Assembly (NCBI GenBank): GCA_050014495.1
Contig: JBEKDF010000005.1
Location: 1 to 64,000, forward strand
DNA: 64,000 nt
Origin: Candidatus Bathyarchaeia archaeon
Lineage (GTDB): Archaea > Thermoproteota > Bathyarchaeia > TCS64
Direction of reading: 5' to 3'
Part shown: positions 1-64,000 of the stretch, one piece after another
Layout: each line of letters opens with the position of its first letter
Position numbering within the stretch: the first letter of the stretch is position 1
Notes under the pieces: generated by a model
What the model saw: the letters and a program-made list of their open reading frames with translations, nothing else
Database searches by the model: none
What the model was told of the DNA's origin: nothing
Made by a program: the position numbers and the translations under genes

Positions 1-1234
1 CGTAAATATCCTTCATAGTCTGTCCATCTGCCTTCGTTATGACGTCCCCCCCAATTGGTGTGTAGACGCCATCAACGATCTGATCATTTGTTCCACCTCT
101 TAGGCCAGCGGTGTTCGCCGGGCTCGGCTTAGAGACAGTTGTAAGAAGAACGCCGTGAGTCCCAGCTGGTAGATTCATGGCGGAGATTATGCCAGGGGTC
201 ACATCTGTTCCTTGGATACCTATGTAAACCTGATCATACTTGCCCGTAGAGATGAGGCTTGGGATTTCTCTTAATATCGTGTTGCTTGGGATGGCAAAGC
301 CTATGCCGGTCGATGTTTGTGAGGGAATGGCAGTATTGATCCCAACGACCTCACCTGTTAGTGTAAGTAGAGGACCACCACTGTTACCGGGGTTTATGGC
401 GGCATCCGTTTGGATGACATCAACTATAGGGTATCCACTAGAGGAATCCATCTCACGACCGGTGGCACTTATGATTCCAGTTGTTAAAGTATCAGCTAAC
501 CCGTACGGATTACCTATTGCGAGTACCTCTTGGCCTACCTTCAACGCGGATGAATTACCTAAGACCAGAGGCTTCAGGAGCGCTGCGGGGGCAGCGACTT
601 GAATTACTGCTATATCAGAGTATGGGTCAGCGCCTACCACCGTTGCAGGTACGATAGTTCCGTTTATGAAGGTGACAGTAATGCTATTCGCCCCATCTAT
701 TACGTGGTCGTTGGTCACGATCCTGCCCTGTGTGTCGTAGATGAAGCCGCTGCCAGTCGCCGTTCCAATGGCAAGAGTTGATTTTATCAGAACGACACTG
801 TCCTTTACCTTTTCATATATCCCAGAGAAATCATTTGTAGTTACGTTAACTGATCCACCAGACCCCTTAGTTAAAGTGCTAATAGCTTGACTCAACTGAG
901 TAATTTGTGAGTTAGAGGCTGTAAGACTGGTGCTTAGCCCCTGAACCGATGAGGTCAGAGAAGACACCTGGTTTGTGAGGTCGCCTATACGATGGCTGCT
1001 GTCTACGAAGATGTAACCCGAGAACCCTAAACTAAGGATCAGGAGGATAACAATACCCCCCAGCAATAAATTACTACCAGCACTCTTGGGTGGTTGTTTC
1101 TCAATTACCTTCACCTCAGGTTGGGGAGATGGTTCTGGTTTAGGTTCAGGCTGTGGTGTTTCGCTTTCCTTTGGTACTATAGGTTGCTCGGAGGGATTCC
1201 CTGTCTGGGTTTCATCACGTTTTTCCTCAGTCAT
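1..1234 (-). CDS. htrA: HtrA/DegP-like trypsin serine protease with PDZ domain, membrane-anchored; 3' end runs off the window
   Basis: Absent from the ORF track because its stop lies outside the window. Manual translation from ATG 1234 (GGTGA upstream): Pro/Glu-rich N-terminus, TM helix, coiled coil, GSGFIYD..GRIVTNDHV, DPYSDIA, IQTDAAINPGNSGGPLL. Confidence 0.9.
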   Translation of the reverse strand, partial: MTEEKRDETQTGNPSEQPIVPKESETPQPEPKPEPSPQPEVKVIEKQPPKSAGSNLLLGGIVILLILSLGFSGYIFVDSSHRIGDLTNQVSSLTSSVQGLSTSLTASNSQITQLSQAISTLTKGSGGSVNVTTNDFSGIYEKVKDSVVLIKSTLAIGTATGSGFIYDTQGRIVTNDHVIDGANSITVTFINGTIVPATVVGADPYSDIAVIQVAAPAALLKPLVLGNSSALKVGQEVLAIGNPYGLADTLTTGIISATGREMDSSSGYPIVDVIQTDAAINPGNSGGPLLTLTGEVVGINTAIPSQTSTGIGFAIPSNTILREIPSLISTGKYDQVYIGIQGTDVTPGIISAMNLPAGTHGVLLTTVSKPSPANTAGLRGGTNDQIVDGVYTPIGGDVITKADGQTMKDIY

Positions 1235-1397
1235 TATACTTCACCATTGAGACTTGATTTTATCTGAACTGATTGATGAGCATGGCTATTCATAAATGAT
1301 TTTTCAAGATTATACCATAATTTCATCAGATTCAAGCGTATGCACTACTTAAAAAGGGGTCCCGTGAACTTTACTTCAAATCGACGTGGATTGACTG

Positions 1398-1721
1398 ATG
1401 GCCCTCTCCAGACGTTCCTTCAAGCAGCTTCTACTCTGGCTGATAGAGGGGTCACGCGGTGGAGTAAATAGAGGTAAGATAATAGAGGCCATCAAAAATG
1501 AGCCACTTAATGCCAACCAACTCTGCAACCTTCTAGGTGTAGATTATCGAACTATCCGACACCACCTAGACGTGTTGGAGAAGAACCACCTCATCGTAGC
1601 CGTCGGGGAGCACTACGGAAAGGTATACTTCCTCAGCCAGGACCTCGAAATGAACTATATGGATTTTGAAGAGATTTGGAATAAAATTGCGAAAAGGTTG
1701 AAAAGCAATGGAAGAAACTGA
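1398..1721 (+). CDS. ArsR-like winged helix-turn-helix transcriptional regulator
   Basis: GSRGGVNR..II..I..EP.NANQL...LGVDYRTIRHHLDVLEKN..I...YGKVYF pattern. Confidence 0.85.
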   Translation: MALSRRSFKQLLLWLIEGSRGGVNRGKIIEAIKNEPLNANQLCNLLGVDYRTIRHHLDVLEKNHLIVAVGEHYGKVYFLSQDLEMNYMDFEEIWNKIAKRLKSNGRN

Positions 1722-2181
1722 GAAAAAGATGCAGAAGACGCCTTGGGCATCCATAGCTATAGTGGGATTACTAGTCATCATAATAATAGTACTAATAGGA
1801 CCATTTAATACGCTCAACTACATCTTCAGTAATCCTAGTAACCGGCTCCTTGAACGTCTCACCCCAGAGCAGCTTGAGGAGATCAGCAACCTACTTGTCT
1901 TCTACATCAAGGGTCGCACTGTACTAGCCCTAATCAACTCTGGTCTCCTCCTCTACCTAATCGTCCTCTACATTGGCATCTACAGAGAGACTAAATCAAA
2001 CTTCAGCCTCTGCCTAGTCCTATTCTCAGCTACACTTTTACTCTACTCCATTACCAGCAATCCTATACTTATATGGCTTAATGGTTTCCAGGAGGCTAAC
2101 ATACTCAACATATTTAATTTCCTACCAGACATATTCACAACACTCGCCTCTGCAATACTGATCTACCTTAGCAGACAATAA
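1708..2181 (+). CDS. Hypothetical membrane protein (about 4 TM helices), overlapping the regulator gene
   Basis: Four hydrophobic segments; 14-nt overlap with the upstream ORF. Confidence 0.75.
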   Translation: MEETEKKMQKTPWASIAIVGLLVIIIIVLIGPFNTLNYIFSNPSNRLLERLTPEQLEEISNLLVFYIKGRTVLALINSGLLLYLIVLYIGIYRETKSNFSLCLVLFSATLLLYSITSNPILIWLNGFQEANILNIFNFLPDIFTTLASAILIYLSRQ

Positions 2182-2313
2182 CCATCGATGTCAACTCGAC
2201 TTTAATGATTTGGAAATCTCATACACATCGAGATTGAGATACTCTCAATGTAGTTCGAGTTTATAAAGGGAAATTAGTAATCCACAAAATAAACTTATAA
2301 CTATGTGAAAAGA

Positions 2314-3468
2314 CTAGCCCTTCCACTTTATCTTGGGCATTATCGCTGCCTTTCTCTCTTCAATTCTGCCTCTATACTTGATCAACTGTGGCATAGTCAA
2401 CCTGAGCTCAGATTCAAGGTCATTAATGGGTTTGAAACCTAGGGCCTGAAGCTTATCATGGTCTGGGTGATAATAATGCTCCTCCTTCTCAATTCGAGGA
2501 TTCTCGACGCTCCATACCTTTGCGTCGATGCCAAACTCACTAGAGACCTTCACAACATGCTTTGCGAGCTCATTAACTGAATAAGTCTCATCGAACTGGT
2601 TGAATACACGATACTCACCATCCTTCGGTGGGTTCTCTGCTGCAAGGGTTAGACATTGGATGCTGTCACGTAAGGCAATATATCCACGTGTCTGCCCCCC
2701 CTTCCCGTAAGGTGTCAGCTCATGACCGATAACCGCTTGGGCGCAGAACCTATTTAGAGCGGTACCCCACGCCTCATCGAAGTCGAAGCGAGTCAAAAGG
2801 TCTTCGTTTACCATCTCCTCAGTGATTATTCCGTGGACGACTCCCTGCATTATATCGGTGCTCTTAAGTCCCCAGATTTTGCAGGCAAACATGATGTTGT
2901 GGCTATCATGAACCTTGCTTAAATGGTACCAGCTACCAGGCTGCCTAGGGAATGGAAGCGTGTCTCTCCTCCCCCTGAACTCGATTTCGAAGAACCCTTC
3001 TGGGATATCTACATTTGGTGTCCCATATTCCCCCATGGTGCCAAGTTTGACGAGATGGCACTCAGGGACATGCTTCTTAATTGCGAAGAGGATATTGTTG
3101 GTTCCAATTATGTTGTTCATCTGGGTGTAGTTACAATGCTCGACGTCGATCATGCTGTATGGTGCTGACGGTATTTCGCCTAGGTGAACTATGCAGTCGG
3201 GCTTCTCTTCCCCAATAACCTTGTCAGTGAAGTCAGTCTTTGTAAGATCTCCCTCATAAAAAACCAGCTTCCTCCTAGTGGCTTTCTGATAAGCATTGAG
3301 CCTCTCAGCCATTGATTTGATTGGAGTGGCGGATTGCGCGTTCAACTCCTCGACGTTTTTCCTCCTACTGAAGTTGTCAACGCCAGAAATGCTATGGCCC
3401 TTGGCACTAAGGTGCATGGCAAGGGGCCATCCTAAATAACCGTCCATACCCATTATCATGACTTTCAT
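2314..3468 (-). CDS. sqdB: UDP-sulfoquinovose synthase (SqdB/Agl3 family, NAD-dependent SDR)
   Basis: GMDGYLGWP, SAPYSMID, HLVKLGTMGEYGTPNVDIPEG, PGSWYHLSKVHDSHN, NPRIEKEEHYY. Confidence 0.92.
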   Translation of the reverse strand: MKVMIMGMDGYLGWPLAMHLSAKGHSISGVDNFSRRKNVEELNAQSATPIKSMAERLNAYQKATRRKLVFYEGDLTKTDFTDKVIGEEKPDCIVHLGEIPSAPYSMIDVEHCNYTQMNNIIGTNNILFAIKKHVPECHLVKLGTMGEYGTPNVDIPEGFFEIEFRGRRDTLPFPRQPGSWYHLSKVHDSHNIMFACKIWGLKSTDIMQGVVHGIITEEMVNEDLLTRFDFDEAWGTALNRFCAQAVIGHELTPYGKGGQTRGYIALRDSIQCLTLAAENPPKDGEYRVFNQFDETYSVNELAKHVVKVSSEFGIDAKVWSVENPRIEKEEHYYHPDHDKLQALGFKPINDLESELRLTMPQLIKYRGRIEERKAAIMPKIKWKG

Positions 3469-3567
3469 TGATTGTAACCACCCACTTCCAACAATAATCG
3501 AATATGTTTGTTTTAAAGATACAGGGCTTAAAAGATGTGAAGTGAGAGTTCACACGCGAAGCTATTA

Positions 3568-3792
3568 TTAATCGATGACCATCATCGTCAGAGTCGATCT
3601 GACATTTTTCAATCGTCTAATCTTATTAGTTATAGCGTCCTTGAGCTTCTCCATATTCTCAGCCTCGAGCCTCACAACGTAGTCATATACACCATATACC
3701 CCATAAAACTCCTTAACCTCTTGAATCTCTTTCAGATCCTTGGTTAGGTCGGACCCCATCTCCGCATTAATCAGGACAAATGCAACGTTCAT
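3568..3792 (-). CDS. Stand-alone Lrp/AsnC ligand-binding (RAM) domain protein
   Basis: AFVLIN.E.G...V.E.YGVYGVYD.VV..E......L...I..KIR.L..V.STLT; ATG 3792 preferred over GTG 3834. Confidence 0.85.
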   Translation of the reverse strand: MNVAFVLINAEMGSDLTKDLKEIQEVKEFYGVYGVYDYVVRLEAENMEKLKDAITNKIRRLKNVRSTLTMMVID

Positions 3793-4049
3793 TGTGCCCA
3801 CTACATTTAGTGTGTTCGAATCCTCCTTTAACACCTTCTAATAGATCTAGAAATGGTAAAAATTGCTAGCTCTTTGGTAATAGAACTTCATGATGTACGG
3901 TCGCACTCGTTCGACGCGGCAAAATGGTAATTTCAGATAAAAACGACATGCGTTCCTCATCATCCCTTGGATACTCGCACGCATTTCTTTTTAAAAAAAT
4001 TATAAATTAATATCATCTTTAAATGGATGCTTATATGAGTTAAATTTTA

Positions 4050-5201
4050 ATGAGAATTGCTATTGCTCTGACAAATCCCAATATCCTTGGTGGTGGAAAT
4101 AAATTTACATCAGATTTATGTCAGATGCTCAAAAAATATGATCACAAACTTGCCCTGTGTTCTTTCGAAAAACCAAATGAACAGAGTTTTGAAGGATTAC
4201 ATGAAGCCGAAAATGTATTTACCCCTTCATTTATTGGGAATCATATTAAAGGAACCGTCTGGAAAACATTACTAACCGCCGGCTCAGCAATTAAAAAATG
4301 TATAAAAGAATTTAACCCTGATCTAATAATTTCTGCAGATCTTGAACCTGGAGCTTTTTTTTCTGTTCCTGATAATATATATAAAATTCATTATTGTCAT
4401 TTTCCAACAGAACTTAAAATTAGAAAAAATACTTATCTATATTTAATATATAGGATACCATATTGGTATCAACATTATAAACAATTATCTAGATTAGATT
4501 ATGTAATATGTAATTCAAATTATACAGAAAAAATTGCTAAGATATTATGGGGTAATTATGTAAAAATGGATACATTTAGAACAATATATCCAACTGTTGA
4601 TATAAATAAATTTAACGTAAAAAAAGAGAAAAAAAATCAATTATGTTATGTTGGAAGAATAGATAGTTTTAAGGGAATAGATTATGTTATCGATTCTTAT
4701 ATTAATTTATATGATGATTATAAATGTGATTTAAAAATTGTGGGAGGAGTATCCAAAAAAATTGAAAGTATTTTATATGCGAATAAAATTACTAAAAGAG
4801 TTGACGAATTAAAGAATAAATCTTATCCAATCGAAATAAAGACTAATGTTTCATATAATGAAATAATTGACACTTTAGTCTCATCAAAAATTTTGTTATC
4901 TTATAATCCAGAAGAACATTTTGGCATTGTGCCTATAGAAGCTCAGGCAGCGGGGTGTGTTCCAATAGTTGCCGATGGAGGGGGACAACAAGAAACTGTT
5001 ATACATAATGTAACAGGATTTAGAATGAGTAATCCAAATGATTTCACAAAATATGTTAAACAACTAATGACAAATAATCTACTTTATCAACAAATGTCGG
5101 AGCAAGGAAAATATTGGGCAAAAAGTTTTTCGATGGAAGAAGTTGGACTTAAATGGAATAATTTATTATTAGAAATTGATGAAAAAAAGAATCAAAGGTA
5201 A
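4050..5201 (+). CDS. Glycosyltransferase family 4 (GT-B)
   Basis: GGG N-terminal loop, YVGRID..KG, EEHFGIVPIEAQAAGCVPIV..GGGQQETV. Confidence 0.9.
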   Translation: MRIAIALTNPNILGGGNKFTSDLCQMLKKYDHKLALCSFEKPNEQSFEGLHEAENVFTPSFIGNHIKGTVWKTLLTAGSAIKKCIKEFNPDLIISADLEPGAFFSVPDNIYKIHYCHFPTELKIRKNTYLYLIYRIPYWYQHYKQLSRLDYVICNSNYTEKIAKILWGNYVKMDTFRTIYPTVDINKFNVKKEKKNQLCYVGRIDSFKGIDYVIDSYINLYDDYKCDLKIVGGVSKKIESILYANKITKRVDELKNKSYPIEIKTNVSYNEIIDTLVSSKILLSYNPEEHFGIVPIEAQAAGCVPIVADGGGQQETVIHNVTGFRMSNPNDFTKYVKQLMTNNLLYQQMSEQGKYWAKSFSMEEVGLKWNNLLLEIDEKKNQR

Positions 5202-5261
5202 TTTATATTATTTTTATTAAGAATATACCTTATTATAATAAATTTTTGAAATAAAAATTAC

Positions 5262-6002
5262 TCACGCAATTAGATAACCATACAAAACAAATGGCCGTAA
5301 TCTGATTATCGAATGTCCAACAACCTGAATAAATGGCATTTTCATTTTTCTACGCATTCTACCCGATACTATTTGTGTTTCTATAGATTTCTTAAATGAA
5401 AACACTCTAAGGTGAATGCATATCACATCCCTTGATAATTTAGACTCATAACCAGCTTTTCTTAGATCTAAATCAAGTTGTGTATCCGGTGTAGGAACAT
5501 CTTTGAATCCCCCAATTTTTAATAATGCTTCTCTTGAAATAACCCGCACTGCCCCCCTGGGTTCTCTTTCTTTTAATCCGAAATCAAATGTTTTTTCCCA
5601 GTAATAATAAAGGTTATTCATAAAAGACGCTGTTTTGTCGGTTATAAGATAAGCACTTATTGAAGCTACTGGAGGAACCAGTTCCTTTCTTAAACGAATG
5701 AAAGAGTTAGATTGACAACAGATATCCGCATCAAAAATACCTAAATAATCACCATTAGAAATTTCATAACCCAATTGAAGGTTTTCAGCATAACTATTCT
5801 CCCATTTTTTTTCAATTTTATTGATTAATATAGCTTCAGGAAAAATATCTTTAATAATTTTTTCAGAATTATCGGTGCACTGATCCAAAATTACTATTAA
5901 GCTAACATCCTCATTTTTTAAGCAACTAAGTGATTTAGGCAAATATTTCTCTTCATTATGAACCGCCATAACAACTGTTAATTTATCTTGATTAGTAATC
6001 AA
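5262..6002 (-). CDS. Glycosyltransferase family 2 (GT-A)
   Basis: VVMAVHNEEKYL..L, ILDQCTDNS, FDAD (DxD), IGGF. Confidence 0.88.
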   Translation of the reverse strand: MITNQDKLTVVMAVHNEEKYLPKSLSCLKNEDVSLIVILDQCTDNSEKIIKDIFPEAILINKIEKKWENSYAENLQLGYEISNGDYLGIFDADICCQSNSFIRLRKELVPPVASISAYLITDKTASFMNNLYYYWEKTFDFGLKEREPRGAVRVISREALLKIGGFKDVPTPDTQLDLDLRKAGYESKLSRDVICIHLRVFSFKKSIETQIVSGRMRRKMKMPFIQVVGHSIIRLRPFVLYGYLIA

Positions 6003-6269
6003 ATTATTTGATCATTTGATTATAATAGGTCATTGAAAAAAGGTTTTGTTATCAACAATCTAAAAATATTAAATTAATTTAAATTTTCATAGGTGGATTC
6101 TTCATAAAAAAAGCGATATGAAGAATTCTTGCATTAATAATTATTATGCGCAAGCGTATAAGCTACGAATTATCTAACTTTTAGAATAAACAGTAATTAT
6201 AATATATAAATATAAACCAGCGTTCAGCTGTCTTTCTGCAATAGGATTCGAGTTACTGGAGTCATCGAA

Positions 6270-7241
6270 TTGGAAAGCGACATAGATGTTGTGTATACAT
6301 GGGTGAATGGAGCCGATCCGAAGTTTCAGGATCGGCTACAGAAATATCTCCCAAAAACTTCAACATCACCAGATCAAGCTATTACAGGTTCCAAAAGATT
6401 CCGAGATAATGATGAGCTCAGATACTCCTTACGGTCACTCGAGACTTACGCCCCGTGGTTTCATAAGGTCTATATCGTAACCAATGGACAGATACCTCAA
6501 TGGTTGGATACTTCGAATAATCGCGTTTCAATTATTACGGATGACATGATATTTCCAGACAACTCCGATCTTCCCACATTTAACTCCACTGCCAACGAAA
6601 TTAATCTACACAGAATACCTAATCTCTCCAAAAAATTCCTCTACCTCTGTGATGATTATTTCTTTGGACGAGCTACTTCTAAAAACGACTTCCTCACTCC
6701 TGAAGGCCAAATTATATACTTCCAACAGATTCAACTGCATTCCAATATGAACGAAGGTTTAGTTCACGATAGAGCCTACGCTTATACTCAAAATCTCGTG
6801 GAAAAACTTTGGAGCAAGAGCCAGCCACGTTTACTGCCCGCTCACTCGCCACAACTCTATGATCGTGATATCATAACTCATCTAGAGCAGATGATCCCTG
6901 ATGAATTCCGAGAAGCATCCTCACACAAATTTCGTGCAGGTAATGATCTCAGTCTGAAGGTACTCTACTCCTTTTTTATGTTAGAACATCCGGAACAAAG
7001 AGATTTAAATGAAGCAAAGACTCTGAAAGACTTTTCTCACGATTACTGCTTTGTCTCGTTGGGCGGTCGCCCTTTGAGGATGCTTTATTTTTTCTGGAAA
7101 ATTAAAATTCTGAGACCAAAATTCTTTTGCATCAATGATGACCTTGGTGACGTACCTGCAAACCACAAAATACTTCTCTATCTTCGCAAATTCTTGCGCT
7201 CCTATTTTCCGCATCCCTCTTCATTTGAGCTGAGTCAGTAA
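6270..7241 (+). CDS. Stealth-family hexose-1-phosphate phosphotransferase
   Basis: CR1 IDVVYTWVNG.D; CR2 RFRDNDELRYSLRSL..YAPW and LPTFNS..NE.NLHRIP.LS..FLYLCDD; CR3 AHSP..HKFR; CR4 FFCINDD..FPHPSSFE. Confidence 0.92.
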   Translation: MESDIDVVYTWVNGADPKFQDRLQKYLPKTSTSPDQAITGSKRFRDNDELRYSLRSLETYAPWFHKVYIVTNGQIPQWLDTSNNRVSIITDDMIFPDNSDLPTFNSTANEINLHRIPNLSKKFLYLCDDYFFGRATSKNDFLTPEGQIIYFQQIQLHSNMNEGLVHDRAYAYTQNLVEKLWSKSQPRLLPAHSPQLYDRDIITHLEQMIPDEFREASSHKFRAGNDLSLKVLYSFFMLEHPEQRDLNEAKTLKDFSHDYCFVSLGGRPLRMLYFFWKIKILRPKFFCINDDLGDVPANHKILLYLRKFLRSYFPHPSSFELSQ

Positions 7242-7436
7242 ACCACTAGTGTCCTTTGAATTTGTTTCTTTTTAATGGAATACGTGCACGGTGGCACAAG
7301 TAGCCCAAACTCTAATTGGTCGACAATATCCTCTCTAGTCTACTAAAAGGAACCGCGTGCGATGGATATATTAAATCTTCATGTGAATGTTCCGAATTGA
7401 TTTTGGTCATATCGTCAACATAATATCCGTTGCTAG

Positions 7437-8531
7437 CTAGCCAAGGATCTTAATTGCCTCATAGAGGCTTTCCTTGATGCTTGATAATGTCTCTTCCTTG
7501 GATATTTGGAGAGCGTCGAGGGTGTTGTACTCGAGGCTAGCGAGTTCTTTGAGTTCCTTCAGCTCGTCCTTAGACATGGCAGCTCCTATATCCTCAAGGT
7601 ATGCGATTTTATTGTTTCTATCCGCGAACATGAAGTCGAAGTGATCGATATCCCACCTATAACCCGGTGCCTTCGCTATATACTCGTTCTCGGAGACATC
7701 ACCAATTGACCTCTTTATCTCAAGTAGCTCTAGCGCTTCGGATGCATTAGCATTAGCCTCTTCGATCTCCTCGACCTCGGTTGAATTCTTCTTGAGAAGT
7801 TCTTCTCGGCGACTCGACCAGATCTTTCCATCCCTCGAGTATTCATCGAAAACTTTAATGAACGTCTCCTCCTTCACGACACCGTCCCTGTAAAGCTTCA
7901 CGAGCTTGAGTTTCAGGGCAATGTTCTTTGCAAGGTTGTCAACTAGATCCTTCGAGAGCGGGTCGGGGACGTATCCCTTGCTCTTTGCCTCTTCCAGGTA
8001 CTCATCCACCATCTCAGCCGCCTCGATCTTTGAATCCTCAACGCCTGCTGATAAGGGCTCCTTTGGGAGATCCGTTGACTCCATCTGTTGCTGTGGCGTT
8101 GAGGGGACCTCGGTCACCGACGGGACAACATTGCCCTGTTTAGGCTCCTCCACTATAATTGGGGTAGGCTCTGGTGCCTTCTCGGCCTCTTTTTTCTCTA
8201 CGTTAAGAGGCTCCGATGCAGAGCCAACTGAGTCTAAGGGTGGAGATGATTCAATGGGCTCAATTGGTTTGACCTCTTGGGTAAGCTCAGGTGCAGCCTC
8301 AGGCTTGGCTTCGGGCTTCGCGACCTCCTCGACCGGCTCGTCTACAACAATAACGGCGTCCTCGTCGGGGGCAACACTGATCTCTTTCATATCGGGCTTC
8401 TCAACCTTTTCCTCCTTTGGTTGCTCCTCCTTGTATAGAGGAAAGCCACAGTTTAGGCAATAAAGTGTTTTAGGCACATCCTCTTTGCAGTTGGGGCAAT
8501 GAACGACCTCGCTAGAAGATCCGCTAGCCAT
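7437..8531 (-). CDS. Zinc-ribbon protein with acidic Pro-rich linker and CdvA-like coiled-coil C-terminus
   Basis: CPNC-x9-CLNCG; long E/P/K-rich region; two segments LY.DG.VKEETF..VFDEY and LEIKRSIGDVSENEY resembling CdvA coiled-coil repeats. Confidence 0.55.
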   Translation of the reverse strand: MASGSSSEVVHCPNCKEDVPKTLYCLNCGFPLYKEEQPKEEKVEKPDMKEISVAPDEDAVIVVDEPVEEVAKPEAKPEAAPELTQEVKPIEPIESSPPLDSVGSASEPLNVEKKEAEKAPEPTPIIVEEPKQGNVVPSVTEVPSTPQQQMESTDLPKEPLSAGVEDSKIEAAEMVDEYLEEAKSKGYVPDPLSKDLVDNLAKNIALKLKLVKLYRDGVVKEETFIKVFDEYSRDGKIWSSRREELLKKNSTEVEEIEEANANASEALELLEIKRSIGDVSENEYIAKAPGYRWDIDHFDFMFADRNNKIAYLEDIGAAMSKDELKELKELASLEYNTLDALQISKEETLSSIKESLYEAIKILG

Positions 8532-8780
8532 TTTCAAACCATCCAGTCGATAACAATCAATTCTCACCTTTCACAGATTTAATCATTTTCAGCCTAAAAA
8601 CAGACTACTATTGCTTGAAAGAGGTCAATATAAGGTAAAAGGTTCAACACCACACCTGATTTCATGCTTCTCTCGTTTTTTTAGCCTAAACCTCTATAAA
8701 ATAAAGAAGATAGCTTAACTGCGATGTGTAAATCTCTCCTCAAAAATGAGCTTCTATGGACCTTGGTTCAATCATTAAAG

Positions 8781-9320
8781 TTAATCGTTTAGGGCATTCC
8801 TATACATTCGATCACGTTTCTCGACAATCCTATCATAATAGATTATAAGTAATCCTGCAGGAATTGCGCTAAGCCCAAGATATACATATGCCCTGAGGCT
8901 GTCGAATGGGGACCAGATTGAGTTTATGGTAAGGGTATAGTTGTTTCTTATGCTTAAAATCGAGACGAAGTACTCCGACTTCATTGTTGTCCTCGCTGAC
9001 GCTGTGAAAGTCTGTTGGGATGGATCAAAGATGTAGTTGATTACTGGTAATGCACCGACAACCGCTGCGCCATCTCTGAACGGGATTATAGTGATTCCCA
9101 GACTGCCCGCGTGACCCCCTCTAAGTGTCACTACTACCTCGGTGTCGTTATCTATTGTTGGCAAAACGAATGTGTCAATCCAATAATTATTGGATTCCGT
9201 TAGATTCACGCTAGGACCAGTTTTAACAAGTGTCTGCGGGAGCTTTACGATTGGAAGAACCGTCGATGAGAAGACCACGAGAATGCCTATTATCGTTAAG
9301 AAGTTTCCAATGATCCTCAA
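8781..9320 (-). CDS. Hypothetical membrane protein (TM helices at both ends, beta-rich middle)
   Basis: Hydrophobic termini; lies at the end of the opp operon. Confidence 0.7.
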   Translation of the reverse strand: MRIIGNFLTIIGILVVFSSTVLPIVKLPQTLVKTGPSVNLTESNNYWIDTFVLPTIDNDTEVVVTLRGGHAGSLGITIIPFRDGAAVVGALPVINYIFDPSQQTFTASARTTMKSEYFVSILSIRNNYTLTINSIWSPFDSLRAYVYLGLSAIPAGLLIIYYDRIVEKRDRMYRNALND

Positions 9321-9353
9321 TCGACGAATAAGTTCTCAACTCCTTTTATTCCA

Positions 9354-10373
9354 TTAAACAAACTTTTCACTATAGTGGCAAGCTGAAAAGTGGCCTGGAG
9401 TTATCTCCCTGAGAGCAGGTTCCTTTTCTCTACATAAATCCGTCGCATAATGGCATCGAGGGTTGAAACGACAGCCTGGTGGTGGGTTAGTTGCACTAGG
9501 TACCTCACCTTGGAGTATTATTTTTATTCTATTCTTCTCAGGATCTGGAATCGGAATAGCTGCCAGAAGGGCCTGCGTGTAGGGATTCAGTGGCTTGGTA
9601 AAGACCTCATCCGTCTTCGCAGTCTCAACTATCCTCCCAACGTACATGACGGCAACACGGTTTGTGATCTGTCGAACTGAACTCAGGTCGTGGGAGATGT
9701 AGAGATATGAGAGTCCTATCTTTTGCTGCAAGTCTGTTAGGAGATTAAGGATTTGGGCCCTGATGGAGACATCTAGGGAGGATACAGGTTCATCAGCAAC
9801 GATCAGCTTTGGGTCCACTGCTAGAGCTCTCGCTATGGCTATACGTTGCCTTTGTCCCCCACTGAACTCGTGTGGATACCTCTCAGCATGATAATCCTCT
9901 AGGTTTACCATCTTAAGTAGCTCGTAGACTCTGTTCTTCCACTCCTTCTTCTCCACATTATGATGAATTGCAAAAGGTTCGCTTAGTATGTCATATATCG
10001 TCATTCTTGGATCTAATGATGTGTATGGGTTTTGGAAGACCATCTGGATACCGTGTCTGATTCTACGCATCTCCTCGACGTTCTTTGAACGAAACGCCTC
10101 CACCATATCTATACCATCATAGATTATCTGCCCCTTATCTGGCTCCTCCAGGAACATGAGAGTCTTACCCAGTGTAGTTTTTCCACACCCGCTCTCACCC
10201 ACGAGGCCGAGGTTCTCCCCCCTGCCAATAAATATCGAGACATCATCAACAGCGTGGACATTTCCTGTCTGTCGCTTAAGGAGTATGCCTCTCGTGTAGA
10301 CTGGGAAGAACTTTACGAGGTTCTTGATCTCGAGGAGGTTAGCGCTATTGTTTTCCATTTTTTCACGCTCCAC
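9354..10373 (-). CDS. oppF: Oligopeptide/dipeptide ABC transporter ATPase
   Basis: GESGCGKTT, YPHEFSGGQRQR, ADEP, C-terminal GCRFNPRC. Confidence 0.93.
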   Translation of the reverse strand: MEREKMENNSANLLEIKNLVKFFPVYTRGILLKRQTGNVHAVDDVSIFIGRGENLGLVGESGCGKTTLGKTLMFLEEPDKGQIIYDGIDMVEAFRSKNVEEMRRIRHGIQMVFQNPYTSLDPRMTIYDILSEPFAIHHNVEKKEWKNRVYELLKMVNLEDYHAERYPHEFSGGQRQRIAIARALAVDPKLIVADEPVSSLDVSIRAQILNLLTDLQQKIGLSYLYISHDLSSVRQITNRVAVMYVGRIVETAKTDEVFTKPLNPYTQALLAAIPIPDPEKNRIKIILQGEVPSATNPPPGCRFNPRCHYATDLCREKEPALREITPGHFSACHYSEKFV

Positions 10374-11346
10374 TAAGAGATAGTGTACGCCAGAAGTGGC
10401 AAGCTGAGAAATGTCCTATGTCTGTTAGTTCAAGCGGAGGGACTTTCTCAGCGCAGATATCTTTAGCGTATGGGCACCGGGGATGGAATCTACACCCTGT
10501 TGGAGGGGTGATGAGATTAGGGATGTTCCCAGGAATCACTCTAAGCTCCTTACGTAGGTCAATTCGGGGAACCGCTTGAAGCAGAGCCTCTGTGTAGGGA
10601 TGCTGTGGTTTTCTAAAGAGAGAGTGTGTCTCTGCGACTTCAGCAACCATTCCAGCGTAAAGCACCTGTACTCTCTGTGTGATCTCTGCAACGATTCCCA
10701 TGTCATGAGTTATCATGACGAGGGACATCTTCTGCTTCTCTCTGAGATCCTTTATTAGGTCTAGAACTTGAGCCTGAACCGTGACATCTAGATTCGTCGT
10801 GGGTTCGTCTGCGAAGAGTAGAGAAGGCCCTGACGCTAATGCGCGTGCTATGGCTATGCGCTGCTTCATCCCACCGCTGAGCTCATGGGGATACTCCTTC
10901 ACGCGTATACTCGGTTCTGAGATACGCACCATCTCGAGTAGCTTTTCAGCCTTCTCCCATACCTCCTTCTTAGATAGCTCCTTTTGGTGCTCATGAATAA
11001 CCTCAGCGAGTTGGTCCCCAACTGTATATAGAGGATCTAGGGATGTCGTCGGGTCTTGGAAGGTCATCGAAATCTTCCTTCCGCGAATCTTCCTCATTTC
11101 CTCATTTGTCTTTTTGAGGAGGTCTTCACCCTCAAATATTATCGAGCCAGCGACTATTTTCCCAGGCGGTGGAACTATTCGGAATACTGAGAGTCCAGTC
11201 ACTGTTTTCCCAGAACCTGATTCGCCGACGAGACCGACCGACTCGTCCTTCCCGACTTGGAAATCAATTCCATCAACGGCTTTGACTACACCTGCTTCAG
11301 TGAAGAAGTAGGTCTTTAGACCCTTGATATCAAGTAGAGTCTCCAT
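10363..11346 (-). CDS. oppD: Oligopeptide/dipeptide ABC transporter ATPase
   Basis: GESGSGKT, YPHELSGGMKQR, DEPTT.LDV, GCRFHPRC. Confidence 0.93.
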   Translation of the reverse strand: METLLDIKGLKTYFFTEAGVVKAVDGIDFQVGKDESVGLVGESGSGKTVTGLSVFRIVPPPGKIVAGSIIFEGEDLLKKTNEEMRKIRGRKISMTFQDPTTSLDPLYTVGDQLAEVIHEHQKELSKKEVWEKAEKLLEMVRISEPSIRVKEYPHELSGGMKQRIAIARALASGPSLLFADEPTTNLDVTVQAQVLDLIKDLREKQKMSLVMITHDMGIVAEITQRVQVLYAGMVAEVAETHSLFRKPQHPYTEALLQAVPRIDLRKELRVIPGNIPNLITPPTGCRFHPRCPYAKDICAEKVPPLELTDIGHFSACHFWRTLSLSGA

Positions 11347-11357
11347 AATTCAGCCAC

Positions 11358-12287
11358 CTAGTCCCTCAATCTCGGGTTAATGGCATCAGATAGGCCATCT
11401 CCGAGGAGGTTGAACCCGAGGACTGCGAATAGTGTGGCCAGCCCAGGGAACACAGTGACCCACCACTGCGTCCTGATGTAAGCGTATCCCTCCTGGATCG
11501 TTAGCCCCCATGTTGAAGTGTTGACATCGCCGAAGCCTAGGAAGCTGATGACAACCTCGGTGAGAATGTTCCCGGCAATGAGGAGAGTCGCCATGACTAT
11601 AACAGGGGTTAGGATGTTAGGGATGACGTGGCGAAGTATTATTCTGCTTCTGCCAGCACCAAGGGCACGTGACGCCTGAATATACTCCAGCTCCCTTACC
11701 CTAAGTATCTCTCCGCGGACGACGAAGGCGATTCCCGACCAGCCGAAAACACCTAAGAGGATGAGTATGAGGGTGAGACCGAAGCCCTGGGCGACTAGGA
11801 TCAAAAAAACTCGGGCTGCTAGTAGTATTAATGGCAGTAGGGGGATCGTGTAGAAGATTTGTGAGATCATGAGTAGAACTTCCCCCAGTCCACCCCTAGA
11901 GTAACCCGCGAGGGAGCCGATTGCGATCCCGATCAACACGGCGATAGCTGTAGCTCCCACACCGACATATAGGTCCCCAAGAGACCCGTGAAGTACCTCG
12001 CTGTAGACGTCGAGACCCGAGTTGCTCGTCCCGAATGGATGCTTAAGCGATGGTGATTGACCAGCCGCTCCCTCGTATAGAGCTTGATAGCTTCTCGCTG
12101 GATACGGGGCTAGCCAGGGACTAGTTAAGGCGATGAAGGCGAAGAAGAGAACAATGAAGAGACCCGCGAGTCCAGCTTTATTTCTCCTAAACCTCCTCCA
12201 AGCGACGGCCCATTGACTCGCCTCCCTCCTCTTCTCCATCCTCTCTTGATCAACGTTTGGTATATTCTCAGAACTTTTACTCTCCAT
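11358..12287 (-). CDS. oppC: Oligopeptide ABC transporter permease
   Basis: WRRFRRNK, HPFGT..G.D, EY.QAS.ALGA...RII.RH.IPN, NLLGDGLSDA.NPR. Confidence 0.93.
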   Translation of the reverse strand: MESKSSENIPNVDQERMEKRREASQWAVAWRRFRRNKAGLAGLFIVLFFAFIALTSPWLAPYPARSYQALYEGAAGQSPSLKHPFGTSNSGLDVYSEVLHGSLGDLYVGVGATAIAVLIGIAIGSLAGYSRGGLGEVLLMISQIFYTIPLLPLILLAARVFLILVAQGFGLTLILILLGVFGWSGIAFVVRGEILRVRELEYIQASRALGAGRSRIILRHVIPNILTPVIVMATLLIAGNILTEVVISFLGFGDVNTSTWGLTIQEGYAYIRTQWWVTVFPGLATLFAVLGFNLLGDGLSDAINPRLRD

Positions 12288-12299
12288 TCAAAACACCTC

Positions 12300-13268
12300 T
12301 TAATCAAGTCTTACCCGTGGGTCAATCATCCCGTAGACTAAATCTGTGATAAGGTTAGCCAGCATCAACATTATCGTGATCACAACCGTGATTCCCACGA
12401 TCATTGGGATGTCTAGTGAGTAGGTGGCAACTACGAACTCGTAGCCGAGTCCAGGCCAGCTGAATGTAGTCTCCAACCCAGGTGCGCCGGCGAGTGCCGA
12501 ACCGAAGCTCAGGCCCACTATGGTGACTATAGGTGTGATCGCATTCCTGAGGGCATGCTTGTATATGACAGTACTCTCCTTAAGTCCACAGGCGCGGGCA
12601 GCGAGGACATAGTCGTCCCTAAGCGTCTGGAGCATGTTTCCCCTCATTAGACGGACGAATGTCGCCAGCTCAACGTAGACAAGAACAAGGAGAGGCATGA
12701 TGAGATGGGCTAGCCTGTCACCGAGTTCGCTCCCCCACCACAAGTGTGTTATGCCCTCCGCCCCAGCGGAGGGGAACCAGCCTAGGTAGAGGGAAAAGAT
12801 GATTATCATCATCAATCCGAGCCAGAATGTTGGCATCGAGTAGCCGAATAGTGCGAAGCTCGTTACAGCGACGTCACTCTTAGAGTATTGGTGCCTAGCT
12901 GAGTATACCCCCAACGGGACACCTATCAGAACTGCCAATAATAGCGATGGGATCTGTAATTCGAGGGTCGTTAGGACCCAAGGCCCTATTCTATCGATAA
13001 CCGAGGTGCCAGAGAGGCTCATGCCAAGATTGAGGTGGAGGATGTCCCAAAGCCAGTAAAGGTACCTGACATAAATAGGCTGGTCAACGTGATAATATGC
13101 TTTTAAGGCTGCAATAACTTGTGGAGGAGCTGTCTTGAGACCCTGCCTGATGAGTGCTATTGGGTCCCCAGCTGCATTTGATATTCCAAATGTTATGATA
13201 GATACTCCTAAGAATACAGGGATCATGAAAAGTATTCTTCGGATTATGTACTTTGTCATACTAGCCAT
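12300..13268 (-). CDS. oppB: Oligopeptide ABC transporter permease
   Basis: YIIRRIL, SMPTFWLG, DYVLAARACGL, HALRNA, DLVYG.IDPRVR. Confidence 0.93.
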   Translation of the reverse strand: MASMTKYIIRRILFMIPVFLGVSIITFGISNAAGDPIALIRQGLKTAPPQVIAALKAYYHVDQPIYVRYLYWLWDILHLNLGMSLSGTSVIDRIGPWVLTTLELQIPSLLLAVLIGVPLGVYSARHQYSKSDVAVTSFALFGYSMPTFWLGLMMIIIFSLYLGWFPSAGAEGITHLWWGSELGDRLAHLIMPLLVLVYVELATFVRLMRGNMLQTLRDDYVLAARACGLKESTVIYKHALRNAITPIVTIVGLSFGSALAGAPGLETTFSWPGLGYEFVVATYSLDIPMIVGITVVITIMLMLANLITDLVYGMIDPRVRLD

Positions 13269-13338
13269 TCAACCAGCTCCATTTCAACTATCTCTGATTA
13301 TTCCAAACATTTAAAATAGGTGGGACCCCCAGAAACAC

Positions 13339-15879
13339 TTGGAGAAGTGTAATTATAAAATGGAAAGCAGAAAAAAAACAGCAAAAGTTTTCGAAGGTGT
13401 ACTTTTAGGAATCCTAGTCTTTATTCTCCTTTTTAGCTCCATTACTTTCTCACCTCCAGCTACTGCTCAAACCCAGACCGCGCTCTTCTCGATTACCCTA
13501 CTCGCCCCAACTACCAACCCTGTAAGAAGGCAGCACGCGGCGCTCATAGCTAGTGCTATGCAGTCCGTTGGAATCGACGCTAGAGTCGTGTATGTCACAT
13601 TCGATGATCTGATGAATAGGTTGTATCCCTCGGATACCTCTAAAATAGGGAAGGGTTTCGCGGGCGGTAGCTATGATATTGGTTTCATTGGGTGGGGCTT
13701 CACGTCTCCTGTTCCCGATATCAAGTCTATGTTTTCAGGTACGAAGGATGCGTTCCCTCCGGCTGGCAACAACTTCTACTTGTATAATAGTACAGAGGCC
13801 AACGCTCTCCTCAATAAAATCTACAGTACGCTAAATTCAACACAACAACTAGCCCTCTTCAGGCAGTTTTCGTTGCTTCTTAACAAGGATAAACCAGACC
13901 TCCCCATTTACCTAACAACCGATGTCGTCGCCAGAAGACCTACGATAGAGATCTTCGGAGACCCCAACGTGTTCAGCACTATGACGACGCCATTCAGCGA
14001 CATCCAGTACATGAGTGGGGTCACATCATACATTATGGCTGAGGCCGGTGACTGGTCAAGCCTAGCCCCCTGGTCGAATGCAATCTCACAAACTTTCTAC
14101 TCTGAGTTTGTATACGGAGCGACTCAGGGTGGACTGCAACTGGTTGACCCGCGCACAAACGCTTTTTACCTCAACGAGGCTTCGAGCGTCAAGGCCTCCC
14201 CCGATGGCCGCACCTGGACAATCACTATTAAACCCGGAGTGAAGTTCCAAGACGGCGTCGAGGCGACCTCCGACGACTACCTCTTCACCGAGAGGGCCAT
14301 AATGACCCCCGCGGTAGCATCCGTTGGCCTTTCAGACAAACTCACTCACTTCGGTGATCGCGTCGACTTCACCTGGCTAAACGGTACGACTACGACGGTT
14401 GACAACTCAAATGGGACTCTGACTAAACCTACCACCACCTTCAAAGCGATCACCAAATACACATACCAGTTCACAATCGACCCCTCAGTTCCACTCTACG
14501 CATTCATCAACTCGACCGAGTGTGCAATAGCGCCACTCCCCAAGCACTACCTCGAGAAGATACCCTGGAGCCAATGGAACACCGACGCATATGCAACTGG
14601 TCTAAAGGGGGCATACAGCTTCACATGGGATACCTCAAAATACGGTGGATCCGGCTCCGCCACGATGTATGGCCCATTCGGAACCGGCCCATACATCTAC
14701 CAGGGGTTCGACACCGTTAAGAGACTCGCCACCCTAACAAAATTCGACGGATACTTTGACAAGGCCCGTCTCGAGTCCCTCGGCTACTTCACCGTTCAGA
14801 ACTTCTATGTAGTGACAATCGTCGAGAAGGACGCCGCCATCGCTGCCTACAGGACAGGCGACATCGACGCCTTCGACGTCAACTACCAGCTAGCCGCGGA
14901 CCAGGACGTCCTCAAATCATTGGGTGCCAACGTCTTCATCAAGCCGGAGATCGGCTGGCAGGATCTAGGCTTCAACATGCAGAACCCCATCATAGGCACA
15001 GGAGTCGATACCCCCCTAGGGAAGGCTAACCCCGCCCAAGCCGCCGAAGCGGCGCGCCACGTCCGCCAAGCCATAAGCTACCTGATCCCGAGGGACCTTG
15101 TGGTTTCCCAACTCCTCAACGGCGTCGGCACGGCCGGCACAACCGTCATCGGAGCATTCGGCTCTGCTTATCAAGACCCATCCGTCAAGGAGGACCCATA
15201 TGATCCCAACCTAGCAAGGGCGGAGTTGGCAGCAGCGGGATACAAAACTGGCGTCAACCCAATCGTCCCAATACAACCAGCACCAGAGGTGGCAGCCGAC
15301 TTCATCTATGGCCAGGCAGTCCCTGTAGAGGGAGTGTTCAAAAACCCGGTGACGAGTCAGCCATACTCCAACTTCGTCGTCAGGATACAGGAGAGTAAAG
15401 ATAACACCACATGGGTCGACACTGGGTACGCCCCAATCACTGACAGCCAAGGTAACTATCATGCGATGGTTATCCCCGACTGGATCACGACATACATTAG
15501 GCCCTACTTCACAGGCTACACAGTTCCAACATCAGTTTCAAGTACCTGGCCTATAGTAGCAGGATCCTACTACGACCAACTCGTGGCAGGTGGTAAGGTA
15601 CAGCAGATCCTGCCTCCAACGATAGGCCCGGTACAGACGTTCACAACTAAAACGATGAAGGATATACTAACTAGCGCCCTACAGCCATATGCTACAGCTA
15701 GCTCCGTTGCTTCGCTCTCCTCGACAGTCGCGACAAAGGACGATGTAACCGCTCTAACGACACAGATCACGACTCTCAACAGCAGTGTTAACTCGTTGAC
15801 AACCTATCTCTATGCAGCGATAGCAATTGCAGTGATTGCTATAATCATAGCTATATTTGCAGTTATGAGGAAGAAGTAG
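13339..15879 (+). CDS. oppA: Family 5 peptide-binding protein, apparently circularly permuted, with Ig-like domain, stalk and C-terminal TM anchor
   Basis: SPDGRTWTITIKPGVKFQDG, GTGPY, VRQAISYLIPR, YDPNLARAELAAAGY; signal peptide; C-terminal TM + RKK. True start may be ATG 13360. Confidence 0.88.
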   Translation: MEKCNYKMESRKKTAKVFEGVLLGILVFILLFSSITFSPPATAQTQTALFSITLLAPTTNPVRRQHAALIASAMQSVGIDARVVYVTFDDLMNRLYPSDTSKIGKGFAGGSYDIGFIGWGFTSPVPDIKSMFSGTKDAFPPAGNNFYLYNSTEANALLNKIYSTLNSTQQLALFRQFSLLLNKDKPDLPIYLTTDVVARRPTIEIFGDPNVFSTMTTPFSDIQYMSGVTSYIMAEAGDWSSLAPWSNAISQTFYSEFVYGATQGGLQLVDPRTNAFYLNEASSVKASPDGRTWTITIKPGVKFQDGVEATSDDYLFTERAIMTPAVASVGLSDKLTHFGDRVDFTWLNGTTTTVDNSNGTLTKPTTTFKAITKYTYQFTIDPSVPLYAFINSTECAIAPLPKHYLEKIPWSQWNTDAYATGLKGAYSFTWDTSKYGGSGSATMYGPFGTGPYIYQGFDTVKRLATLTKFDGYFDKARLESLGYFTVQNFYVVTIVEKDAAIAAYRTGDIDAFDVNYQLAADQDVLKSLGANVFIKPEIGWQDLGFNMQNPIIGTGVDTPLGKANPAQAAEAARHVRQAISYLIPRDLVVSQLLNGVGTAGTTVIGAFGSAYQDPSVKEDPYDPNLARAELAAAGYKTGVNPIVPIQPAPEVAADFIYGQAVPVEGVFKNPVTSQPYSNFVVRIQESKDNTTWVDTGYAPITDSQGNYHAMVIPDWITTYIRPYFTGYTVPTSVSSTWPIVAGSYYDQLVAGGKVQQILPPTIGPVQTFTTKTMKDILTSALQPYATASSVASLSSTVATKDDVTALTTQITTLNSSVNSLTTYLYAAIAIAVIAIIIAIFAVMRKK

Positions 15880-15891
15880 CCAATCCCTAAG

Positions 15892-15914
15892 CTTTTTTTA
15901 TTTCATTTTTCTAA
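15892..15914 (+). terminator. T-rich archaeal terminator after oppA; copy 1 of a 23-bp direct repeat
   Basis: CTTTTTTTATTTCATTTTTCTAA starting 13 nt after the oppA stop. Confidence 0.7.
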
Positions 15915-15964
15915 ACACTCAGCAGAGTCAGTAGATTGCGTAATTACCATAAAAAGGGATGAAA

Positions 15965-17194
15965 TTACACCCAGACCTTTTCGAGCAGCTTGATCGCATT
16001 TTCACCAGTGATTTTCGCGATCTCAGTATCGGAATACCCGTGTTTGATCATCCACCTCGCGACGTTTATGAATTCATTCGGGTTCTCCAAACCCTTCACA
16101 TAACCGGGATCCTCCGTCCCAGCAGGAATCGGCCACTGCTTACTCGGCTTCCTTCCAGGTCGTTCATAATGACCAAGCATCCTCGAGAACCAATATTGAT
16201 AGAGGCCCTGATGATCACCATAGAGAGTGTCTGGACCACATGCAACGTGATCGATTCCCATCAGTTTTATACAGTATTCGACACACTCCATGTAGCTCTC
16301 TATGCTGCCAATCGGGTGCTTCTGAGTTGAGAGGCCCCCTCCCGCTCCCCCGACGCTCATTAAGCCACCGTGTTCAGCTAGCGCGTGGAGTACCTCATCG
16401 CCCTTAGTGTGGCCGTTGGCGATTGCACTTGGGCCACTGTGGCTATCATATATCGGATTCTTGCTCGATTCTATTGTATCCAATGCCGTGCAGTCACTCG
16501 TGTGGCCAACATCGATCAGCATGCCAAGTTTGTTCATCCTGACGATGCAGTCGTAACCAAAGTCAGTTAAACCTAAATCTTGGTTAGTTTCATCCATCCC
16601 TCCTCCGAGCATGTTTGACTCGCTATAACAGATACCCATGCTTCGGACGCCGAAGCCGTAGAGGACATCCAGACGATCAACTTCATTTTCGCAGGGTGTG
16701 GCGGATTCAATGCAAAGAACGACTCCAATTTTTCCATTCTTTTTTGCGTTCATAATATCCTGTACCCTTAATACAGGAACAATCATATTCTGGTGGTGTA
16801 TATCGCTTAGGCGAATACCTATATCGTGTACGACGTCATTCCATTTCCATCCCTTATAACTTGTAATATAGGCAGTACCATCCATCAGGTGGTCAAAAAT
16901 GCAGTCGAGCCCGGAGACACTGAGGGCCTCATACGCCATGAAGTCCCGACCCATGTGTTGCTGCTCCATGCCTTGGCTCATATCCTCGGGCCATATAACC
17001 GGATGCTCATGCACAGAGATCACGACATTATTCTCAACGAACCGCTCGAATCGCTCCTCCTCAGATTTGGAGAGGGGAACAAAGTATGGAGGGACTCTAC
17101 CAGTTTCTTTCGCAAGTTTAAACCATTGATAGTCCTTACCTGATTCCAAGTACTGGAACGCTTTATATCCGTTATACAATTTGCTTTTGACCAT
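15965..17194 (-). CDS. Membrane dipeptidase family (peptidase M19)
   Basis: SVHEH, LCIES, GLTDFG..C..RMNKLGMLIDVGH, SHSG, GIDHVACGPD, KITGENA. Confidence 0.85.
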   Translation of the reverse strand: MVKSKLYNGYKAFQYLESGKDYQWFKLAKETGRVPPYFVPLSKSEEERFERFVENNVVISVHEHPVIWPEDMSQGMEQQHMGRDFMAYEALSVSGLDCIFDHLMDGTAYITSYKGWKWNDVVHDIGIRLSDIHHQNMIVPVLRVQDIMNAKKNGKIGVVLCIESATPCENEVDRLDVLYGFGVRSMGICYSESNMLGGGMDETNQDLGLTDFGYDCIVRMNKLGMLIDVGHTSDCTALDTIESSKNPIYDSHSGPSAIANGHTKGDEVLHALAEHGGLMSVGGAGGGLSTQKHPIGSIESYMECVEYCIKLMGIDHVACGPDTLYGDHQGLYQYWFSRMLGHYERPGRKPSKQWPIPAGTEDPGYVKGLENPNEFINVARWMIKHGYSDTEIAKITGENAIKLLEKVWV

Positions 17195-17457
17195 CTCGTA
17201 TCACTGATAATTATCTATTATTGTATAAAAATGTAAGCAGCTAGAGCAATATCTCCTAAAGTAACGCGCACACACCACTTCCTGTGGAGGTTTTACACCA
17301 ATTGATTAGGGAAACTGATGCTCACAGCATAATTAAAAATCAATGCGCGCAAATAGCTACCCGGTCACGCATGCGCGATGTAGACTTTTGTAAAGAGATA
17401 AGCCAACTCCACTAATTTTTAGATAACTATTAATCGCTAGGTATTAATTATCTAGAT

Positions 17458-18700
17458 ATGTCTCAGAGCACCCCAGTGAAAGTGATCAAGAATGCATATC
17501 TCGTGGATGGTACGGGAAAGAAGCCTGTAAAGGATGTCTCGATTCTCATCAAGGGAAATGCCATTGAGGAGATCGGAAAAACTGTCGACGCCTCTAGTGG
17601 GGCTGAGGTGATAGAAGCCGATGGGAAGACGGTGATGCCGGGTCTCATAGACGCTCATGTCCACATCTGCAGTAATGGTGACCCCAACCCCCCTAAGCGA
17701 CTTAAGCTACTCTCCCGGCCTCGTCCAGCTTTTTGGCGCCCGTAATGCTGTTAATACGATCGAAGCTGGTTATACAATGATCAGGGACATGGGTGCCCCC
17801 AACGGTTTCGCCATCAGTCTTAAGAAGGGAATAGAGATGGGTTTAGTCAAGGGTCCCCGAATCGTTGCCCCTGGTAAAATTATATGTATGTCCGGTGGCC
17901 ACGCGGACTTCTACCTCCCGAGTGGCGTAAGTTTTAACGAGGGATCCCTTATCTGTGACGGACCCATTGAGACGAGAAAGTCGACGAGGCTCAACCTCCG
18001 CGAGGGCGCCGACTTCATAAAGATATGCACGAGCGGGGGCGTGATGAGCCCAAGCGACCCGGTCGACACCCCCCAGTTTAATGTCGATGAGATAAAGGCG
18101 GTCTGCGATGAGGCCAATAATGTTGGGAAGTATGTGGCGAGCCATGCTCATGGCCCCACTGGCATTATGAATGCAATTCTGGGCGGCGTTAAGAGTATAG
18201 AGCATGGGAGTATCCAGACGAAAGAAACAGTCAAGGCAATGTTGGAGCACGAAGTAATCCAAGTCCCCACCCTCGTCGCATCATATAACATTCTTCAGAA
18301 GGGTACAGCCGAGGGTATTCCAGAGTGGGCGGTAGCCAAAGCGAAAGAGATCGCAGAGTACCCCCCTAAAAGCCTCATGCTCTGCTACAGAGCGGGTGTT
18401 AAGGTGGCTGCAGGCACAGATGCTGGCACCCCCTTTAACCTCCACGGCGAGAACGCTAAGGAGCTGGAACTCATGGTCGCAGCCGGGCTCAAGCCACTTG
18501 AAGCCATCACCTGCACAACCAAAATTGGGGCAGAAGCGTGTTACCTCGGCACAAAGACTGGGACCCTCGAAAAGGGCAAATGGGCTGACCTCATAATAGT
18601 CGATGGCGACCCAACCGTCAACGTGAAATTGCTCCAAGACAAGGCTAAGGTTCTCCTAGTAATGAAAGCGGGCAACATCGAAGTGAATAGAGGCATATAG
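17458..18700 (+). pseudogene. Metal-dependent amidohydrolase (Xaa-Pro dipeptidase-like) split by a +1 frameshift
   Basis: ORF 17458 gives the N-terminus (MPGLIDAHVH); ORF 17657 gives the remainder (GADFIK, HAHG, SIEHG, GTDAG, ADL). Removing one C from the C6 run at 17688-17693 joins them as DPNPLSDLSY. Confidence 0.8.
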
Positions 18701-18746
18701 ACAATTGGATATCTGGCGCGCCAAAAAAGTAGTCTTTTCGCCCTTC

Positions 18747-18769
18747 CTTTTTTTATTTCATTTTTCTAA
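18747..18769 (+). terminator. T-rich terminator after the amidohydrolase; copy 2 of the 23-bp direct repeat
   Basis: Identical to 15892-15914. Confidence 0.7.
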
Positions 18770-19188
18770 CCATTAATTATGGCCAAGACCACTAGTTCGG
18801 CTAATAGTATTGCTCCGCATATTATGTATACTAAGGCCATCCTTTCACCACTTCGAGATTTCTCAATATCTAATTCCTTCTTTCTGTTCTTGTCAAGATT
18901 ATTATGCTCACCAATGTTCTCTTCATCCCCTTTATGTCTAGGGGGTATCCTCAAAAACCTCATAGCTGAAGACCACTTGACAGAGCTTGTGAAGTCGACT
19001 GCGCCTCCATAGAGAAACATGAGCATGGTTTCCAGAAGGGTGATGTTGCCTACATATTCACTGATCTGACCCGTTTCGAAACCCCCGGAATAAACTTTAG
19101 ATAGAACTAGGCTTAGAATTACATTAACTATGTTTAAAATAATTGATAATCGAAAAGATTTTATTAATATCTGCCTATTACTCAACAA
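18766..19188 (-). CDS. Hypothetical membrane protein (3 TM helices)
   Basis: Three hydrophobic segments; fills the intergenic gap. Confidence 0.65.
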   Translation of the reverse strand: MLSNRQILIKSFRLSIILNIVNVILSLVLSKVYSGGFETGQISEYVGNITLLETMLMFLYGGAVDFTSSVKWSSAMRFLRIPPRHKGDEENIGEHNNLDKNRKKELDIEKSRSGERMALVYIICGAILLAELVVLAIING

Positions 19189-19236
19189 GTATTATTACTT
19201 TTATTGTAGCTACCTATTTAAGAATTTAGTAATGGG

Positions 19237-20178
19237 ATGAATTTAATGGGAATAAAAAGCATTAGTAAAGGTAATAGAATATTTCTAATTTCATTTGTAG
19301 CGACTTTCCTCATCTTATCCATAGTCGCTTTTGTGATAATCTACTTCCCACGCCTCCAAACTATTCAGCATCTACCTACCTCATACGACGTCAGTGCTCC
19401 CGACTGGATGAAGTTTGTAGTCCCGGGTCCCGATAAGGTGACTTTGATGAACTTCACGAATATCTACCGTGTTAATGGAACCTACAGTGTCTTCGCCTCG
19501 GACAAGTTACTCGTATTGTTAGGTTTCTCAACCCAGGTAACCGTCGAGAAATCCCCCTTCCTGGTTACAGCAGAGTATCCGAACCCGAACCCAAACTTGA
19601 ATGAAACGGCACTAAACATCCTGAAGCCAGACTCAGTAACATATTCTGCATTGCAGGGTGAACTAAATTCAAAGAGTTCAGCAAACTACACTTATGGAGA
19701 GAATACCCTCTACGAGGTAACTCGATCCACCTCGGACTCCCCGGCATATGTAATCGGTTATGTTTGCCTTCGAGGAGGCTACCTCTTATACTCCGACGGT
19801 TCGGAGGGAATGATCCTTATTAAAAGCGCGCTGGACAATGAGGTAGGAAATTCTAGGCTCATCGATGACCAAGTAGTCAAAGCAGGCCTCTATGTTCTCA
19901 CACAGGAGAAGGGCAACGAACTCGCTTACTCATACTCTAAGTTCTCCTACTCAGTCAGCGACGTCGTGTCAACGTCGACAACTGTGAGATATGATACCAG
20001 CTCAATTATTACTAGCAGTCTCTACGCCTTCAACACAACATCCACTGCCCAGCAAGATCTAGATAAGATCAAGCAAGCGAATTTGAAAGCGTCAAGTTTC
20101 CAGATCATCGACAACTATATCCTTGTTGTCACGAAGTATGACAAAGCCAACTTATTGGGAGAATTACGTTCCCTTTAG
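19237..20178 (+). CDS. Hypothetical N-terminally anchored extracellular protein
   Basis: Single N-terminal TM; S/T/N-rich with several N-x-S/T sequons. Confidence 0.75.
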   Translation: MNLMGIKSISKGNRIFLISFVATFLILSIVAFVIIYFPRLQTIQHLPTSYDVSAPDWMKFVVPGPDKVTLMNFTNIYRVNGTYSVFASDKLLVLLGFSTQVTVEKSPFLVTAEYPNPNPNLNETALNILKPDSVTYSALQGELNSKSSANYTYGENTLYEVTRSTSDSPAYVIGYVCLRGGYLLYSDGSEGMILIKSALDNEVGNSRLIDDQVVKAGLYVLTQEKGNELAYSYSKFSYSVSDVVSTSTTVRYDTSSIITSSLYAFNTTSTAQQDLDKIKQANLKASSFQIIDNYILVVTKYDKANLLGELRSL

Positions 20179-20240
20179 GCTACAATTTTATCTGCCTCTA
20201 AGAGATTTTATCAAGTGCATAACGTAAGTAGACTCGATAG

Positions 20241-20951
20241 TTGGGTGATTTGACAGAGGCTTTGTTCGACACTAATAAAGAAATGCGGGGGGATGTCGTC
20301 TCAAGACTTAAAGGAATTTTTCGTGATTTTCAAGCTCTATTTTTATTTTACCTAGTGCTTCTCAGCCTTTGTGTATTAGTATATGCAATTAATCTTCCTT
20401 ATCCCTGGCTTGATGATGTGTTATTAGCGTCTAGGTCAACGCCGTGGGGAATTTTCACCTCCCTATTCATACACAGCGATCTGGCTCATCTCGTCATGAA
20501 CATGGTTGGTCTACTCTCCTTCTTCCTTGTTTTCTCCTTCACCAACTACTACAATCCCTCAGAAGAGAACACTAGCCGGATCCACTTCTTCATAATCACA
20601 ATCATCATCGCGACAGTTCTATCGAATCTTCTTTGGATATTAATCGTGAATATAGGCACAATCGGTGCTTCAGGACTAATATATGCCTCGGAAGGAAGCG
20701 TGACAGGATTTTGCCTCGTCAACTTCTGGGAGATTTATAATGAGGTTAGAAATTCCAAGAAGGCCGAGACAGGGGTTCTTATGGTCAACCTCCTCGTTTT
20801 CCTATTAATTTGTATTTGGATGGTATTCTATACGAACTCATTCTTGAGTTACGGTCAAGATGTAAATGTCCTTATTCACGGGTCCTCGTTCGTCCTTGCC
20901 TTCATCTTGACCATCGAGCGGGGAAACATAAGAAATATATACAAAAAATAA
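20241..20951 (+). CDS. Rhomboid-family intramembrane serine protease
   Basis: PW.IFTSLFIH.D..HL.MN, GASG catalytic Ser, downstream N..IH. Confidence 0.85.
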   Translation: MGDLTEALFDTNKEMRGDVVSRLKGIFRDFQALFLFYLVLLSLCVLVYAINLPYPWLDDVLLASRSTPWGIFTSLFIHSDLAHLVMNMVGLLSFFLVFSFTNYYNPSEENTSRIHFFIITIIIATVLSNLLWILIVNIGTIGASGLIYASEGSVTGFCLVNFWEIYNEVRNSKKAETGVLMVNLLVFLLICIWMVFYTNSFLSYGQDVNVLIHGSSFVLAFILTIERGNIRNIYKK

Positions 20952-21010
20952 AAATACACCTCCTTTGCCATGGGCGCATTCTTTTCAGTAACCATTACAA
21001 TCCATATTTT

Positions 21011-22069
21011 ATGGCACACCCCTCTGATGGCTTAAAGCCCGACGAACTCGCCTACTATTCACGTCAACTCGTTCTAACTGAAATTGGGTCAATTGGGCAG
21101 AGGAAGCTCAAAGAGGCACGGGTCCTCATCGCAGGCATAGGTGGACTCGGATGCCAACTCTCCGTTCAACTCGCCTCAATGGGTGTAGGATATATCCGAC
21201 TCGTCGATAGGGACGTAGTGGAGCTAAGTAATCTTCAGCGTCAGCACCTCTACAGCTTCGATGTACTTGGCTATCCAAAGGTTGAGGCGGCCGAGATGAG
21301 GCTAAAGAAGGTGAATCCATTCATTGATATTGAGGCGATCCCTGCCTCAGTGAACAACAGGACCGCCTCGAGTCTTGTGATGGGGGTCGATCTAGTTGTA
21401 GACGGTCTTGACCGCCTAGCGCCGCGCCTAGCCCTAAACAGGGCATGTGTGGAACAAGGAATCCCATACATCTACGGCTCGGCTATAACACACATTGGAA
21501 ATGTATCGACGATAATCCCTCGTCAAACATCCTGCTTGGAGTGTTGGCTGGGGGGAATAGACGATGTAAACGTCCCGACATGCGCCACAGTAGGCGTCAC
21601 ACCCTCAGTAATAAGCGTCATCGCTAGCATACAAGTGTCCGAGGCCATTAGGATCATACTCGGGAAAAAGCCCAACCTCGCCGGAGAGCTCCTATTCTTC
21701 GACCTCGATGAGCTGAGTATAGAAAAGATCAAACTCGCGAAGGCGGAGACATGCAAAGTATGTGGTACACCAGCTGCCTCATCAGCCGGAGATGACCCCA
21801 TCGAAGAAATATGTGGCCGGGGTGGTAAGCGAGTCTTCATAGTGACCCCCGATAGGCTGAATAATCTGAATCTAACCGAGATTGAGACTAGGCTTGTTAA
21901 ACTGAAACTCGAGAAAAGCCTTACAACTCGCCTCGGATTGACATTCAGCGATAGAAAAGGACTCAATGGAAGCGTCTTCAAAACCGGAGTAGCTGTTTTC
22001 GAGAGCGCAGAGACAAAATTAGAAGCCAAGAAATTATACAGAAAACTGACCAGTATTGAGATCGAATAG
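21011..22069 (+). CDS. ThiF/MoeB/UbaA-family E1-like adenylyltransferase
   Basis: YSRQ, GIGGLG, DRDVVELSNLQRQ, CLEC, PTCATVGV, CKVC; ATG 21011 preferred to the track's upstream start. Confidence 0.9.
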   Translation: MAHPSDGLKPDELAYYSRQLVLTEIGSIGQRKLKEARVLIAGIGGLGCQLSVQLASMGVGYIRLVDRDVVELSNLQRQHLYSFDVLGYPKVEAAEMRLKKVNPFIDIEAIPASVNNRTASSLVMGVDLVVDGLDRLAPRLALNRACVEQGIPYIYGSAITHIGNVSTIIPRQTSCLECWLGGIDDVNVPTCATVGVTPSVISVIASIQVSEAIRIILGKKPNLAGELLFFDLDELSIEKIKLAKAETCKVCGTPAASSAGDDPIEEICGRGGKRVFIVTPDRLNNLNLTEIETRLVKLKLEKSLTTRLGLTFSDRKGLNGSVFKTGVAVFESAETKLEAKKLYRKLTSIEIE

Positions 22070-22100
22070 ATTTTAACCCCCAGATCCGAGCCCTAACGAG

Positions 22101-22586
22101 ATGTCTCTGAAGGAGGAACTCAAAGAGTTCTTCGGAAGCGCAAAAGGAAGGAGGGTTGTTCTAGTTGGTATTGGAAGTCCAATCAGGCACGATGATGTGG
22201 TTGGTCTTAGGATTCTTGAGTTATTAGAGGCGAAACTTCCACCAAGCATCCTACTTCTTCCGACGGAGACGGTGCCGGAGAGCTACACAGGTTCTATCAG
22301 GGAATTCGCACCAACCCACATACTACTTCTTGATGCAGCACACTTCGGAGGAGTCCCAGGGGAGGGGAGGATAATCCCAACTGAAATTATCACTAATGTC
22401 TCCATCTCCACACACAGCCTCCCCCTTCATATCCTCATAGACTACATCAAAAAATCCATCTGCCCTCATGTCATCCTCCTAGGCATACAGGGTGCGAACA
22501 TAGAACTTGGGGAGGGAATCACCTTGGAGGTTGAAGAGGGAGCCAAACTAATCTCGAAGATCCTCATCGATCTGCTTAATATTTGA
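22101..22586 (+). CDS. hycI: Hydrogenase maturation endopeptidase, HycI type
   Basis: GIGSPIRHDD.VG, TVPES, LDAA, STH.LP, LGIQ. Confidence 0.88.
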   Translation: MSLKEELKEFFGSAKGRRVVLVGIGSPIRHDDVVGLRILELLEAKLPPSILLLPTETVPESYTGSIREFAPTHILLLDAAHFGGVPGEGRIIPTEIITNVSISTHSLPLHILIDYIKKSICPHVILLGIQGANIELGEGITLEVEEGAKLISKILIDLLNI

Positions 22587-22664
22587 GTTCCATTTGGACC
22601 TTTTTTAGGTCCCTATTTCTGAATTATCTTTGCCTTAATATTTAATATGAAATTCACCAACCGT

Positions 22665-22676
22665 GAATGTTTATAT
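22665..22676 (+). promoter_or_regulatory. Putative BRE/TATA promoter of the hydrogenase operon
   Basis: GAATG-TTTATAT about 30 nt upstream of the first start codon; the 10-mer GAATGTTTAT also precedes the queT leader. Confidence 0.5.
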
Positions 22677-22705
22677 CTTTGAACCAAACGATGCTTTGAG
22701 GGAAC

Positions 22706-23044
22706 GTGTTGCTTGAAGGTCTAACCGGATTCACGTTAATTTTGGTTGTAGCCGTGGCCGTCGCCCTCATCCTCATGGCGATCGGCAACGACCTGGCTCC
22801 CAAAAGTCCGGACACACCCGGCAAACTGGCGCCCTATGCTTGCGGTGAGGATATTCCTCCCACTAGGGTTAGGGTGAACGTCGAGAACTTCTTCATATAC
22901 GCAGTATACTTCATGATATTCGACGTATTGGGCTTCGTCCTCGCGACGACGCTCGCCAGACCGGCTAATGTGATGCTGCCGCTAGCTTATGCCGCAGCCT
23001 CGCTTGTGTCCATCGTGATACTGTCTGCGAAGTGGAGGACGTAG
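22706..23044 (+). CDS. NuoA/FpoA-like membrane subunit
   Basis: K..PYACGE, YA.YF.IFD. Confidence 0.85.
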   Translation: MLLEGLTGFTLILVVAVAVALILMAIGNDLAPKSPDTPGKLAPYACGEDIPPTRVRVNVENFFIYAVYFMIFDVLGFVLATTLARPANVMLPLAYAAASLVSIVILSAKWRT

Positions 23045-23045
23045 A

Positions 23046-23465
23046 ATGGGTCTAGTTACATGGGCCAGAACTCGTTCTCCTTGGCTTATACACTTCAACG
23101 GCGCTGCGTGTAATGCCTGTGATATTGAGATCGTGGCTGTTCTAACGCCGCGTTTCGACGTCGAGCGTTTCGGAGCTCTCCTCAAAGGCACGCCAAGACA
23201 CGCTGACGTCCTAGTCGTCTCGGGCTCAATCTCTAGAAAGCTGAAGAGTAGACTCAAGAGAATTTACGAGCAGATGCCTGAACCTAAGTTCGTCGTAGCC
23301 GTAGGTAGCTGCGCCAACACAGGAGGCACATTCCAGGACTGCTACAACGTTATGGAAGGGGTCGACAAGGTCATCCCGGTCAACGCATATGTCGTGGGTT
23401 GCCCACCTAAGCCCGAGGCCATCCTCGACGGTGTTGTCAAGCTACTAAAAAGCGCGGGGTACTGA
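23046..23465 (+). CDS. Group 4 [NiFe]-hydrogenase small subunit (NuoB-like)
   Basis: CNACDIE, PRHAD, VGSCA..GG, GCPPKP. Confidence 0.92.
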   Translation: MGLVTWARTRSPWLIHFNGAACNACDIEIVAVLTPRFDVERFGALLKGTPRHADVLVVSGSISRKLKSRLKRIYEQMPEPKFVVAVGSCANTGGTFQDCYNVMEGVDKVIPVNAYVVGCPPKPEAILDGVVKLLKSAGY

Positions 23466-23466
23466 G

Positions 23467-23967
23467 GTGAATGAATTGAGTTACGCTGATGAGAATAAGA
23501 AGACCCTCGATAGGTTCGTCGAGGCCATCGGGAAGGAGAACATTATCGACTCCAAGGTCCCGAAGGATAGGCGGGTCTATGTCACCATAAAGACCGACAA
23601 ACTGAGGGACGCCGTCTCCTACATCAAGGAGAAGGAGGGGCTCTTTCACCTCGCCACTATCACCGGGATTGACCTCGGTGAGGAGAGAGAATTGAACTAC
23701 CACTTCAACCGCCCTAACCTTATCTTCACAATAAAAGTGAGGGTTCCCGGAGACAAACCAGTGGTCCCCTCCATCACGGACATAATAGGAGGGGCCATCC
23801 TCTACGAGCGGGAGATCAACGACTTAATCGGGGTCTTCCCAGAAGGGCACCCGAACCCAAAGAGGCTTCTAATGACCGAGGAGTGGCCCGAGGGAGTCTA
23901 CCCACTACTCAAGAAGTGGGATGTGAAGTCCCTGAGGAAGGCGATCGACGGGGAGGAATGGACATGA
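23467..23967 (+). CDS. NuoC-like subunit
   Basis: HLATITGID, PSITD....A.LYEREI.DL.G..PEGHP. Confidence 0.9.
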   Translation: MNELSYADENKKTLDRFVEAIGKENIIDSKVPKDRRVYVTIKTDKLRDAVSYIKEKEGLFHLATITGIDLGEERELNYHFNRPNLIFTIKVRVPGDKPVVPSITDIIGGAILYEREINDLIGVFPEGHPNPKRLLMTEEWPEGVYPLLKKWDVKSLRKAIDGEEWT

Positions 23968-25157
23968 GCAGCACAGAGTTCAGCATACCGATTGGACCAC
24001 AGCATCCAGCGCTAAAGGAACCAGCTAGTTTCCTCTTCAAGGTCGACGGCGAGGTCGTCGTCGACGTCGAGCCCCGCGTGGGGTACAACCATAGGGGTAT
24101 CGAGAAGGCGATGGAGGCAAGAACATACATCCAGAACCTTTACTTAACAGAGAGGGTCTGCGGCATCTGCAGCAACGCCCACCAGACACTCTACGCCATG
24201 AACGTGGAGGACGTCGCGGGAATTACGATCCCACCCAGGGCAAAGTACCTACGCACATTCATCCATGAGCTGGAGAGAATACACAGCCACCTCCTCTGGG
24301 TCGGCGTCGCCGCCCACGAAATCGGCTTCGACACCCTCTTCTACTATGTCTGGCGCGACCGCGAGATAGTCCTCGATATGCTCGAGGAGATAAGCGGGAA
24401 CAGGGTCAACTACGCCTGGAACGCGATAGGGGGCGTCCGAAGGGACATTTCCAGCGACAAGATACCGAAGTTCCAGAAGATGCTCGACATACTCGCGGAA
24501 CGTACTAAATATTACACCCAGGTCGCCACCACGGAATCAACCATCATCAACAGGGCGAACGGTGTTGGCTATTGCAGCAAGTCGGACATGATCCGCCTCT
24601 GCGGCTGTGGCCCTCACGCACGCGCCAGCGGCGTGAACAAGGACACACGACGCGACAACCCCTACCTCGCCTATGACGAGGTGCCATTCAACGTGGTTAC
24701 CGCAGAGAGTGGCGATGTCTTAGGTAACGTGGTCGTACGCGTCGGGGAGCTGGTTCAAAGCGTAGGGATCGCCAAGTACGTACTTGACCATCTACCAGAT
24801 GGTCCGATTAGGGAGAAGTTTAACCCTCTCCAAAAGATTCCGGAGGGCGAGGCCACGAACATGGTCGAGGCCCAGCGGGGTGAGGACATCCACTACCTCT
24901 GCAGCAAGGGTGACAACAAGCCCTACAGGTATAAGATCAGGGCACCGACACTAGCAAACATTCCCAGCTTGATTGTCAAGCTCAAGGGCGGATACATAGC
25001 TGATATCCCAATAGTCCTCGCTGGCATCGACCCGTGCTTCAGCTGCACAGACCGCATGGTCTTCGTCGACGAGACGAAAGAGAAGACCTGGGACATGACG
25101 ACAGAGGAGCTCAGGAGATACGGCATAAGGTGGTACTCTAATGGTCTCAATAAGTGA
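23958..25157 (+). CDS. Group 4 [NiFe]-hydrogenase large subunit (NuoD-like) with C-terminal extension
   Basis: GPQHP, HRGIEK, L1 motif ERVCGIC..AH, L2 motif DPCFSCTDR followed by 33 residues; start at ATG 23958 or 23964. Confidence 0.93.
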   Translation: MDMSSTEFSIPIGPQHPALKEPASFLFKVDGEVVVDVEPRVGYNHRGIEKAMEARTYIQNLYLTERVCGICSNAHQTLYAMNVEDVAGITIPPRAKYLRTFIHELERIHSHLLWVGVAAHEIGFDTLFYYVWRDREIVLDMLEEISGNRVNYAWNAIGGVRRDISSDKIPKFQKMLDILAERTKYYTQVATTESTIINRANGVGYCSKSDMIRLCGCGPHARASGVNKDTRRDNPYLAYDEVPFNVVTAESGDVLGNVVVRVGELVQSVGIAKYVLDHLPDGPIREKFNPLQKIPEGEATNMVEAQRGEDIHYLCSKGDNKPYRYKIRAPTLANIPSLIVKLKGGYIADIPIVLAGIDPCFSCTDRMVFVDETKEKTWDMTTEELRRYGIRWYSNGLNK

Positions 25158-26151
25158 CGTCATTAGCATAATCATATTCCCGGGGGCACTATTCATCATA
25201 GTATACGCCCTCTACTGTAACTGGTTAGTTAGAAAGACTGTGGCGCGCCTCCAGAATAGGAGAGGTCCAATGTATACCGGCTACGCTGGTCTACTCCAGC
25301 CCTTCGCTGACTTAGTGAAGCTCCTCGCGAAAGAGGATATTACGCCCGGCGCTGCGAACAAGCCCCTGTTCTCCGCTGCTCCCGTTGTCATCTTCGCTCT
25401 TGCACTCTCCGCTGTCTTCCTAATCCCCATCCAATCCATCACAAACCTGTGGGCCTACACCCCCATAGCGAGCTTTGAGGGGGACCTCATCATCGTCCTC
25501 CTTATCCTCAGTCTCATAGTCCTCAGCGTCTTCCTAGCTGGATGGAGCAGCGCGAATCTCTTTGGCGCAATTGGCGCCACAAGGGTCGCCCTGATGACCT
25601 TGGCCTATGAGATACCCCTTGTCCTACTGACCCTCGGCCCTGCGATAATGGCTAGAAGCCTCAGCATCAATACTATAGTCGCCTGGGAAGTCGGGAGTGT
25701 CCAGAGCTTCTTCACCGCTCCAACGATCTGGGGTCTACTACTCGGCGTCGTGATGTTCATCGGATTCGGCATCTGCGTCCTCTCACTGCTCGCGGAGCTT
25801 GAGATGCGGCCATTCGACATGGCGGAGGCCGAGACTGAGATCGTGCACGGCTGGCAGGTGGAGTTCAGTGGCAAGAAGCTGGCCCTACTCACATTAGGAA
25901 GAGACATCAAGGTCGTGCTCGCCTCAGCGCTACTGACCTCACTCTTTCTCGGGGGCCCAGCCGGCCCTATACTACCCCCAATTATTTGGTTCATACTCAA
26001 GACCACATTCTGTGTCCTCATCCTAAGTAACCTTAGCGCTTTGTTCGCAAGGTTCAGGATCGACCTAATGCTGAGGTGGGCTTGGCAGTACCTGGTACCC
26101 CTCGCCGTCCTTCAGGTGATGGCAATCGTGGCGCTTAGCGGAGTGATCTAA
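25141..26151 (+). CDS. NuoH/HycD-like membrane subunit
   Basis: RK..ARLQNRRGP, GLLQPFADLVKLLAKE, PFDMAEAETE, RFRID. Confidence 0.92.
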   Translation: MVSISDVISIIIFPGALFIIVYALYCNWLVRKTVARLQNRRGPMYTGYAGLLQPFADLVKLLAKEDITPGAANKPLFSAAPVVIFALALSAVFLIPIQSITNLWAYTPIASFEGDLIIVLLILSLIVLSVFLAGWSSANLFGAIGATRVALMTLAYEIPLVLLTLGPAIMARSLSINTIVAWEVGSVQSFFTAPTIWGLLLGVVMFIGFGICVLSLLAELEMRPFDMAEAETEIVHGWQVEFSGKKLALLTLGRDIKVVLASALLTSLFLGGPAGPILPPIIWFILKTTFCVLILSNLSALFARFRIDLMLRWAWQYLVPLAVLQVMAIVALSGVI

Positions 26152-26152
26152 T

Positions 26153-26551
26153 ATGGCGATGGAAAGAGAGCTTCTGAAGAACGCAGCAAGCAAACCGTGC
26201 ACCCTCCTCTACCCCTTCGAGAAGAGAGAGATGCCGAAGGGAAACCGAGGTAAGCACGAGTACGACGAGTTAAAGTGCACCGGGTGCGGGATGTGCAGCC
26301 GCGTGTGCCCAAGCTTCGCCATAGAGCTTAAGGGACTGGGCCCGAAGTGCGAGGGCCTGAGGATAAACTTAGGGGCTTGCCTCTTCTGCCAGCAGTGCGA
26401 GGAGAGCTGCCCCACCAACGCCATCCACCTCACCACCATCTACGAGCTAGCCGTGATAAACAAGGCAGATGAGATCCTGGACTTCAAGAGGACGCCGCGT
26501 CCACCAGCACAACCGGTAGCTAGACCAGCGGTCACAGTGGAGGTGAAGTAG
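26153..26551 (+). CDS. NuoI-like 2x[4Fe-4S] ferredoxin subunit
   Basis: T..YP, CTGCGMCSRVCP, CLFCQQCEESCP. Confidence 0.92.
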   Translation: MAMERELLKNAASKPCTLLYPFEKREMPKGNRGKHEYDELKCTGCGMCSRVCPSFAIELKGLGPKCEGLRINLGACLFCQQCEESCPTNAIHLTTIYELAVINKADEILDFKRTPRPPAQPVARPAVTVEVK

Positions 26552-26802
26552 TGATGGCGTCAGAACTCATCCAGTTCGGGATAGTCGCCATGATAATCGC
26601 CTTCGCAATTGGGGCGGCTGGTCTCAAGAATCTACTTTACGCAGCGCTAAGTCTAGGCGCTATGAGCATCAGCCTTGGAGCTCTCTATTGGGTCCTATAT
26701 GCACCCTATGTGGGCCTTTTCCAGATGCTCATCTATGGAGGCGCTGTAATTGTACTATTCGTTTCCGTGATAATGTTCGTAAGGAGTGAGGGCAATGAGT
26801 GA
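26551..26802 (+). CDS. NuoJ N-terminal-half-like subunit
   Basis: KNLLYAAL.L, L.AP.V.LFQ.LIYGGAV.VL. Confidence 0.8.
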   Translation: MMASELIQFGIVAMIIAFAIGAAGLKNLLYAALSLGAMSISLGALYWVLYAPYVGLFQMLIYGGAVIVLFVSVIMFVRSEGNE

Positions 26803-27067
26803 GAACGGCGGAGCAGTAAAGGTAGCTGGAGTCGCCGTAGCGGCCCTCCTCTTCCTATCCTTAATTTACGTTGTGTCAAGCACACCCTTCCCCCACGCAT
26901 CGTATCGTAGTGACGAGCTGAAACCTACCGAGCCCTCAGACGCACTTGGGTCGGAGATGAGCGGTTTCCTCTGGAACTTCAGGGGACTCGACTTGCTGAT
27001 GCAGACACTTATCCTTTTCGCCACAGCTATCAGCTGCCTGGCACTTCTCAGGGAGGAGAAACACTGA
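26795..27067 (+). CDS. NuoJ C-terminal-half/MnhB-like subunit
   Basis: FLWNFRGLDLL.Q..ILF. Confidence 0.75.
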   Translation: MSENGGAVKVAGVAVAALLFLSLIYVVSSTPFPHASYRSDELKPTEPSDALGSEMSGFLWNFRGLDLLMQTLILFATAISCLALLREEKH

Positions 27068-27381
27068 TGGCAAACGACGTTGTTTTCCTAGGCGCCATCT
27101 TCTCGATGGTATGCATTGGACTCTACTGCGTCACGCAGAAGAGCATGATCCGTATCCTACTCGGCGTCGAGATAATACTCAATGCCGGCAATTTCGCACT
27201 AGTCTATTTCGCATCCTACCGGGTCGCAGAGGGATTCGTCGACCCACTCGGCCAGAGCCTTGCCTTCATGTCAATAATCCTAGGCGGGAGCGTCATCGCT
27301 GTCGGTCTAGCACTAATTGTCAATGCCTACAAACAATTCAAGACCACTGAGGTCGACAAGATGAGGAGGCTGAGATGGTGA
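27067..27381 (+). CDS. NuoK/MnhC-like subunit
   Basis: IGLY, IRILLGVEI.LNA, DPL.Q.L. Confidence 0.85.
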   Translation: MANDVVFLGAIFSMVCIGLYCVTQKSMIRILLGVEIILNAGNFALVYFASYRVAEGFVDPLGQSLAFMSIILGGSVIAVGLALIVNAYKQFKTTEVDKMRRLRW

Positions 27382-28862
27382 TATTAGGAATAGAATTCCT
27401 CTTCATGTTTAGCCCCTTTGCAGTCGTACTATTCGGGCTGCTAGGCGAGAGACTACATGTAGTTAAACTTAGAGAGATCGTAGCCATCATATTAAGCGCT
27501 TTCACCCTTGCCAGCGTCTGGTTGCTATATAATATGCAACAAGCAAGCTCCAATCAGATACTGGTAATCACTCTCGGTGGAGCACCACCGCTAGGAGCAT
27601 GCTTCGAGATCGACATGCTCAGCATATACATGGCCTTCAGTGCGGCACTGCTCGGTCTCTTCGCAACCATCTACAGCTACAGTTACATGAAGCATGACAC
27701 TCGCCTCACCGAGTACTATACTCTGCTTTCAGCCCTCGTAATCGGAATTATCGGCGTATGCTTCGCAGGCGACTTCTTCACATTCTTCGTCTTCTGGGAG
27801 CTGATGGGCATCGCAAGCTACGTTCTCGTCGCCTTCAGGAAGGATAACTGGGGGCCAGTCGAGGCTGGCTTCAAGTACATGGTCATGGGTGCCGTAGGCT
27901 CCACGATGCTCTTGTTGGGCATTGCCCTCATCTATGGGATGGCGGGTACAGTGAACTTCGCCCAGATCAGCAACAGCCTTCACAGCGGTGGCGTTGGGCT
28001 CTGGATGATGGTCGCTATGTTAATCTTCATCGTCGGCTTTGGTGTAAAGTCAGCAATAGTGCCATTACACACTTGGCTTCCTGACGCACACCCCGAAGCA
28101 CCCAGTCCTATCAGCGCTATGCTGTCGGGTATACTAATCGAAACAGCCCTCTACGGACTCACAAGAATACTGTACATCGTCTTCCCAACGGCGGACTTCA
28201 GCTTAATGATAGCTGGTCTCGCCGTTATCACGATGAGCTTCGCCAACATAGTGGCTGTACTCCAGACGGATGTGAAGAGGATGCTAGCCTACAGTAGCAT
28301 CAGCCAGATGGGCTATATGCTAGTCGGTGTGGCGAGCGGAGGCATAATGGGGCTAACAGGCGTATTTCTACACGTCTTCAACCACAGCCTCATGAAGGGC
28401 CTAGCCTTCTTCTCCTCGGGCTCCATGATAGAGGAATCTGGTACACGAGACATCGACAAACTCAGAGGCATCGCCAAAGTGATGCCCATCACAAGCCTCA
28501 CTATGTTCATAGCCCTTCTAGGTCTGGGCGGTGTACCTGGAACAGCCGGGTTCATAAGCAAATTTCTCTTATTTGGCTCAGCTTTAGCCCCGGGATACTG
28601 GTGGCTGACGGTCATCGCTGTGCTCAACAGCGCTCTAAGTATGGTTTACTACCTGAGGGTTATGAAGAGTTTAGTTGGTCAGCCTAAAGAAGAGCTGAAG
28701 GCAACGAAGGAAGCTCCGCCACTGATGCTAGGCGTCACGGTCGCTATGGCCACGCTGATAATACTCTTCGGCATCTGGCCAGCTCCGATGATCGCCTACG
28801 CTACAGAAGCAGCTAAGGCTCTTCTCAACCTCCCCAACTACGTCAAGGTGATCCTGCCATGA
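27375..28862 (+). CDS. Antiporter-like subunit (MnhD/NuoN-like)
   Basis: FVFWELM..ASY.LV, EAGFKY, KSA.VPLHTWLPDAHPEAP, KRMLAYSSISQ.GY. Confidence 0.9.
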   Translation: MVILGIEFLFMFSPFAVVLFGLLGERLHVVKLREIVAIILSAFTLASVWLLYNMQQASSNQILVITLGGAPPLGACFEIDMLSIYMAFSAALLGLFATIYSYSYMKHDTRLTEYYTLLSALVIGIIGVCFAGDFFTFFVFWELMGIASYVLVAFRKDNWGPVEAGFKYMVMGAVGSTMLLLGIALIYGMAGTVNFAQISNSLHSGGVGLWMMVAMLIFIVGFGVKSAIVPLHTWLPDAHPEAPSPISAMLSGILIETALYGLTRILYIVFPTADFSLMIAGLAVITMSFANIVAVLQTDVKRMLAYSSISQMGYMLVGVASGGIMGLTGVFLHVFNHSLMKGLAFFSSGSMIEESGTRDIDKLRGIAKVMPITSLTMFIALLGLGGVPGTAGFISKFLLFGSALAPGYWWLTVIAVLNSALSMVYYLRVMKSLVGQPKEELKATKEAPPLMLGVTVAMATLIILFGIWPAPMIAYATEAAKALLNLPNYVKVILP

Positions 28863-31024
28863 TTAATCTATTGAATATCGCAGCAGATGCGGCGCCGACA
28901 CTAATCTCGGCACCTGTAATCGGTTTAGAGTCATTCATGCAAAACCCAGGGGCCTGGCTATGCTGGTTAATCCCCATCGCTGGAGCGCTCCTGATGCCGG
29001 TGATCGCCAAGGGGGGCCACAAGGTCCGCGACTACGTTGCGGTCATCATAGCATTTGGAGCCGTAATAGCCGCAGCCTCACTTCTACCCGGCCTCTGGGC
29101 CGAAAACCCCACTAGTGACATACAAGTCGCTACATGGATTACATTCCCCAACGGAGCACCACTCACACTAGGTGTCCTAGTCGACCCACTCAGCATACTA
29201 ATAGCAAACGTGGTCGCCATCATCTCATTCCTCATCGTCGTTTACAGTGTTGGCTATATGCACGGCGACGAGCACCTCACGCGATACTGGTTCTTCTTCC
29301 TATTCTTCATCGGTAACATGCTACTGCTCGTACTCTCAGACAACCTCATCCAGATGATGATAGGCTGGGAGGGGGTCGGGCTCTGCAGCTATGGGCTTAT
29401 CGGCTACTACTATCGCGACCCAAAAGAAAGGTGGTTAGGTGGACCCCCACCAACCAAGATGTTCCCACCTAGCCACGCTGGCATGAAAGCCTTCATAGTT
29501 ACCGGTATAGGTGATGTCTTCCTCCTCGGCTCAATTTTCATAATATATCACTACGCTGGGACACTGAACTTTGTCGAGCTGATCAACAAGGCCCCTCAGT
29601 GGATGACGGCTATCTCCACATTCCCCGGTCTCCTCAGCCTAACCGCCATATTATTTCTCGGAGGTCCAATCGGCAAGAGTGCTCAGTTCCCGTTCCACGA
29701 ATGGCTCCCCGAGGCGATGGCTGGCCCGACATCCGTCAGCGCCCTCATCCATGCTGCGACGATGGTCAAGGCAGGTGTCTACCTCGTAGCGAGGATGGCA
29801 CCAGCCTTCTACATCGGGACCTTTATACAGCCCCAAATACCTGAGGCTCAGACCTACTTCGTGGCCATAGCCATGGTCGGAGCCTTCACCGCGTTCCTGG
29901 CTGCAAGCCAAGCATTGGTAGCGCTGGAGCTGAAGAAGGTACTGGCTTACTCTACTGTCAGTCAGATCGGGTTCATGATGCTCAGCCTGGGTGTTTCGGG
30001 CCTCGGGGATGGTAATCTCCTTCCCGGTCTAACAGCTGCAGTCTTCCATCTCGTCAGTCATGCCCTCTTCAAGGCGGCACTCTTCCTGGGTGCAGGTTCT
30101 GTAATTCATTCGGTGGAGACCATTTATATGGATAAAATGGGCGGATTAGGCAAACAGATGCCATTCACGAAGATACTCATGCTCTTAGCGACGCTGAGCT
30201 TGGCGGGCATCCCCCCATTCAGCGGCTTCTGGAGCAAGGATGCAATCTTCGTAGCGAGCCTGAACGCGGGCCTAACGCTGACGAACGTTCTCTACATTGT
30301 CGCAGTCGTGACAGCTCTAATGACGCTGGTCTACAGCGCCCGCTACATCTACATGGTCTTCTATGGTGAGAAGAGCCACTTCATCAACGAGCTTGAGAGC
30401 GAGGGCCACGACGTCCATGAGAGCCCTGCTATAATGTGGGGTCCCATCGCGGTTTTAGTGGCTATCATGCTGGGAATCAGTGCACTCGGCCTTATCGGAT
30501 ACTTCGTGCCCAGCCTCAGTCCCGAGGTCTTCATTGAAGGACAGATGGCGAGAGTCGTCGAGGGACTAAACGTCCCTGAGATCTTCGCCTCCGCAAGTGC
30601 CACATATACTGAACCCGCTGTCGCAGGCGCGACAAGGATAACTGCGGTCGCATCAAGCGGTGCGATCATATTAGTGGGCGGGATAATTGCCTACTTGTTC
30701 TACATGGTACGCAAGTACAACGCTTGGCAGATCGTCAGCAATAGCAGTATACTGAGGCCCATTCACAGCTTCCTATGGAACAGGTGGTACATCAACGAAC
30801 TCTACTACGCAGTCGGTGTAGACGGACTACTTGCACTCTGCAGAGGTATTAACAACACTTTCGAGGCTTCCCTATTAGGCATCAACGACTCGGCTCCGAG
30901 AGGATTCACCGGGCTTTGGAACCAGATGAAGAAGCTCCAGACTGGTTACCTCAGTATTAACCTACTTTACCTCGCTGGGCTGCTGCTCTTCCTACTGTTC
31001 CTCGTCCTCGTGAGGGGGGTGTGA
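28859..31024 (+). CDS. Antiporter-like subunit (NuoL-like)
   Basis: YS.GYM..D, GWEGVGLCSY.LIG, GKSAQFP.H.WLP.AM.GPT.VSALIHAATMV.AG, HALFKA.LFL. Confidence 0.92.
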   Translation: MINLLNIAADAAPTLISAPVIGLESFMQNPGAWLCWLIPIAGALLMPVIAKGGHKVRDYVAVIIAFGAVIAAASLLPGLWAENPTSDIQVATWITFPNGAPLTLGVLVDPLSILIANVVAIISFLIVVYSVGYMHGDEHLTRYWFFFLFFIGNMLLLVLSDNLIQMMIGWEGVGLCSYGLIGYYYRDPKERWLGGPPPTKMFPPSHAGMKAFIVTGIGDVFLLGSIFIIYHYAGTLNFVELINKAPQWMTAISTFPGLLSLTAILFLGGPIGKSAQFPFHEWLPEAMAGPTSVSALIHAATMVKAGVYLVARMAPAFYIGTFIQPQIPEAQTYFVAIAMVGAFTAFLAASQALVALELKKVLAYSTVSQIGFMMLSLGVSGLGDGNLLPGLTAAVFHLVSHALFKAALFLGAGSVIHSVETIYMDKMGGLGKQMPFTKILMLLATLSLAGIPPFSGFWSKDAIFVASLNAGLTLTNVLYIVAVVTALMTLVYSARYIYMVFYGEKSHFINELESEGHDVHESPAIMWGPIAVLVAIMLGISALGLIGYFVPSLSPEVFIEGQMARVVEGLNVPEIFASASATYTEPAVAGATRITAVASSGAIILVGGIIAYLFYMVRKYNAWQIVSNSSILRPIHSFLWNRWYINELYYAVGVDGLLALCRGINNTFEASLLGINDSAPRGFTGLWNQMKKLQTGYLSINLLYLAGLLLFLLFLVLVRGV

Positions 31025-31028
31025 TAAC

Positions 31029-32522
31029 ATGGTAATGCAATACAGTCTGTTATTGGCACTCATGGTGCCTCTGGTCGCGGTAGCAATCGCATACTTCGCG
31101 GGTAGGTCGTCAGGCAAGAGCATTGGCTGGTTTGTGACAGCCTCCTTGATCGTCTCTTTGGCGCTCCTAATCGGGGTCGCTCTAGGGATCAGTGACGGTG
31201 GAGCATACAAGGAGACCTACAGCTGGGCTCCGCAGGCCGGACTTAGCTTCACACTTCTCGCAGATGGGCTGAGCATCTGGGTGCTACTGACGATTAACAT
31301 CCTCTGCCTCGCTATAACAGTCTACAGCATGCCCTACATGGAGCACAGGTTCCACGAGTGGGAGCACGAGACCCACGAGAAAAAGGGCCCGGACGCCTAC
31401 GCTAGCTACTTCGCTCTTTATCTCCTGTATACTGTCGGCATGCTCGGCACCGTCATGTCTACCAATCTCATCCAGTTCTACCTCTTCTACGAGTTGATGC
31501 TCATCCCCTCATGGCTCCTCATCAACAATTACGGGTACGGGGACAGGGAGAAGATCGGTATGATCTACTTCATGTGGACAAACGTCAGCGCCGTGATACT
31601 CCTCGCTGGCATCCTCGCCGCCTACTCAATCACAGGAAGCTTCGAGATAAGCAGTTTGACACAGCTAGTGGGGGTTAGTAACGCCGCCTGGATAGCGGGT
31701 GCGATGCTCTTCGGTTTTTTCACAAAGATGGCGGTATTCGGTCTCCATACATGGCTACCATTCGCTCACTCGGAAGCTCCTACACCCATATCCGCCCTGC
31801 TTAGTCCCGCAATGATTGGCATAGGAGCCTATGCTGCCCTCCGTCTCGTCATTATACCGATGACCCCAATATTCCAGACCTTCAGTTGGGTCTTCACACT
31901 CTGGGCACTGGTCACAATGATATACGGTGGCCTCATGGCCCTAACGCAGGACGACATAAAACGCTTCCTAGCCTACAGCAGTATCAGCCAGATGGGCTAC
32001 ATCTTCCTCGGCCTAGCGAGTGTCACCCCGAACGGCGAGGTTGGGGCCATATATCAATATGTGGCACATGGCTTTGGTAAGGCGATTCTCTTCCTCGTCG
32101 CAGGGATACTCCTCAGTCAGACGGGCACGAGAAGCATAAAGAAGATGGGCGGACTCGCCGATAGGATGCCTTGGACAGCCACAATGGCACTCATAGGCTT
32201 CCTGACAATCGGAGGTGTCCCTCCAACAATGGGCTTCATGAGCAAGTTCTTCATCTTCTCGGGAGTCTTCGGAAACCAGCTCGCCCCTGCAGGTCAAGTG
32301 TGGGCAGCGGTGATAGGGATAATCATGACGGTCTTAACCATCGCATATGGTCTGTGGACTATGCGCAGGGTCTTCTATGGACCACTACCCGAGCACCTCA
32401 AGCAGGTTAAGGAGGCACCATTGACAATGCTGCTACCAGTAGTAATCTTCGCGGTGCTAGTAATCGTCCTCGGCATCTGGCCAACACTGATAACCAATTA
32501 CCTATCCCCATTCTTCGCGTAG
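31029..32522 (+). CDS. Antiporter-like subunit (NuoM-like)
   Basis: FY.FYELMLIP, K...FGLHTWLP.AH.EAP, KR.LAYSSISQMG. Confidence 0.9.
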   Translation: MVMQYSLLLALMVPLVAVAIAYFAGRSSGKSIGWFVTASLIVSLALLIGVALGISDGGAYKETYSWAPQAGLSFTLLADGLSIWVLLTINILCLAITVYSMPYMEHRFHEWEHETHEKKGPDAYASYFALYLLYTVGMLGTVMSTNLIQFYLFYELMLIPSWLLINNYGYGDREKIGMIYFMWTNVSAVILLAGILAAYSITGSFEISSLTQLVGVSNAAWIAGAMLFGFFTKMAVFGLHTWLPFAHSEAPTPISALLSPAMIGIGAYAALRLVIIPMTPIFQTFSWVFTLWALVTMIYGGLMALTQDDIKRFLAYSSISQMGYIFLGLASVTPNGEVGAIYQYVAHGFGKAILFLVAGILLSQTGTRSIKKMGGLADRMPWTATMALIGFLTIGGVPPTMGFMSKFFIFSGVFGNQLAPAGQVWAAVIGIIMTVLTIAYGLWTMRRVFYGPLPEHLKQVKEAPLTMLLPVVIFAVLVIVLGIWPTLITNYLSPFFA

Positions 32523-32678
32523 GGCGTATAGGTACCCCAATTTCTCATACTTCGACTCTTAAAGGCTATTATGTCAATCAAAATATGCGCGCGCCCCCTA
32601 TAACACCCCCTAAAACACTCAATAAAGCCCGGACATTACATAAGTTTTTTTAATGTAAGCAGGGTCTGCAATTAGGAA

Positions 32679-32996
32679 ATGAGCGTCGCTGTCGTCGGGC
32701 CCTCATCCTTCATCACCTGCTTCCAGCTGATTGGTGCGGAGGGTTACAACTGCGTCACTGGCGAAGAAGTCGCCTCGACGCTGAGCCGCCTCGTGGACGA
32801 GAAAAAGTATAAACTGATAATCTTCCCCGAGAGGTTCGCTGCGGAGACCCTACCCGTTAGGGAGCAGGTCCTAAAGAGAGGCGCCATTTCGCCCGTCTTC
32901 GCACTGGTGCCAGACTTTACAATGGAGACAGGCGACAGGATGCAGGAGCTACAGGCAGTAATCTCGCTTGCTATTGGAACAAAGCTGGAGTTGTGA
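32679..32996 (+). CDS. atpF: A/V-type ATP synthase subunit F
   Basis: VAVVG....TCF.L.G, C-terminal AIG; first gene of the cluster. Confidence 0.8.
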   Translation: MSVAVVGPSSFITCFQLIGAEGYNCVTGEEVASTLSRLVDEKKYKLIIFPERFAAETLPVREQVLKRGAISPVFALVPDFTMETGDRMQELQAVISLAIGTKLEL

Positions 32997-33328
32997 TGAT
33001 GGAAATCAAGAAAGTCTTATCGGTCGGCAAGAGGCTCCAAACCATCCTCGAGGAGGCGGAGAGGGAGTCCCAGCAAAAACTCGGGGACGCTAAGCGTCGC
33101 TCCGACGAAATAGTCAACAAGGCGAGGGCCGATGCTGAGGAGAAAAAGTCCAAGGCCCAACGTGGCGCTGGAATAGACGACCTGATCAATGCTGAAGAGA
33201 ACAGAGCTAAAGTAGAGGCCGAAAAGATCAAGACCCAATACCAACAAAAAATCGAAGCGATCAAGACGATCCCTAAGAAGAAGAGGGACCACTCCGTCGA
33301 TATTGTTGTGAAGGAGGTTCTCCCATGA
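32993..33328 (+). CDS. atpH: A/V-type ATP synthase subunit H (G-like peripheral stalk)
   Basis: Charged coiled coil with A-x-x-x-A periodicity; operon context. Confidence 0.7.
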   Translation: MMMEIKKVLSVGKRLQTILEEAERESQQKLGDAKRRSDEIVNKARADAEEKKSKAQRGAGIDDLINAEENRAKVEAEKIKTQYQQKIEAIKTIPKKKRDHSVDIVVKEVLP

Positions 33329-33966
33329 CTCAACAGAGTAGTCTCGACCTTGAGACTAGACTCATCGAGCGTACCATGGCACAGCGGGATGAGATGATAG
33401 CAAAAGCAGACAATGACGCTAAGATGATGTTAGATAATGCAGAGAAGGAAGCGCAGCGTATAAAATCCGAGACTGATCGCCAGATTCTAAACATCGTCGC
33501 TAGCGTCCTCCGTGGCGTACGCGATAGAATAATCGGTGGAGTAGAACTTGAAAGCAGGAAGCAGCTGATGATCACACGTGAGGAGACCCTTCAGGAGATC
33601 TATGGTGAAGCCGAGAAAAAGCTCCAGGAGTTCTCCGCGGATAAGAAGGAGTACCACGATGTACTAATCAAATTCATTGTCGAGGCTGTGAAGGCCATCA
33701 GTGGTGAGGAGTTCATCGTATCTGCCAACGACACTGACCTTTCAGATCTCAAAAAGTCACATAAGAAGCTCGAAACTGACATTCAGAAGGCTGTCGGTTA
33801 TAAGGTGATCATCGCATTCGATGACACCCCTATCGCGACGATAGGGGGTGCTGTCGTCAAGAACGTCGACGGCACTAAGGTGTACTACAATACCTTCGAG
33901 GGCAGGATAAAGAAGGCTCGCGCTAAGCTCAATGTTACCCTTGCGAAGCTAATGGAGGCCGAATAA
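33325..33966 (+). CDS. atpE: A/V-type ATP synthase subunit E
   Basis: N-terminal coiled coil, IGG.VV...DG...YNTFE.R. Confidence 0.88.
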   Translation: MTQQSSLDLETRLIERTMAQRDEMIAKADNDAKMMLDNAEKEAQRIKSETDRQILNIVASVLRGVRDRIIGGVELESRKQLMITREETLQEIYGEAEKKLQEFSADKKEYHDVLIKFIVEAVKAISGEEFIVSANDTDLSDLKKSHKKLETDIQKAVGYKVIIAFDDTPIATIGGAVVKNVDGTKVYYNTFEGRIKKARAKLNVTLAKLMEAE

Positions 33967-33968
33967 AA

Positions 33969-35729
33969 ATGGGACTCATAGGCACAATTGAACGCATCAA
34001 TGGATCACTCATCAGGGCTAACTTTACTGAGGCGCCAAAGATCGGTGACCTCGTCGAGGTAGGCAACCTCAAGCTAATGGGTGAGATCGTTCGTCTCAAT
34101 GCCCAGACCGCATTCATCCAGTGCTACGAAATCACCGATGGCATCCGTCCCGGTGAACCTGTGAACGACACCGGTGAACCTCTAATGGCCGAGCTGGGCC
34201 CCGGTCTCATGGGCGCTATCATGGACGGCGTCGAGCGCAACGAGACGGAGCTCTGGAACAGAACCGGTCCCTTTGTCAGCAGGGGAACCAGTGTCGCACC
34301 ACTCGACAGGAAGAAGAAATGGGAGTTCGTACCAACCATCAAGAAAGGCGATAAGGTCGGCCCCGGCGATTTCATAGGGACCGTCCAAGAGACTAAGAGT
34401 TTCGTCCACAAGATCATGGTCCCACCAGAGATGAGCGGCACCATCAAGAGCATTAACAATGGCGAGTTCACAGTCGATGATACTATAGCCGAGCTGGAGA
34501 CTCCCAGCGGGATAAAGGAGCTCAAGCTCATGCAGAAGTGGCCTGTACGTAGACCGAGACCAGTCAAGCAGAGACTACCACTCAGCGTGCCACTCATCAC
34601 GGGTCAACGCGTAATCGACACCTTCTTTCCATGCGCCAAAGGCGGCGCAGCCGCCATCCCAGGCGGATTCGGAACAGGAAAGACCGTCACCCTCCAGCAG
34701 ATTAGCAAATGGAGCGACGCCGACATCATCATAATCATCGGTTGCGGAGAACGCGGCAACGAGATGGCAGATGTAGTCGCCCACTTCCCGGTTATAGTAG
34801 ACCCCAGAAGCGGCCGCAACTTAATCGAGAGAACCGTTATCATCGCCAACGTAAGTAATATGCCAGTCTCCGCCCGTGAAGCATCCATCTATATGGGCGT
34901 TACCCTTGGCGAGTACTTCCGCGACATGGGCTACGATGTAGCCGTTATGGCAGATTCTACATCGAGGTGGGCAGAGGCACTTCGAGATATCTCGGGCCGC
35001 CTAGAGGAGATCCCCGCAGAGGCAGGATTCCCCGCCTACCTTCCAGACAGGATCGCGGAACTCTACGAACGCGCAGCACGCGCTATTGTCCTTGGCACCC
35101 AGGATCGCATAGGCAGTGTAACGATGCTCGGAGCAGTCTCACCCCCCGGCGGAGACTTTAGCGAGCCAGTCACAACCTACACTCTCCGCTTCATAGGAAC
35201 ATTCTGGGCCTTAGATAGCACGTTGGCCCAGCGCCGCCACTTCCCAGCTATTAACTGGCTGAGAAGCTTCACACGATACCTCGACATATCCGCGGAATGG
35301 TGGAGTCAGTATGACAAGGACTGGCTAAGCAACCGCGCCAAGGCAATGAGCATATTAGAGGAGGCGGCCGAAATCGAGGAGACCGCTAGGATCATCGGTG
35401 AGAAGTCACTCCCAGACGACCAGCGTCTGGTGCTACTAGTTGCGGAGCTTCTTCGCGAGGGTTTCCTGGTCCAGGCCGCATATCACGAGGTAGACACCTA
35501 CTGTGACGCCGAGAAGCAGACGAAGCTCCTTCGCATAATCGTCGAGTTCAACAACATGGTTGAGGGACTTGTAAAGCAGAGCGTCCCGATTGAGAAGGTG
35601 CGCGAGCTTCCCATAGTCACGGAGATGATGAGACTAAAGGAACGCCAGGGCAGCCAACCCATCGACGATGCGAAGCAAGAGATGGTAAAGCAGGTCGGCG
35701 AACTCGCTAAGACCTACGGGGTGAGCTAA
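33969..35729 (+). CDS. atpA: A/V-type ATP synthase catalytic subunit A
   Basis: [42 protein letters not shown]; no intein. Confidence 0.97.
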
Positions 35730-35730
35730 G

Positions 35731-37128
35731 ATGTCAGAGCAAGCAGGACTAGTCTATAAGACCGTAAAGGAGATCCACGGACCTATTCTCTTCGTCGAGA
35801 ACGTCAAGGGCATAAGCTATAACGAGATCGTCCGCATCCGCACAGAGTCGGGTTACGAGGTCTCAGGCAGCGTACTTGAGGTCTCCAAAGACTGGGCGAT
35901 GGTCCAGTGCTTCGGAAACACATCGGGAATGGACCTCAATGTCAGCATCAGATTTACTGGCGAGACACAGAAGATCCCAGTCACAAACGACCTAATCGGC
36001 AGGGTCTTCAGCGGCAGCTTCGTGCCACGCGATGGAATGCCGACGCCTCTAAGTGAAGACATCCGAGACGTGAATGGAGGAACCATCAACCCCGCCGCAC
36101 GCGATGTCCCCAGCGACTTCATTCAAACTGGGATGAGCGCCATCGATGGCATGAACAGCCTCGTAAGGGGGCAAAAGTTACCAATATTCAGTGAGTCGGG
36201 CCTGCATCATAACATGCTCGCAGCCCAGATCGCTAGGCAGGCGACGATCCCTGGTAAGGAGAGCGATTTCGCTATCGTTTTCGGTGCAATGGGCATCAAG
36301 AACGAGGAGGCTGACTTCTTCCGTAAGGAGTTTGAGGAGACAGGTGCCCTAAACAAAAGCGTTCTCGTCCTAAACCTGGCTGACGATCCACCAATAGAGC
36401 GCATGGTCACCCCCCGCATCGCTCAGACAATCGCAGAGTATCTCGCCTTCGACATGGGTATGCACGTCCTCACCATCCTAACCGACATGACGAACTACGC
36501 CGAAGCCCTACGTAGCATCAGCATCGCTAGAGAGGAGATCCCGACGAGAAAGGGCTATCCTGGCTATCTATACAGTGACCTCGCCACAATCTACGAGCGC
36601 GCTGGTATCATTACGGGAAAGAAAGGGTCGGTTACCTTGATGCCCATCCTATCCATGCCTGCAGGTGATATCACCCACCCTGTCCCAGACCTCACTGGTT
36701 ACATCACCGAAGGGCAGCTGATCCTTCAGCGTGAACTCGCACTCAAGGGACTCTACCCAGCCATGAACGTCCTACCAAGTCTAAGTAGACTCATGAAGGA
36801 CGGTATTGGCGCAAAGACCACACGTAAAGACCACCAAGACGTCTCTAACCAGTTATACATGGCTTACGCTGAGGGAACCCGAGCGCGTGGCCTAGTTCGT
36901 ATTGTTGGAACCGTGGGACTAAGCGAGCGCGAGCGTAAATGGCTCGAGTTCGCTGACGCATTCGAGACAAAATTCGTAAACCAGGGCCGATACGAGAACA
37001 GAACCATCGAGCAGACCCTCGATCTAGCATGGGACCTACTGGCAATGCTACCAGAGGAGAACCTAATCAGGGTACGCGAGGCGTACATAAAGGAGTACCA
37101 CCCGAAGTATCGTAAGAGAGAGAACTAG
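35731..37128 (+). CDS. atpB: A/V-type ATP synthase subunit B
   Basis: [48 protein letters not shown]. Confidence 0.97.
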
Positions 37129-37130
37129 CT

Positions 37131-37748
37131 TTGTCCTCTACAAGCGGAGTCCGGCCCACAAAGGGCTACCTCATGGAGATGCAGAGAAGCATTGTCTTCA
37201 TAGAGCGTGGCACGGAGTTCCTTAAACTCAAGAGGGACCACCTCGCTAAGGAGCTCAGCGAATCTATTGAGGTACTCAGGGGGAGGAGGAGGCTACTACT
37301 TGAGAGTCTCGGAGAGGCCTATAAGGCCGTACAGGCAGCCTATCTAAGCCTCGGCCCAACGGAGGTGGAGAGCCAGGCCAACAGCATACGCAGCACTTTG
37401 GACATCGACCTTCTGCCGAAGAGCGTCATGGGAGTTCAGTATCCCTACATCAAGATACTGAACAAGCCAAAGATCGAGGGTGAGTTGGACATAACCCTCA
37501 GCTATGCCTCAGACAAAGTCTACTCTATCCTCGAGGAGATCATCAGGCTTGCTGAGTTCGAGAGCAGAGTCGAGCGCATCGCCGATGAACTTGGAAGGAC
37601 GAACCGGAAGGTGAACGCCCTCGAGAACACAGTCATACCTGACATGAAGGCGGTCATAAAGTACATCCAAGACAAGCTAGACGAGGAGCAGATGGAGGAC
37701 CTCGTGCGTATAAAACTAATTGGGGGTGCGTTGGCATCGGAAAAGTAA
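37131..37748 (+). CDS. atpD: A/V-type ATP synthase subunit D
   Basis: RPTK..L, L.LKRD.L, T.RKVNALE..VIP. Confidence 0.93.
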   Translation: MSSTSGVRPTKGYLMEMQRSIVFIERGTEFLKLKRDHLAKELSESIEVLRGRRRLLLESLGEAYKAVQAAYLSLGPTEVESQANSIRSTLDIDLLPKSVMGVQYPYIKILNKPKIEGELDITLSYASDKVYSILEEIIRLAEFESRVERIADELGRTNRKVNALENTVIPDMKAVIKYIQDKLDEEQMEDLVRIKLIGGALASEK

Positions 37749-38788
37749 AGACTGGTTCCCTCACATACGCAGTTGTTAGAAGCCACGCTCTTATTGCCGA
37801 CCTTCTCAACTCAAACCAGATGAGAACCATTGCATCCACCGACAGTGTCGAGGATTTCATTTCCCAGATCGCCCAGACTCCATATGGACAGGTTACCCTT
37901 GAGCCTGATGTGAATCCTAGTATAAGCCTAGAGCGCGTCTTCTACCGTAAATTCATCGAGCGAATAGTAAAGATAGTTGACATCGTTCCCAGCGATATAG
38001 GCGACCTACTGCAGACATACTACTACATGAGGTTCGAGACCCTCAACCTTGATAGGATAATCAGAGGCAAGTTCAGCGATGCGACCCCTGCAGAGATACA
38101 GGCGAACCTAGTCCCAATGATGCCATATAGGGCACCCAGCTACCAGGCCCTATCAGAAGCAGCTGACATCGATGCGCTCTTAGAACTTCTCAAAGGCACG
38201 GCTTACAACCCAATCGCAGAGAAGCTTTCAGTCTATAAGCAGTACGACGCCATCTGGCCCCTCCAGCTAGAGCTGCAGCACATCTATAGCCTGACCATCC
38301 TCAGGAGAGTTGAGAAACTACCTCGCAGCCAGAGGAGGATGGTCAGCAAGATCGTGGAGCTCGAGGCGGATATTGAGAACTTTTTGATCGCGGTGAAACA
38401 GAGTCGAGCCCCAAAGGAGGGGGAGGGCTTCAAACCCGAGGAGATGTTCGACGCCACCTACGGGATTTCGAAAGATATCCTTCACATGGTCGTCGAAGGA
38501 GCAGACCTCCGTGACTCAGTAGAGAGCCTTGGCGAACCCTTCAGCTCGATCCTGGCACCCATGTATGAGGGGGACGTCGCTCTGATACGTACCAACTTGA
38601 GGAGCCAGATTCATAGGACCGTCAATGAGGCAAGAGCGGGAAACGATTTCGGCTTCAACACGATAATGGCCTATCTTGTATTCAGCGAGCTTGAGAAGGA
38701 CGATCTCGTCGGAATCGCGTGGGCGAAGGAGCAGGGTCTACAGGGTGAGGAATTTATCAAATATCTCGTCGTACCTAACGTCTCATAG
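37736..38788 (+). CDS. atpC: A/V-type ATP synthase subunit C; start probably ATC 37736 (first ATG at 37820)
   Basis: In-frame upstream sequence reads TYAVVRSHALIADLL, resembling the subunit C N-terminus; TPY, E..N...IIRGK, AYLV..E.E..DL..I. Confidence 0.8.
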   Translation: MGKVKTGSLTYAVVRSHALIADLLNSNQMRTIASTDSVEDFISQIAQTPYGQVTLEPDVNPSISLERVFYRKFIERIVKIVDIVPSDIGDLLQTYYYMRFETLNLDRIIRGKFSDATPAEIQANLVPMMPYRAPSYQALSEAADIDALLELLKGTAYNPIAEKLSVYKQYDAIWPLQLELQHIYSLTILRRVEKLPRSQRRMVSKIVELEADIENFLIAVKQSRAPKEGEGFKPEEMFDATYGISKDILHMVVEGADLRDSVESLGEPFSSILAPMYEGDVALIRTNLRSQIHRTVNEARAGNDFGFNTIMAYLVFSELEKDDLVGIAWAKEQGLQGEEFIKYLVVPNVS

Positions 38789-38851
38789 CCATCCTCAAAT
38801 TTTTCCCAAACTATAAATCCGTTGAACTTAATTTGAATGTAGGACTAATCA

Positions 38852-39433
38852 ATGTCAAAAGCAGAGACTGTCTAATTCAGTGAACCAGGTAGGGCTAACA
38901 GCAGGGAGGCGCTCCTACTGGCTAAACGACGGGCAGACCAGCTGGGGATCAGCGACATCATCGTGGCCTCATATTCGGGCGATACAGGGACATTAGCCTC
39001 CGAGATATTCAGGGGCTACAACCTCGTTGTGGTTGCCGGGATGGTCGGATTCATCGAGCCTAATCAGGACAGGATGAAACCCGAGTGCAAGAAGACCATC
39101 GAAGACAACGGGGGGAAAATACTGAGGGCGTGCCACAGCTTTGGCGCTCTCGGGAGGGCGGTTAACAATAAGTTCAACGCCATACAGGTGGACGAGATTA
39201 TCGCCCATGTCCTCCGATTATTCGGCGCTGGTGTAAAAGTGGCATGCGAATGTGCGTGTATGGCAGACGATGCTGGCTTAATAAGGACCGACAGGGAGGT
39301 AATTTCCCTCGGGGGGAACGGGGGTGGAGTAGACACTGCGGTCGTGCTGCTTCCAAGTAATACGCACAGGTTTTTTGACATGCGGATCAGGGAGATAGTT
39401 TGCAAACCCAGGAATTGGGAGAGACCACAGTGA
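38852..39433 (+). pseudogene. Pyruvate-kinase C-terminal-like (MTH1675-type) protein with an in-frame TAA at codon 8
   Basis: ATG 38852 reads MSKAETV*FSEPGRANSREAL..AK.RA..LGI..I.VAS.SG.T, in frame with track ORF 38963 (FGAGVKVACEC..MA.DAG, GG...GVDTA). Confidence 0.75.
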
Positions 39434-39731
39434 TCACGCAACTTCTAACCTGGTACTCATCGACTTACCTATTTCTTTGTCATTTACAAAACTAGTCGGT
39501 GTAGCTGGTTCTCTAGTTCCTAGCGAGAGACTCATGTGTTCCTTTCTCGACTTTGAGTTTCTCTATCTTCCGCAGATAGTCTCCTTAGTCTCCTTTTCGT
39601 ACAAAATCTCTGAGATAATCTGTTCAAATCTCGGGATATATTGGTGTTAATCGCTTTGCAATAATTTTTACAGGTTGGGACTGGGCGAGAGTTTATCCCA
39701 CTCGAGAAGGCAAATGCCTTAAGGGACTAAT

Positions 39732-40967
39732 TTGAGTGACGAATGGTTTTACGGCAGCAAAACTAGGAGAACCACAAGCAGCTGGGTAGCGATCCTAGTT
39801 GCAATCCTCATTATTGTAAACGTCGGAGTGGTTGCCTACAGCACCATAAACAGTAATGAGCAGATGAATAGGCTCAGCAGCCGTGTAGACACTCTAACAT
39901 TCACAGTTCAGTCTCTCAACTCTGAGCTCATTAACGCTAACGCCGAGATATCATCAATGAAGAACACCCTCACCAATGAGGATGAAAACGTTACAACCTC
40001 GCCTAGCTCTAGCCTAGACCTCATTGGATTGTACAACCGAACGAGAGACAGCGTGGTCTTGATTGATGTAACACTCCCAGCTGGCGCCGCGCAAGGGAGT
40101 GGTTTCATTTACGATACGACTGGAAAGATAATTACGAATAACCACGTTGTCGAGGGCGCGAGCAGAATCATGGTGACCTTCATCAATGGCACGATCGTCA
40201 ACGCGACCCTCGTTGGTCGGGACCCCTACTCGGACCTGGCCGTGATAAGCGTAGATGCGCCAGCATCGCTTCTCAAACCGCTGAAGTTGGGCAGTTCAAC
40301 CTCCCTTAAGGTTGGAGAGGATGTTATTGCCATTGGAAACCCGTATGGGCTGGCCGACACTCTGACTTCCGGGATCATCAGCGCCGTAGGAAGAGAGATG
40401 GATTCCTCCGGGAATTATCCCATCGTTGACGTGATACAGACGGACGCAGCAATCAACCCTGGTAACAGTGGTGGACCCCTACTTAACATGAATGGGGAGG
40501 TAGTAGGAATCAACACAGCGATCCCTACGGAGACTTCCCGTGGCATCGGATTCGCTGTCCCAAGTGACACGATCGTACGCGAGCTACCAAGTCTCATCTC
40601 CAAGAGGACCTACGAGCATCCTTACTTAGGCATTCAAGGGCAGGACGTTACACCCGGAATAGCTAGGGCGATGAACCTGCCCACAGGGACCTATGGGACG
40701 CTGATTGTGGATGTTACCAAGTTGAGTCCATCTGACAAAGTCGGACTTAAGGGTGGAACCAAGACTCAAATTATAGACGGTGCCTCGGTTAAGATTGGCG
40801 GTGATGTAATCGTCTCGGTTGATGGCATTAAATTGAAAAATTTTTACGACCTCATAGTCTACCTTCAGCGTAACAAGAAGCCAGGGATGATTGTGAGTCT
40901 CGGTATAATCCGAGACGGAGCTGCGATAAATGTTGTAGTCGAACTCGGAGTCCGTCCTCCGCCCTAG
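39732..40967 (+). CDS. htrA: HtrA/DegP-like trypsin serine protease with PDZ domain, membrane-anchored (paralog 2)
   Basis: ITNNHV, DPYSDLA, IQTDAAINPGNSGGPLL, PYLGI...GGDVI. Confidence 0.93.
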   Translation: MSDEWFYGSKTRRTTSSWVAILVAILIIVNVGVVAYSTINSNEQMNRLSSRVDTLTFTVQSLNSELINANAEISSMKNTLTNEDENVTTSPSSSLDLIGLYNRTRDSVVLIDVTLPAGAAQGSGFIYDTTGKIITNNHVVEGASRIMVTFINGTIVNATLVGRDPYSDLAVISVDAPASLLKPLKLGSSTSLKVGEDVIAIGNPYGLADTLTSGIISAVGREMDSSGNYPIVDVIQTDAAINPGNSGGPLLNMNGEVVGINTAIPTETSRGIGFAVPSDTIVRELPSLISKRTYEHPYLGIQGQDVTPGIARAMNLPTGTYGTLIVDVTKLSPSDKVGLKGGTKTQIIDGASVKIGGDVIVSVDGIKLKNFYDLIVYLQRNKKPGMIVSLGIIRDGAAINVVVELGVRPPP

Positions 40968-41410
40968 AATCTTGGATTCTTAAGCAGATCCACTATTGTT
41001 TCATGGTCATATCCGAGGAGTAGACCGAGGCCTACTGCTATTTCCTCCTCAACTTCGGCTAATTTACCCTCTCTGCTCTTCCTCGCCTTGAGCTCCTTCA
41101 AGGCCTTATAGCGGTCAAGAGTCGAAGTATCCTTGGCTAGGTGGACGACGACCTTCCCATCGGTGAAAGCGGGGTTGAACAGCTTGGTGATTAGGAAGTC
41201 CTCATCTACAAGAATGTGCAAGCCATATTTGTCTGCTACGAGCCTGATCGGAGCTTTAAGCCTATCATATTCCTCTCTAGTCAGCGGAGGGCTCAGGGCG
41301 AGGGGCTTCACACCTGATCCCACTATTTCAGCGAAGGCGTAGATCATTCCTAGGTGGTATGAGTCGAGGTTGAATCCCTCTACGTGCCTGCTAAGCCAAT
41401 GATCCTCCAA
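40964..41410 (-). CDS. Hypothetical protein
   Basis: 148-aa ORF converging on htrA; no family recognised with confidence. Confidence 0.7.
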   Translation of the reverse strand: MEDHWLSRHVEGFNLDSYHLGMIYAFAEIVGSGVKPLALSPPLTREEYDRLKAPIRLVADKYGLHILVDEDFLITKLFNPAFTDGKVVVHLAKDTSTLDRYKALKELKARKSREGKLAEVEEEIAVGLGLLLGYDHETIVDLLKNPRF

Positions 41411-41728
41411 AGTAATCTACTCTATCTATGTTCCACACCTTTAAGCAGTTTCAGTGAGTTTTAAAATAACAGACCGGTATTATTTAAAGGTCTTTTTTAA
41501 CTTGAGGGCTAGTTCTCGATAGTACCTAAGAGTGTATCCGTATTAGTTCCACTTAGGTTTTCATAAGGTTCCCCTTTTGTCTAGTGTACTCCATTGATAC
41601 TTTACTTTAGGAATTAAGTGATTTGTGACAGCTATCCTTTCGTCCCTTTATCTGTCATAAATTCGAAGAGTCAATCTTTTTTTACCATATATTGACATTT
41701 TATGAATAGCTGAGATGGGTATCCAGGA

Positions 41729-42559
41729 TTAACGCGTTCTACTCAATATAGATCCGATTGGGATTCGAGTTTTCCTTCTTGCCTTAAAGGTTGTTATATT
41801 GGGGAAATCCGCTGCATTGAGCTGCTTAGCAGCCTCATAGAGATGGTCTCCGAGGGTGCCTATGGTGTGGCTGTCACTGCCAATGGTGACCGTGTCTACA
41901 CCCACTTCATGCGCAGCTAGTAGGAACTCCTGGAGGGGGTAGAAATGGCCTGTTCCGGCTCGGAGTCCTGCAGTGTTAACCTCGATTCCAACCCCCTCAT
42001 GCGCTGCTGACTCTAGAGCTTCCACGACAACAGAGCCGTAGTCTCCCCAGGTCGCATTCTTGCCGTAGAAGTGGAGATATTTTCGCCAGTAATCAGGGTG
42101 CGCCATAACGTCGAAGAGGCCGCTCTCGATCGCTTTCTTCCAAGTCGTATAATACTCATCCGCTGCCCTCCTTATACTACGACCTGCGAAGAACCCCTCC
42201 GCTTGGGTTCTCGAGCCTATGTCGACACCGTTTATGTAGTGGGTACTACCGAGGATGAAGTCGAAGTCGTAGCCTTTGAGAATTGAATCGAGTCGACGCT
42301 CTTGGCCGGGAAAATAGTCAACCTCGAGGCCTACTAGGAGTCTTACTCTCGTTTCCTCCTGCGCCGACCTTATCTCCTCGATGTACTCGGGTATCTCCTC
42401 TTCCTTGATGCTGATGTCAATATCAGGGCCAATGGTAATGAGATGGGTTGTGAAGGCGATCTCGGTGATTCCCTGAGCTTCCGCGGCTGCAATATACTCC
42501 GGTACAAGTGCTGTTGAGGCGTCCCTTGAGTGCCTCTCATGGACGTGATAATCTATCAT
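41729..42559 (-). CDS. PHP-domain histidinol-phosphatase (HisJ/HisK family)
   Basis: DYHVH..HS.D, GLEVDY, LGSTH, AHPD, EVNT.G, GSDSH. Confidence 0.85.
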   Translation of the reverse strand: MIDYHVHERHSRDASTALVPEYIAAAEAQGITEIAFTTHLITIGPDIDISIKEEEIPEYIEEIRSAQEETRVRLLVGLEVDYFPGQERRLDSILKGYDFDFILGSTHYINGVDIGSRTQAEGFFAGRSIRRAADEYYTTWKKAIESGLFDVMAHPDYWRKYLHFYGKNATWGDYGSVVVEALESAAHEGVGIEVNTAGLRAGTGHFYPLQEFLLAAHEVGVDTVTIGSDSHTIGTLGDHLYEAAKQLNAADFPNITTFKARRKTRIPIGSILSRTR

Positions 42560-42774
42560 CCTACGGCTCCTATCCCTGATATACTGAGGAGTGTTATTAG
42601 AAGAGTATACCCCGTAGGCTTTCTCATCGGGTATCTGAGGATCATTCTAAACATCTTAGAAGGTGTTCTATGGGGTAACTCATGTAAATCTCTGGGTGGC
42701 GTCTTCTATAGTGGTAATAGTTCTCCTTGATCAAGTTTGGAGAAGTTTCTGGCTCCGTGCGAAGCTAGCACGCG

Positions 42775-42787
42775 GAATGTTTATGTG
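42775..42787 (+). promoter_or_regulatory. Putative BRE/TATA promoter for queT
   Basis: GAATG-TTTATGT; standard archaeal spacing would put the transcription start near 42808-42812. Confidence 0.5.
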
Positions 42788-42808
42788 TTCAGGATATTTT
42801 CCTTTCCT

Positions 42809-42872
42809 CTTGGCGGGTGAGTGGGGCCTCCCACCCGATTCCGCCAGATAAACCCCGGTGAAGGGAGGCATG
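42809..42872 (+). ncRNA. Structured 5' leader of queT; candidate riboswitch
   Basis: Two alternative folds; GCCTCCC 42826-32 is complementary to GGGAGGC 42863-69 next to the ATG. Confidence 0.55.
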
Positions 42873-43385
42873 AAAGTCAAAGAGATTAGCCTAGCTGCCA
42901 TTCTGGCAGCGTTATATGCAACACTAGTCGTGGTTCTTGCGCCAATTAGCTATGGTCCTATCCAGTTGAGGGTTGCGGATTGTCTTATTCCACTCTCAGC
43001 TCTCCTGGGTTGGCCAGCTGCCGTGGGGGTTTCCCTTGGCGCGCTTGTGGGCAACTTCTATTATTTTTTGGGTCCTGTCGACGTGGTCTTTGGTGCTTTA
43101 GCTAACTTGTTAGCTGGTTTATTGATTTGGAGGTTGAGAAAAAGGCTGCTTATGGGGTGCGTGCTAGCATCGCTTGTCATAGGTGTGATTGTTGGTGGAT
43201 ATTTGTGGACATTTTTCCCACCTCCCGATGTGCTCGGCCTAACTCTTCCTGTGTGGCTCGCCATGATCGTAAGCATCTCACTAAGTAGTCTAATCTCAGT
43301 AACGGTAATCGGTTACGGGTTGGTCCGCGGACTCGAGGCCTCAGGGCTTAAAAAACTACTAGAGTCTCGGGGCATAATTGTGTAG
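42870..43385 (+). CDS. queT: QueT-family queuosine/7-deazaguanine precursor transporter (ECF S-component)
   Basis: A.LAALY..L...LAPISYGPIQLRVA..L, G.SLG..V.N, GP.DVVFG..A.L. Confidence 0.85.
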   Translation: MKVKEISLAAILAALYATLVVVLAPISYGPIQLRVADCLIPLSALLGWPAAVGVSLGALVGNFYYFLGPVDVVFGALANLLAGLLIWRLRKRLLMGCVLASLVIGVIVGGYLWTFFPPPDVLGLTLPVWLAMIVSISLSSLISVTVIGYGLVRGLEASGLKKLLESRGIIV

Positions 43386-43426
43386 CGCCAGCGATATGCT
43401 TAACATACTTCGAGTGTTTTCTTCGG

Positions 43427-44017
43427 GTGATGAATCTCAAAGTCATAGGGCTGGCCGGATTCTTTGGCATTGTTGCTCCCCTATTCGGGTTGTTAATTAT
43501 CATATCGAGCATATTGCTCGCACCCTGGTTTAGCTGGACGGGTAACGCCCTTAGTGACCTCGGTGGAACGAACGGATTCGGAGCTGTAGTATTCAACTCG
43601 GGTCTCGCGATGACAGGGGCTCTCATGATGATGTTCAGCACTGGTCTCTTCGAGCTCACCAAGGGGGATGTAGTTGGGCAGGTTGGTAGTGTTGTGTATT
43701 TGCTGTCGGCAATCCTGCTTATCGCCATCGGTGTCGTTAATATCACAATCGAGCCCTGGCATCTTTACGTTAGTATAGGCTTCTTTGTGGCCCTGCCCCT
43801 CTCCGCGATCCTCACAGGTATCTTCTGCTTTAGAAAGAAGATGAGATTTTACACTCTGTTGTCATTGGGGACAGCGGTCCTCGCTGCGGTCATATGGATA
43901 CTCCCTTGGTCTGCAGTAGCCATTCCCGAAGCACTTTCAGTGGCTTACCTTGGGGTCTGGCAGATTTTGCTAGGCTATTGGATGTATAAAAGAGTCGATG
44001 GTAAGTCAGAAGGATAG
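43427..44017 (+). CDS. DUF998-like membrane protein
   Basis: PWFSW..NALSDLG, FN.GL..TG, H...S..FF, AIPE. Confidence 0.75.
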   Translation: MMNLKVIGLAGFFGIVAPLFGLLIIISSILLAPWFSWTGNALSDLGGTNGFGAVVFNSGLAMTGALMMMFSTGLFELTKGDVVGQVGSVVYLLSAILLIAIGVVNITIEPWHLYVSIGFFVALPLSAILTGIFCFRKKMRFYTLLSLGTAVLAAVIWILPWSAVAIPEALSVAYLGVWQILLGYWMYKRVDGKSEG

Positions 44018-44057
44018 CTCCTCATCCAGTTCATTATTTAGGTGCTCCCCTTGCATG

Positions 44058-45392
44058 TCATTGAACACCCAGTTTTCGCATAGTGATCAAGGCTACGGCC
44101 TTAGCGCACTCTACTATCTCATCAACGCTAACATTTTCGTCCTGGCCATGGCCATTGCTGTATGGGCCACCAACGCCGAAGTTAACACACGGCATGTTAC
44201 CATCCACAACCTGATAATTCATGTCGGTGCTGGCGAGGGTGCCGGTGAACGGGAGCTTATTACCGACCGCCTCCTGGATCAAGACTTGGCATTCTAGTGC
44301 ATAGGGGTCTGTGGCGGGAATGACGTAGCCCTCGCGGAAGTTGATAGTCTCAATCTCGTATTGGAGGTCCACGTCGGTAGCCTTGACACCGTCTAGGACT
44401 GCCTTAAACTCGGCCTGCGTACCCTCGTAAGTCTCGCTTGGTATCATGCCACGTAGCACCTCCTCCTCGCATAGGTCGGGGACGGTGGCACCCTGTACTC
44501 CGCCTCTGATAGTACCTATATTCAACATCCCCGTGGGGCACTCGATGCCCTTCGCCCTAAGTCCCTCGCCAAAGTCGATACCTGGGGTTGGGTATTTGCG
44601 TTTTAGTAGGACATTCCACCAGTAGTCGTTTAGGGCGACGTTTAGTTTGCTCATCTTCTCGATTGCGTTGACGCCGAGAATGGGTATCTGGCCATGGTAA
44701 CTCTTACCAATGGTACGTATGAGGAAACGGGTCCTACCCATGGCGCTGAGGCCGATACCCATCATGGAGCCGTCGAGCTGGATGCCGAGGTCCGCCTTCA
44801 CTATTCCCTCCTTTATTAGGTAGCCGAGACCAGCGACGCCACCTATCTCCTCGTCACAGTTCGCGGTGACAATGATGTTCCCCTTAAGCTTGACTCCCGC
44901 CTCCTTGATTGCTTCTAGAGCTAGAAGTAAGGCTGCGGTCTCGCCCTTATCGTCGCCGACACCGCGACCCCAGATGTAGCCCCCGCCTTTATCAAAGGCG
45001 CTCTTCCCATACTTGCTCGTCTTCGTTATTTCACCGCCGAGGGGGTCGATGGTCCAGCCCTGCTTCTGGATGGCTGCGGTATCTGTGTGGGCGCTTATGT
45101 GGAGTGTTGGGCCTCCCCCTGTGCCATTGAGTCGGGCGACGAGGTTCGTCCGGGGTCCGTCTAAACCGATGTGCTTCGCACCGCTCAGCCTCATGTACTT
45201 ATCAGTTGCCTCGTGGAGCGATGTCGCGTATCCAAGGCTCCTGTACTTCTCCTCGAGTATCCCGCAGATTCTGTCGTAGTCGTGCCCTGGTGGGACCTGT
45301 GTATCGAATCTGAGTATCTGCTGGAGAAGCCTGACCATACGATCCCTCTCCCCCTCTATCGCGTGAAATACATCTGTCTCTTGCTTTTTCAT
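44058..45392 (-). CDS. M20 family metallopeptidase/deacylase (ArgE/DapE-like)
   Basis: SAHTD, WGRGVGDDKG, DEEIGG, G.S.HG.....GVNAI, H..DE. Confidence 0.88.
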   Translation of the reverse strand: MKKQETDVFHAIEGERDRMVRLLQQILRFDTQVPPGHDYDRICGILEEKYRSLGYATSLHEATDKYMRLSGAKHIGLDGPRTNLVARLNGTGGGPTLHISAHTDTAAIQKQGWTIDPLGGEITKTSKYGKSAFDKGGGYIWGRGVGDDKGETAALLLALEAIKEAGVKLKGNIIVTANCDEEIGGVAGLGYLIKEGIVKADLGIQLDGSMMGIGLSAMGRTRFLIRTIGKSYHGQIPILGVNAIEKMSKLNVALNDYWWNVLLKRKYPTPGIDFGEGLRAKGIECPTGMLNIGTIRGGVQGATVPDLCEEEVLRGMIPSETYEGTQAEFKAVLDGVKATDVDLQYEIETINFREGYVIPATDPYALECQVLIQEAVGNKLPFTGTLASTDMNYQVVDGNMPCVNFGVGGPYSNGHGQDENVSVDEIVECAKAVALITMRKLGVQ

Positions 45393-45566
45393 GGGAAATC
45401 TTCAGCGTTCTCGGTATGTAATATTTTGGCATGATTCTGACCTTTTAACTGGATCAATTCAATATCTTTAGGCTAAACCACCGGGACATTCGGTGGAATG
45501 AAGCTCGCTGGGAAAAGGCCCTCACGCCTGTTACGATAAAGGGCAATTATGTTCAACAGGGAAAGG

Positions 45567-45578
45567 TCGCGCGCGCGA
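45567..45578. repeat. Perfect 12-bp palindrome TCGCGCGCGCGA ((CG)5)
   Basis: Read directly from the sequence; lies in the asnS-M20 spacer. Confidence 0.85.
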
Positions 45579-45597
45579 ATTATTTAAAATTGATGAG

Positions 45598-46905
45598 CTA
45601 AGGGTAGACCCTGCGCATGTCCCTAGGGAATGGTATCGTGTCCCTGATGTGCTCAAGTTTGAGCATCCATGTTAGGACACGCTCGACACCCAGGCCGAAG
45701 CCACTGTGTGGTACAGTCCCCCACTTCCTCAGCTCCATATACCACTTGTAGTCCTCAGGATTGAGGTTGTCATCCAGCACACGTTGGAGAAGTTGATTGT
45801 AGTCATGTACGCGCTGCCCGCCTCCGATGATTTCGCCGTACCCCTCGGGGGCGAGTAGATCACCCGACTTCGTAGTGTCTGGCCTCGCGGGGTCGGGCAT
45901 GTGATAGAAGGGCTTGATCCCCGTGGGGAACCCCGTAACCCAGAAAGGTAGGTCGAAGTGCTGCGTCAGTGGAGCCTCCTGCTGCCAGCCAAAGTCGTCT
46001 CCCCAGAGCATCTCGACACCATCCTTCTGCAGTATCTCCACCGCCTCATCGTACTTTATCCTCGGGAAGGGAGTCTCGATCTTTAGTAGGTCCTTGGGGT
46101 CCCTGCCTACTGCTTGTATCTCCTTGGGCATCTTCTCCGCGATGTGGTGGGCGATGTGGGTTACCAGCGCATCTCCGACCTTCATGATGCCATCATGGTC
46201 GGTCCACGGCTCTTCGACCTCCATGTGCCAGAACTCAGTAACGTGACGGCGGGTCCTACTAGGCTCGGCCCTGAAGCTCGGAGCTATCGTGTATATCTTG
46301 CCGAGGCTGCTTATCATCGCCTCCGCGTAGAGCTGCCAGCTCTGGCTCAGGTAGACATTCTTTTTATCGAAATACTTGACCTCGAAGAGGGTAGAGCCAC
46401 CCTCACATGCGGCACTGGTAAAGCTGGGGCTATGAGTCTCTGTGTACCCGTTCTCCGCGAACCAAGTCCTCGCCGCCTTTAGGAACTCGGCCTTTATCTT
46501 AAAGATGGTCTGCAACTTCGGGTCCCTGATCTGAAGGTGCCTGTTATCTAGTAGGAACTCGAGGCCGTGCTCCTTCTTCGTTAGGGGGAAGTCTGGCTGA
46601 GCCTCGTAGACTGTGCCGAGGTTATTGACGAAGAGCTCGTAGCCACCCGGGGCGCGCTGGTCCACGCGGACCTGACCCCCCAGTTCGAGTGTTGACTCCA
46701 TCGGGAGTCTCTCGAGATTATTGAAGGTGGCTTCGTCGACGTTCCTCTTGTTCACGGTGCACTGTAGTACACCTGTGCCGTCGCGTATCTGGAGAAAGAC
46801 AAGGCCGCCACTACTCCTACTGTTGTATAACCATCCGCGGATCTGGACCTGCTTCTCATCATGCTTTCCGCCAAGTATCTTGGCTATGTCCACGAAACCG
46901 GTCAT
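45598..46905 (-). CDS. asnS: Asparagine--tRNA ligase
   Basis: OB fold (RGW...R.SG..F..IRDGTG), EGG.TLF, YLSQSWQLY.E, FRAE.SRTRRH..EFW, GEIIGG.QR, PHSGFGLG.ER. Confidence 0.92.
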   Translation of the reverse strand: MTGFVDIAKILGGKHDEKQVQIRGWLYNSRSSGGLVFLQIRDGTGVLQCTVNKRNVDEATFNNLERLPMESTLELGGQVRVDQRAPGGYELFVNNLGTVYEAQPDFPLTKKEHGLEFLLDNRHLQIRDPKLQTIFKIKAEFLKAARTWFAENGYTETHSPSFTSAACEGGSTLFEVKYFDKKNVYLSQSWQLYAEAMISSLGKIYTIAPSFRAEPSRTRRHVTEFWHMEVEEPWTDHDGIMKVGDALVTHIAHHIAEKMPKEIQAVGRDPKDLLKIETPFPRIKYDEAVEILQKDGVEMLWGDDFGWQQEAPLTQHFDLPFWVTGFPTGIKPFYHMPDPARPDTTKSGDLLAPEGYGEIIGGGQRVHDYNQLLQRVLDDNLNPEDYKWYMELRKWGTVPHSGFGLGVERVLTWMLKLEHIRDTIPFPRDMRRVYP

Positions 46906-47019
46906 ATTGACCGAAGAGGATGCTACGGCCCATATATTATAGTCTTCTCCCACCCCATTGTAATTTTTACAGGTTCCAGGGAATAGAAATAAAGGAGTTG
47001 AGTGGGAGGGTTTTGCTTA

Positions 47020-47535
47020 ATGAGGATACTTGCATTGATCGGGAGCCCCCGTCGGGGAGGGAACAGTGACCTACTCGTAGACGCTGCCCTAAGGGAGGCT
47101 GCGAAGCGTGGGCACCAGGGTGAGAAGCTCTACCTCTACGAATACGAAATGAAGCCCTGCGTTGACTGCCGCGCCTGCAAGCAGGAGGAGATGATATGCG
47201 TGTTAAAGGACGACCTACCCAAAATCTACAAGAGGATAGACGCCGCTGACGCCCTCGTTCTCGCCACCCCAATCTACTGGTACGGCTCAACAGCCCAGAT
47301 GAAATTACTAATCGATAGACTACGCCCATACATCGTTAACCGCCGCCTCGAGGGAAAGAAAGCCTACCTTATCGCTCCCTCCGAGGAGGGGCCAAGCGCT
47401 TGCGGGCCTCTGGTTGACAGTCTAAAGATGAGTTTCAATGCCGGGGAGGCGCTAGTAACTGCCAACGAGAAGGGTGAGGTTGCGAAGAAGCCGGAAGAGC
47501 TAGAGAAGGCGCGCGGCCTCCTTTCGGGACTCTAG
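47020..47535 (+). CDS. Iron-sulfur flavoprotein / flavodoxin family protein
   Basis: GSPRRGGNS, PCVDCRAC-x5-C..KDD, TPIYW. Confidence 0.85.
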   Translation: MRILALIGSPRRGGNSDLLVDAALREAAKRGHQGEKLYLYEYEMKPCVDCRACKQEEMICVLKDDLPKIYKRIDAADALVLATPIYWYGSTAQMKLLIDRLRPYIVNRRLEGKKAYLIAPSEEGPSACGPLVDSLKMSFNAGEALVTANEKGEVAKKPEELEKARGLLSGL

Positions 47536-50096
47536 CGTGTAAAGAATGCTCCGAGCCCCGTTTGTCGTGGGCGCCCGACGAGTTCGTCGAAGCTCATGTC
47601 GAGGGCGTCGAGCACCTGTTCGAAGGTACCCTCGAGGTACTCCTCCATCTTGCCTATGTCAACGTCCTTCTTGCTCGCAATCTGCACGGGTTTGACTCCA
47701 TCTTTCGTGACTACGTAACTGATTATGTCCCCTTCCTTAAGCTCGTAGCCCTGCTCCTCGAGCATCCTACCCGCCCTGACGTGCTGGGGCGTTGTGTCGT
47801 AGCCTGCGAGGCCCTTTCCGAGCATCATGCTGAAGGCGACCTCCTCTATGTCAAACTCACGGTTCTTGAGGCGGTGGTTGATGGTAGTAACGAGGTTCCT
47901 GATCTCCTCCTTAGCGAGGGGGAACTCTTCGGGACCCTCGACGTTGCTGAGGATATTAGTGAGTTTGATGAAAGCATCCTTAAGTATTGGTGGAATGTGG
48001 CGCTTCTTCCCCGTTAGTCCCTTTATATCGAGTTTACCGTCGGGGTAGACACCGAGGTAGTTCTTCTTCCTGCTGCTGAATATCGCATATCGGTACTGTT
48101 TGTCGACGTCGAGGTCGATACCAAGTTCCGCGTCTGCCCAGCCAACGAGGCCTTCGATCTGCTCTTTCGACGGCTTCTCTAGAAAGACTGAATCCGTGTC
48201 GCCATAGATGACCTCTATGCCAAGTTGTTGACTCTTGTCGACCGCCTTGGTCATCGCATAGCGACCGACGGCGGCGGTGCTCTCCGCCAGCGGGGGGCAG
48301 TAAAGGGGGAAGCTCTCGGAACCGAAGACCCCATAGCTGGCATTAAGGAAGACCTTGAGAGCCTGTGTGACGACGTCGTAATACTGTCGCTCCTCGACGC
48401 TGAGGGTCTTATCCTTACTGAGGGGCTTATACCACTGGACCCTTAGGTCGCGTAGGCTACCAATAATGAGGCTCGTCATCCCGCGATTCTTCTTGCAGAC
48501 CCAATGGGGGGTGCCGGGGACAAGGTTGTCCCTGCACTCTGGGTGGTTGCAGAGGATGGTGTCGTAGCTTAGGTTCCAGTTCCTGATGGCGCTGGGGTAA
48601 AGGCTGGCGAAGTCGCAGACGACGACACCGAAGTGTACGCCGGGTTTGGGGTCCCTAACTATTGCTCCCTGGTACTTCTTGCCCTTAATTATGCTAGTGG
48701 TGCTCGTCTGCCCCTTAACGTCTAGGATATCTTGGGTGTTGGGGATGAGCCAGCCTCGCCTACGATGTTCCCACTCCATGAGAGATAGTATCCACCGGCT
48801 CACACCGTTTCGTGTGACATCCTCCATTATCATTTTGCTGATTCGTGTGAGTAGAACTATAAGATTCATGGCGAGGTCGTGGTTGAAGGCGGTTAGCTGG
48901 TAGGTGAGGTCAGCATCATTTAGGCAGTACTGGGCAAGGTCCTGTATGTTCGCTGTCGTGATGTCTCCAATCTGAAGCTTTTCCATGTTGAGGAGGTTCT
49001 TGGATATCTCATTAAGTGTGTTTTCCCTGTAGCGGTTTCCGAAGGCGTAGCCCTGTATGCTCCTGTTCATGAAGAATTTGTAGAGATCGAGGTGGACGCC
49101 ATTTCTGAGGAAGGCGAATCTTCGTCCCATGACTATGGGGTTCTCGGAGTCGGGGATACCGAGGTTCTTCGCCCTGTTACGCATGTAACGGAAGTCGAAG
49201 TCGTCGCCGTTGAACGTGAGGACGACGGGGTACTCGTCGAGGATCTGGAATGTCTCCCTGATTATGTCACGCTCGTCAGTGTAGACTTTGACTTCCGCGC
49301 CAAGGACGACGGGTGTGGGAACGTCATGGTCAGTGTCATTAAGGACGATTATCCTGCGGAAGCCATCGCTGGCTGAAAATCCTACGGCTGTGATTGGTTC
49401 CTGTGCCTCATTGGCATTAGGAAGCCTGTTCTGGACACTTGGACGGACCTCGATGTCGATCGCGACGCGCCGCAGCTTGGGAACTGGGCATTGTAGGAGG
49501 CGGGTCCACTCCTTCATGTTACCCCTGAACTCGGGCTCAATTTTCTCTAGGATATTGTCAATCTTCGCTTCCGTCTCCATATCGAGGGTGTAACCGGCAT
49601 CGACTAGGTTGCCGTTCTCGATCCTGTATGGCATTCCGGTGATGAGTTCGCGGTCGTAGATGTAGCACTGGTAGTACCTGATTCGACTCTCCCAGCTGTC
49701 CCCAATGATACTCCTTATAGGTTGACCCCTGCCACCGCCTATGCTGAGAGGGTCCTTAGCGACGACCTTCGTAACCTTGATCTCCTGGTCTGCGAGTGAG
49801 TCATGTTTGGGGACCTCCTCCATGAAGAAGTAGCCCTCGTGGCGGAGTAGGCGCTGGTTCTTCTCAAGCTCCTTGATAGGCTCCCTGCTTAAGCAGTATG
49901 GGAGGTGGCTCGTGTTATCGTACCAGAGGTAGACCTGCTGGCTCACGGGCTCGTAAAGTCGTAGGTACGCCTTCTGCTCCTCGCCATCGTAGCCAGCGCT
50001 GAGGAGATAGCTTGTGGGAAGGTTGTCAGGAGCAATCCGTCCCTTTGGTCTAATCTCCTCCTCGCTCTCGTCCATGATGAAGTCAGGAGCAGCCAT
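47532..50096 (-). CDS. polB1: DNA polymerase B1 (TACK-type)
   Basis: LL...YDG...A.L.LY...S....WYD.T.H.PY N-terminus, ExoI DIEV, FNGD.FD, DFASLYPS, K...NASYG, YGDTDS. Confidence 0.95.
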   Translation of the reverse strand: MAAPDFIMDESEEEIRPKGRIAPDNLPTSYLLSAGYDGEEQKAYLRLYEPVSQQVYLWYDNTSHLPYCLSREPIKELEKNQRLLRHEGYFFMEEVPKHDSLADQEIKVTKVVAKDPLSIGGGRGQPIRSIIGDSWESRIRYYQCYIYDRELITGMPYRIENGNLVDAGYTLDMETEAKIDNILEKIEPEFRGNMKEWTRLLQCPVPKLRRVAIDIEVRPSVQNRLPNANEAQEPITAVGFSASDGFRRIIVLNDTDHDVPTPVVLGAEVKVYTDERDIIRETFQILDEYPVVLTFNGDDFDFRYMRNRAKNLGIPDSENPIVMGRRFAFLRNGVHLDLYKFFMNRSIQGYAFGNRYRENTLNEISKNLLNMEKLQIGDITTANIQDLAQYCLNDADLTYQLTAFNHDLAMNLIVLLTRISKMIMEDVTRNGVSRWILSLMEWEHRRRGWLIPNTQDILDVKGQTSTTSIIKGKKYQGAIVRDPKPGVHFGVVVCDFASLYPSAIRNWNLSYDTILCNHPECRDNLVPGTPHWVCKKNRGMTSLIIGSLRDLRVQWYKPLSKDKTLSVEERQYYDVVTQALKVFLNASYGVFGSESFPLYCPPLAESTAAVGRYAMTKAVDKSQQLGIEVIYGDTDSVFLEKPSKEQIEGLVGWADAELGIDLDVDKQYRYAIFSSRKKNYLGVYPDGKLDIKGLTGKKRHIPPILKDAFIKLTNILSNVEGPEEFPLAKEEIRNLVTTINHRLKNREFDIEEVAFSMMLGKGLAGYDTTPQHVRAGRMLEEQGYELKEGDIISYVVTKDGVKPVQIASKKDVDIGKMEEYLEGTFEQVLDALDMSFDELVGRPRQTGLGAFFTR

Positions 50097-50128
50097 CGCG
50101 TAGACTTCGACTCGCTGGGATATATGGA

Positions 50129-51025
50129 CTATGAGGGGGAGCCACGGCGAGCTCTCTCAGCCAAGTAGAGGGTCTCGAGAACGATGTAGGCTGCTTGGAT
50201 CGCGGTTAAACCCGAATCGTAATTGGGGGAGACCTCGCTCAAATCAAATCCGACGAGGTGTTCATCGACGGCGGTAGCAATCATGTCGAGTAGCTGGGTT
50301 ACCCCGATGCCTTCTGGGCTGGGGTTGCCAACGGCGGGAGCCTCAGCGGGGTCGACTGCATCCATGTCGATGCTTAGATAGACTGACTCAACTCCTTCGA
50401 GGGCTTCCTTGATCATTTCTTGGACGGGTTCGATACCAAACCGCTTTACGTCTTGCGCCGTGACGACGGTGACACACTTCTCCTTGGCGTATTCAATCTC
50501 CTCCGCAGAGAGGGCGCGTGCTGCGACGATTACGAGCTTAAATCCCTGCTCCTCATATGCCCTGCGTAGATAAGTAGCGTGACATAGGCGCTCGTCAAAG
50601 AGGGTGTCCCTGAGATCGAGATGGGCGTCGAAAACTATGACCATGGCAGGGCAGAGGGCGCGTAAAGCGCCGAGTGTGATCGTGTGTTCACCTCCGAGCA
50701 TGACTGGTAGCTTACCCGAACCCTTGATCTCTTCTACGAGCCTCCTGATTTTTTCTACGGTGGGCCCAACCTCCTCTACCTCGGCGATGTCGCCTATGTC
50801 GACGAGTTTGAGGTCCTCCCAGTCGAGGCCCGTCCTTACGCTGTAGCTCTCCATGTATTGGCTTACCTCCCTGATTGCGTTGGGGGCGAACCTGCTGCCG
50901 CTCCGGTAAGAGGCGGTCCGGTCCAGTGGTGCCCCGAAGAGTAAGTAGTCAGCATCCTCGGGTTCGCCTGACTTCTCGAAGAAAAGCTCGGGAACAGGAT
51001 TCAGCAACTCGTCAAATATCTTCAT
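50129..51025 (-). CDS. speB: Agmatinase
   Basis: GSRFAP.AIR, GGEHTIT, DAHLD, SIDMD.VDP..AP.VG.P.P.G. Confidence 0.9.
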   Translation of the reverse strand: MKIFDELLNPVPELFFEKSGEPEDADYLLFGAPLDRTASYRSGSRFAPNAIREVSQYMESYSVRTGLDWEDLKLVDIGDIAEVEEVGPTVEKIRRLVEEIKGSGKLPVMLGGEHTITLGALRALCPAMVIVFDAHLDLRDTLFDERLCHATYLRRAYEEQGFKLVIVAARALSAEEIEYAKEKCVTVVTAQDVKRFGIEPVQEMIKEALEGVESVYLSIDMDAVDPAEAPAVGNPSPEGIGVTQLLDMIATAVDEHLVGFDLSEVSPNYDSGLTAIQAAYIVLETLYLAERARRGSPS

Positions 51026-51588
51026 ATCTGTACCTCCTTCCATCGGTAGCACTTGGTTAGATGGTCGTTTACGAGACCAGCTGCTTGCATGTAGGCATAA
51101 CAGATGGTTGGGCCAATGAAGGTGAAACCCCGCTTCCTAAGGTCCTTGCTCATTGCGCGGCTCTCCTCAGTCTCCACGGGCATATCCTTGAAGATGGTAA
51201 ATGTGTTGACTTTCTGCTTGCCGCCGACGAAGCTCCAGATATACCTATCGAAGGAACCGAACTCCTTCTGGACCTCAAGTAAAGCGCGGGCATTCTTTAC
51301 AGCTGCCTCGATCTTCCTACGGTTACGGATGATGCCGGGGTGATTCATGATTCTCTCTGTGTCTGCGTCCGTGTAGGCGGCGACCCTCTTAGGATCGAAG
51401 TTGTGGAAGGCCTCGCGGTAGGCTTCGCGCCTGTATAGGACGGTGCGCCAGCTGAGTCCCGCCTGGACGCCTTCGAGGACTATAAACTCAAGGTGGAGCC
51501 GGTCGTCGTGGATTTGTACTCCCCACTCCCCGTTGTGGTAGGCCGTCATTAGTGGGTCGTTTGTGCCCCAGCCGCAAGTCTCCTTCAT
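51022..51588 (-). CDS. tag: DNA-3-methyladenine glycosylase I
   Basis: C.W, YH..EWG, LEG.QAGLSW, IIRNR.KI, GPTICYAYMQA.G.VNDH...C. Confidence 0.93.
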   Translation of the reverse strand: MKETCGWGTNDPLMTAYHNGEWGVQIHDDRLHLEFIVLEGVQAGLSWRTVLYRREAYREAFHNFDPKRVAAYTDADTERIMNHPGIIRNRRKIEAAVKNARALLEVQKEFGSFDRYIWSFVGGKQKVNTFTIFKDMPVETEESRAMSKDLRKRGFTFIGPTICYAYMQAAGLVNDHLTKCYRWKEVQI

Positions 51589-51680
51589 GGGTTGAGCGAG
51601 GGGCGGTGGTCTCAAAAGGTTTACGAAAACTCACATCAATACTCTTAAATATATCGTTGTGATAAGCTTCTCAGATTATA

Positions 51681-52478
51681 ATGGCAAGCGCGAAGGAGAT
51701 CAAGGAAGCAGTAAAGAAGAGATACACAGCAATAGCTGAGTCGAGCAGCAACGGGTCCGGAAGCGGTTGTGGCTGCGGCAGCGACGTGGATAGCGGGAGC
51801 TGCTGCGGAGGAGGCGTCAACCCTAAGCAAGCAGCGGCGATGATCGGGTACAACGTCAAGGAGCTTGATGAGATCCCACAGGAAGCAATACTCGGCCTAG
51901 GATGCGGGTCCCCAGTAGCCTACGTCGGGCTCAAGCCGGGGGAGACCATTCTTGACCTCGGTTCAGGTGGTGGCATAGACGTTTTCCTAGCCGCCAAGAA
52001 GGTCGGCGCTAAGGGCAAAGTCCTCGGCGTCGACATGAACGAGGCGATGATAAAGAGGGCGAGGGAGGCAGCGGAGGAGTATGGCTTCAAGAACGTCGAG
52101 TTCCGCCTCGGAGAGATCGAGGAGATGCCCATCGAGGATAGCACTGTAGACGCGATAATCAGCAACTGCGTAATCAACCTCAGCCCGGATAAGCCGCAGG
52201 TCTTCCGCGAGGCCTACCGCGTACTCAAGCCCGGCGGCAGGATAACGGTCAGCGACATAGTCACAGAGGGCAGGATTCCCGAGGAGATCAGGCGCGACCT
52301 TGATTCGTGGGCGAGCTGCGTTTCAGGCGCTCTCCCCCAGGAGGAGTACCTCAAGGATATAGAGGCTGCCGGCTTCAAGAAACCCAAGATACTTTTGGAG
52401 TCGTACTACGACACCAGTGAATATGATGTAGGCTTCAAGGTCAAAAGCATCACAGTTGAAGCCTACAAGGCAAAGTAA
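51681..52478 (+). CDS. arsM: Arsenite S-adenosylmethionine methyltransferase
   Basis: SCC N-terminus, LGLGCG.P, LDLGSGGG.D, ISNCVINL.PDK, WASCVSGA. Confidence 0.88.
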   Translation: MASAKEIKEAVKKRYTAIAESSSNGSGSGCGCGSDVDSGSCCGGGVNPKQAAAMIGYNVKELDEIPQEAILGLGCGSPVAYVGLKPGETILDLGSGGGIDVFLAAKKVGAKGKVLGVDMNEAMIKRAREAAEEYGFKNVEFRLGEIEEMPIEDSTVDAIISNCVINLSPDKPQVFREAYRVLKPGGRITVSDIVTEGRIPEEIRRDLDSWASCVSGALPQEEYLKDIEAAGFKKPKILLESYYDTSEYDVGFKVKSITVEAYKAK

Positions 52479-52501
52479 TAAATTCGTTATCTATTGCTAC
52501 A

Positions 52502-54292
52502 TTATCCGGAATAGTAGTAGCGTTTGGCATCCTTTTGCTCCCGGTCGAGTCTGCTCCCCGGCTTGTTGACGCGTGGCCTCTTAGTGTCAGCGTCGCGGCG
52601 GAAAGTTACCCCCATCTGCTCGAGGAAGGTGTTCATCCCATCCTCGAGGCTGAGTGGTTGGCCCGCATGACCCCTCCGCCCTGCCTCACCCGTGAAGACC
52701 ATGAGCTTATCTGCGATGAAATCCTGCGTGACTATGTCGTGCTCTACCACAAAAGCGGTTACGCCCCTCATCTTCGTGATGCGGCGTACAGCTCGAGCCA
52801 CCGCCAGGCGCTCCTCCACGTCTAGGTAGGCACTCGGTTCGTCGAGGAGATAGATGTCGGCGTTCCTGCTAAGGCACTCAGCGATAGCGACGCGTTGAAG
52901 TTCCCCACCACTTAGGACCTTGACGTCCCTCTCCAGCATCCGTTTAACATGGAGGGGGTCTAACACCTCTGCGGTAAACCACTGCTCCCCATACTTTTCC
53001 CCCGCTGCTTTCCTAAGCACCTGCTCGACGGTGCCAGGCACACTACTCTGGCTAATGTACTGGGGTTTGTAACTCACCTTAAGGGTCGGGTTGTTGACCG
53101 AACCTTCGTCGGGCTGTTCCAGCCCTGCAAGCATCTTGATGAACGTCGTCTTCCCGATCCCGTTCATACCGAGGATGCCAACGACCTCCCCGATCCCTAT
53201 TTTTCCCTCCTCCACGTCGAGACTGAAGCCATTATAGCGCTTCTTCAACTCGCTCCACTGGAGGAGAGTGCGTGCCCTCGTCCTGTCGACGTTCGGAGGC
53301 TTGTCATGGAAAATGATCGGGGTCTCCCTGAAGCGGATATTCTCGTCGGGGATATAGCCGTTTATGTAGATGTTTATGCCCTCACGGACGGTATGGATGT
53401 GGCTCACGATGCCGTAGACATCGGGTTCACCGTAAAGAAGAAAGACATCGTCGCTCATATAGTCGAGAACGGCGAGGTCGTGCTCCGCGGCGACAACCAT
53501 CTTATCCGCGTCAACTAGGCCACGTATGACACGGGCCGCCTTTGTGCGCTGGTAGATGTCCAGGTGGCCGCTTGGCTCGTCGAATAGATAGACCTTGGCA
53601 TCTCTGAGAACCGCTGTGGCTATTGCGACGCGCTGAAGCTCACCTCCCGAGAGGATGTCGAGTGGCCTGTCCATCAAGTTTTCGAGCTCAAGCTCCTTCG
53701 CAACCTGATCCATAACGCCCCGCTGGTCGAACCTCTTCATTACTTCGCCCACGGTGCCCTTGACTATCTTCGGAATCCTATCGACATACTGGGGCTTTAG
53801 CACCACTTGCATGCGCCCACCATAGAGGGCGTCGAGGTAGTCGTACATGGGCTGTCCAGCATAGTTTTCCTCAACCTGCTCCTTAGTGGGAGGCTCCATG
53901 TAGTTACCTAAGTTTGGCACAAGTTCCCCGCTGAGGATGCGGAGGATTGTTGACTTGCCTATCCCGTTGCGGCCGAGGAGGCCGACGACACTCCCCTGCT
54001 TCAGTGTTGGGAGCCTGTAAAGGGTGAAAGCGTTTGGGCCGAAGCGGTGGGTGTGATCGGTCTTCAGTTCATCCGGGAGGTTGACTATCCGAAGAGCATC
54101 GAATGGGCACTTCTTTACACAAATACCGCAACCGCTGCAGATCATCTCCGCTACGTAAGCCTTACCATCATCGCCAATGCGAATCGCCTCCCTCCGAGTA
54201 CGTACCATTGGGCAGAACCTTATGCAGACGAGGTCACACTTCTCCGGCTTGCAACGCTCCTTATCGACGACGGCGACTCTCAACACTGGCAC
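52502..54292 (-). CDS. rli: ABCE1/RLI ribosome recycling ATPase
   Basis: N-terminal Fe-S cysteines, two Walker A motifs (NGIGKS/T), LSGGELQR twice, RPRVNK. Confidence 0.96.
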   Translation of the reverse strand: MPVLRVAVVDKERCKPEKCDLVCIRFCPMVRTRREAIRIGDDGKAYVAEMICSGCGICVKKCPFDALRIVNLPDELKTDHTHRFGPNAFTLYRLPTLKQGSVVGLLGRNGIGKSTILRILSGELVPNLGNYMEPPTKEQVEENYAGQPMYDYLDALYGGRMQVVLKPQYVDRIPKIVKGTVGEVMKRFDQRGVMDQVAKELELENLMDRPLDILSGGELQRVAIATAVLRDAKVYLFDEPSGHLDIYQRTKAARVIRGLVDADKMVVAAEHDLAVLDYMSDDVFLLYGEPDVYGIVSHIHTVREGINIYINGYIPDENIRFRETPIIFHDKPPNVDRTRARTLLQWSELKKRYNGFSLDVEEGKIGIGEVVGILGMNGIGKTTFIKMLAGLEQPDEGSVNNPTLKVSYKPQYISQSSVPGTVEQVLRKAAGEKYGEQWFTAEVLDPLHVKRMLERDVKVLSGGELQRVAIAECLSRNADIYLLDEPSAYLDVEERLAVARAVRRITKMRGVTAFVVEHDIVTQDFIADKLMVFTGEAGRRGHAGQPLSLEDGMNTFLEQMGVTFRRDADTKRPRVNKPGSRLDREQKDAKRYYYSG

Positions 54293-54345
54293 CCAGTTGT
54301 CGATTATTGATGGAGCCCCTTATTTAAGCAGTAATCAACGGAGAG

Positions 54346-55488
54346 TTAGGAGAGCTTCCTTAGTTTCGTCCCCTTGGGTGCCCACGTCTTGGTCAAGGTC
54401 TCCTCGATAACGCCCCTGTGCCCTGCGGGATCATACATCGCTTCGACGAGGGCGTCGTAATCCAGGTCATTCACGATTTCGGCTCCCGCGTTGAGTGCGT
54501 TCATGTTGAGGACTATCGCCTTCTCGACGGGTAATCTCTCCGGGTTTATATCAATGCCATAGAAGCCAGAGTAAGCGTACATCTTGAATACGAGGAGTGT
54601 AGAGAGCATCTGGTCGATGCCTAGGACGCCAGCGTTGAGGTCCTGGTCATAGTTGCCAAGAGGCTGGCTATTCCAGTGGCTATGAGCGAGGCGCCCCTCT
54701 CGTAACACCGAAGCAAAGGCTCCGGGAAGGTCTTCGTGACCCATCAGCACGTGGCCCACCTCTGGGTTGAGCCCCAACATTGCATGTCCGTTTTCCAACA
54801 GCTTCAAGTTCTCCCTATGTTTGAGGAGCGCTTCGACGTTCCGGGCGAAGAGCAGCCCGTTCGCCGTATTCCTGTAGATGTTGTTCCCTCGGGGTTCGTA
54901 GGGCTTCGGCTCCATCGCCACCCTCATCCCGGGGACCTCATCCATAGCCTCCGCGACGGCTCCTTCGAAGCGACTCCACATACCATAGTAGTCGTGGCCG
55001 AACGGGTTCTCATATCCGTCTATACCTGGCCAGATGACGCAGATATCGGTCCCAAGTTCTTTATTGAGCCTGAGGCTCTCCTTAAGGCGATCCGTAGCTG
55101 CCTTACGGACCTTGACGTCGGGGTTGCTTAGGCTGCCAAACTCAAACTGCTTGTCAAAAAAGAGCATCGGGATGCAGGTGATGAGCTTGATGCCCATCTC
55201 CTTCTCCAACGCCTTGTAGAGATAGACGTTCTCTCTGTTCACCTCGTTAGGGTAGTGTGCCTCAACACCGAGGGATGAGTCGACGCTACCTGCGTCCTTC
55301 ATTTCCTTTATCTTCTCGATACAGTCCGCGATTGTGCCCTTCTCTACATAGGCGTCGTGGAATCGCCCACCGCCGGGGTAGAAGTACCAGACGCCGATGC
55401 TGAACCGTGGCTTAAGCTTCGACCTCTTGAGATGCCTGAGCATCTCATCAGGGGTCCTCTCCATTTTTTGGGGTCTCAAGTCTAGCAT
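54346..55488 (-). CDS. xylA: Xylose isomerase (divergent)
   Basis: WPGIDG, EPKPYEPRG, GLNPEVGH, YDQDL; co-oriented with xylulokinase. Confidence 0.75.
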   Translation of the reverse strand: MLDLRPQKMERTPDEMLRHLKRSKLKPRFSIGVWYFYPGGGRFHDAYVEKGTIADCIEKIKEMKDAGSVDSSLGVEAHYPNEVNRENVYLYKALEKEMGIKLITCIPMLFFDKQFEFGSLSNPDVKVRKAATDRLKESLRLNKELGTDICVIWPGIDGYENPFGHDYYGMWSRFEGAVAEAMDEVPGMRVAMEPKPYEPRGNNIYRNTANGLLFARNVEALLKHRENLKLLENGHAMLGLNPEVGHVLMGHEDLPGAFASVLREGRLAHSHWNSQPLGNYDQDLNAGVLGIDQMLSTLLVFKMYAYSGFYGIDINPERLPVEKAIVLNMNALNAGAEIVNDLDYDALVEAMYDPAGHRGVIEETLTKTWAPKGTKLRKLS

Positions 55489-55529
55489 GGGTTGAAGGTA
55501 GCTTGGAGTCCTAAAAACAGTTTTCCGAT

Positions 55530-57026
55530 TTATAAGGCGAAGGCGCCCCTGAGATCTACACTTATCCTATCCTGCAGCTGCTGGAGCCTTCGGTATCTCT
55601 CGATGTTGCCACTGTCGGGCTTGGCCCGAGTCGTTTCGTCGAGGTGGACGAATGAATCTGTTATCTCCGAGATGGGGATACTGCAATCATGTGTCCAGAG
55701 TGCTTGTAGTGCTGCCCCATATGCAGCGCCCTCGTCTACTTCCAGGCATACGGTCTCGACACCGAAGACATCGGCGCACATCCCCCTCCAGGCCCTGTTC
55801 TTTGAGCCCCCACCGGTGAGGCGGACCTCGCTCGGTTCTAAGCCCATCTCCTTGAGCCGATTGAAGCCAAAGTTGAGACCCATTGTTGCGCCTTCCATGG
55901 CTGCGCGTAAGAGGTTCAGAGATGTGAAGTTCTCGGTGGTGAGCCCGTAAAGTACACCCTTGCCGTCTGGGACGTTTGGTGTTCGCTCCCCTGTCATATA
56001 CGGGAGCAGGAGGACGCCATTCGAGCCAACAGGGGTCGTCCTCACCGCTTCCTCAAGCTCATCGTAGCTGAGGCCAAACAATCCCCTCATCGCTTCAGTG
56101 GCCACTGTTACGTTCATCGTACATGCGAGGGGTAGCCATGCCCCGGTTGAGTCACAGAAGGCGTGTGCTTCACCAAGAGGGTCGATGACGGGCTTTTCCG
56201 AATAAGCGTAAATTGTACCCGAGGTTCCGAGGCTGATGGAGACGATGCCGGGTTTCGTGTTCCCCGTCCCAATTGCACCCATCATATTGTCCCCACCACC
56301 GGCGCTTACGGTGATGTCCTCTGGGAGCCCAAGAAGCTTCGCCGCCTCACTTCTTAGGGTTCCCGCAGGCTCATTCGAAGAATGTATCTCTGGCAGCTTC
56401 TCCATCAGAGCTGTATCGATAGCGTCGACGACCTCCCTCCTCCACCTTCTGGTCTTCACGTCCATGAGGGCTGTCCCAGAGGCGTCACCGGGCTCCATCG
56501 TCACCCTCCCAGTGAGCCAATAGTTGAGGTAATCATGGGGTAGGAGCACCTTTTCGAGGCGTGAGTAGTTCCGAGGTTCGTGCCTCTTCAACCAGAGAAT
56601 CTTTCCAGCGGTGAAGCCGGGAAGGATCGTGTTACCTGTCAGTTTCACGACCTCCCTCACACCGCCGAGGTGCTCGATGAGATATCTGCACTCCTCTGCG
56701 GTGCTTGTGTCGTTCCAGAGCTTCGCAGGGCGGATGATTTCGCCTTTCGCGTCGAGTGGGACGAATCCGTGCTGCTGACCCGAGACGCCGATTCCCTCAA
56801 TAATGCCATCGATCCTCGCCTCAGATAGGGCGTCTCTCACCGACTTGATCATAGCCTCTACCCACGTGGATGGGTACTGCTCGCGGTAACCTGCTGGCAG
56901 CCCCTCGATCAACCCATACCCAATGTAGCCACTCCCAACTACAATTCCTTCCCCTCCGTCGACGACGACAGCTTTCGTCCCCTGAGAGCCGCAGTCGACA
57001 CCCACATAGAAGCTCTTATGGCCCAT
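55530..57026 (-). CDS. xylB: Xylulokinase (FGGY family)
   Basis: GVDCGSQGTK, SGQQHG, LWND, GDASGT, GGGDN, SLGTSG, GERTP, GGGS. Confidence 0.9.
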   Translation of the reverse strand: MGHKSFYVGVDCGSQGTKAVVVDGGEGIVVGSGYIGYGLIEGLPAGYREQYPSTWVEAMIKSVRDALSEARIDGIIEGIGVSGQQHGFVPLDAKGEIIRPAKLWNDTSTAEECRYLIEHLGGVREVVKLTGNTILPGFTAGKILWLKRHEPRNYSRLEKVLLPHDYLNYWLTGRVTMEPGDASGTALMDVKTRRWRREVVDAIDTALMEKLPEIHSSNEPAGTLRSEAAKLLGLPEDITVSAGGGDNMMGAIGTGNTKPGIVSISLGTSGTIYAYSEKPVIDPLGEAHAFCDSTGAWLPLACTMNVTVATEAMRGLFGLSYDELEEAVRTTPVGSNGVLLLPYMTGERTPNVPDGKGVLYGLTTENFTSLNLLRAAMEGATMGLNFGFNRLKEMGLEPSEVRLTGGGSKNRAWRGMCADVFGVETVCLEVDEGAAYGAALQALWTHDCSIPISEITDSFVHLDETTRAKPDSGNIERYRRLQQLQDRISVDLRGAFAL

Positions 57027-57170
57027 CGATCAATCTTTCTCTCAGGTTGCTAAAGAATTCAGGGGTCGAAATAAGTATCGACCTGTATACATGGTAACCT
57101 ATATACCAGTATATCATACACCTCTTTTCTTTCCCAACGCTGATAACGTAATAAGCAAATACTTGAATAG

Positions 57171-58583
57171 GTGTACCCTTTGTCGCGCCATGCCGAGCTG
57201 AGAGAGCTTCAATTACCCAACTTTGGCACCCCCACGGTGGAGCCGACCATCCCCCCCGAAACCTATCTCAATAGGATCGAAAAACTACGTACAAAGGCGC
57301 TTGAACGAGGATACGATTCGTTCATCGTTTATGGTGACCGGGAGCACTTCGCTAACGTCGCATGGCTCACCGGCTACGACCCACGATTCGAGGAGGCCCT
57401 CCTAATTATCGACCTTAAGAATGAAACGAAACCCCTCCTCGTCGTCGGTAACGAGGGTAAGGGTTACACGGGGATAAGCCCCATCGAAAAGAAGCTGCGA
57501 ATTGCCATCTACCAGAGCTTCAGCCTCGTCAGTCAACCCCGGGGGGAGAGCAGACCCCTAAAGGCGATCCTCCGCCTTGGTGGGATCAAGAGAGGTGGCA
57601 AAGTGGGTGTAGCTGGTTGGAAGTACTTCACAGACATCGAGGTGAATGACTATGAGGCGACCTTTGAGATACCCAGCTACATCGCCGACACAGTCAGAAA
57701 GATGGCGGGAAAGGGTAACCTTACTAACGCCAACGCCTTACTTATCCACCCCACCGAGGGTATCCGTGCAATCAATGACGTTGACCAGCTCGCCAGATTC
57801 GAGTATATAGGTACACAGACTAGCCAGGCGCTACGCGACGTTCTCTTCAACCTCCGCCCCGGCATGACTGAGTATGATGCTGTTCGCCTCATGAGGCTGA
57901 ACGGCCTTCCCTTGAGCTGTCACCTGATGCTCAGCACTGGGCCGAGGGCATCAATGGGGCTGCCGAGCCCGTGCAGTCGGGTAATCGAGCGGGGCGATCC
58001 ATTCACGATGGCATACGGGGCATGGGGAAGTCTGAACTCGCGTGCTGGCTTCGTGGTTGAGTCAGAATCAGAGCTACCGAGGGCGATCAGGGACTATATC
58101 CCCAAGTTGGTCGCGCCTTACTTCGAGGCGATAGCTGATTGGTACGAGAAGCTCAGGATAGGAGCCACAGGGGGAGAGCTCTGGAAGGCGATCCACGACC
58201 GCATCGGCGACCCTTTCTACGGGGTCTACCTAAACCCTGGCCACCTCACAAGCCTCGAAGAGTGGCTGAGCAGCCCATCATACAAGGGATCAAAGGAGAA
58301 GCTTGCCTCAGGCATGGCGATTCATGTTGACATAATCCCAGGTACGGGCACGAGGTACTACACGACGAACATCGAGGACGGGCTCTGCCTCACCGACGCT
58401 AAGCTAAAGAAGGAATTCGAGGGTAGATACCCGGAAGCGTGGGAGCGTATACAGGTACGCCGCGCCTTCATGACTGAGGAACTTGGGTTGAGAATCGCCC
58501 CCGAGGTCTTACCCTTCAGCAACATACCTGCTTACCTCCCGCCCTTCATCCTTTCCCCCAACCGGGCAATGAGGATGGCTTAG
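57171..58583 (+). CDS. M24/aminopeptidase-P-like protein
   Basis: VYGDREH.AN..WLTGYDPRFEEAL creatinase-like N-domain; LNPGHL, EDG. Confidence 0.65.
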   Translation: MYPLSRHAELRELQLPNFGTPTVEPTIPPETYLNRIEKLRTKALERGYDSFIVYGDREHFANVAWLTGYDPRFEEALLIIDLKNETKPLLVVGNEGKGYTGISPIEKKLRIAIYQSFSLVSQPRGESRPLKAILRLGGIKRGGKVGVAGWKYFTDIEVNDYEATFEIPSYIADTVRKMAGKGNLTNANALLIHPTEGIRAINDVDQLARFEYIGTQTSQALRDVLFNLRPGMTEYDAVRLMRLNGLPLSCHLMLSTGPRASMGLPSPCSRVIERGDPFTMAYGAWGSLNSRAGFVVESESELPRAIRDYIPKLVAPYFEAIADWYEKLRIGATGGELWKAIHDRIGDPFYGVYLNPGHLTSLEEWLSSPSYKGSKEKLASGMAIHVDIIPGTGTRYYTTNIEDGLCLTDAKLKKEFEGRYPEAWERIQVRRAFMTEELGLRIAPEVLPFSNIPAYLPPFILSPNRAMRMA

Positions 58584-58625
58584 ATCGTCGACTGTTTTTT
58601 AAGTGGTTAAGTCTAAAACACCCCC

Positions 58626-60005
58626 ATGCAAGGCGTAATAGGCGTCTATTCTAAGGAGGATGTTGGGACGAAGAGCCTCTACACCCTCTACGGCGTCCAG
58701 CATAGGGGGCAAGAGAGTGCTGGAGTCGCCGTGGCTGGGGACAGGAGCCTCAGGGTCTGGAGTGGGACGGGCCTCGTCTCACGCGTCTTCGACGAGCGTT
58801 ATACCCCCTTCAGCCACCCCGACGACTACGCTGTAATTGGCTGCGCCTCGGGGGAGAGTATAGAGGGCGGCCTTCCGCCATATGTCCTCGAGACCGAACG
58901 ATACAAGATAGCAATCACCCTCGATGGCTATATCCCGAAGAAGCAGGGTGAGTCGAATGAGAATGCGTTCCTCAATATCCTCGAGGAGAAGCTACAGGTG
59001 ACGAGTATAATCCCAGCTATGCGGGAATCAATGTGGAGCCTACCCACAGCCTACTTCAGCCTCGTCGCTGTCGCCCTGGACAAGAAGGAGGAGGAAAGCA
59101 CGCTCATCGCGGTACGTGACCCAAGGGGAGTGAGGCCTCTTCATGTCGCTCGTACGAAGACAAAACTCTTCCTCGCCTCCGAGTCTGCGCCTGTAGACGT
59201 CCTTGAGGAAATGGGTGAGTCTTTCGACGACAGGAGGGACGTTGTCCCTGGCTCGATGATTTACATGAACAAGGAGGGGATCAGGGAAGAGCAGGTAATA
59301 GAGCCTCACCCCGCTCACTGCGCCTTCGAGTGGGTTTACTTTGGCCGCCCCGACTCCGTGCTAGAGGGGAAGAGTGTACATGTCGCCCGCAAAAACCTCG
59401 GCCACGCACTAGTCAAGACACACGGCCTCAAGAGACTGTACAGCGTCGAAAAGGGACCTAAGAGCTACCTAGCTATCATTCCCGTCCCAGATTCCGGGAG
59501 AAGCGTCTGCACCGGAGTAGCCGAGGGCCTTGGGGTCCCTGCTGACGAGGGCATAATCAAGAACGCGTACCTTGGCCGTACATACCTCATCTACGATCCC
59601 TCCTTCAGGAAGACTGCTTCTGACCTGAAGCACAACGTGATACGTGCAACGGTGGGCGGGAAGAAGATAGCAATCTGCGACGACAGCATAGTCAGGGGAA
59701 CCGTTAGCGAGTCGGTCGCGAAGAGCCTCCGCAAGGCCGGCGCCACAGAGGTTGATTACCTAGTCAGCTATGCCCCCATAGTTAACCCATGCTTCAGCGA
59801 CCCGGCCGACAAGCCTCTCGCTGCGAAGCCTTTCAAGGGGAAGAGCATCGAAGAGATCGGACGCCTCGTTGCTAAGGGGCTCCCCAGCATCGATCACATC
59901 CTCTACAACACACCTGAGAACGTAGTCGAGGCCATCGGCTTACCTCTTGAGAAGATATGTACATTCTGTATAACTGGCGTCAACCCCTTCAGGAAGGTCG
60001 AGTAA
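58626..60005 (+). CDS. purF: Amidophosphoribosyltransferase-like protein lacking the N-terminal catalytic Cys
   Basis: QHRGQESAG, RDP.G.RPL, C.FE.VYF.RPDS, PVPDSG, DDSIVRGT, PC...C..C; begins MQGVIG. Confidence 0.8.
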   Translation: MQGVIGVYSKEDVGTKSLYTLYGVQHRGQESAGVAVAGDRSLRVWSGTGLVSRVFDERYTPFSHPDDYAVIGCASGESIEGGLPPYVLETERYKIAITLDGYIPKKQGESNENAFLNILEEKLQVTSIIPAMRESMWSLPTAYFSLVAVALDKKEEESTLIAVRDPRGVRPLHVARTKTKLFLASESAPVDVLEEMGESFDDRRDVVPGSMIYMNKEGIREEQVIEPHPAHCAFEWVYFGRPDSVLEGKSVHVARKNLGHALVKTHGLKRLYSVEKGPKSYLAIIPVPDSGRSVCTGVAEGLGVPADEGIIKNAYLGRTYLIYDPSFRKTASDLKHNVIRATVGGKKIAICDDSIVRGTVSESVAKSLRKAGATEVDYLVSYAPIVNPCFSDPADKPLAAKPFKGKSIEEIGRLVAKGLPSIDHILYNTPENVVEAIGLPLEKICTFCITGVNPFRKVE

Positions 60006-60286
60006 TCTATAGTGGGTAACTCTTCTCCTCTAAGAGGCAAAGAACCCCTATATATCTCCTTGATATCTCGGGATGCTCTATCTTGACAGGATAGATCCCT
60101 CCGACCTCAAGGTGGCGAGGGCGTTACTTAGCTCACCCTTACTTACGCACAGTCGAGCAGTATTTTTTCCCACCTAATACCTACTGCCGTAGATCCGGAG
60201 CCTGACAATCGTAGAGACTCCTCGCTATGATTTTTGGCGTTGAAGTCGACGCAGGGGATATAACGGCGCGTCTTCAATTTGGGGGC

Positions 60287-61045
60287 ATGGGAGCACCGAG
60301 AACGGTCACCGTCGTTGGCTTCAAGGCCGCCAGAAAGACACAGGTCGTCGAGGCGCTAGTCGCTGAGTTGACGCGAAGAGGGTACCGAGTGGGCACATTG
60401 AAACACACGGCGGATGAACATCCCCTAGATAAGCAGTGGACGGACACTTGGCGTCACGTGGAAGCGGGTGCCGTCTCGTCCGCGATCCTATCTGACAATA
60501 GGACCGCTATATTCCTCAAGCGGGCAATGAGCCTGCAGAGGGCTGCGGATGCCCTTGGCGATGTCGACTTTATAATCATGGAGGGGTTCAAGGCCCTCGA
60601 CGTAGCACCGCGGATCATGGTGCCAAGGACTCAAGATGAGGTCGCCACCCTAATGACGGGGCTTGAGATAGCTGTAGTTGATGTCGAAGGAAATATGCTC
60701 GACACCGGTACTTTACCATCGATAAAACTAAGTGACACTGTTGCCCTCACGGACATCGTTGAGAAGCGGGCATATCCGATGCTTGCAGGGTTGGACTGTA
60801 AAGCGTGTGGTTTCCCGACGTGCAGAGAGCTGGGGAAAACAATTCTGACAGGGGAAAGAAAGGCGGAGAGCTGCGTTAAGTACAGCCACGATGTACTCCT
60901 TAGGGTCGACAGTTCCGTAATCCCCCTGAACAAGTTCACTGGTAGCGCCCTCGTCAACGTCGTCCTCGGCTTCATGAAGACCCTGAAAGGCTCCGAAGCC
61001 CCACACCAAGTAGAGCTGGAGTTCGAGGTGAAGAAAGATGCCTGA
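60287..61045 (+). CDS. mobB: Molybdopterin-guanine dinucleotide biosynthesis protein B with C-terminal Fe-S domain
   Basis: VVG....KT, GYRVGTLKH, D..TDTWRH..AGA, EGFK, LDCKACGFPTC. Confidence 0.85.
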   Translation: MGAPRTVTVVGFKAARKTQVVEALVAELTRRGYRVGTLKHTADEHPLDKQWTDTWRHVEAGAVSSAILSDNRTAIFLKRAMSLQRAADALGDVDFIIMEGFKALDVAPRIMVPRTQDEVATLMTGLEIAVVDVEGNMLDTGTLPSIKLSDTVALTDIVEKRAYPMLAGLDCKACGFPTCRELGKTILTGERKAESCVKYSHDVLLRVDSSVIPLNKFTGSALVNVVLGFMKTLKGSEAPHQVELEFEVKKDA

Positions 61046-61769
61046 GGAGCTGCACATCTGCGTCGACAGCAACGAGGCTAGCAGCCACCGAGACCTACTC
61101 AACTACCTACGCTTATCCGGCGTCACCGTCGACATCAAAAAGCTGACGGTCTGTGACTACGTCGTCTCCGATCGCGTCGGAGTGGAGAGGAAGGACGCGG
61201 GCGACTTCCTCGGTAGCATAATGGATGGACGTCTCTTCAGCCAGGCGAAGGCGATGGCGGAGGCATACGAGAAGCCGATAATTATCCTGGAGGGGACAAT
61301 AAGCAGGGCGCTGAAGAGGAGCGCTATAAAGCCCGCCTCCGTCTACGGAGCGCTGAGCAGCGTCGCCCTCGATTATGGTATCAGTGTCCTCCCCACGGAG
61401 GATATCGACTCCACCGCCATGCTCCTGCAGCGTCTAGCTTACCGGGAGCAGGCGAAGGACAACCGCGCGATTCAACTACGTGCCGTGGACAGGAGCCTAC
61501 CCCTAAACAAACAGCAGCTCTTCCTTCTCAGTGGGTTCCCCCAGATCGGGACTGCTTCGGCAGAGGATCTGCTGGAGAGCTTCGATACCCCACTTAGGGT
61601 CATCGAGGAACTCGCATCAGCCGAGATAAAGATCTCCGCTAGTGGGAAGACTAAGAAGCTCAAGGGGCCACTTACCGAGGTCGGAGGCATAGGCCCAACG
61701 ATAGTGGAGTATGCGCAGACGCTCCTCAAGAGTAGCTACCGAGTAGCCTGCTCCGAGAACCTTGACTGA
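61038..61769 (+). CDS. xpf: XPF/ERCC4 structure-specific nuclease, short form
   Basis: VDS.E, DYVVS..V.VERK...DF..S..DGRL..Q, HhH P.IG...A..LL..F. Confidence 0.88.
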   Translation: MPEELHICVDSNEASSHRDLLNYLRLSGVTVDIKKLTVCDYVVSDRVGVERKDAGDFLGSIMDGRLFSQAKAMAEAYEKPIIILEGTISRALKRSAIKPASVYGALSSVALDYGISVLPTEDIDSTAMLLQRLAYREQAKDNRAIQLRAVDRSLPLNKQQLFLLSGFPQIGTASAEDLLESFDTPLRVIEELASAEIKISASGKTKKLKGPLTEVGGIGPTIVEYAQTLLKSSYRVACSENLD

Positions 61770-61810
61770 CCCAGATCTGCTTTATTTTAAACGGAAAAAT
61801 TGGATAATCA

Positions 61811-62090
61811 ATGGAGTCGTTTATCCACACGTTCTCGATTAAGATTCTTCTAGTACTTCTAAAGTCAAGGAGGCGGATGACGCTGGAGGAGCTAGTCAAG
61901 GAGATGGGTGAACAGCACGGGAGCATAACCCACACTATCGATACTGTGAGAAGCAAGACTCGTCGCAGCTTTCTAGGCGAGGTGCACCACACGAGTAGGA
62001 TGTCTACCTCACATCCATGGGCGGACGTGTTGAGAAGCTGAAGGAGATTGAGGACCTAGTGGGATGGACGAAGCTAGGCAGCATTTCCTA
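61811..62090 (+). pseudogene. Degraded winged-helix regulator
   Basis: KILL.LL.....TLEELVKE in one frame; L*EARLV and VYLTSMG.RVEKLKEIE in a shifted frame. Confidence 0.45.
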
Positions 62091-62651
62091 ATACTGAATG
62101 CCCACAGTCGAGACGAAGGACTTCATCGCCTTAACCTCTTTGACCTCGTTGACGAAGTCGGCTCTGTCAATAAGTGAGTTAGGCGCGTATCTCCCGGTCA
62201 AAATGGCGTCCATCGCTGGTGGGAGTTTCTCGAGTAGGGCGATCACATCCACGCTCTCGACTATTCCCATATGAGCCGCGAGGCAAACCTCGTCAAGGAT
62301 GATCAACTCGGGTGGATGATCTCCTAAGATTACCTCCTCGGCATACTTCAGCGCTTTCTTAGCTGCTACTTTGTCCTCCTCCGTTATACTTCTTAGGCTA
62401 GCCTTGAAGCCGCCCACATCGACATCAGTGCCAGCCTTTCCCATCTTTATCCAGCCGGGTCTACCAAACTGCTTAATCTCGTAGAGGGGAGCCAGGGTCT
62501 TAGCAGCCTTATACTCACCCGTCTTTTTCCAGTACTTTAGGAACTGGATAACGACTACGTGATGGCCATGGCCGAGGGATCTGAGGGCTAGGCCGAGGGA
62601 GGCGGCGGTCTTGCCTCCGCCTGTGCCGTAGTAGAGATATATATGTCCCAT
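62088..62651 (-). CDS. cobO: Cob(I)yrinic acid a,c-diamide adenosyltransferase (CobO/BtuR)
   Basis: Y.G.GGGKT.ASLG.A.R.LGHG..V.VIQFLK, ILDE, LTGR.AP..LI..AD.V.E, GI.Y. Confidence 0.9.
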   Translation of the reverse strand: MGHIYLYYGTGGGKTAASLGLALRSLGHGHHVVVIQFLKYWKKTGEYKAAKTLAPLYEIKQFGRPGWIKMGKAGTDVDVGGFKASLRSITEEDKVAAKKALKYAEEVILGDHPPELIILDEVCLAAHMGIVESVDVIALLEKLPPAMDAILTGRYAPNSLIDRADFVNEVKEVKAMKSFVSTVGIQY

Positions 62652-62656
62652 GGTTG

Positions 62657-64000
62657 TCACCCACAGACCTCGCAGCCCTCGACGGGACGGCCACCGGCGT
62701 ACTCAGCCTCAGCAGTTGCAACCTTCTCCTCGCCTCGGGCTTCAACGCCGAGGTTAAGGACTTGAGCGCCCTTGCTCCCGTATCGATATATGGTTACTCC
62801 CTTGCAGTGGAGATCGTGGGCGAGGCGGTAGACACTCTCCACGTCGCCTATGCTAGCATCTTCGGGGAGGTTGACTGTCTTGGAGACGGCGTTCTCCGTG
62901 TACTTCTGCCAGGCCGCCTGTATCCTAACATGCCACTCGGGTTTTATATCATGAGCGGTGACGAAGAGGCGACGAATGTCCTCAGGGACGCCATTCACAT
63001 CCTTGATGGTGCCATGGCTCACAATCTTTTCGAGGCTCTCGCCACCGTAGAAGCCGCGGTTCTTCGCCATCTTTTCAAAGATGGGATGGAGTTCGAAGAG
63101 ACGAGCTCCCTCGAGGACGTGGCGCATAAAGGCGATGGCGAAGAGTGGCTCGATGCCCGAAGAGCAACCAGCGATGATACTTATTGTGCCTGTGGGGGCG
63201 ATGGTGGTCACTGTTGCGTTCCTACGGGCCCTGTACTTGCCCTTCCAGATGCTCCACTCGAAGTTGGGGAATGAGCCGCGCTTAAGTCCTAGCTCCTCAG
63301 AGGCATGCGCTGATTCCTCCTCAATGAACTTCGCTATCTCCTCGCCGATTTCTACAGCCCTCTCTGAGTCGTAGGGAACTCCAATGAGGATGAGGAGGTC
63401 AGCGAATCCCATGATCCCGAGGCCAATCTTCCTATTCGCCTTTGTGATTGCATCGGTCTCCTTGAGGGGATAGGGGTTTACATCTATGACATTGTCTAGG
63501 AACCTGATGGCAGTCCGTATCGTGGCGCGGAGTTTCTCCCAGTCGATTGAGGCGTCCACCTTTAGCATCTTGGAAAGGTTGATGCTGCCGAGGTTGCAGG
63601 ACTCGTAGGGAAGGAGGGGTTGCTCTCCACAGGGGTTCGTCGACTCCATCGCGCCGACCCTAGGGGTCGGGTTGTACCTATTCACCTCGTCTATAAAGAC
63701 GATGCCGGGGTCCCCGCTCCTCCAAGCGTTGTCGATTATTCTGTCCCATACATAGCGGGCGCTGAGCCGCTTCGCCGACTTTCCCGTCCTTGGGTTGATG
63801 AGATCGTAGTCTTGGTTTTTCTCTACGGCCTCCATAAAGGCGTCGGTTACAGTGACGCTTATATTGAAGTTGGTGAGGACGCCAGGGCGAGTCTTGGATG
63901 TCACGAATTCGATGATGTCGGGGTGGTCGACTCGGAGGATTGCCATCATGGCACCGCGGCGGCGGCCCCCTGCTTTTATGACCTCGGTTGTGGCGTCGAA
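62657..64000 (-). CDS. nrdJ: Adenosylcobalamin-dependent (class II) ribonucleotide reductase; 5' end outside the window
   Basis: Frame open to the window edge (IKAGGRRRGAMM), HPDI.EF, TNPCGEQPL, CNLGSINL, TIAPTGTIS, KG.TIYR.GS, C-terminal CEVC. Confidence 0.93.
   Translation of the reverse strand, partial: FDATTEVIKAGGRRRGAMMAILRVDHPDIIEFVTSKTRPGVLTNFNISVTVTDAFMEAVEKNQDYDLINPRTGKSAKRLSARYVWDRIIDNAWRSGDPGIVFIDEVNRYNPTPRVGAMESTNPCGEQPLLPYESCNLGSINLSKMLKVDASIDWEKLRATIRTAIRFLDNVIDVNPYPLKETDAITKANRKIGLGIMGFADLLILIGVPYDSERAVEIGEEIAKFIEEESAHASEELGLKRGSFPNFEWSIWKGKYRARRNATVTTIAPTGTISIIAGCSSGIEPLFAIAFMRHVLEGARLFELHPIFEKMAKNRGFYGGESLEKIVSHGTIKDVNGVPEDIRRLFVTAHDIKPEWHVRIQAAWQKYTENAVSKTVNLPEDASIGDVESVYRLAHDLHCKGVTIYRYGSKGAQVLNLGVEARGEEKVATAEAEYAGGRPVEGCEVCG

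Follow-up and report, generated by a model that had tools for sequence, protein, structure and literature searches.

A conserved archaeal leader RNA upstream of preQ0 import and synthesis genes, a candidate translational riboswitch for a 7-deazaguanine base

The leader of a queT gene from a Candidatus Bathyarchaeia archaeon is, judged by comparison of homologous loci, a conserved archaeal cis-acting RNA element that precedes genes of preQ0 import or synthesis and is predicted to be able to pair over the Shine-Dalgarno (SD) sequence. We propose that it would act as a riboswitch turning translation OFF in response to a 7-deazaguanine base, with preQ0 as the likeliest ligand, a reading to which we give a probability of roughly two in three. 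The element was found in a window of 64,000 nucleotides (contig JBEKDF010000005.1, positions 1 to 64,000). It is a real, widespread and apparently undescribed riboswitch candidate of archaea, for which the sequence comparisons support a corrected structure. According to passages of PMC5372724, preQ0 is the archaeal route to archaeosine and QueT is a predicted ECF S component, its substrate being likewise predicted.

In the mechanism that we propose, transcription would start near 42810, and helix P1 would form first and persist. In the ligand-free RNA, 42819-25 would pair with 42830-36 to give a long hairpin, in which the 3' part of the anti-SD is tied up and the SD is free (ON). In the ligand-bound RNA, 42856-69 would displace the G-rich strand and pair with 42826-37; both SD-like elements, beside the AUG, would be buried in the resulting H-type pseudoknot (OFF). 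The pocket would be built from the invariant unpaired nucleotides G42817, U42818, U42840, A42850-52 and C42854-55 at the P1/P2 junction. Synthesis of the importer, or of QueE, QueC or FolE, would then stop when the archaeosine precursor is plentiful.

Leader, promoter and occurrence of the element

The sequence of 42775..42872 was checked against the segments quoted in the first-pass annotation of this DNA, and all of them (UGGCGG/CCGCCA, GUGGG/CCCAC, CGGGU/ACCCG, GCCUCCC/GGGAGGC and GGUGAA) were present where they had been placed. The features of the locus are collected in Table 1. The open reading frame that follows the leader was identified as QueT (PF06177, 93.6 bits, cut-off 33.7, E 1.7e-26); its neighbours are a divergent HisJ-family PHP gene and, next downstream, a DUF998 gene. 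An in-frame GTG at 42858 and a 62-aa open reading frame at 42663-42851 were set aside, being not evidently kept in relatives when these were compared by eye.

Table 1. Coordinates of the queT locus and of the segments of its leader
Feature	Position	Strand	Remarks
TATA-like box TTTATGT	42780..42786	+	Predicted archaeal promoter; purine-rich BRE-like stretch immediately 5'
Leader element	42810-42869	+	~58-60 nt; copies elsewhere 50-65 nt
P1 5' strand GGCGG	42812..42816	+	Pairs with 42841-45; common to both predicted states
G-rich strand GUGAGUGGG	42817..42825	+	OFF: loop 1 (predicted pseudoknot); ON: partner of 42830-36 (predicted long hairpin)
C-rich strand GCCUCCC-AC-CCG	42826..42837	+	Anti-SD 42826-32; P2b 5' strand 42835-37; predicted partner-swapping strand
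Loop 2 (A)UU	42838..42840	+	U42840 invariant, candidate pocket nucleotide
P1 3' strand CCGCC	42841..42845	+	Assigned from pair counts
Loop 3	42846..42855	+	4 variable nt, then near-invariant AAA 42850-52 and CC 42854-55
3' strand CGG-UGAA-GGGAGGC	42856..42869	+	P2b partner, spacer, SD-bearing strand
queT	42870..43385	+	171 aa; ATG at 42870; predicted ECF-type 7-deazaguanine transporter S component

The TATA-like box, from which the first-pass annotation had predicted a transcription start, lies at -32 relative to P1, and its spacing recurs in the homologous copies: 139 of 180 have a TATA-like 8-mer whose first position is 29-37 nt ahead of P1, and the A+T content peaks at 0.88 at position -29. 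We infer from the sequence that transcription starts near 42810, the motif beginning approximately at the start site.

QueT homologs were detected in 190 of the 251 genomes of the class. We have examined 70 queT loci, made up of the best 30 and of 40 of the next-ranked QueT matches. The element stood directly upstream of queT in 59 of them, 57 recognised by pattern and two (L006 and L046) by the covariance model R1, and its flanks were unrelated among these homologous loci. A lack of conservation in related genomes had been named beforehand as an outcome that would speak against the proposal; what the 70 loci revealed was conservation in 59. At two further loci the element heads a queT-queC-queT operon. 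The other nine lacked it, and none was found in the wider regions of six of those nine. In four loci without the element (L022, L023, L025 and L027), a tRNA-like sequence was seen by eye directly upstream of queT.

A scan of GTDB with a pattern of the 3' half returned 120 stretches from 16 of the 64 parts of the database, which corresponds to an estimated ~490 in GTDB. The 5' half, absent from the query pattern, was also contained in 112 of the 120 stretches; the remaining eight were rejected as bacterial chance matches to the 3' half. By the titles of their records, the copies belong mostly to Bathyarchaeia, and also to Nitrososphaerota, Methanomethylicota and Asgard archaea. Searches with the model detected the element in 26/150 genomes of the host's own phylum, in 10/121 genomes of the phylum of an Asgard-titled genome and in 16/150 genomes of the class of a Nitrososphaerota-titled one; a phylum search around the genome of locus L167 gave 19/101, largely a re-sampling of the Thermoproteota set. 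For Euryarchaeota, DPANN and Bacillota, the coverage came from the pattern scan of the 16 GTDB parts alone. With a loose 3'-half pattern, IMG/VR yielded 120 viral loci, none of which had the 5' half. Three loci with the full motif come from records with bacterial titles (L151 and L159) or titled Methanocella (L167). Archaeosine TGT scored over the cut-off in their genomes, and the labels look wrong.

Downstream genes and the candidate ligand

The genes that follow the 112 copies were QueT-like in 96 cases (86 by BLAST and 10 by Pfam, one of these under the cut-off), QueE-like in five, QueC in one and an ECF-S-like membrane protein in four, with six left without assignment. The five QueE-like radical SAM genes had QueE models as their best matches, all under the cut-offs, and the single QueC gene scored over its cut-off. 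One genome (G507) contains three copies, preceding queE-queC, queE-folE and queT-queC. The element is consistently tied in this manner to one metabolic pathway through non-homologous genes, namely queT, queE-like, queC, folE and ECF-S-like genes.

The host genome has one other copy only, on contig C51, upstream of queT-queC. This copy (L192:1031-1492) precedes a QueT of a different subfamily, the first codons of which seem out of frame, and an intact queC follows; the frame break is possibly a frameshift or an assembly error. In the four loci with the ECF-S-like protein (L105, L114, L115 and L126), the first open reading frame encodes a membrane protein of 230-280 aa without a Pfam or NCBIfam match, which language-model features (ESM Atlas) described as ECF S-component-like with a score of 0.95. 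We regard it as a candidate for a new family of deazaguanine importers; at L105 it is followed by a queC-like gene. Two genomes without detectable queD or queE carry the operon queT(type 2)-queC-queT(type 1) (L194:2417-4101 and L195:2039-3725), where the two QueT proteins may differ in substrate, one taking up CDG for use by QueC and the other taking up preQ0. At L133 and L143, the gene after queE starts with a glutamine-amidotransferase-like domain (weak Pfam matches, at L143), which suggests GAT-QueC.

Five motif-bearing genomes were searched for the enzymes of the pathway. Archaeosine TGT was over the cut-off in 5/5 and full-length QueC was present in 3/5; QueF and QueD/PTPS were found in 0/5 each, and the QueE query gave weak generic matches only. 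Such genomes look like those of organisms that salvage the precursor. With QueF missing, preQ1 is unlikely to be the signal in the cell, and the presence of TGT in all five together with the lack of QueF and QueD points to preQ0.

Conserved pseudoknots with invariant loop bases over the SD are also typical of protein-bound leaders, and ribosomal-protein leaders offer a precedent for a different reading, in which the element would be the binding site of a protein (QueC, archaeosine TGT or an unknown regulator, for instance) that stabilises the SD-burying pseudoknot. We consider this unlikely. The genes led by the element are transporters and metabolic enzymes, both copies of the host genome lie away from the tgt locus, and full-length QueC was absent from two of the five motif-bearing genomes tested. 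Moreover, the motif is almost unchanged over two phyla and several operon layouts.

The RNA could also be a riboswitch for a ligand outside the deazaguanine series, such as guanine, GTP, SAM or another purine. QueE uses SAM and FolE uses GTP, the predicted layout P1-L1-P2a-P2b resembles SAM-II, and the specificity cytosine that precedes the P1 3' strand in preQ1-I is a U here. The supply of preQ0 is nevertheless the thread common to every assigned downstream gene, with no purine salvage or methionine gene behind the 112 copies, and the element did not match the Rfam purine and SAM families, which makes such a ligand quite improbable.

Pair counts and alternative folds

We have counted pairs on 100 diverse copies of the 174 distinct motif sequences, using an alignment (A2) built with a model that knew P1 only. 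P1 (42812-16/42841-45) was 98% paired, and three of its five pairs showed double changes, in 29 double-change cells. The anti-SD/SD helix was 89.7% paired in the same copies and its variants included a C-G/U-A swap, CCACC/GGUGG, UUUCC/GGAAG and an insertion of one base that is matched between the two strands, part of the double-change count of this helix coming from the matched register shift and not from point changes. The inner helix of the ON state (GUGGG/CCCAC, 42821-25/42830-34) was 91.5% paired. Pairing of all three helices exceeded the shuffled and slid controls. The anti-SD/SD helix and the inner hairpin with which it is mutually exclusive are both conserved. P2b (CCG 42835-37/CGG 42856-58) was 99.3% paired with zero double changes, and was broken in L396. 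One-sided wobble changes (G-U and U-G) were frequent, a pattern expected of RNA.

A tree-aware null (home-made and R-scape-like, 150 simulations) was then applied to the column pairs. Only the outer P1 pair was significant alone (E about 0). The G-C/C-G swap in P1 amounted to one event (E about 0.9), and the SD-helix pairs and U42822-A42833 were singly not significant (E 8 to 75); eight of the top 20 among the 1540 column pairs fell in predicted helices. The covariation check on homologs that had been suggested at the outset gave compensatory changes in three helices, with one pair alone passing the tree-aware null.

The SD-free fold of the first-pass annotation, P1 with the inner helix, held up: it is the ViennaRNA minimum-energy structure, and both helices show compensatory changes. 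Its SD-burying fold was right in part. All the segments of that fold are complementary in the 42810-42869 sequence, but two of its three helices fail in relatives. The anti-SD/SD helix was retained on its compensatory changes. The hairpin CGGGU 42814-18/ACCCG 42833-37 had to be dropped, as it displayed no double change and had one pair broken in 12/100 copies, at the place where P1 has 10 G-C to C-G swaps; so had the inserted stem UUCCGCC/GGUGAA, which was 62% paired. Since CGGGU/ACCCG is unsupported, P1 need not melt, and P1 together with the long 42826-37/42856-69 helix represents the OFF state better. The double demand on the C-rich strand, which would serve two partners, would explain that C42835 and C42836 change only to U.

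The unpaired positions were similarly constant in alignment A2. U42840 was U in 100/100 aligned copies, the AAA columns of loop 3 were A in 99-100/100 and its CC columns were C in 100/100; loop 2 was UU in 187/199, and CA replaces the loop 3 CC in a locus added later (L378). A short loop 1 goes together with a 2-nt 3' spacer, which accompanied 19/19 short forms versus 3/172 long forms, a count in which L062 was wrongly classed as long-form and from which eight unclassified rows were dropped (one bacterial chance match and one mis-anchored among them). The mis-anchored L179 was left out of the variant and SD-energy counts, and L127, of incomplete sequence, out of the model check of the GTDB stretches.

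The 16S tail of the host genome ends AUCACCUCCU (contig C45), and the 3' strand 42856-69 contains two SD-like elements, GGUGA 42857-61 and GGAGG 42864-68. In most copies 7-9 nt separate GGAGG from the start codon, against only 1 nt from the AUG here, which makes GGUGA, 8 nt away, the likelier working SD in this lineage. Of the 173 copies with a long frame, 164 had their start codon no more than 14 nt from the SD block. By a heuristic assignment that has no genome baseline, 111 of the 164 assigned starts were non-AUG (TTG and GTG, also ACG, ATA and CTG), and such starts would make translation SD-dependent. The SD helix was kept in L223 and L224 while the SD sequence was lost. All of L223-L226 have an altered SD strand (GGAAG, GGAAA, GGUGG) and a partner strand that has changed to match. 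In these four loci and in L232 and L233, a frame opens right after the motif and adds an extension of 30-55 aa before the usual QueT start.

Taken as a whole, the leader had a folding energy within the range of chance (z -0.38 for 71 nt and z -1.20 for 63 nt); for 42810-48 it gave a z of -2.87. Leaving any pseudoknot penalty aside, the SD duplex was computed to be ~5 kcal/mol stronger than the inner helix of the ON state (mean -5.0, sd 2.2, n=181). As a rough sign, these modelled energies may be those of a poised switch with its states near balance.

The greater strength of the SD duplex would also suit one fixed fold, with G42821-C42834 and U42822-A42833 inside a nested double pseudoknot, that damps translation constitutively or in a temperature-dependent way. 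U42822-A42833 was a standard pair in 185/191 classified copies, with swaps in several lineages. The unambiguous ones were to C-G (L134, L361, L376, L181 and L377), A-U (L092, L125 and L236-238) and G-C (L133 and L222); the G-C calls for L225, L226 and L235, which lie in runs of G and C, were left out. This pair is geometrically compatible with P2a and P2b, and it is better kept than the pairing of A42833 with the 3' strand (A-U in 103/130). A plain damper, however, would not be expected to have invariant unpaired bases and a strict tie to a single pathway, and G42823 and G42824 are still complementary to C42831 and C42832 in a manner exclusive with SD pairing. We hold a single fixed fold to be very improbable; under the riboswitch reading, the nested fold could be the ligand-bound state. 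That the leader instead serves a transcription factor as its DNA operator, just 3' of the promoter, as the fixed TATA distance and the inverted repeat of P1 might suggest, has almost no likelihood beside the strand-specific RNA features, i.e. the compensatory and G-U changes, the distant matched insertions and the SD pairing.

Novelty and comparison with known RNA classes

Rfam 15 gave no match at the element, with E up to 10 in the window and up to 5 in 13 diverse loci. The judgement by eye of the first-pass annotation that the leader matches none of preQ1-I, -II and -III was thereby confirmed with covariance models, and its suggestion of a new archaeal class has gained in support, the leader being conserved, placed on 7-deazaguanine genes and without an Rfam match. 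In the mostly open-access full-text literature that we searched, we found no archaeal queT or preQ0 riboswitch. We see a slightly better than even chance that the element represents an archaea-only class, the first sensor selective for preQ0 (or CDG), with an H-type pseudoknot, a new pocket and strand displacement on the C-rich strand, in several hundred genomes of Thermoproteota and Asgard archaea.

If this is true, the element would be a widely used kind of metabolite-sensing RNA control in the lineage nearest to eukaryotes. [quoted passage not shown] The sensing of 7-deazaguanines would gain a fourth, independent fold, one that is probably tuned to preQ0. The element also provides a handle on archaeosine salvage, in that it singles out two QueT subfamilies and the ECF-S-like family as candidate importers of the precursor and draws attention to archaea with TGT and QueC but without detectable QueD or QueE. 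With an RNA of ~60 nt and named candidate ligands, the claim is cheap to test.

The layout of SAM-II and SAM-V, an H-type pseudoknot with a long interrupted P2 that includes the SD, resembles that of the element. The element differs from them in having no Rfam match, a loop 1 that is G-rich and not U-rich, and deazaguanine instead of methionine genes as partners. The nearest archaeal precedent, of different sequence, is sRk28 of Pyrococcus abyssi. According to passages of PMC3124441, sRk28 is conserved, has a putative pseudoknot and is located next to a QueC-like gene, and the authors of that study compared it to preQ1 riboswitches; it is a Thermococcales RNA without an upstream promoter, and it lies beside an ATPase with a QueC-like domain. 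We have rejected it as the same element, as its aligned sequence in the PMC3124441 supplement is, by eye, without the conserved blocks of the present motif.

Among the preQ1 classes, whose features are taken from passages of PMC11625349 and PMC11602147, preQ1-I is, like the element, a small H-type pseudoknot; its P1 has 5 bp, its loop 3 contains adenines, its P2 takes in the SD and its partners are que genes (PMC11625349). The near-invariant loop 3 AAA of our predicted H-type pseudoknot corresponds to this description. Class I switches bind their ligand at the P1/P2 junction, where the invariant unpaired bases of the element also gather. PMC11625349 gives preQ1-I a cytosine (UC or AC) before the P1 3' strand, which is U in 100/100 copies here, and a fixed G-C closing pair of P1 as the pocket floor, which here is G-C in 88 and C-G in 10 of 100. 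The element is further distinguished by its long G-rich loop 1, a P2 of about 9-12 bp, its conserved alternative hairpin and its archaeal hosts.

PreQ1-II (RF01054, the COG4708/queT motif) likewise lies upstream of queT, and its anti-SD helix buries the SD fully (passages of PMC11625349). It is confined to Bacillota and, as in class III, a floor of U-A-U triples lies under its ligand (the gamma pocket; PMC11625349), whereas the element is archaeal and has no conserved U-rich or A-rich paired strands. The closer analogy to preQ1-II that had been drawn for the leader, in the HLout layout of an anti-SD-loop hairpin plus an inserted P4, was not supported by the pair counts. PreQ1-III (RF02680) is found upstream of queT as well and uses an anti-SD/SD helix as its expression platform, with ~100 nt, five helices and U-A-U triples (passages of PMC11625349), in contrast to the ~58 nt of the element and its lack of a triple strand. 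On these comparisons of sequence and predicted fold, the element falls outside each of the preQ1 classes, yet it would act as the translational preQ1 riboswitches do.
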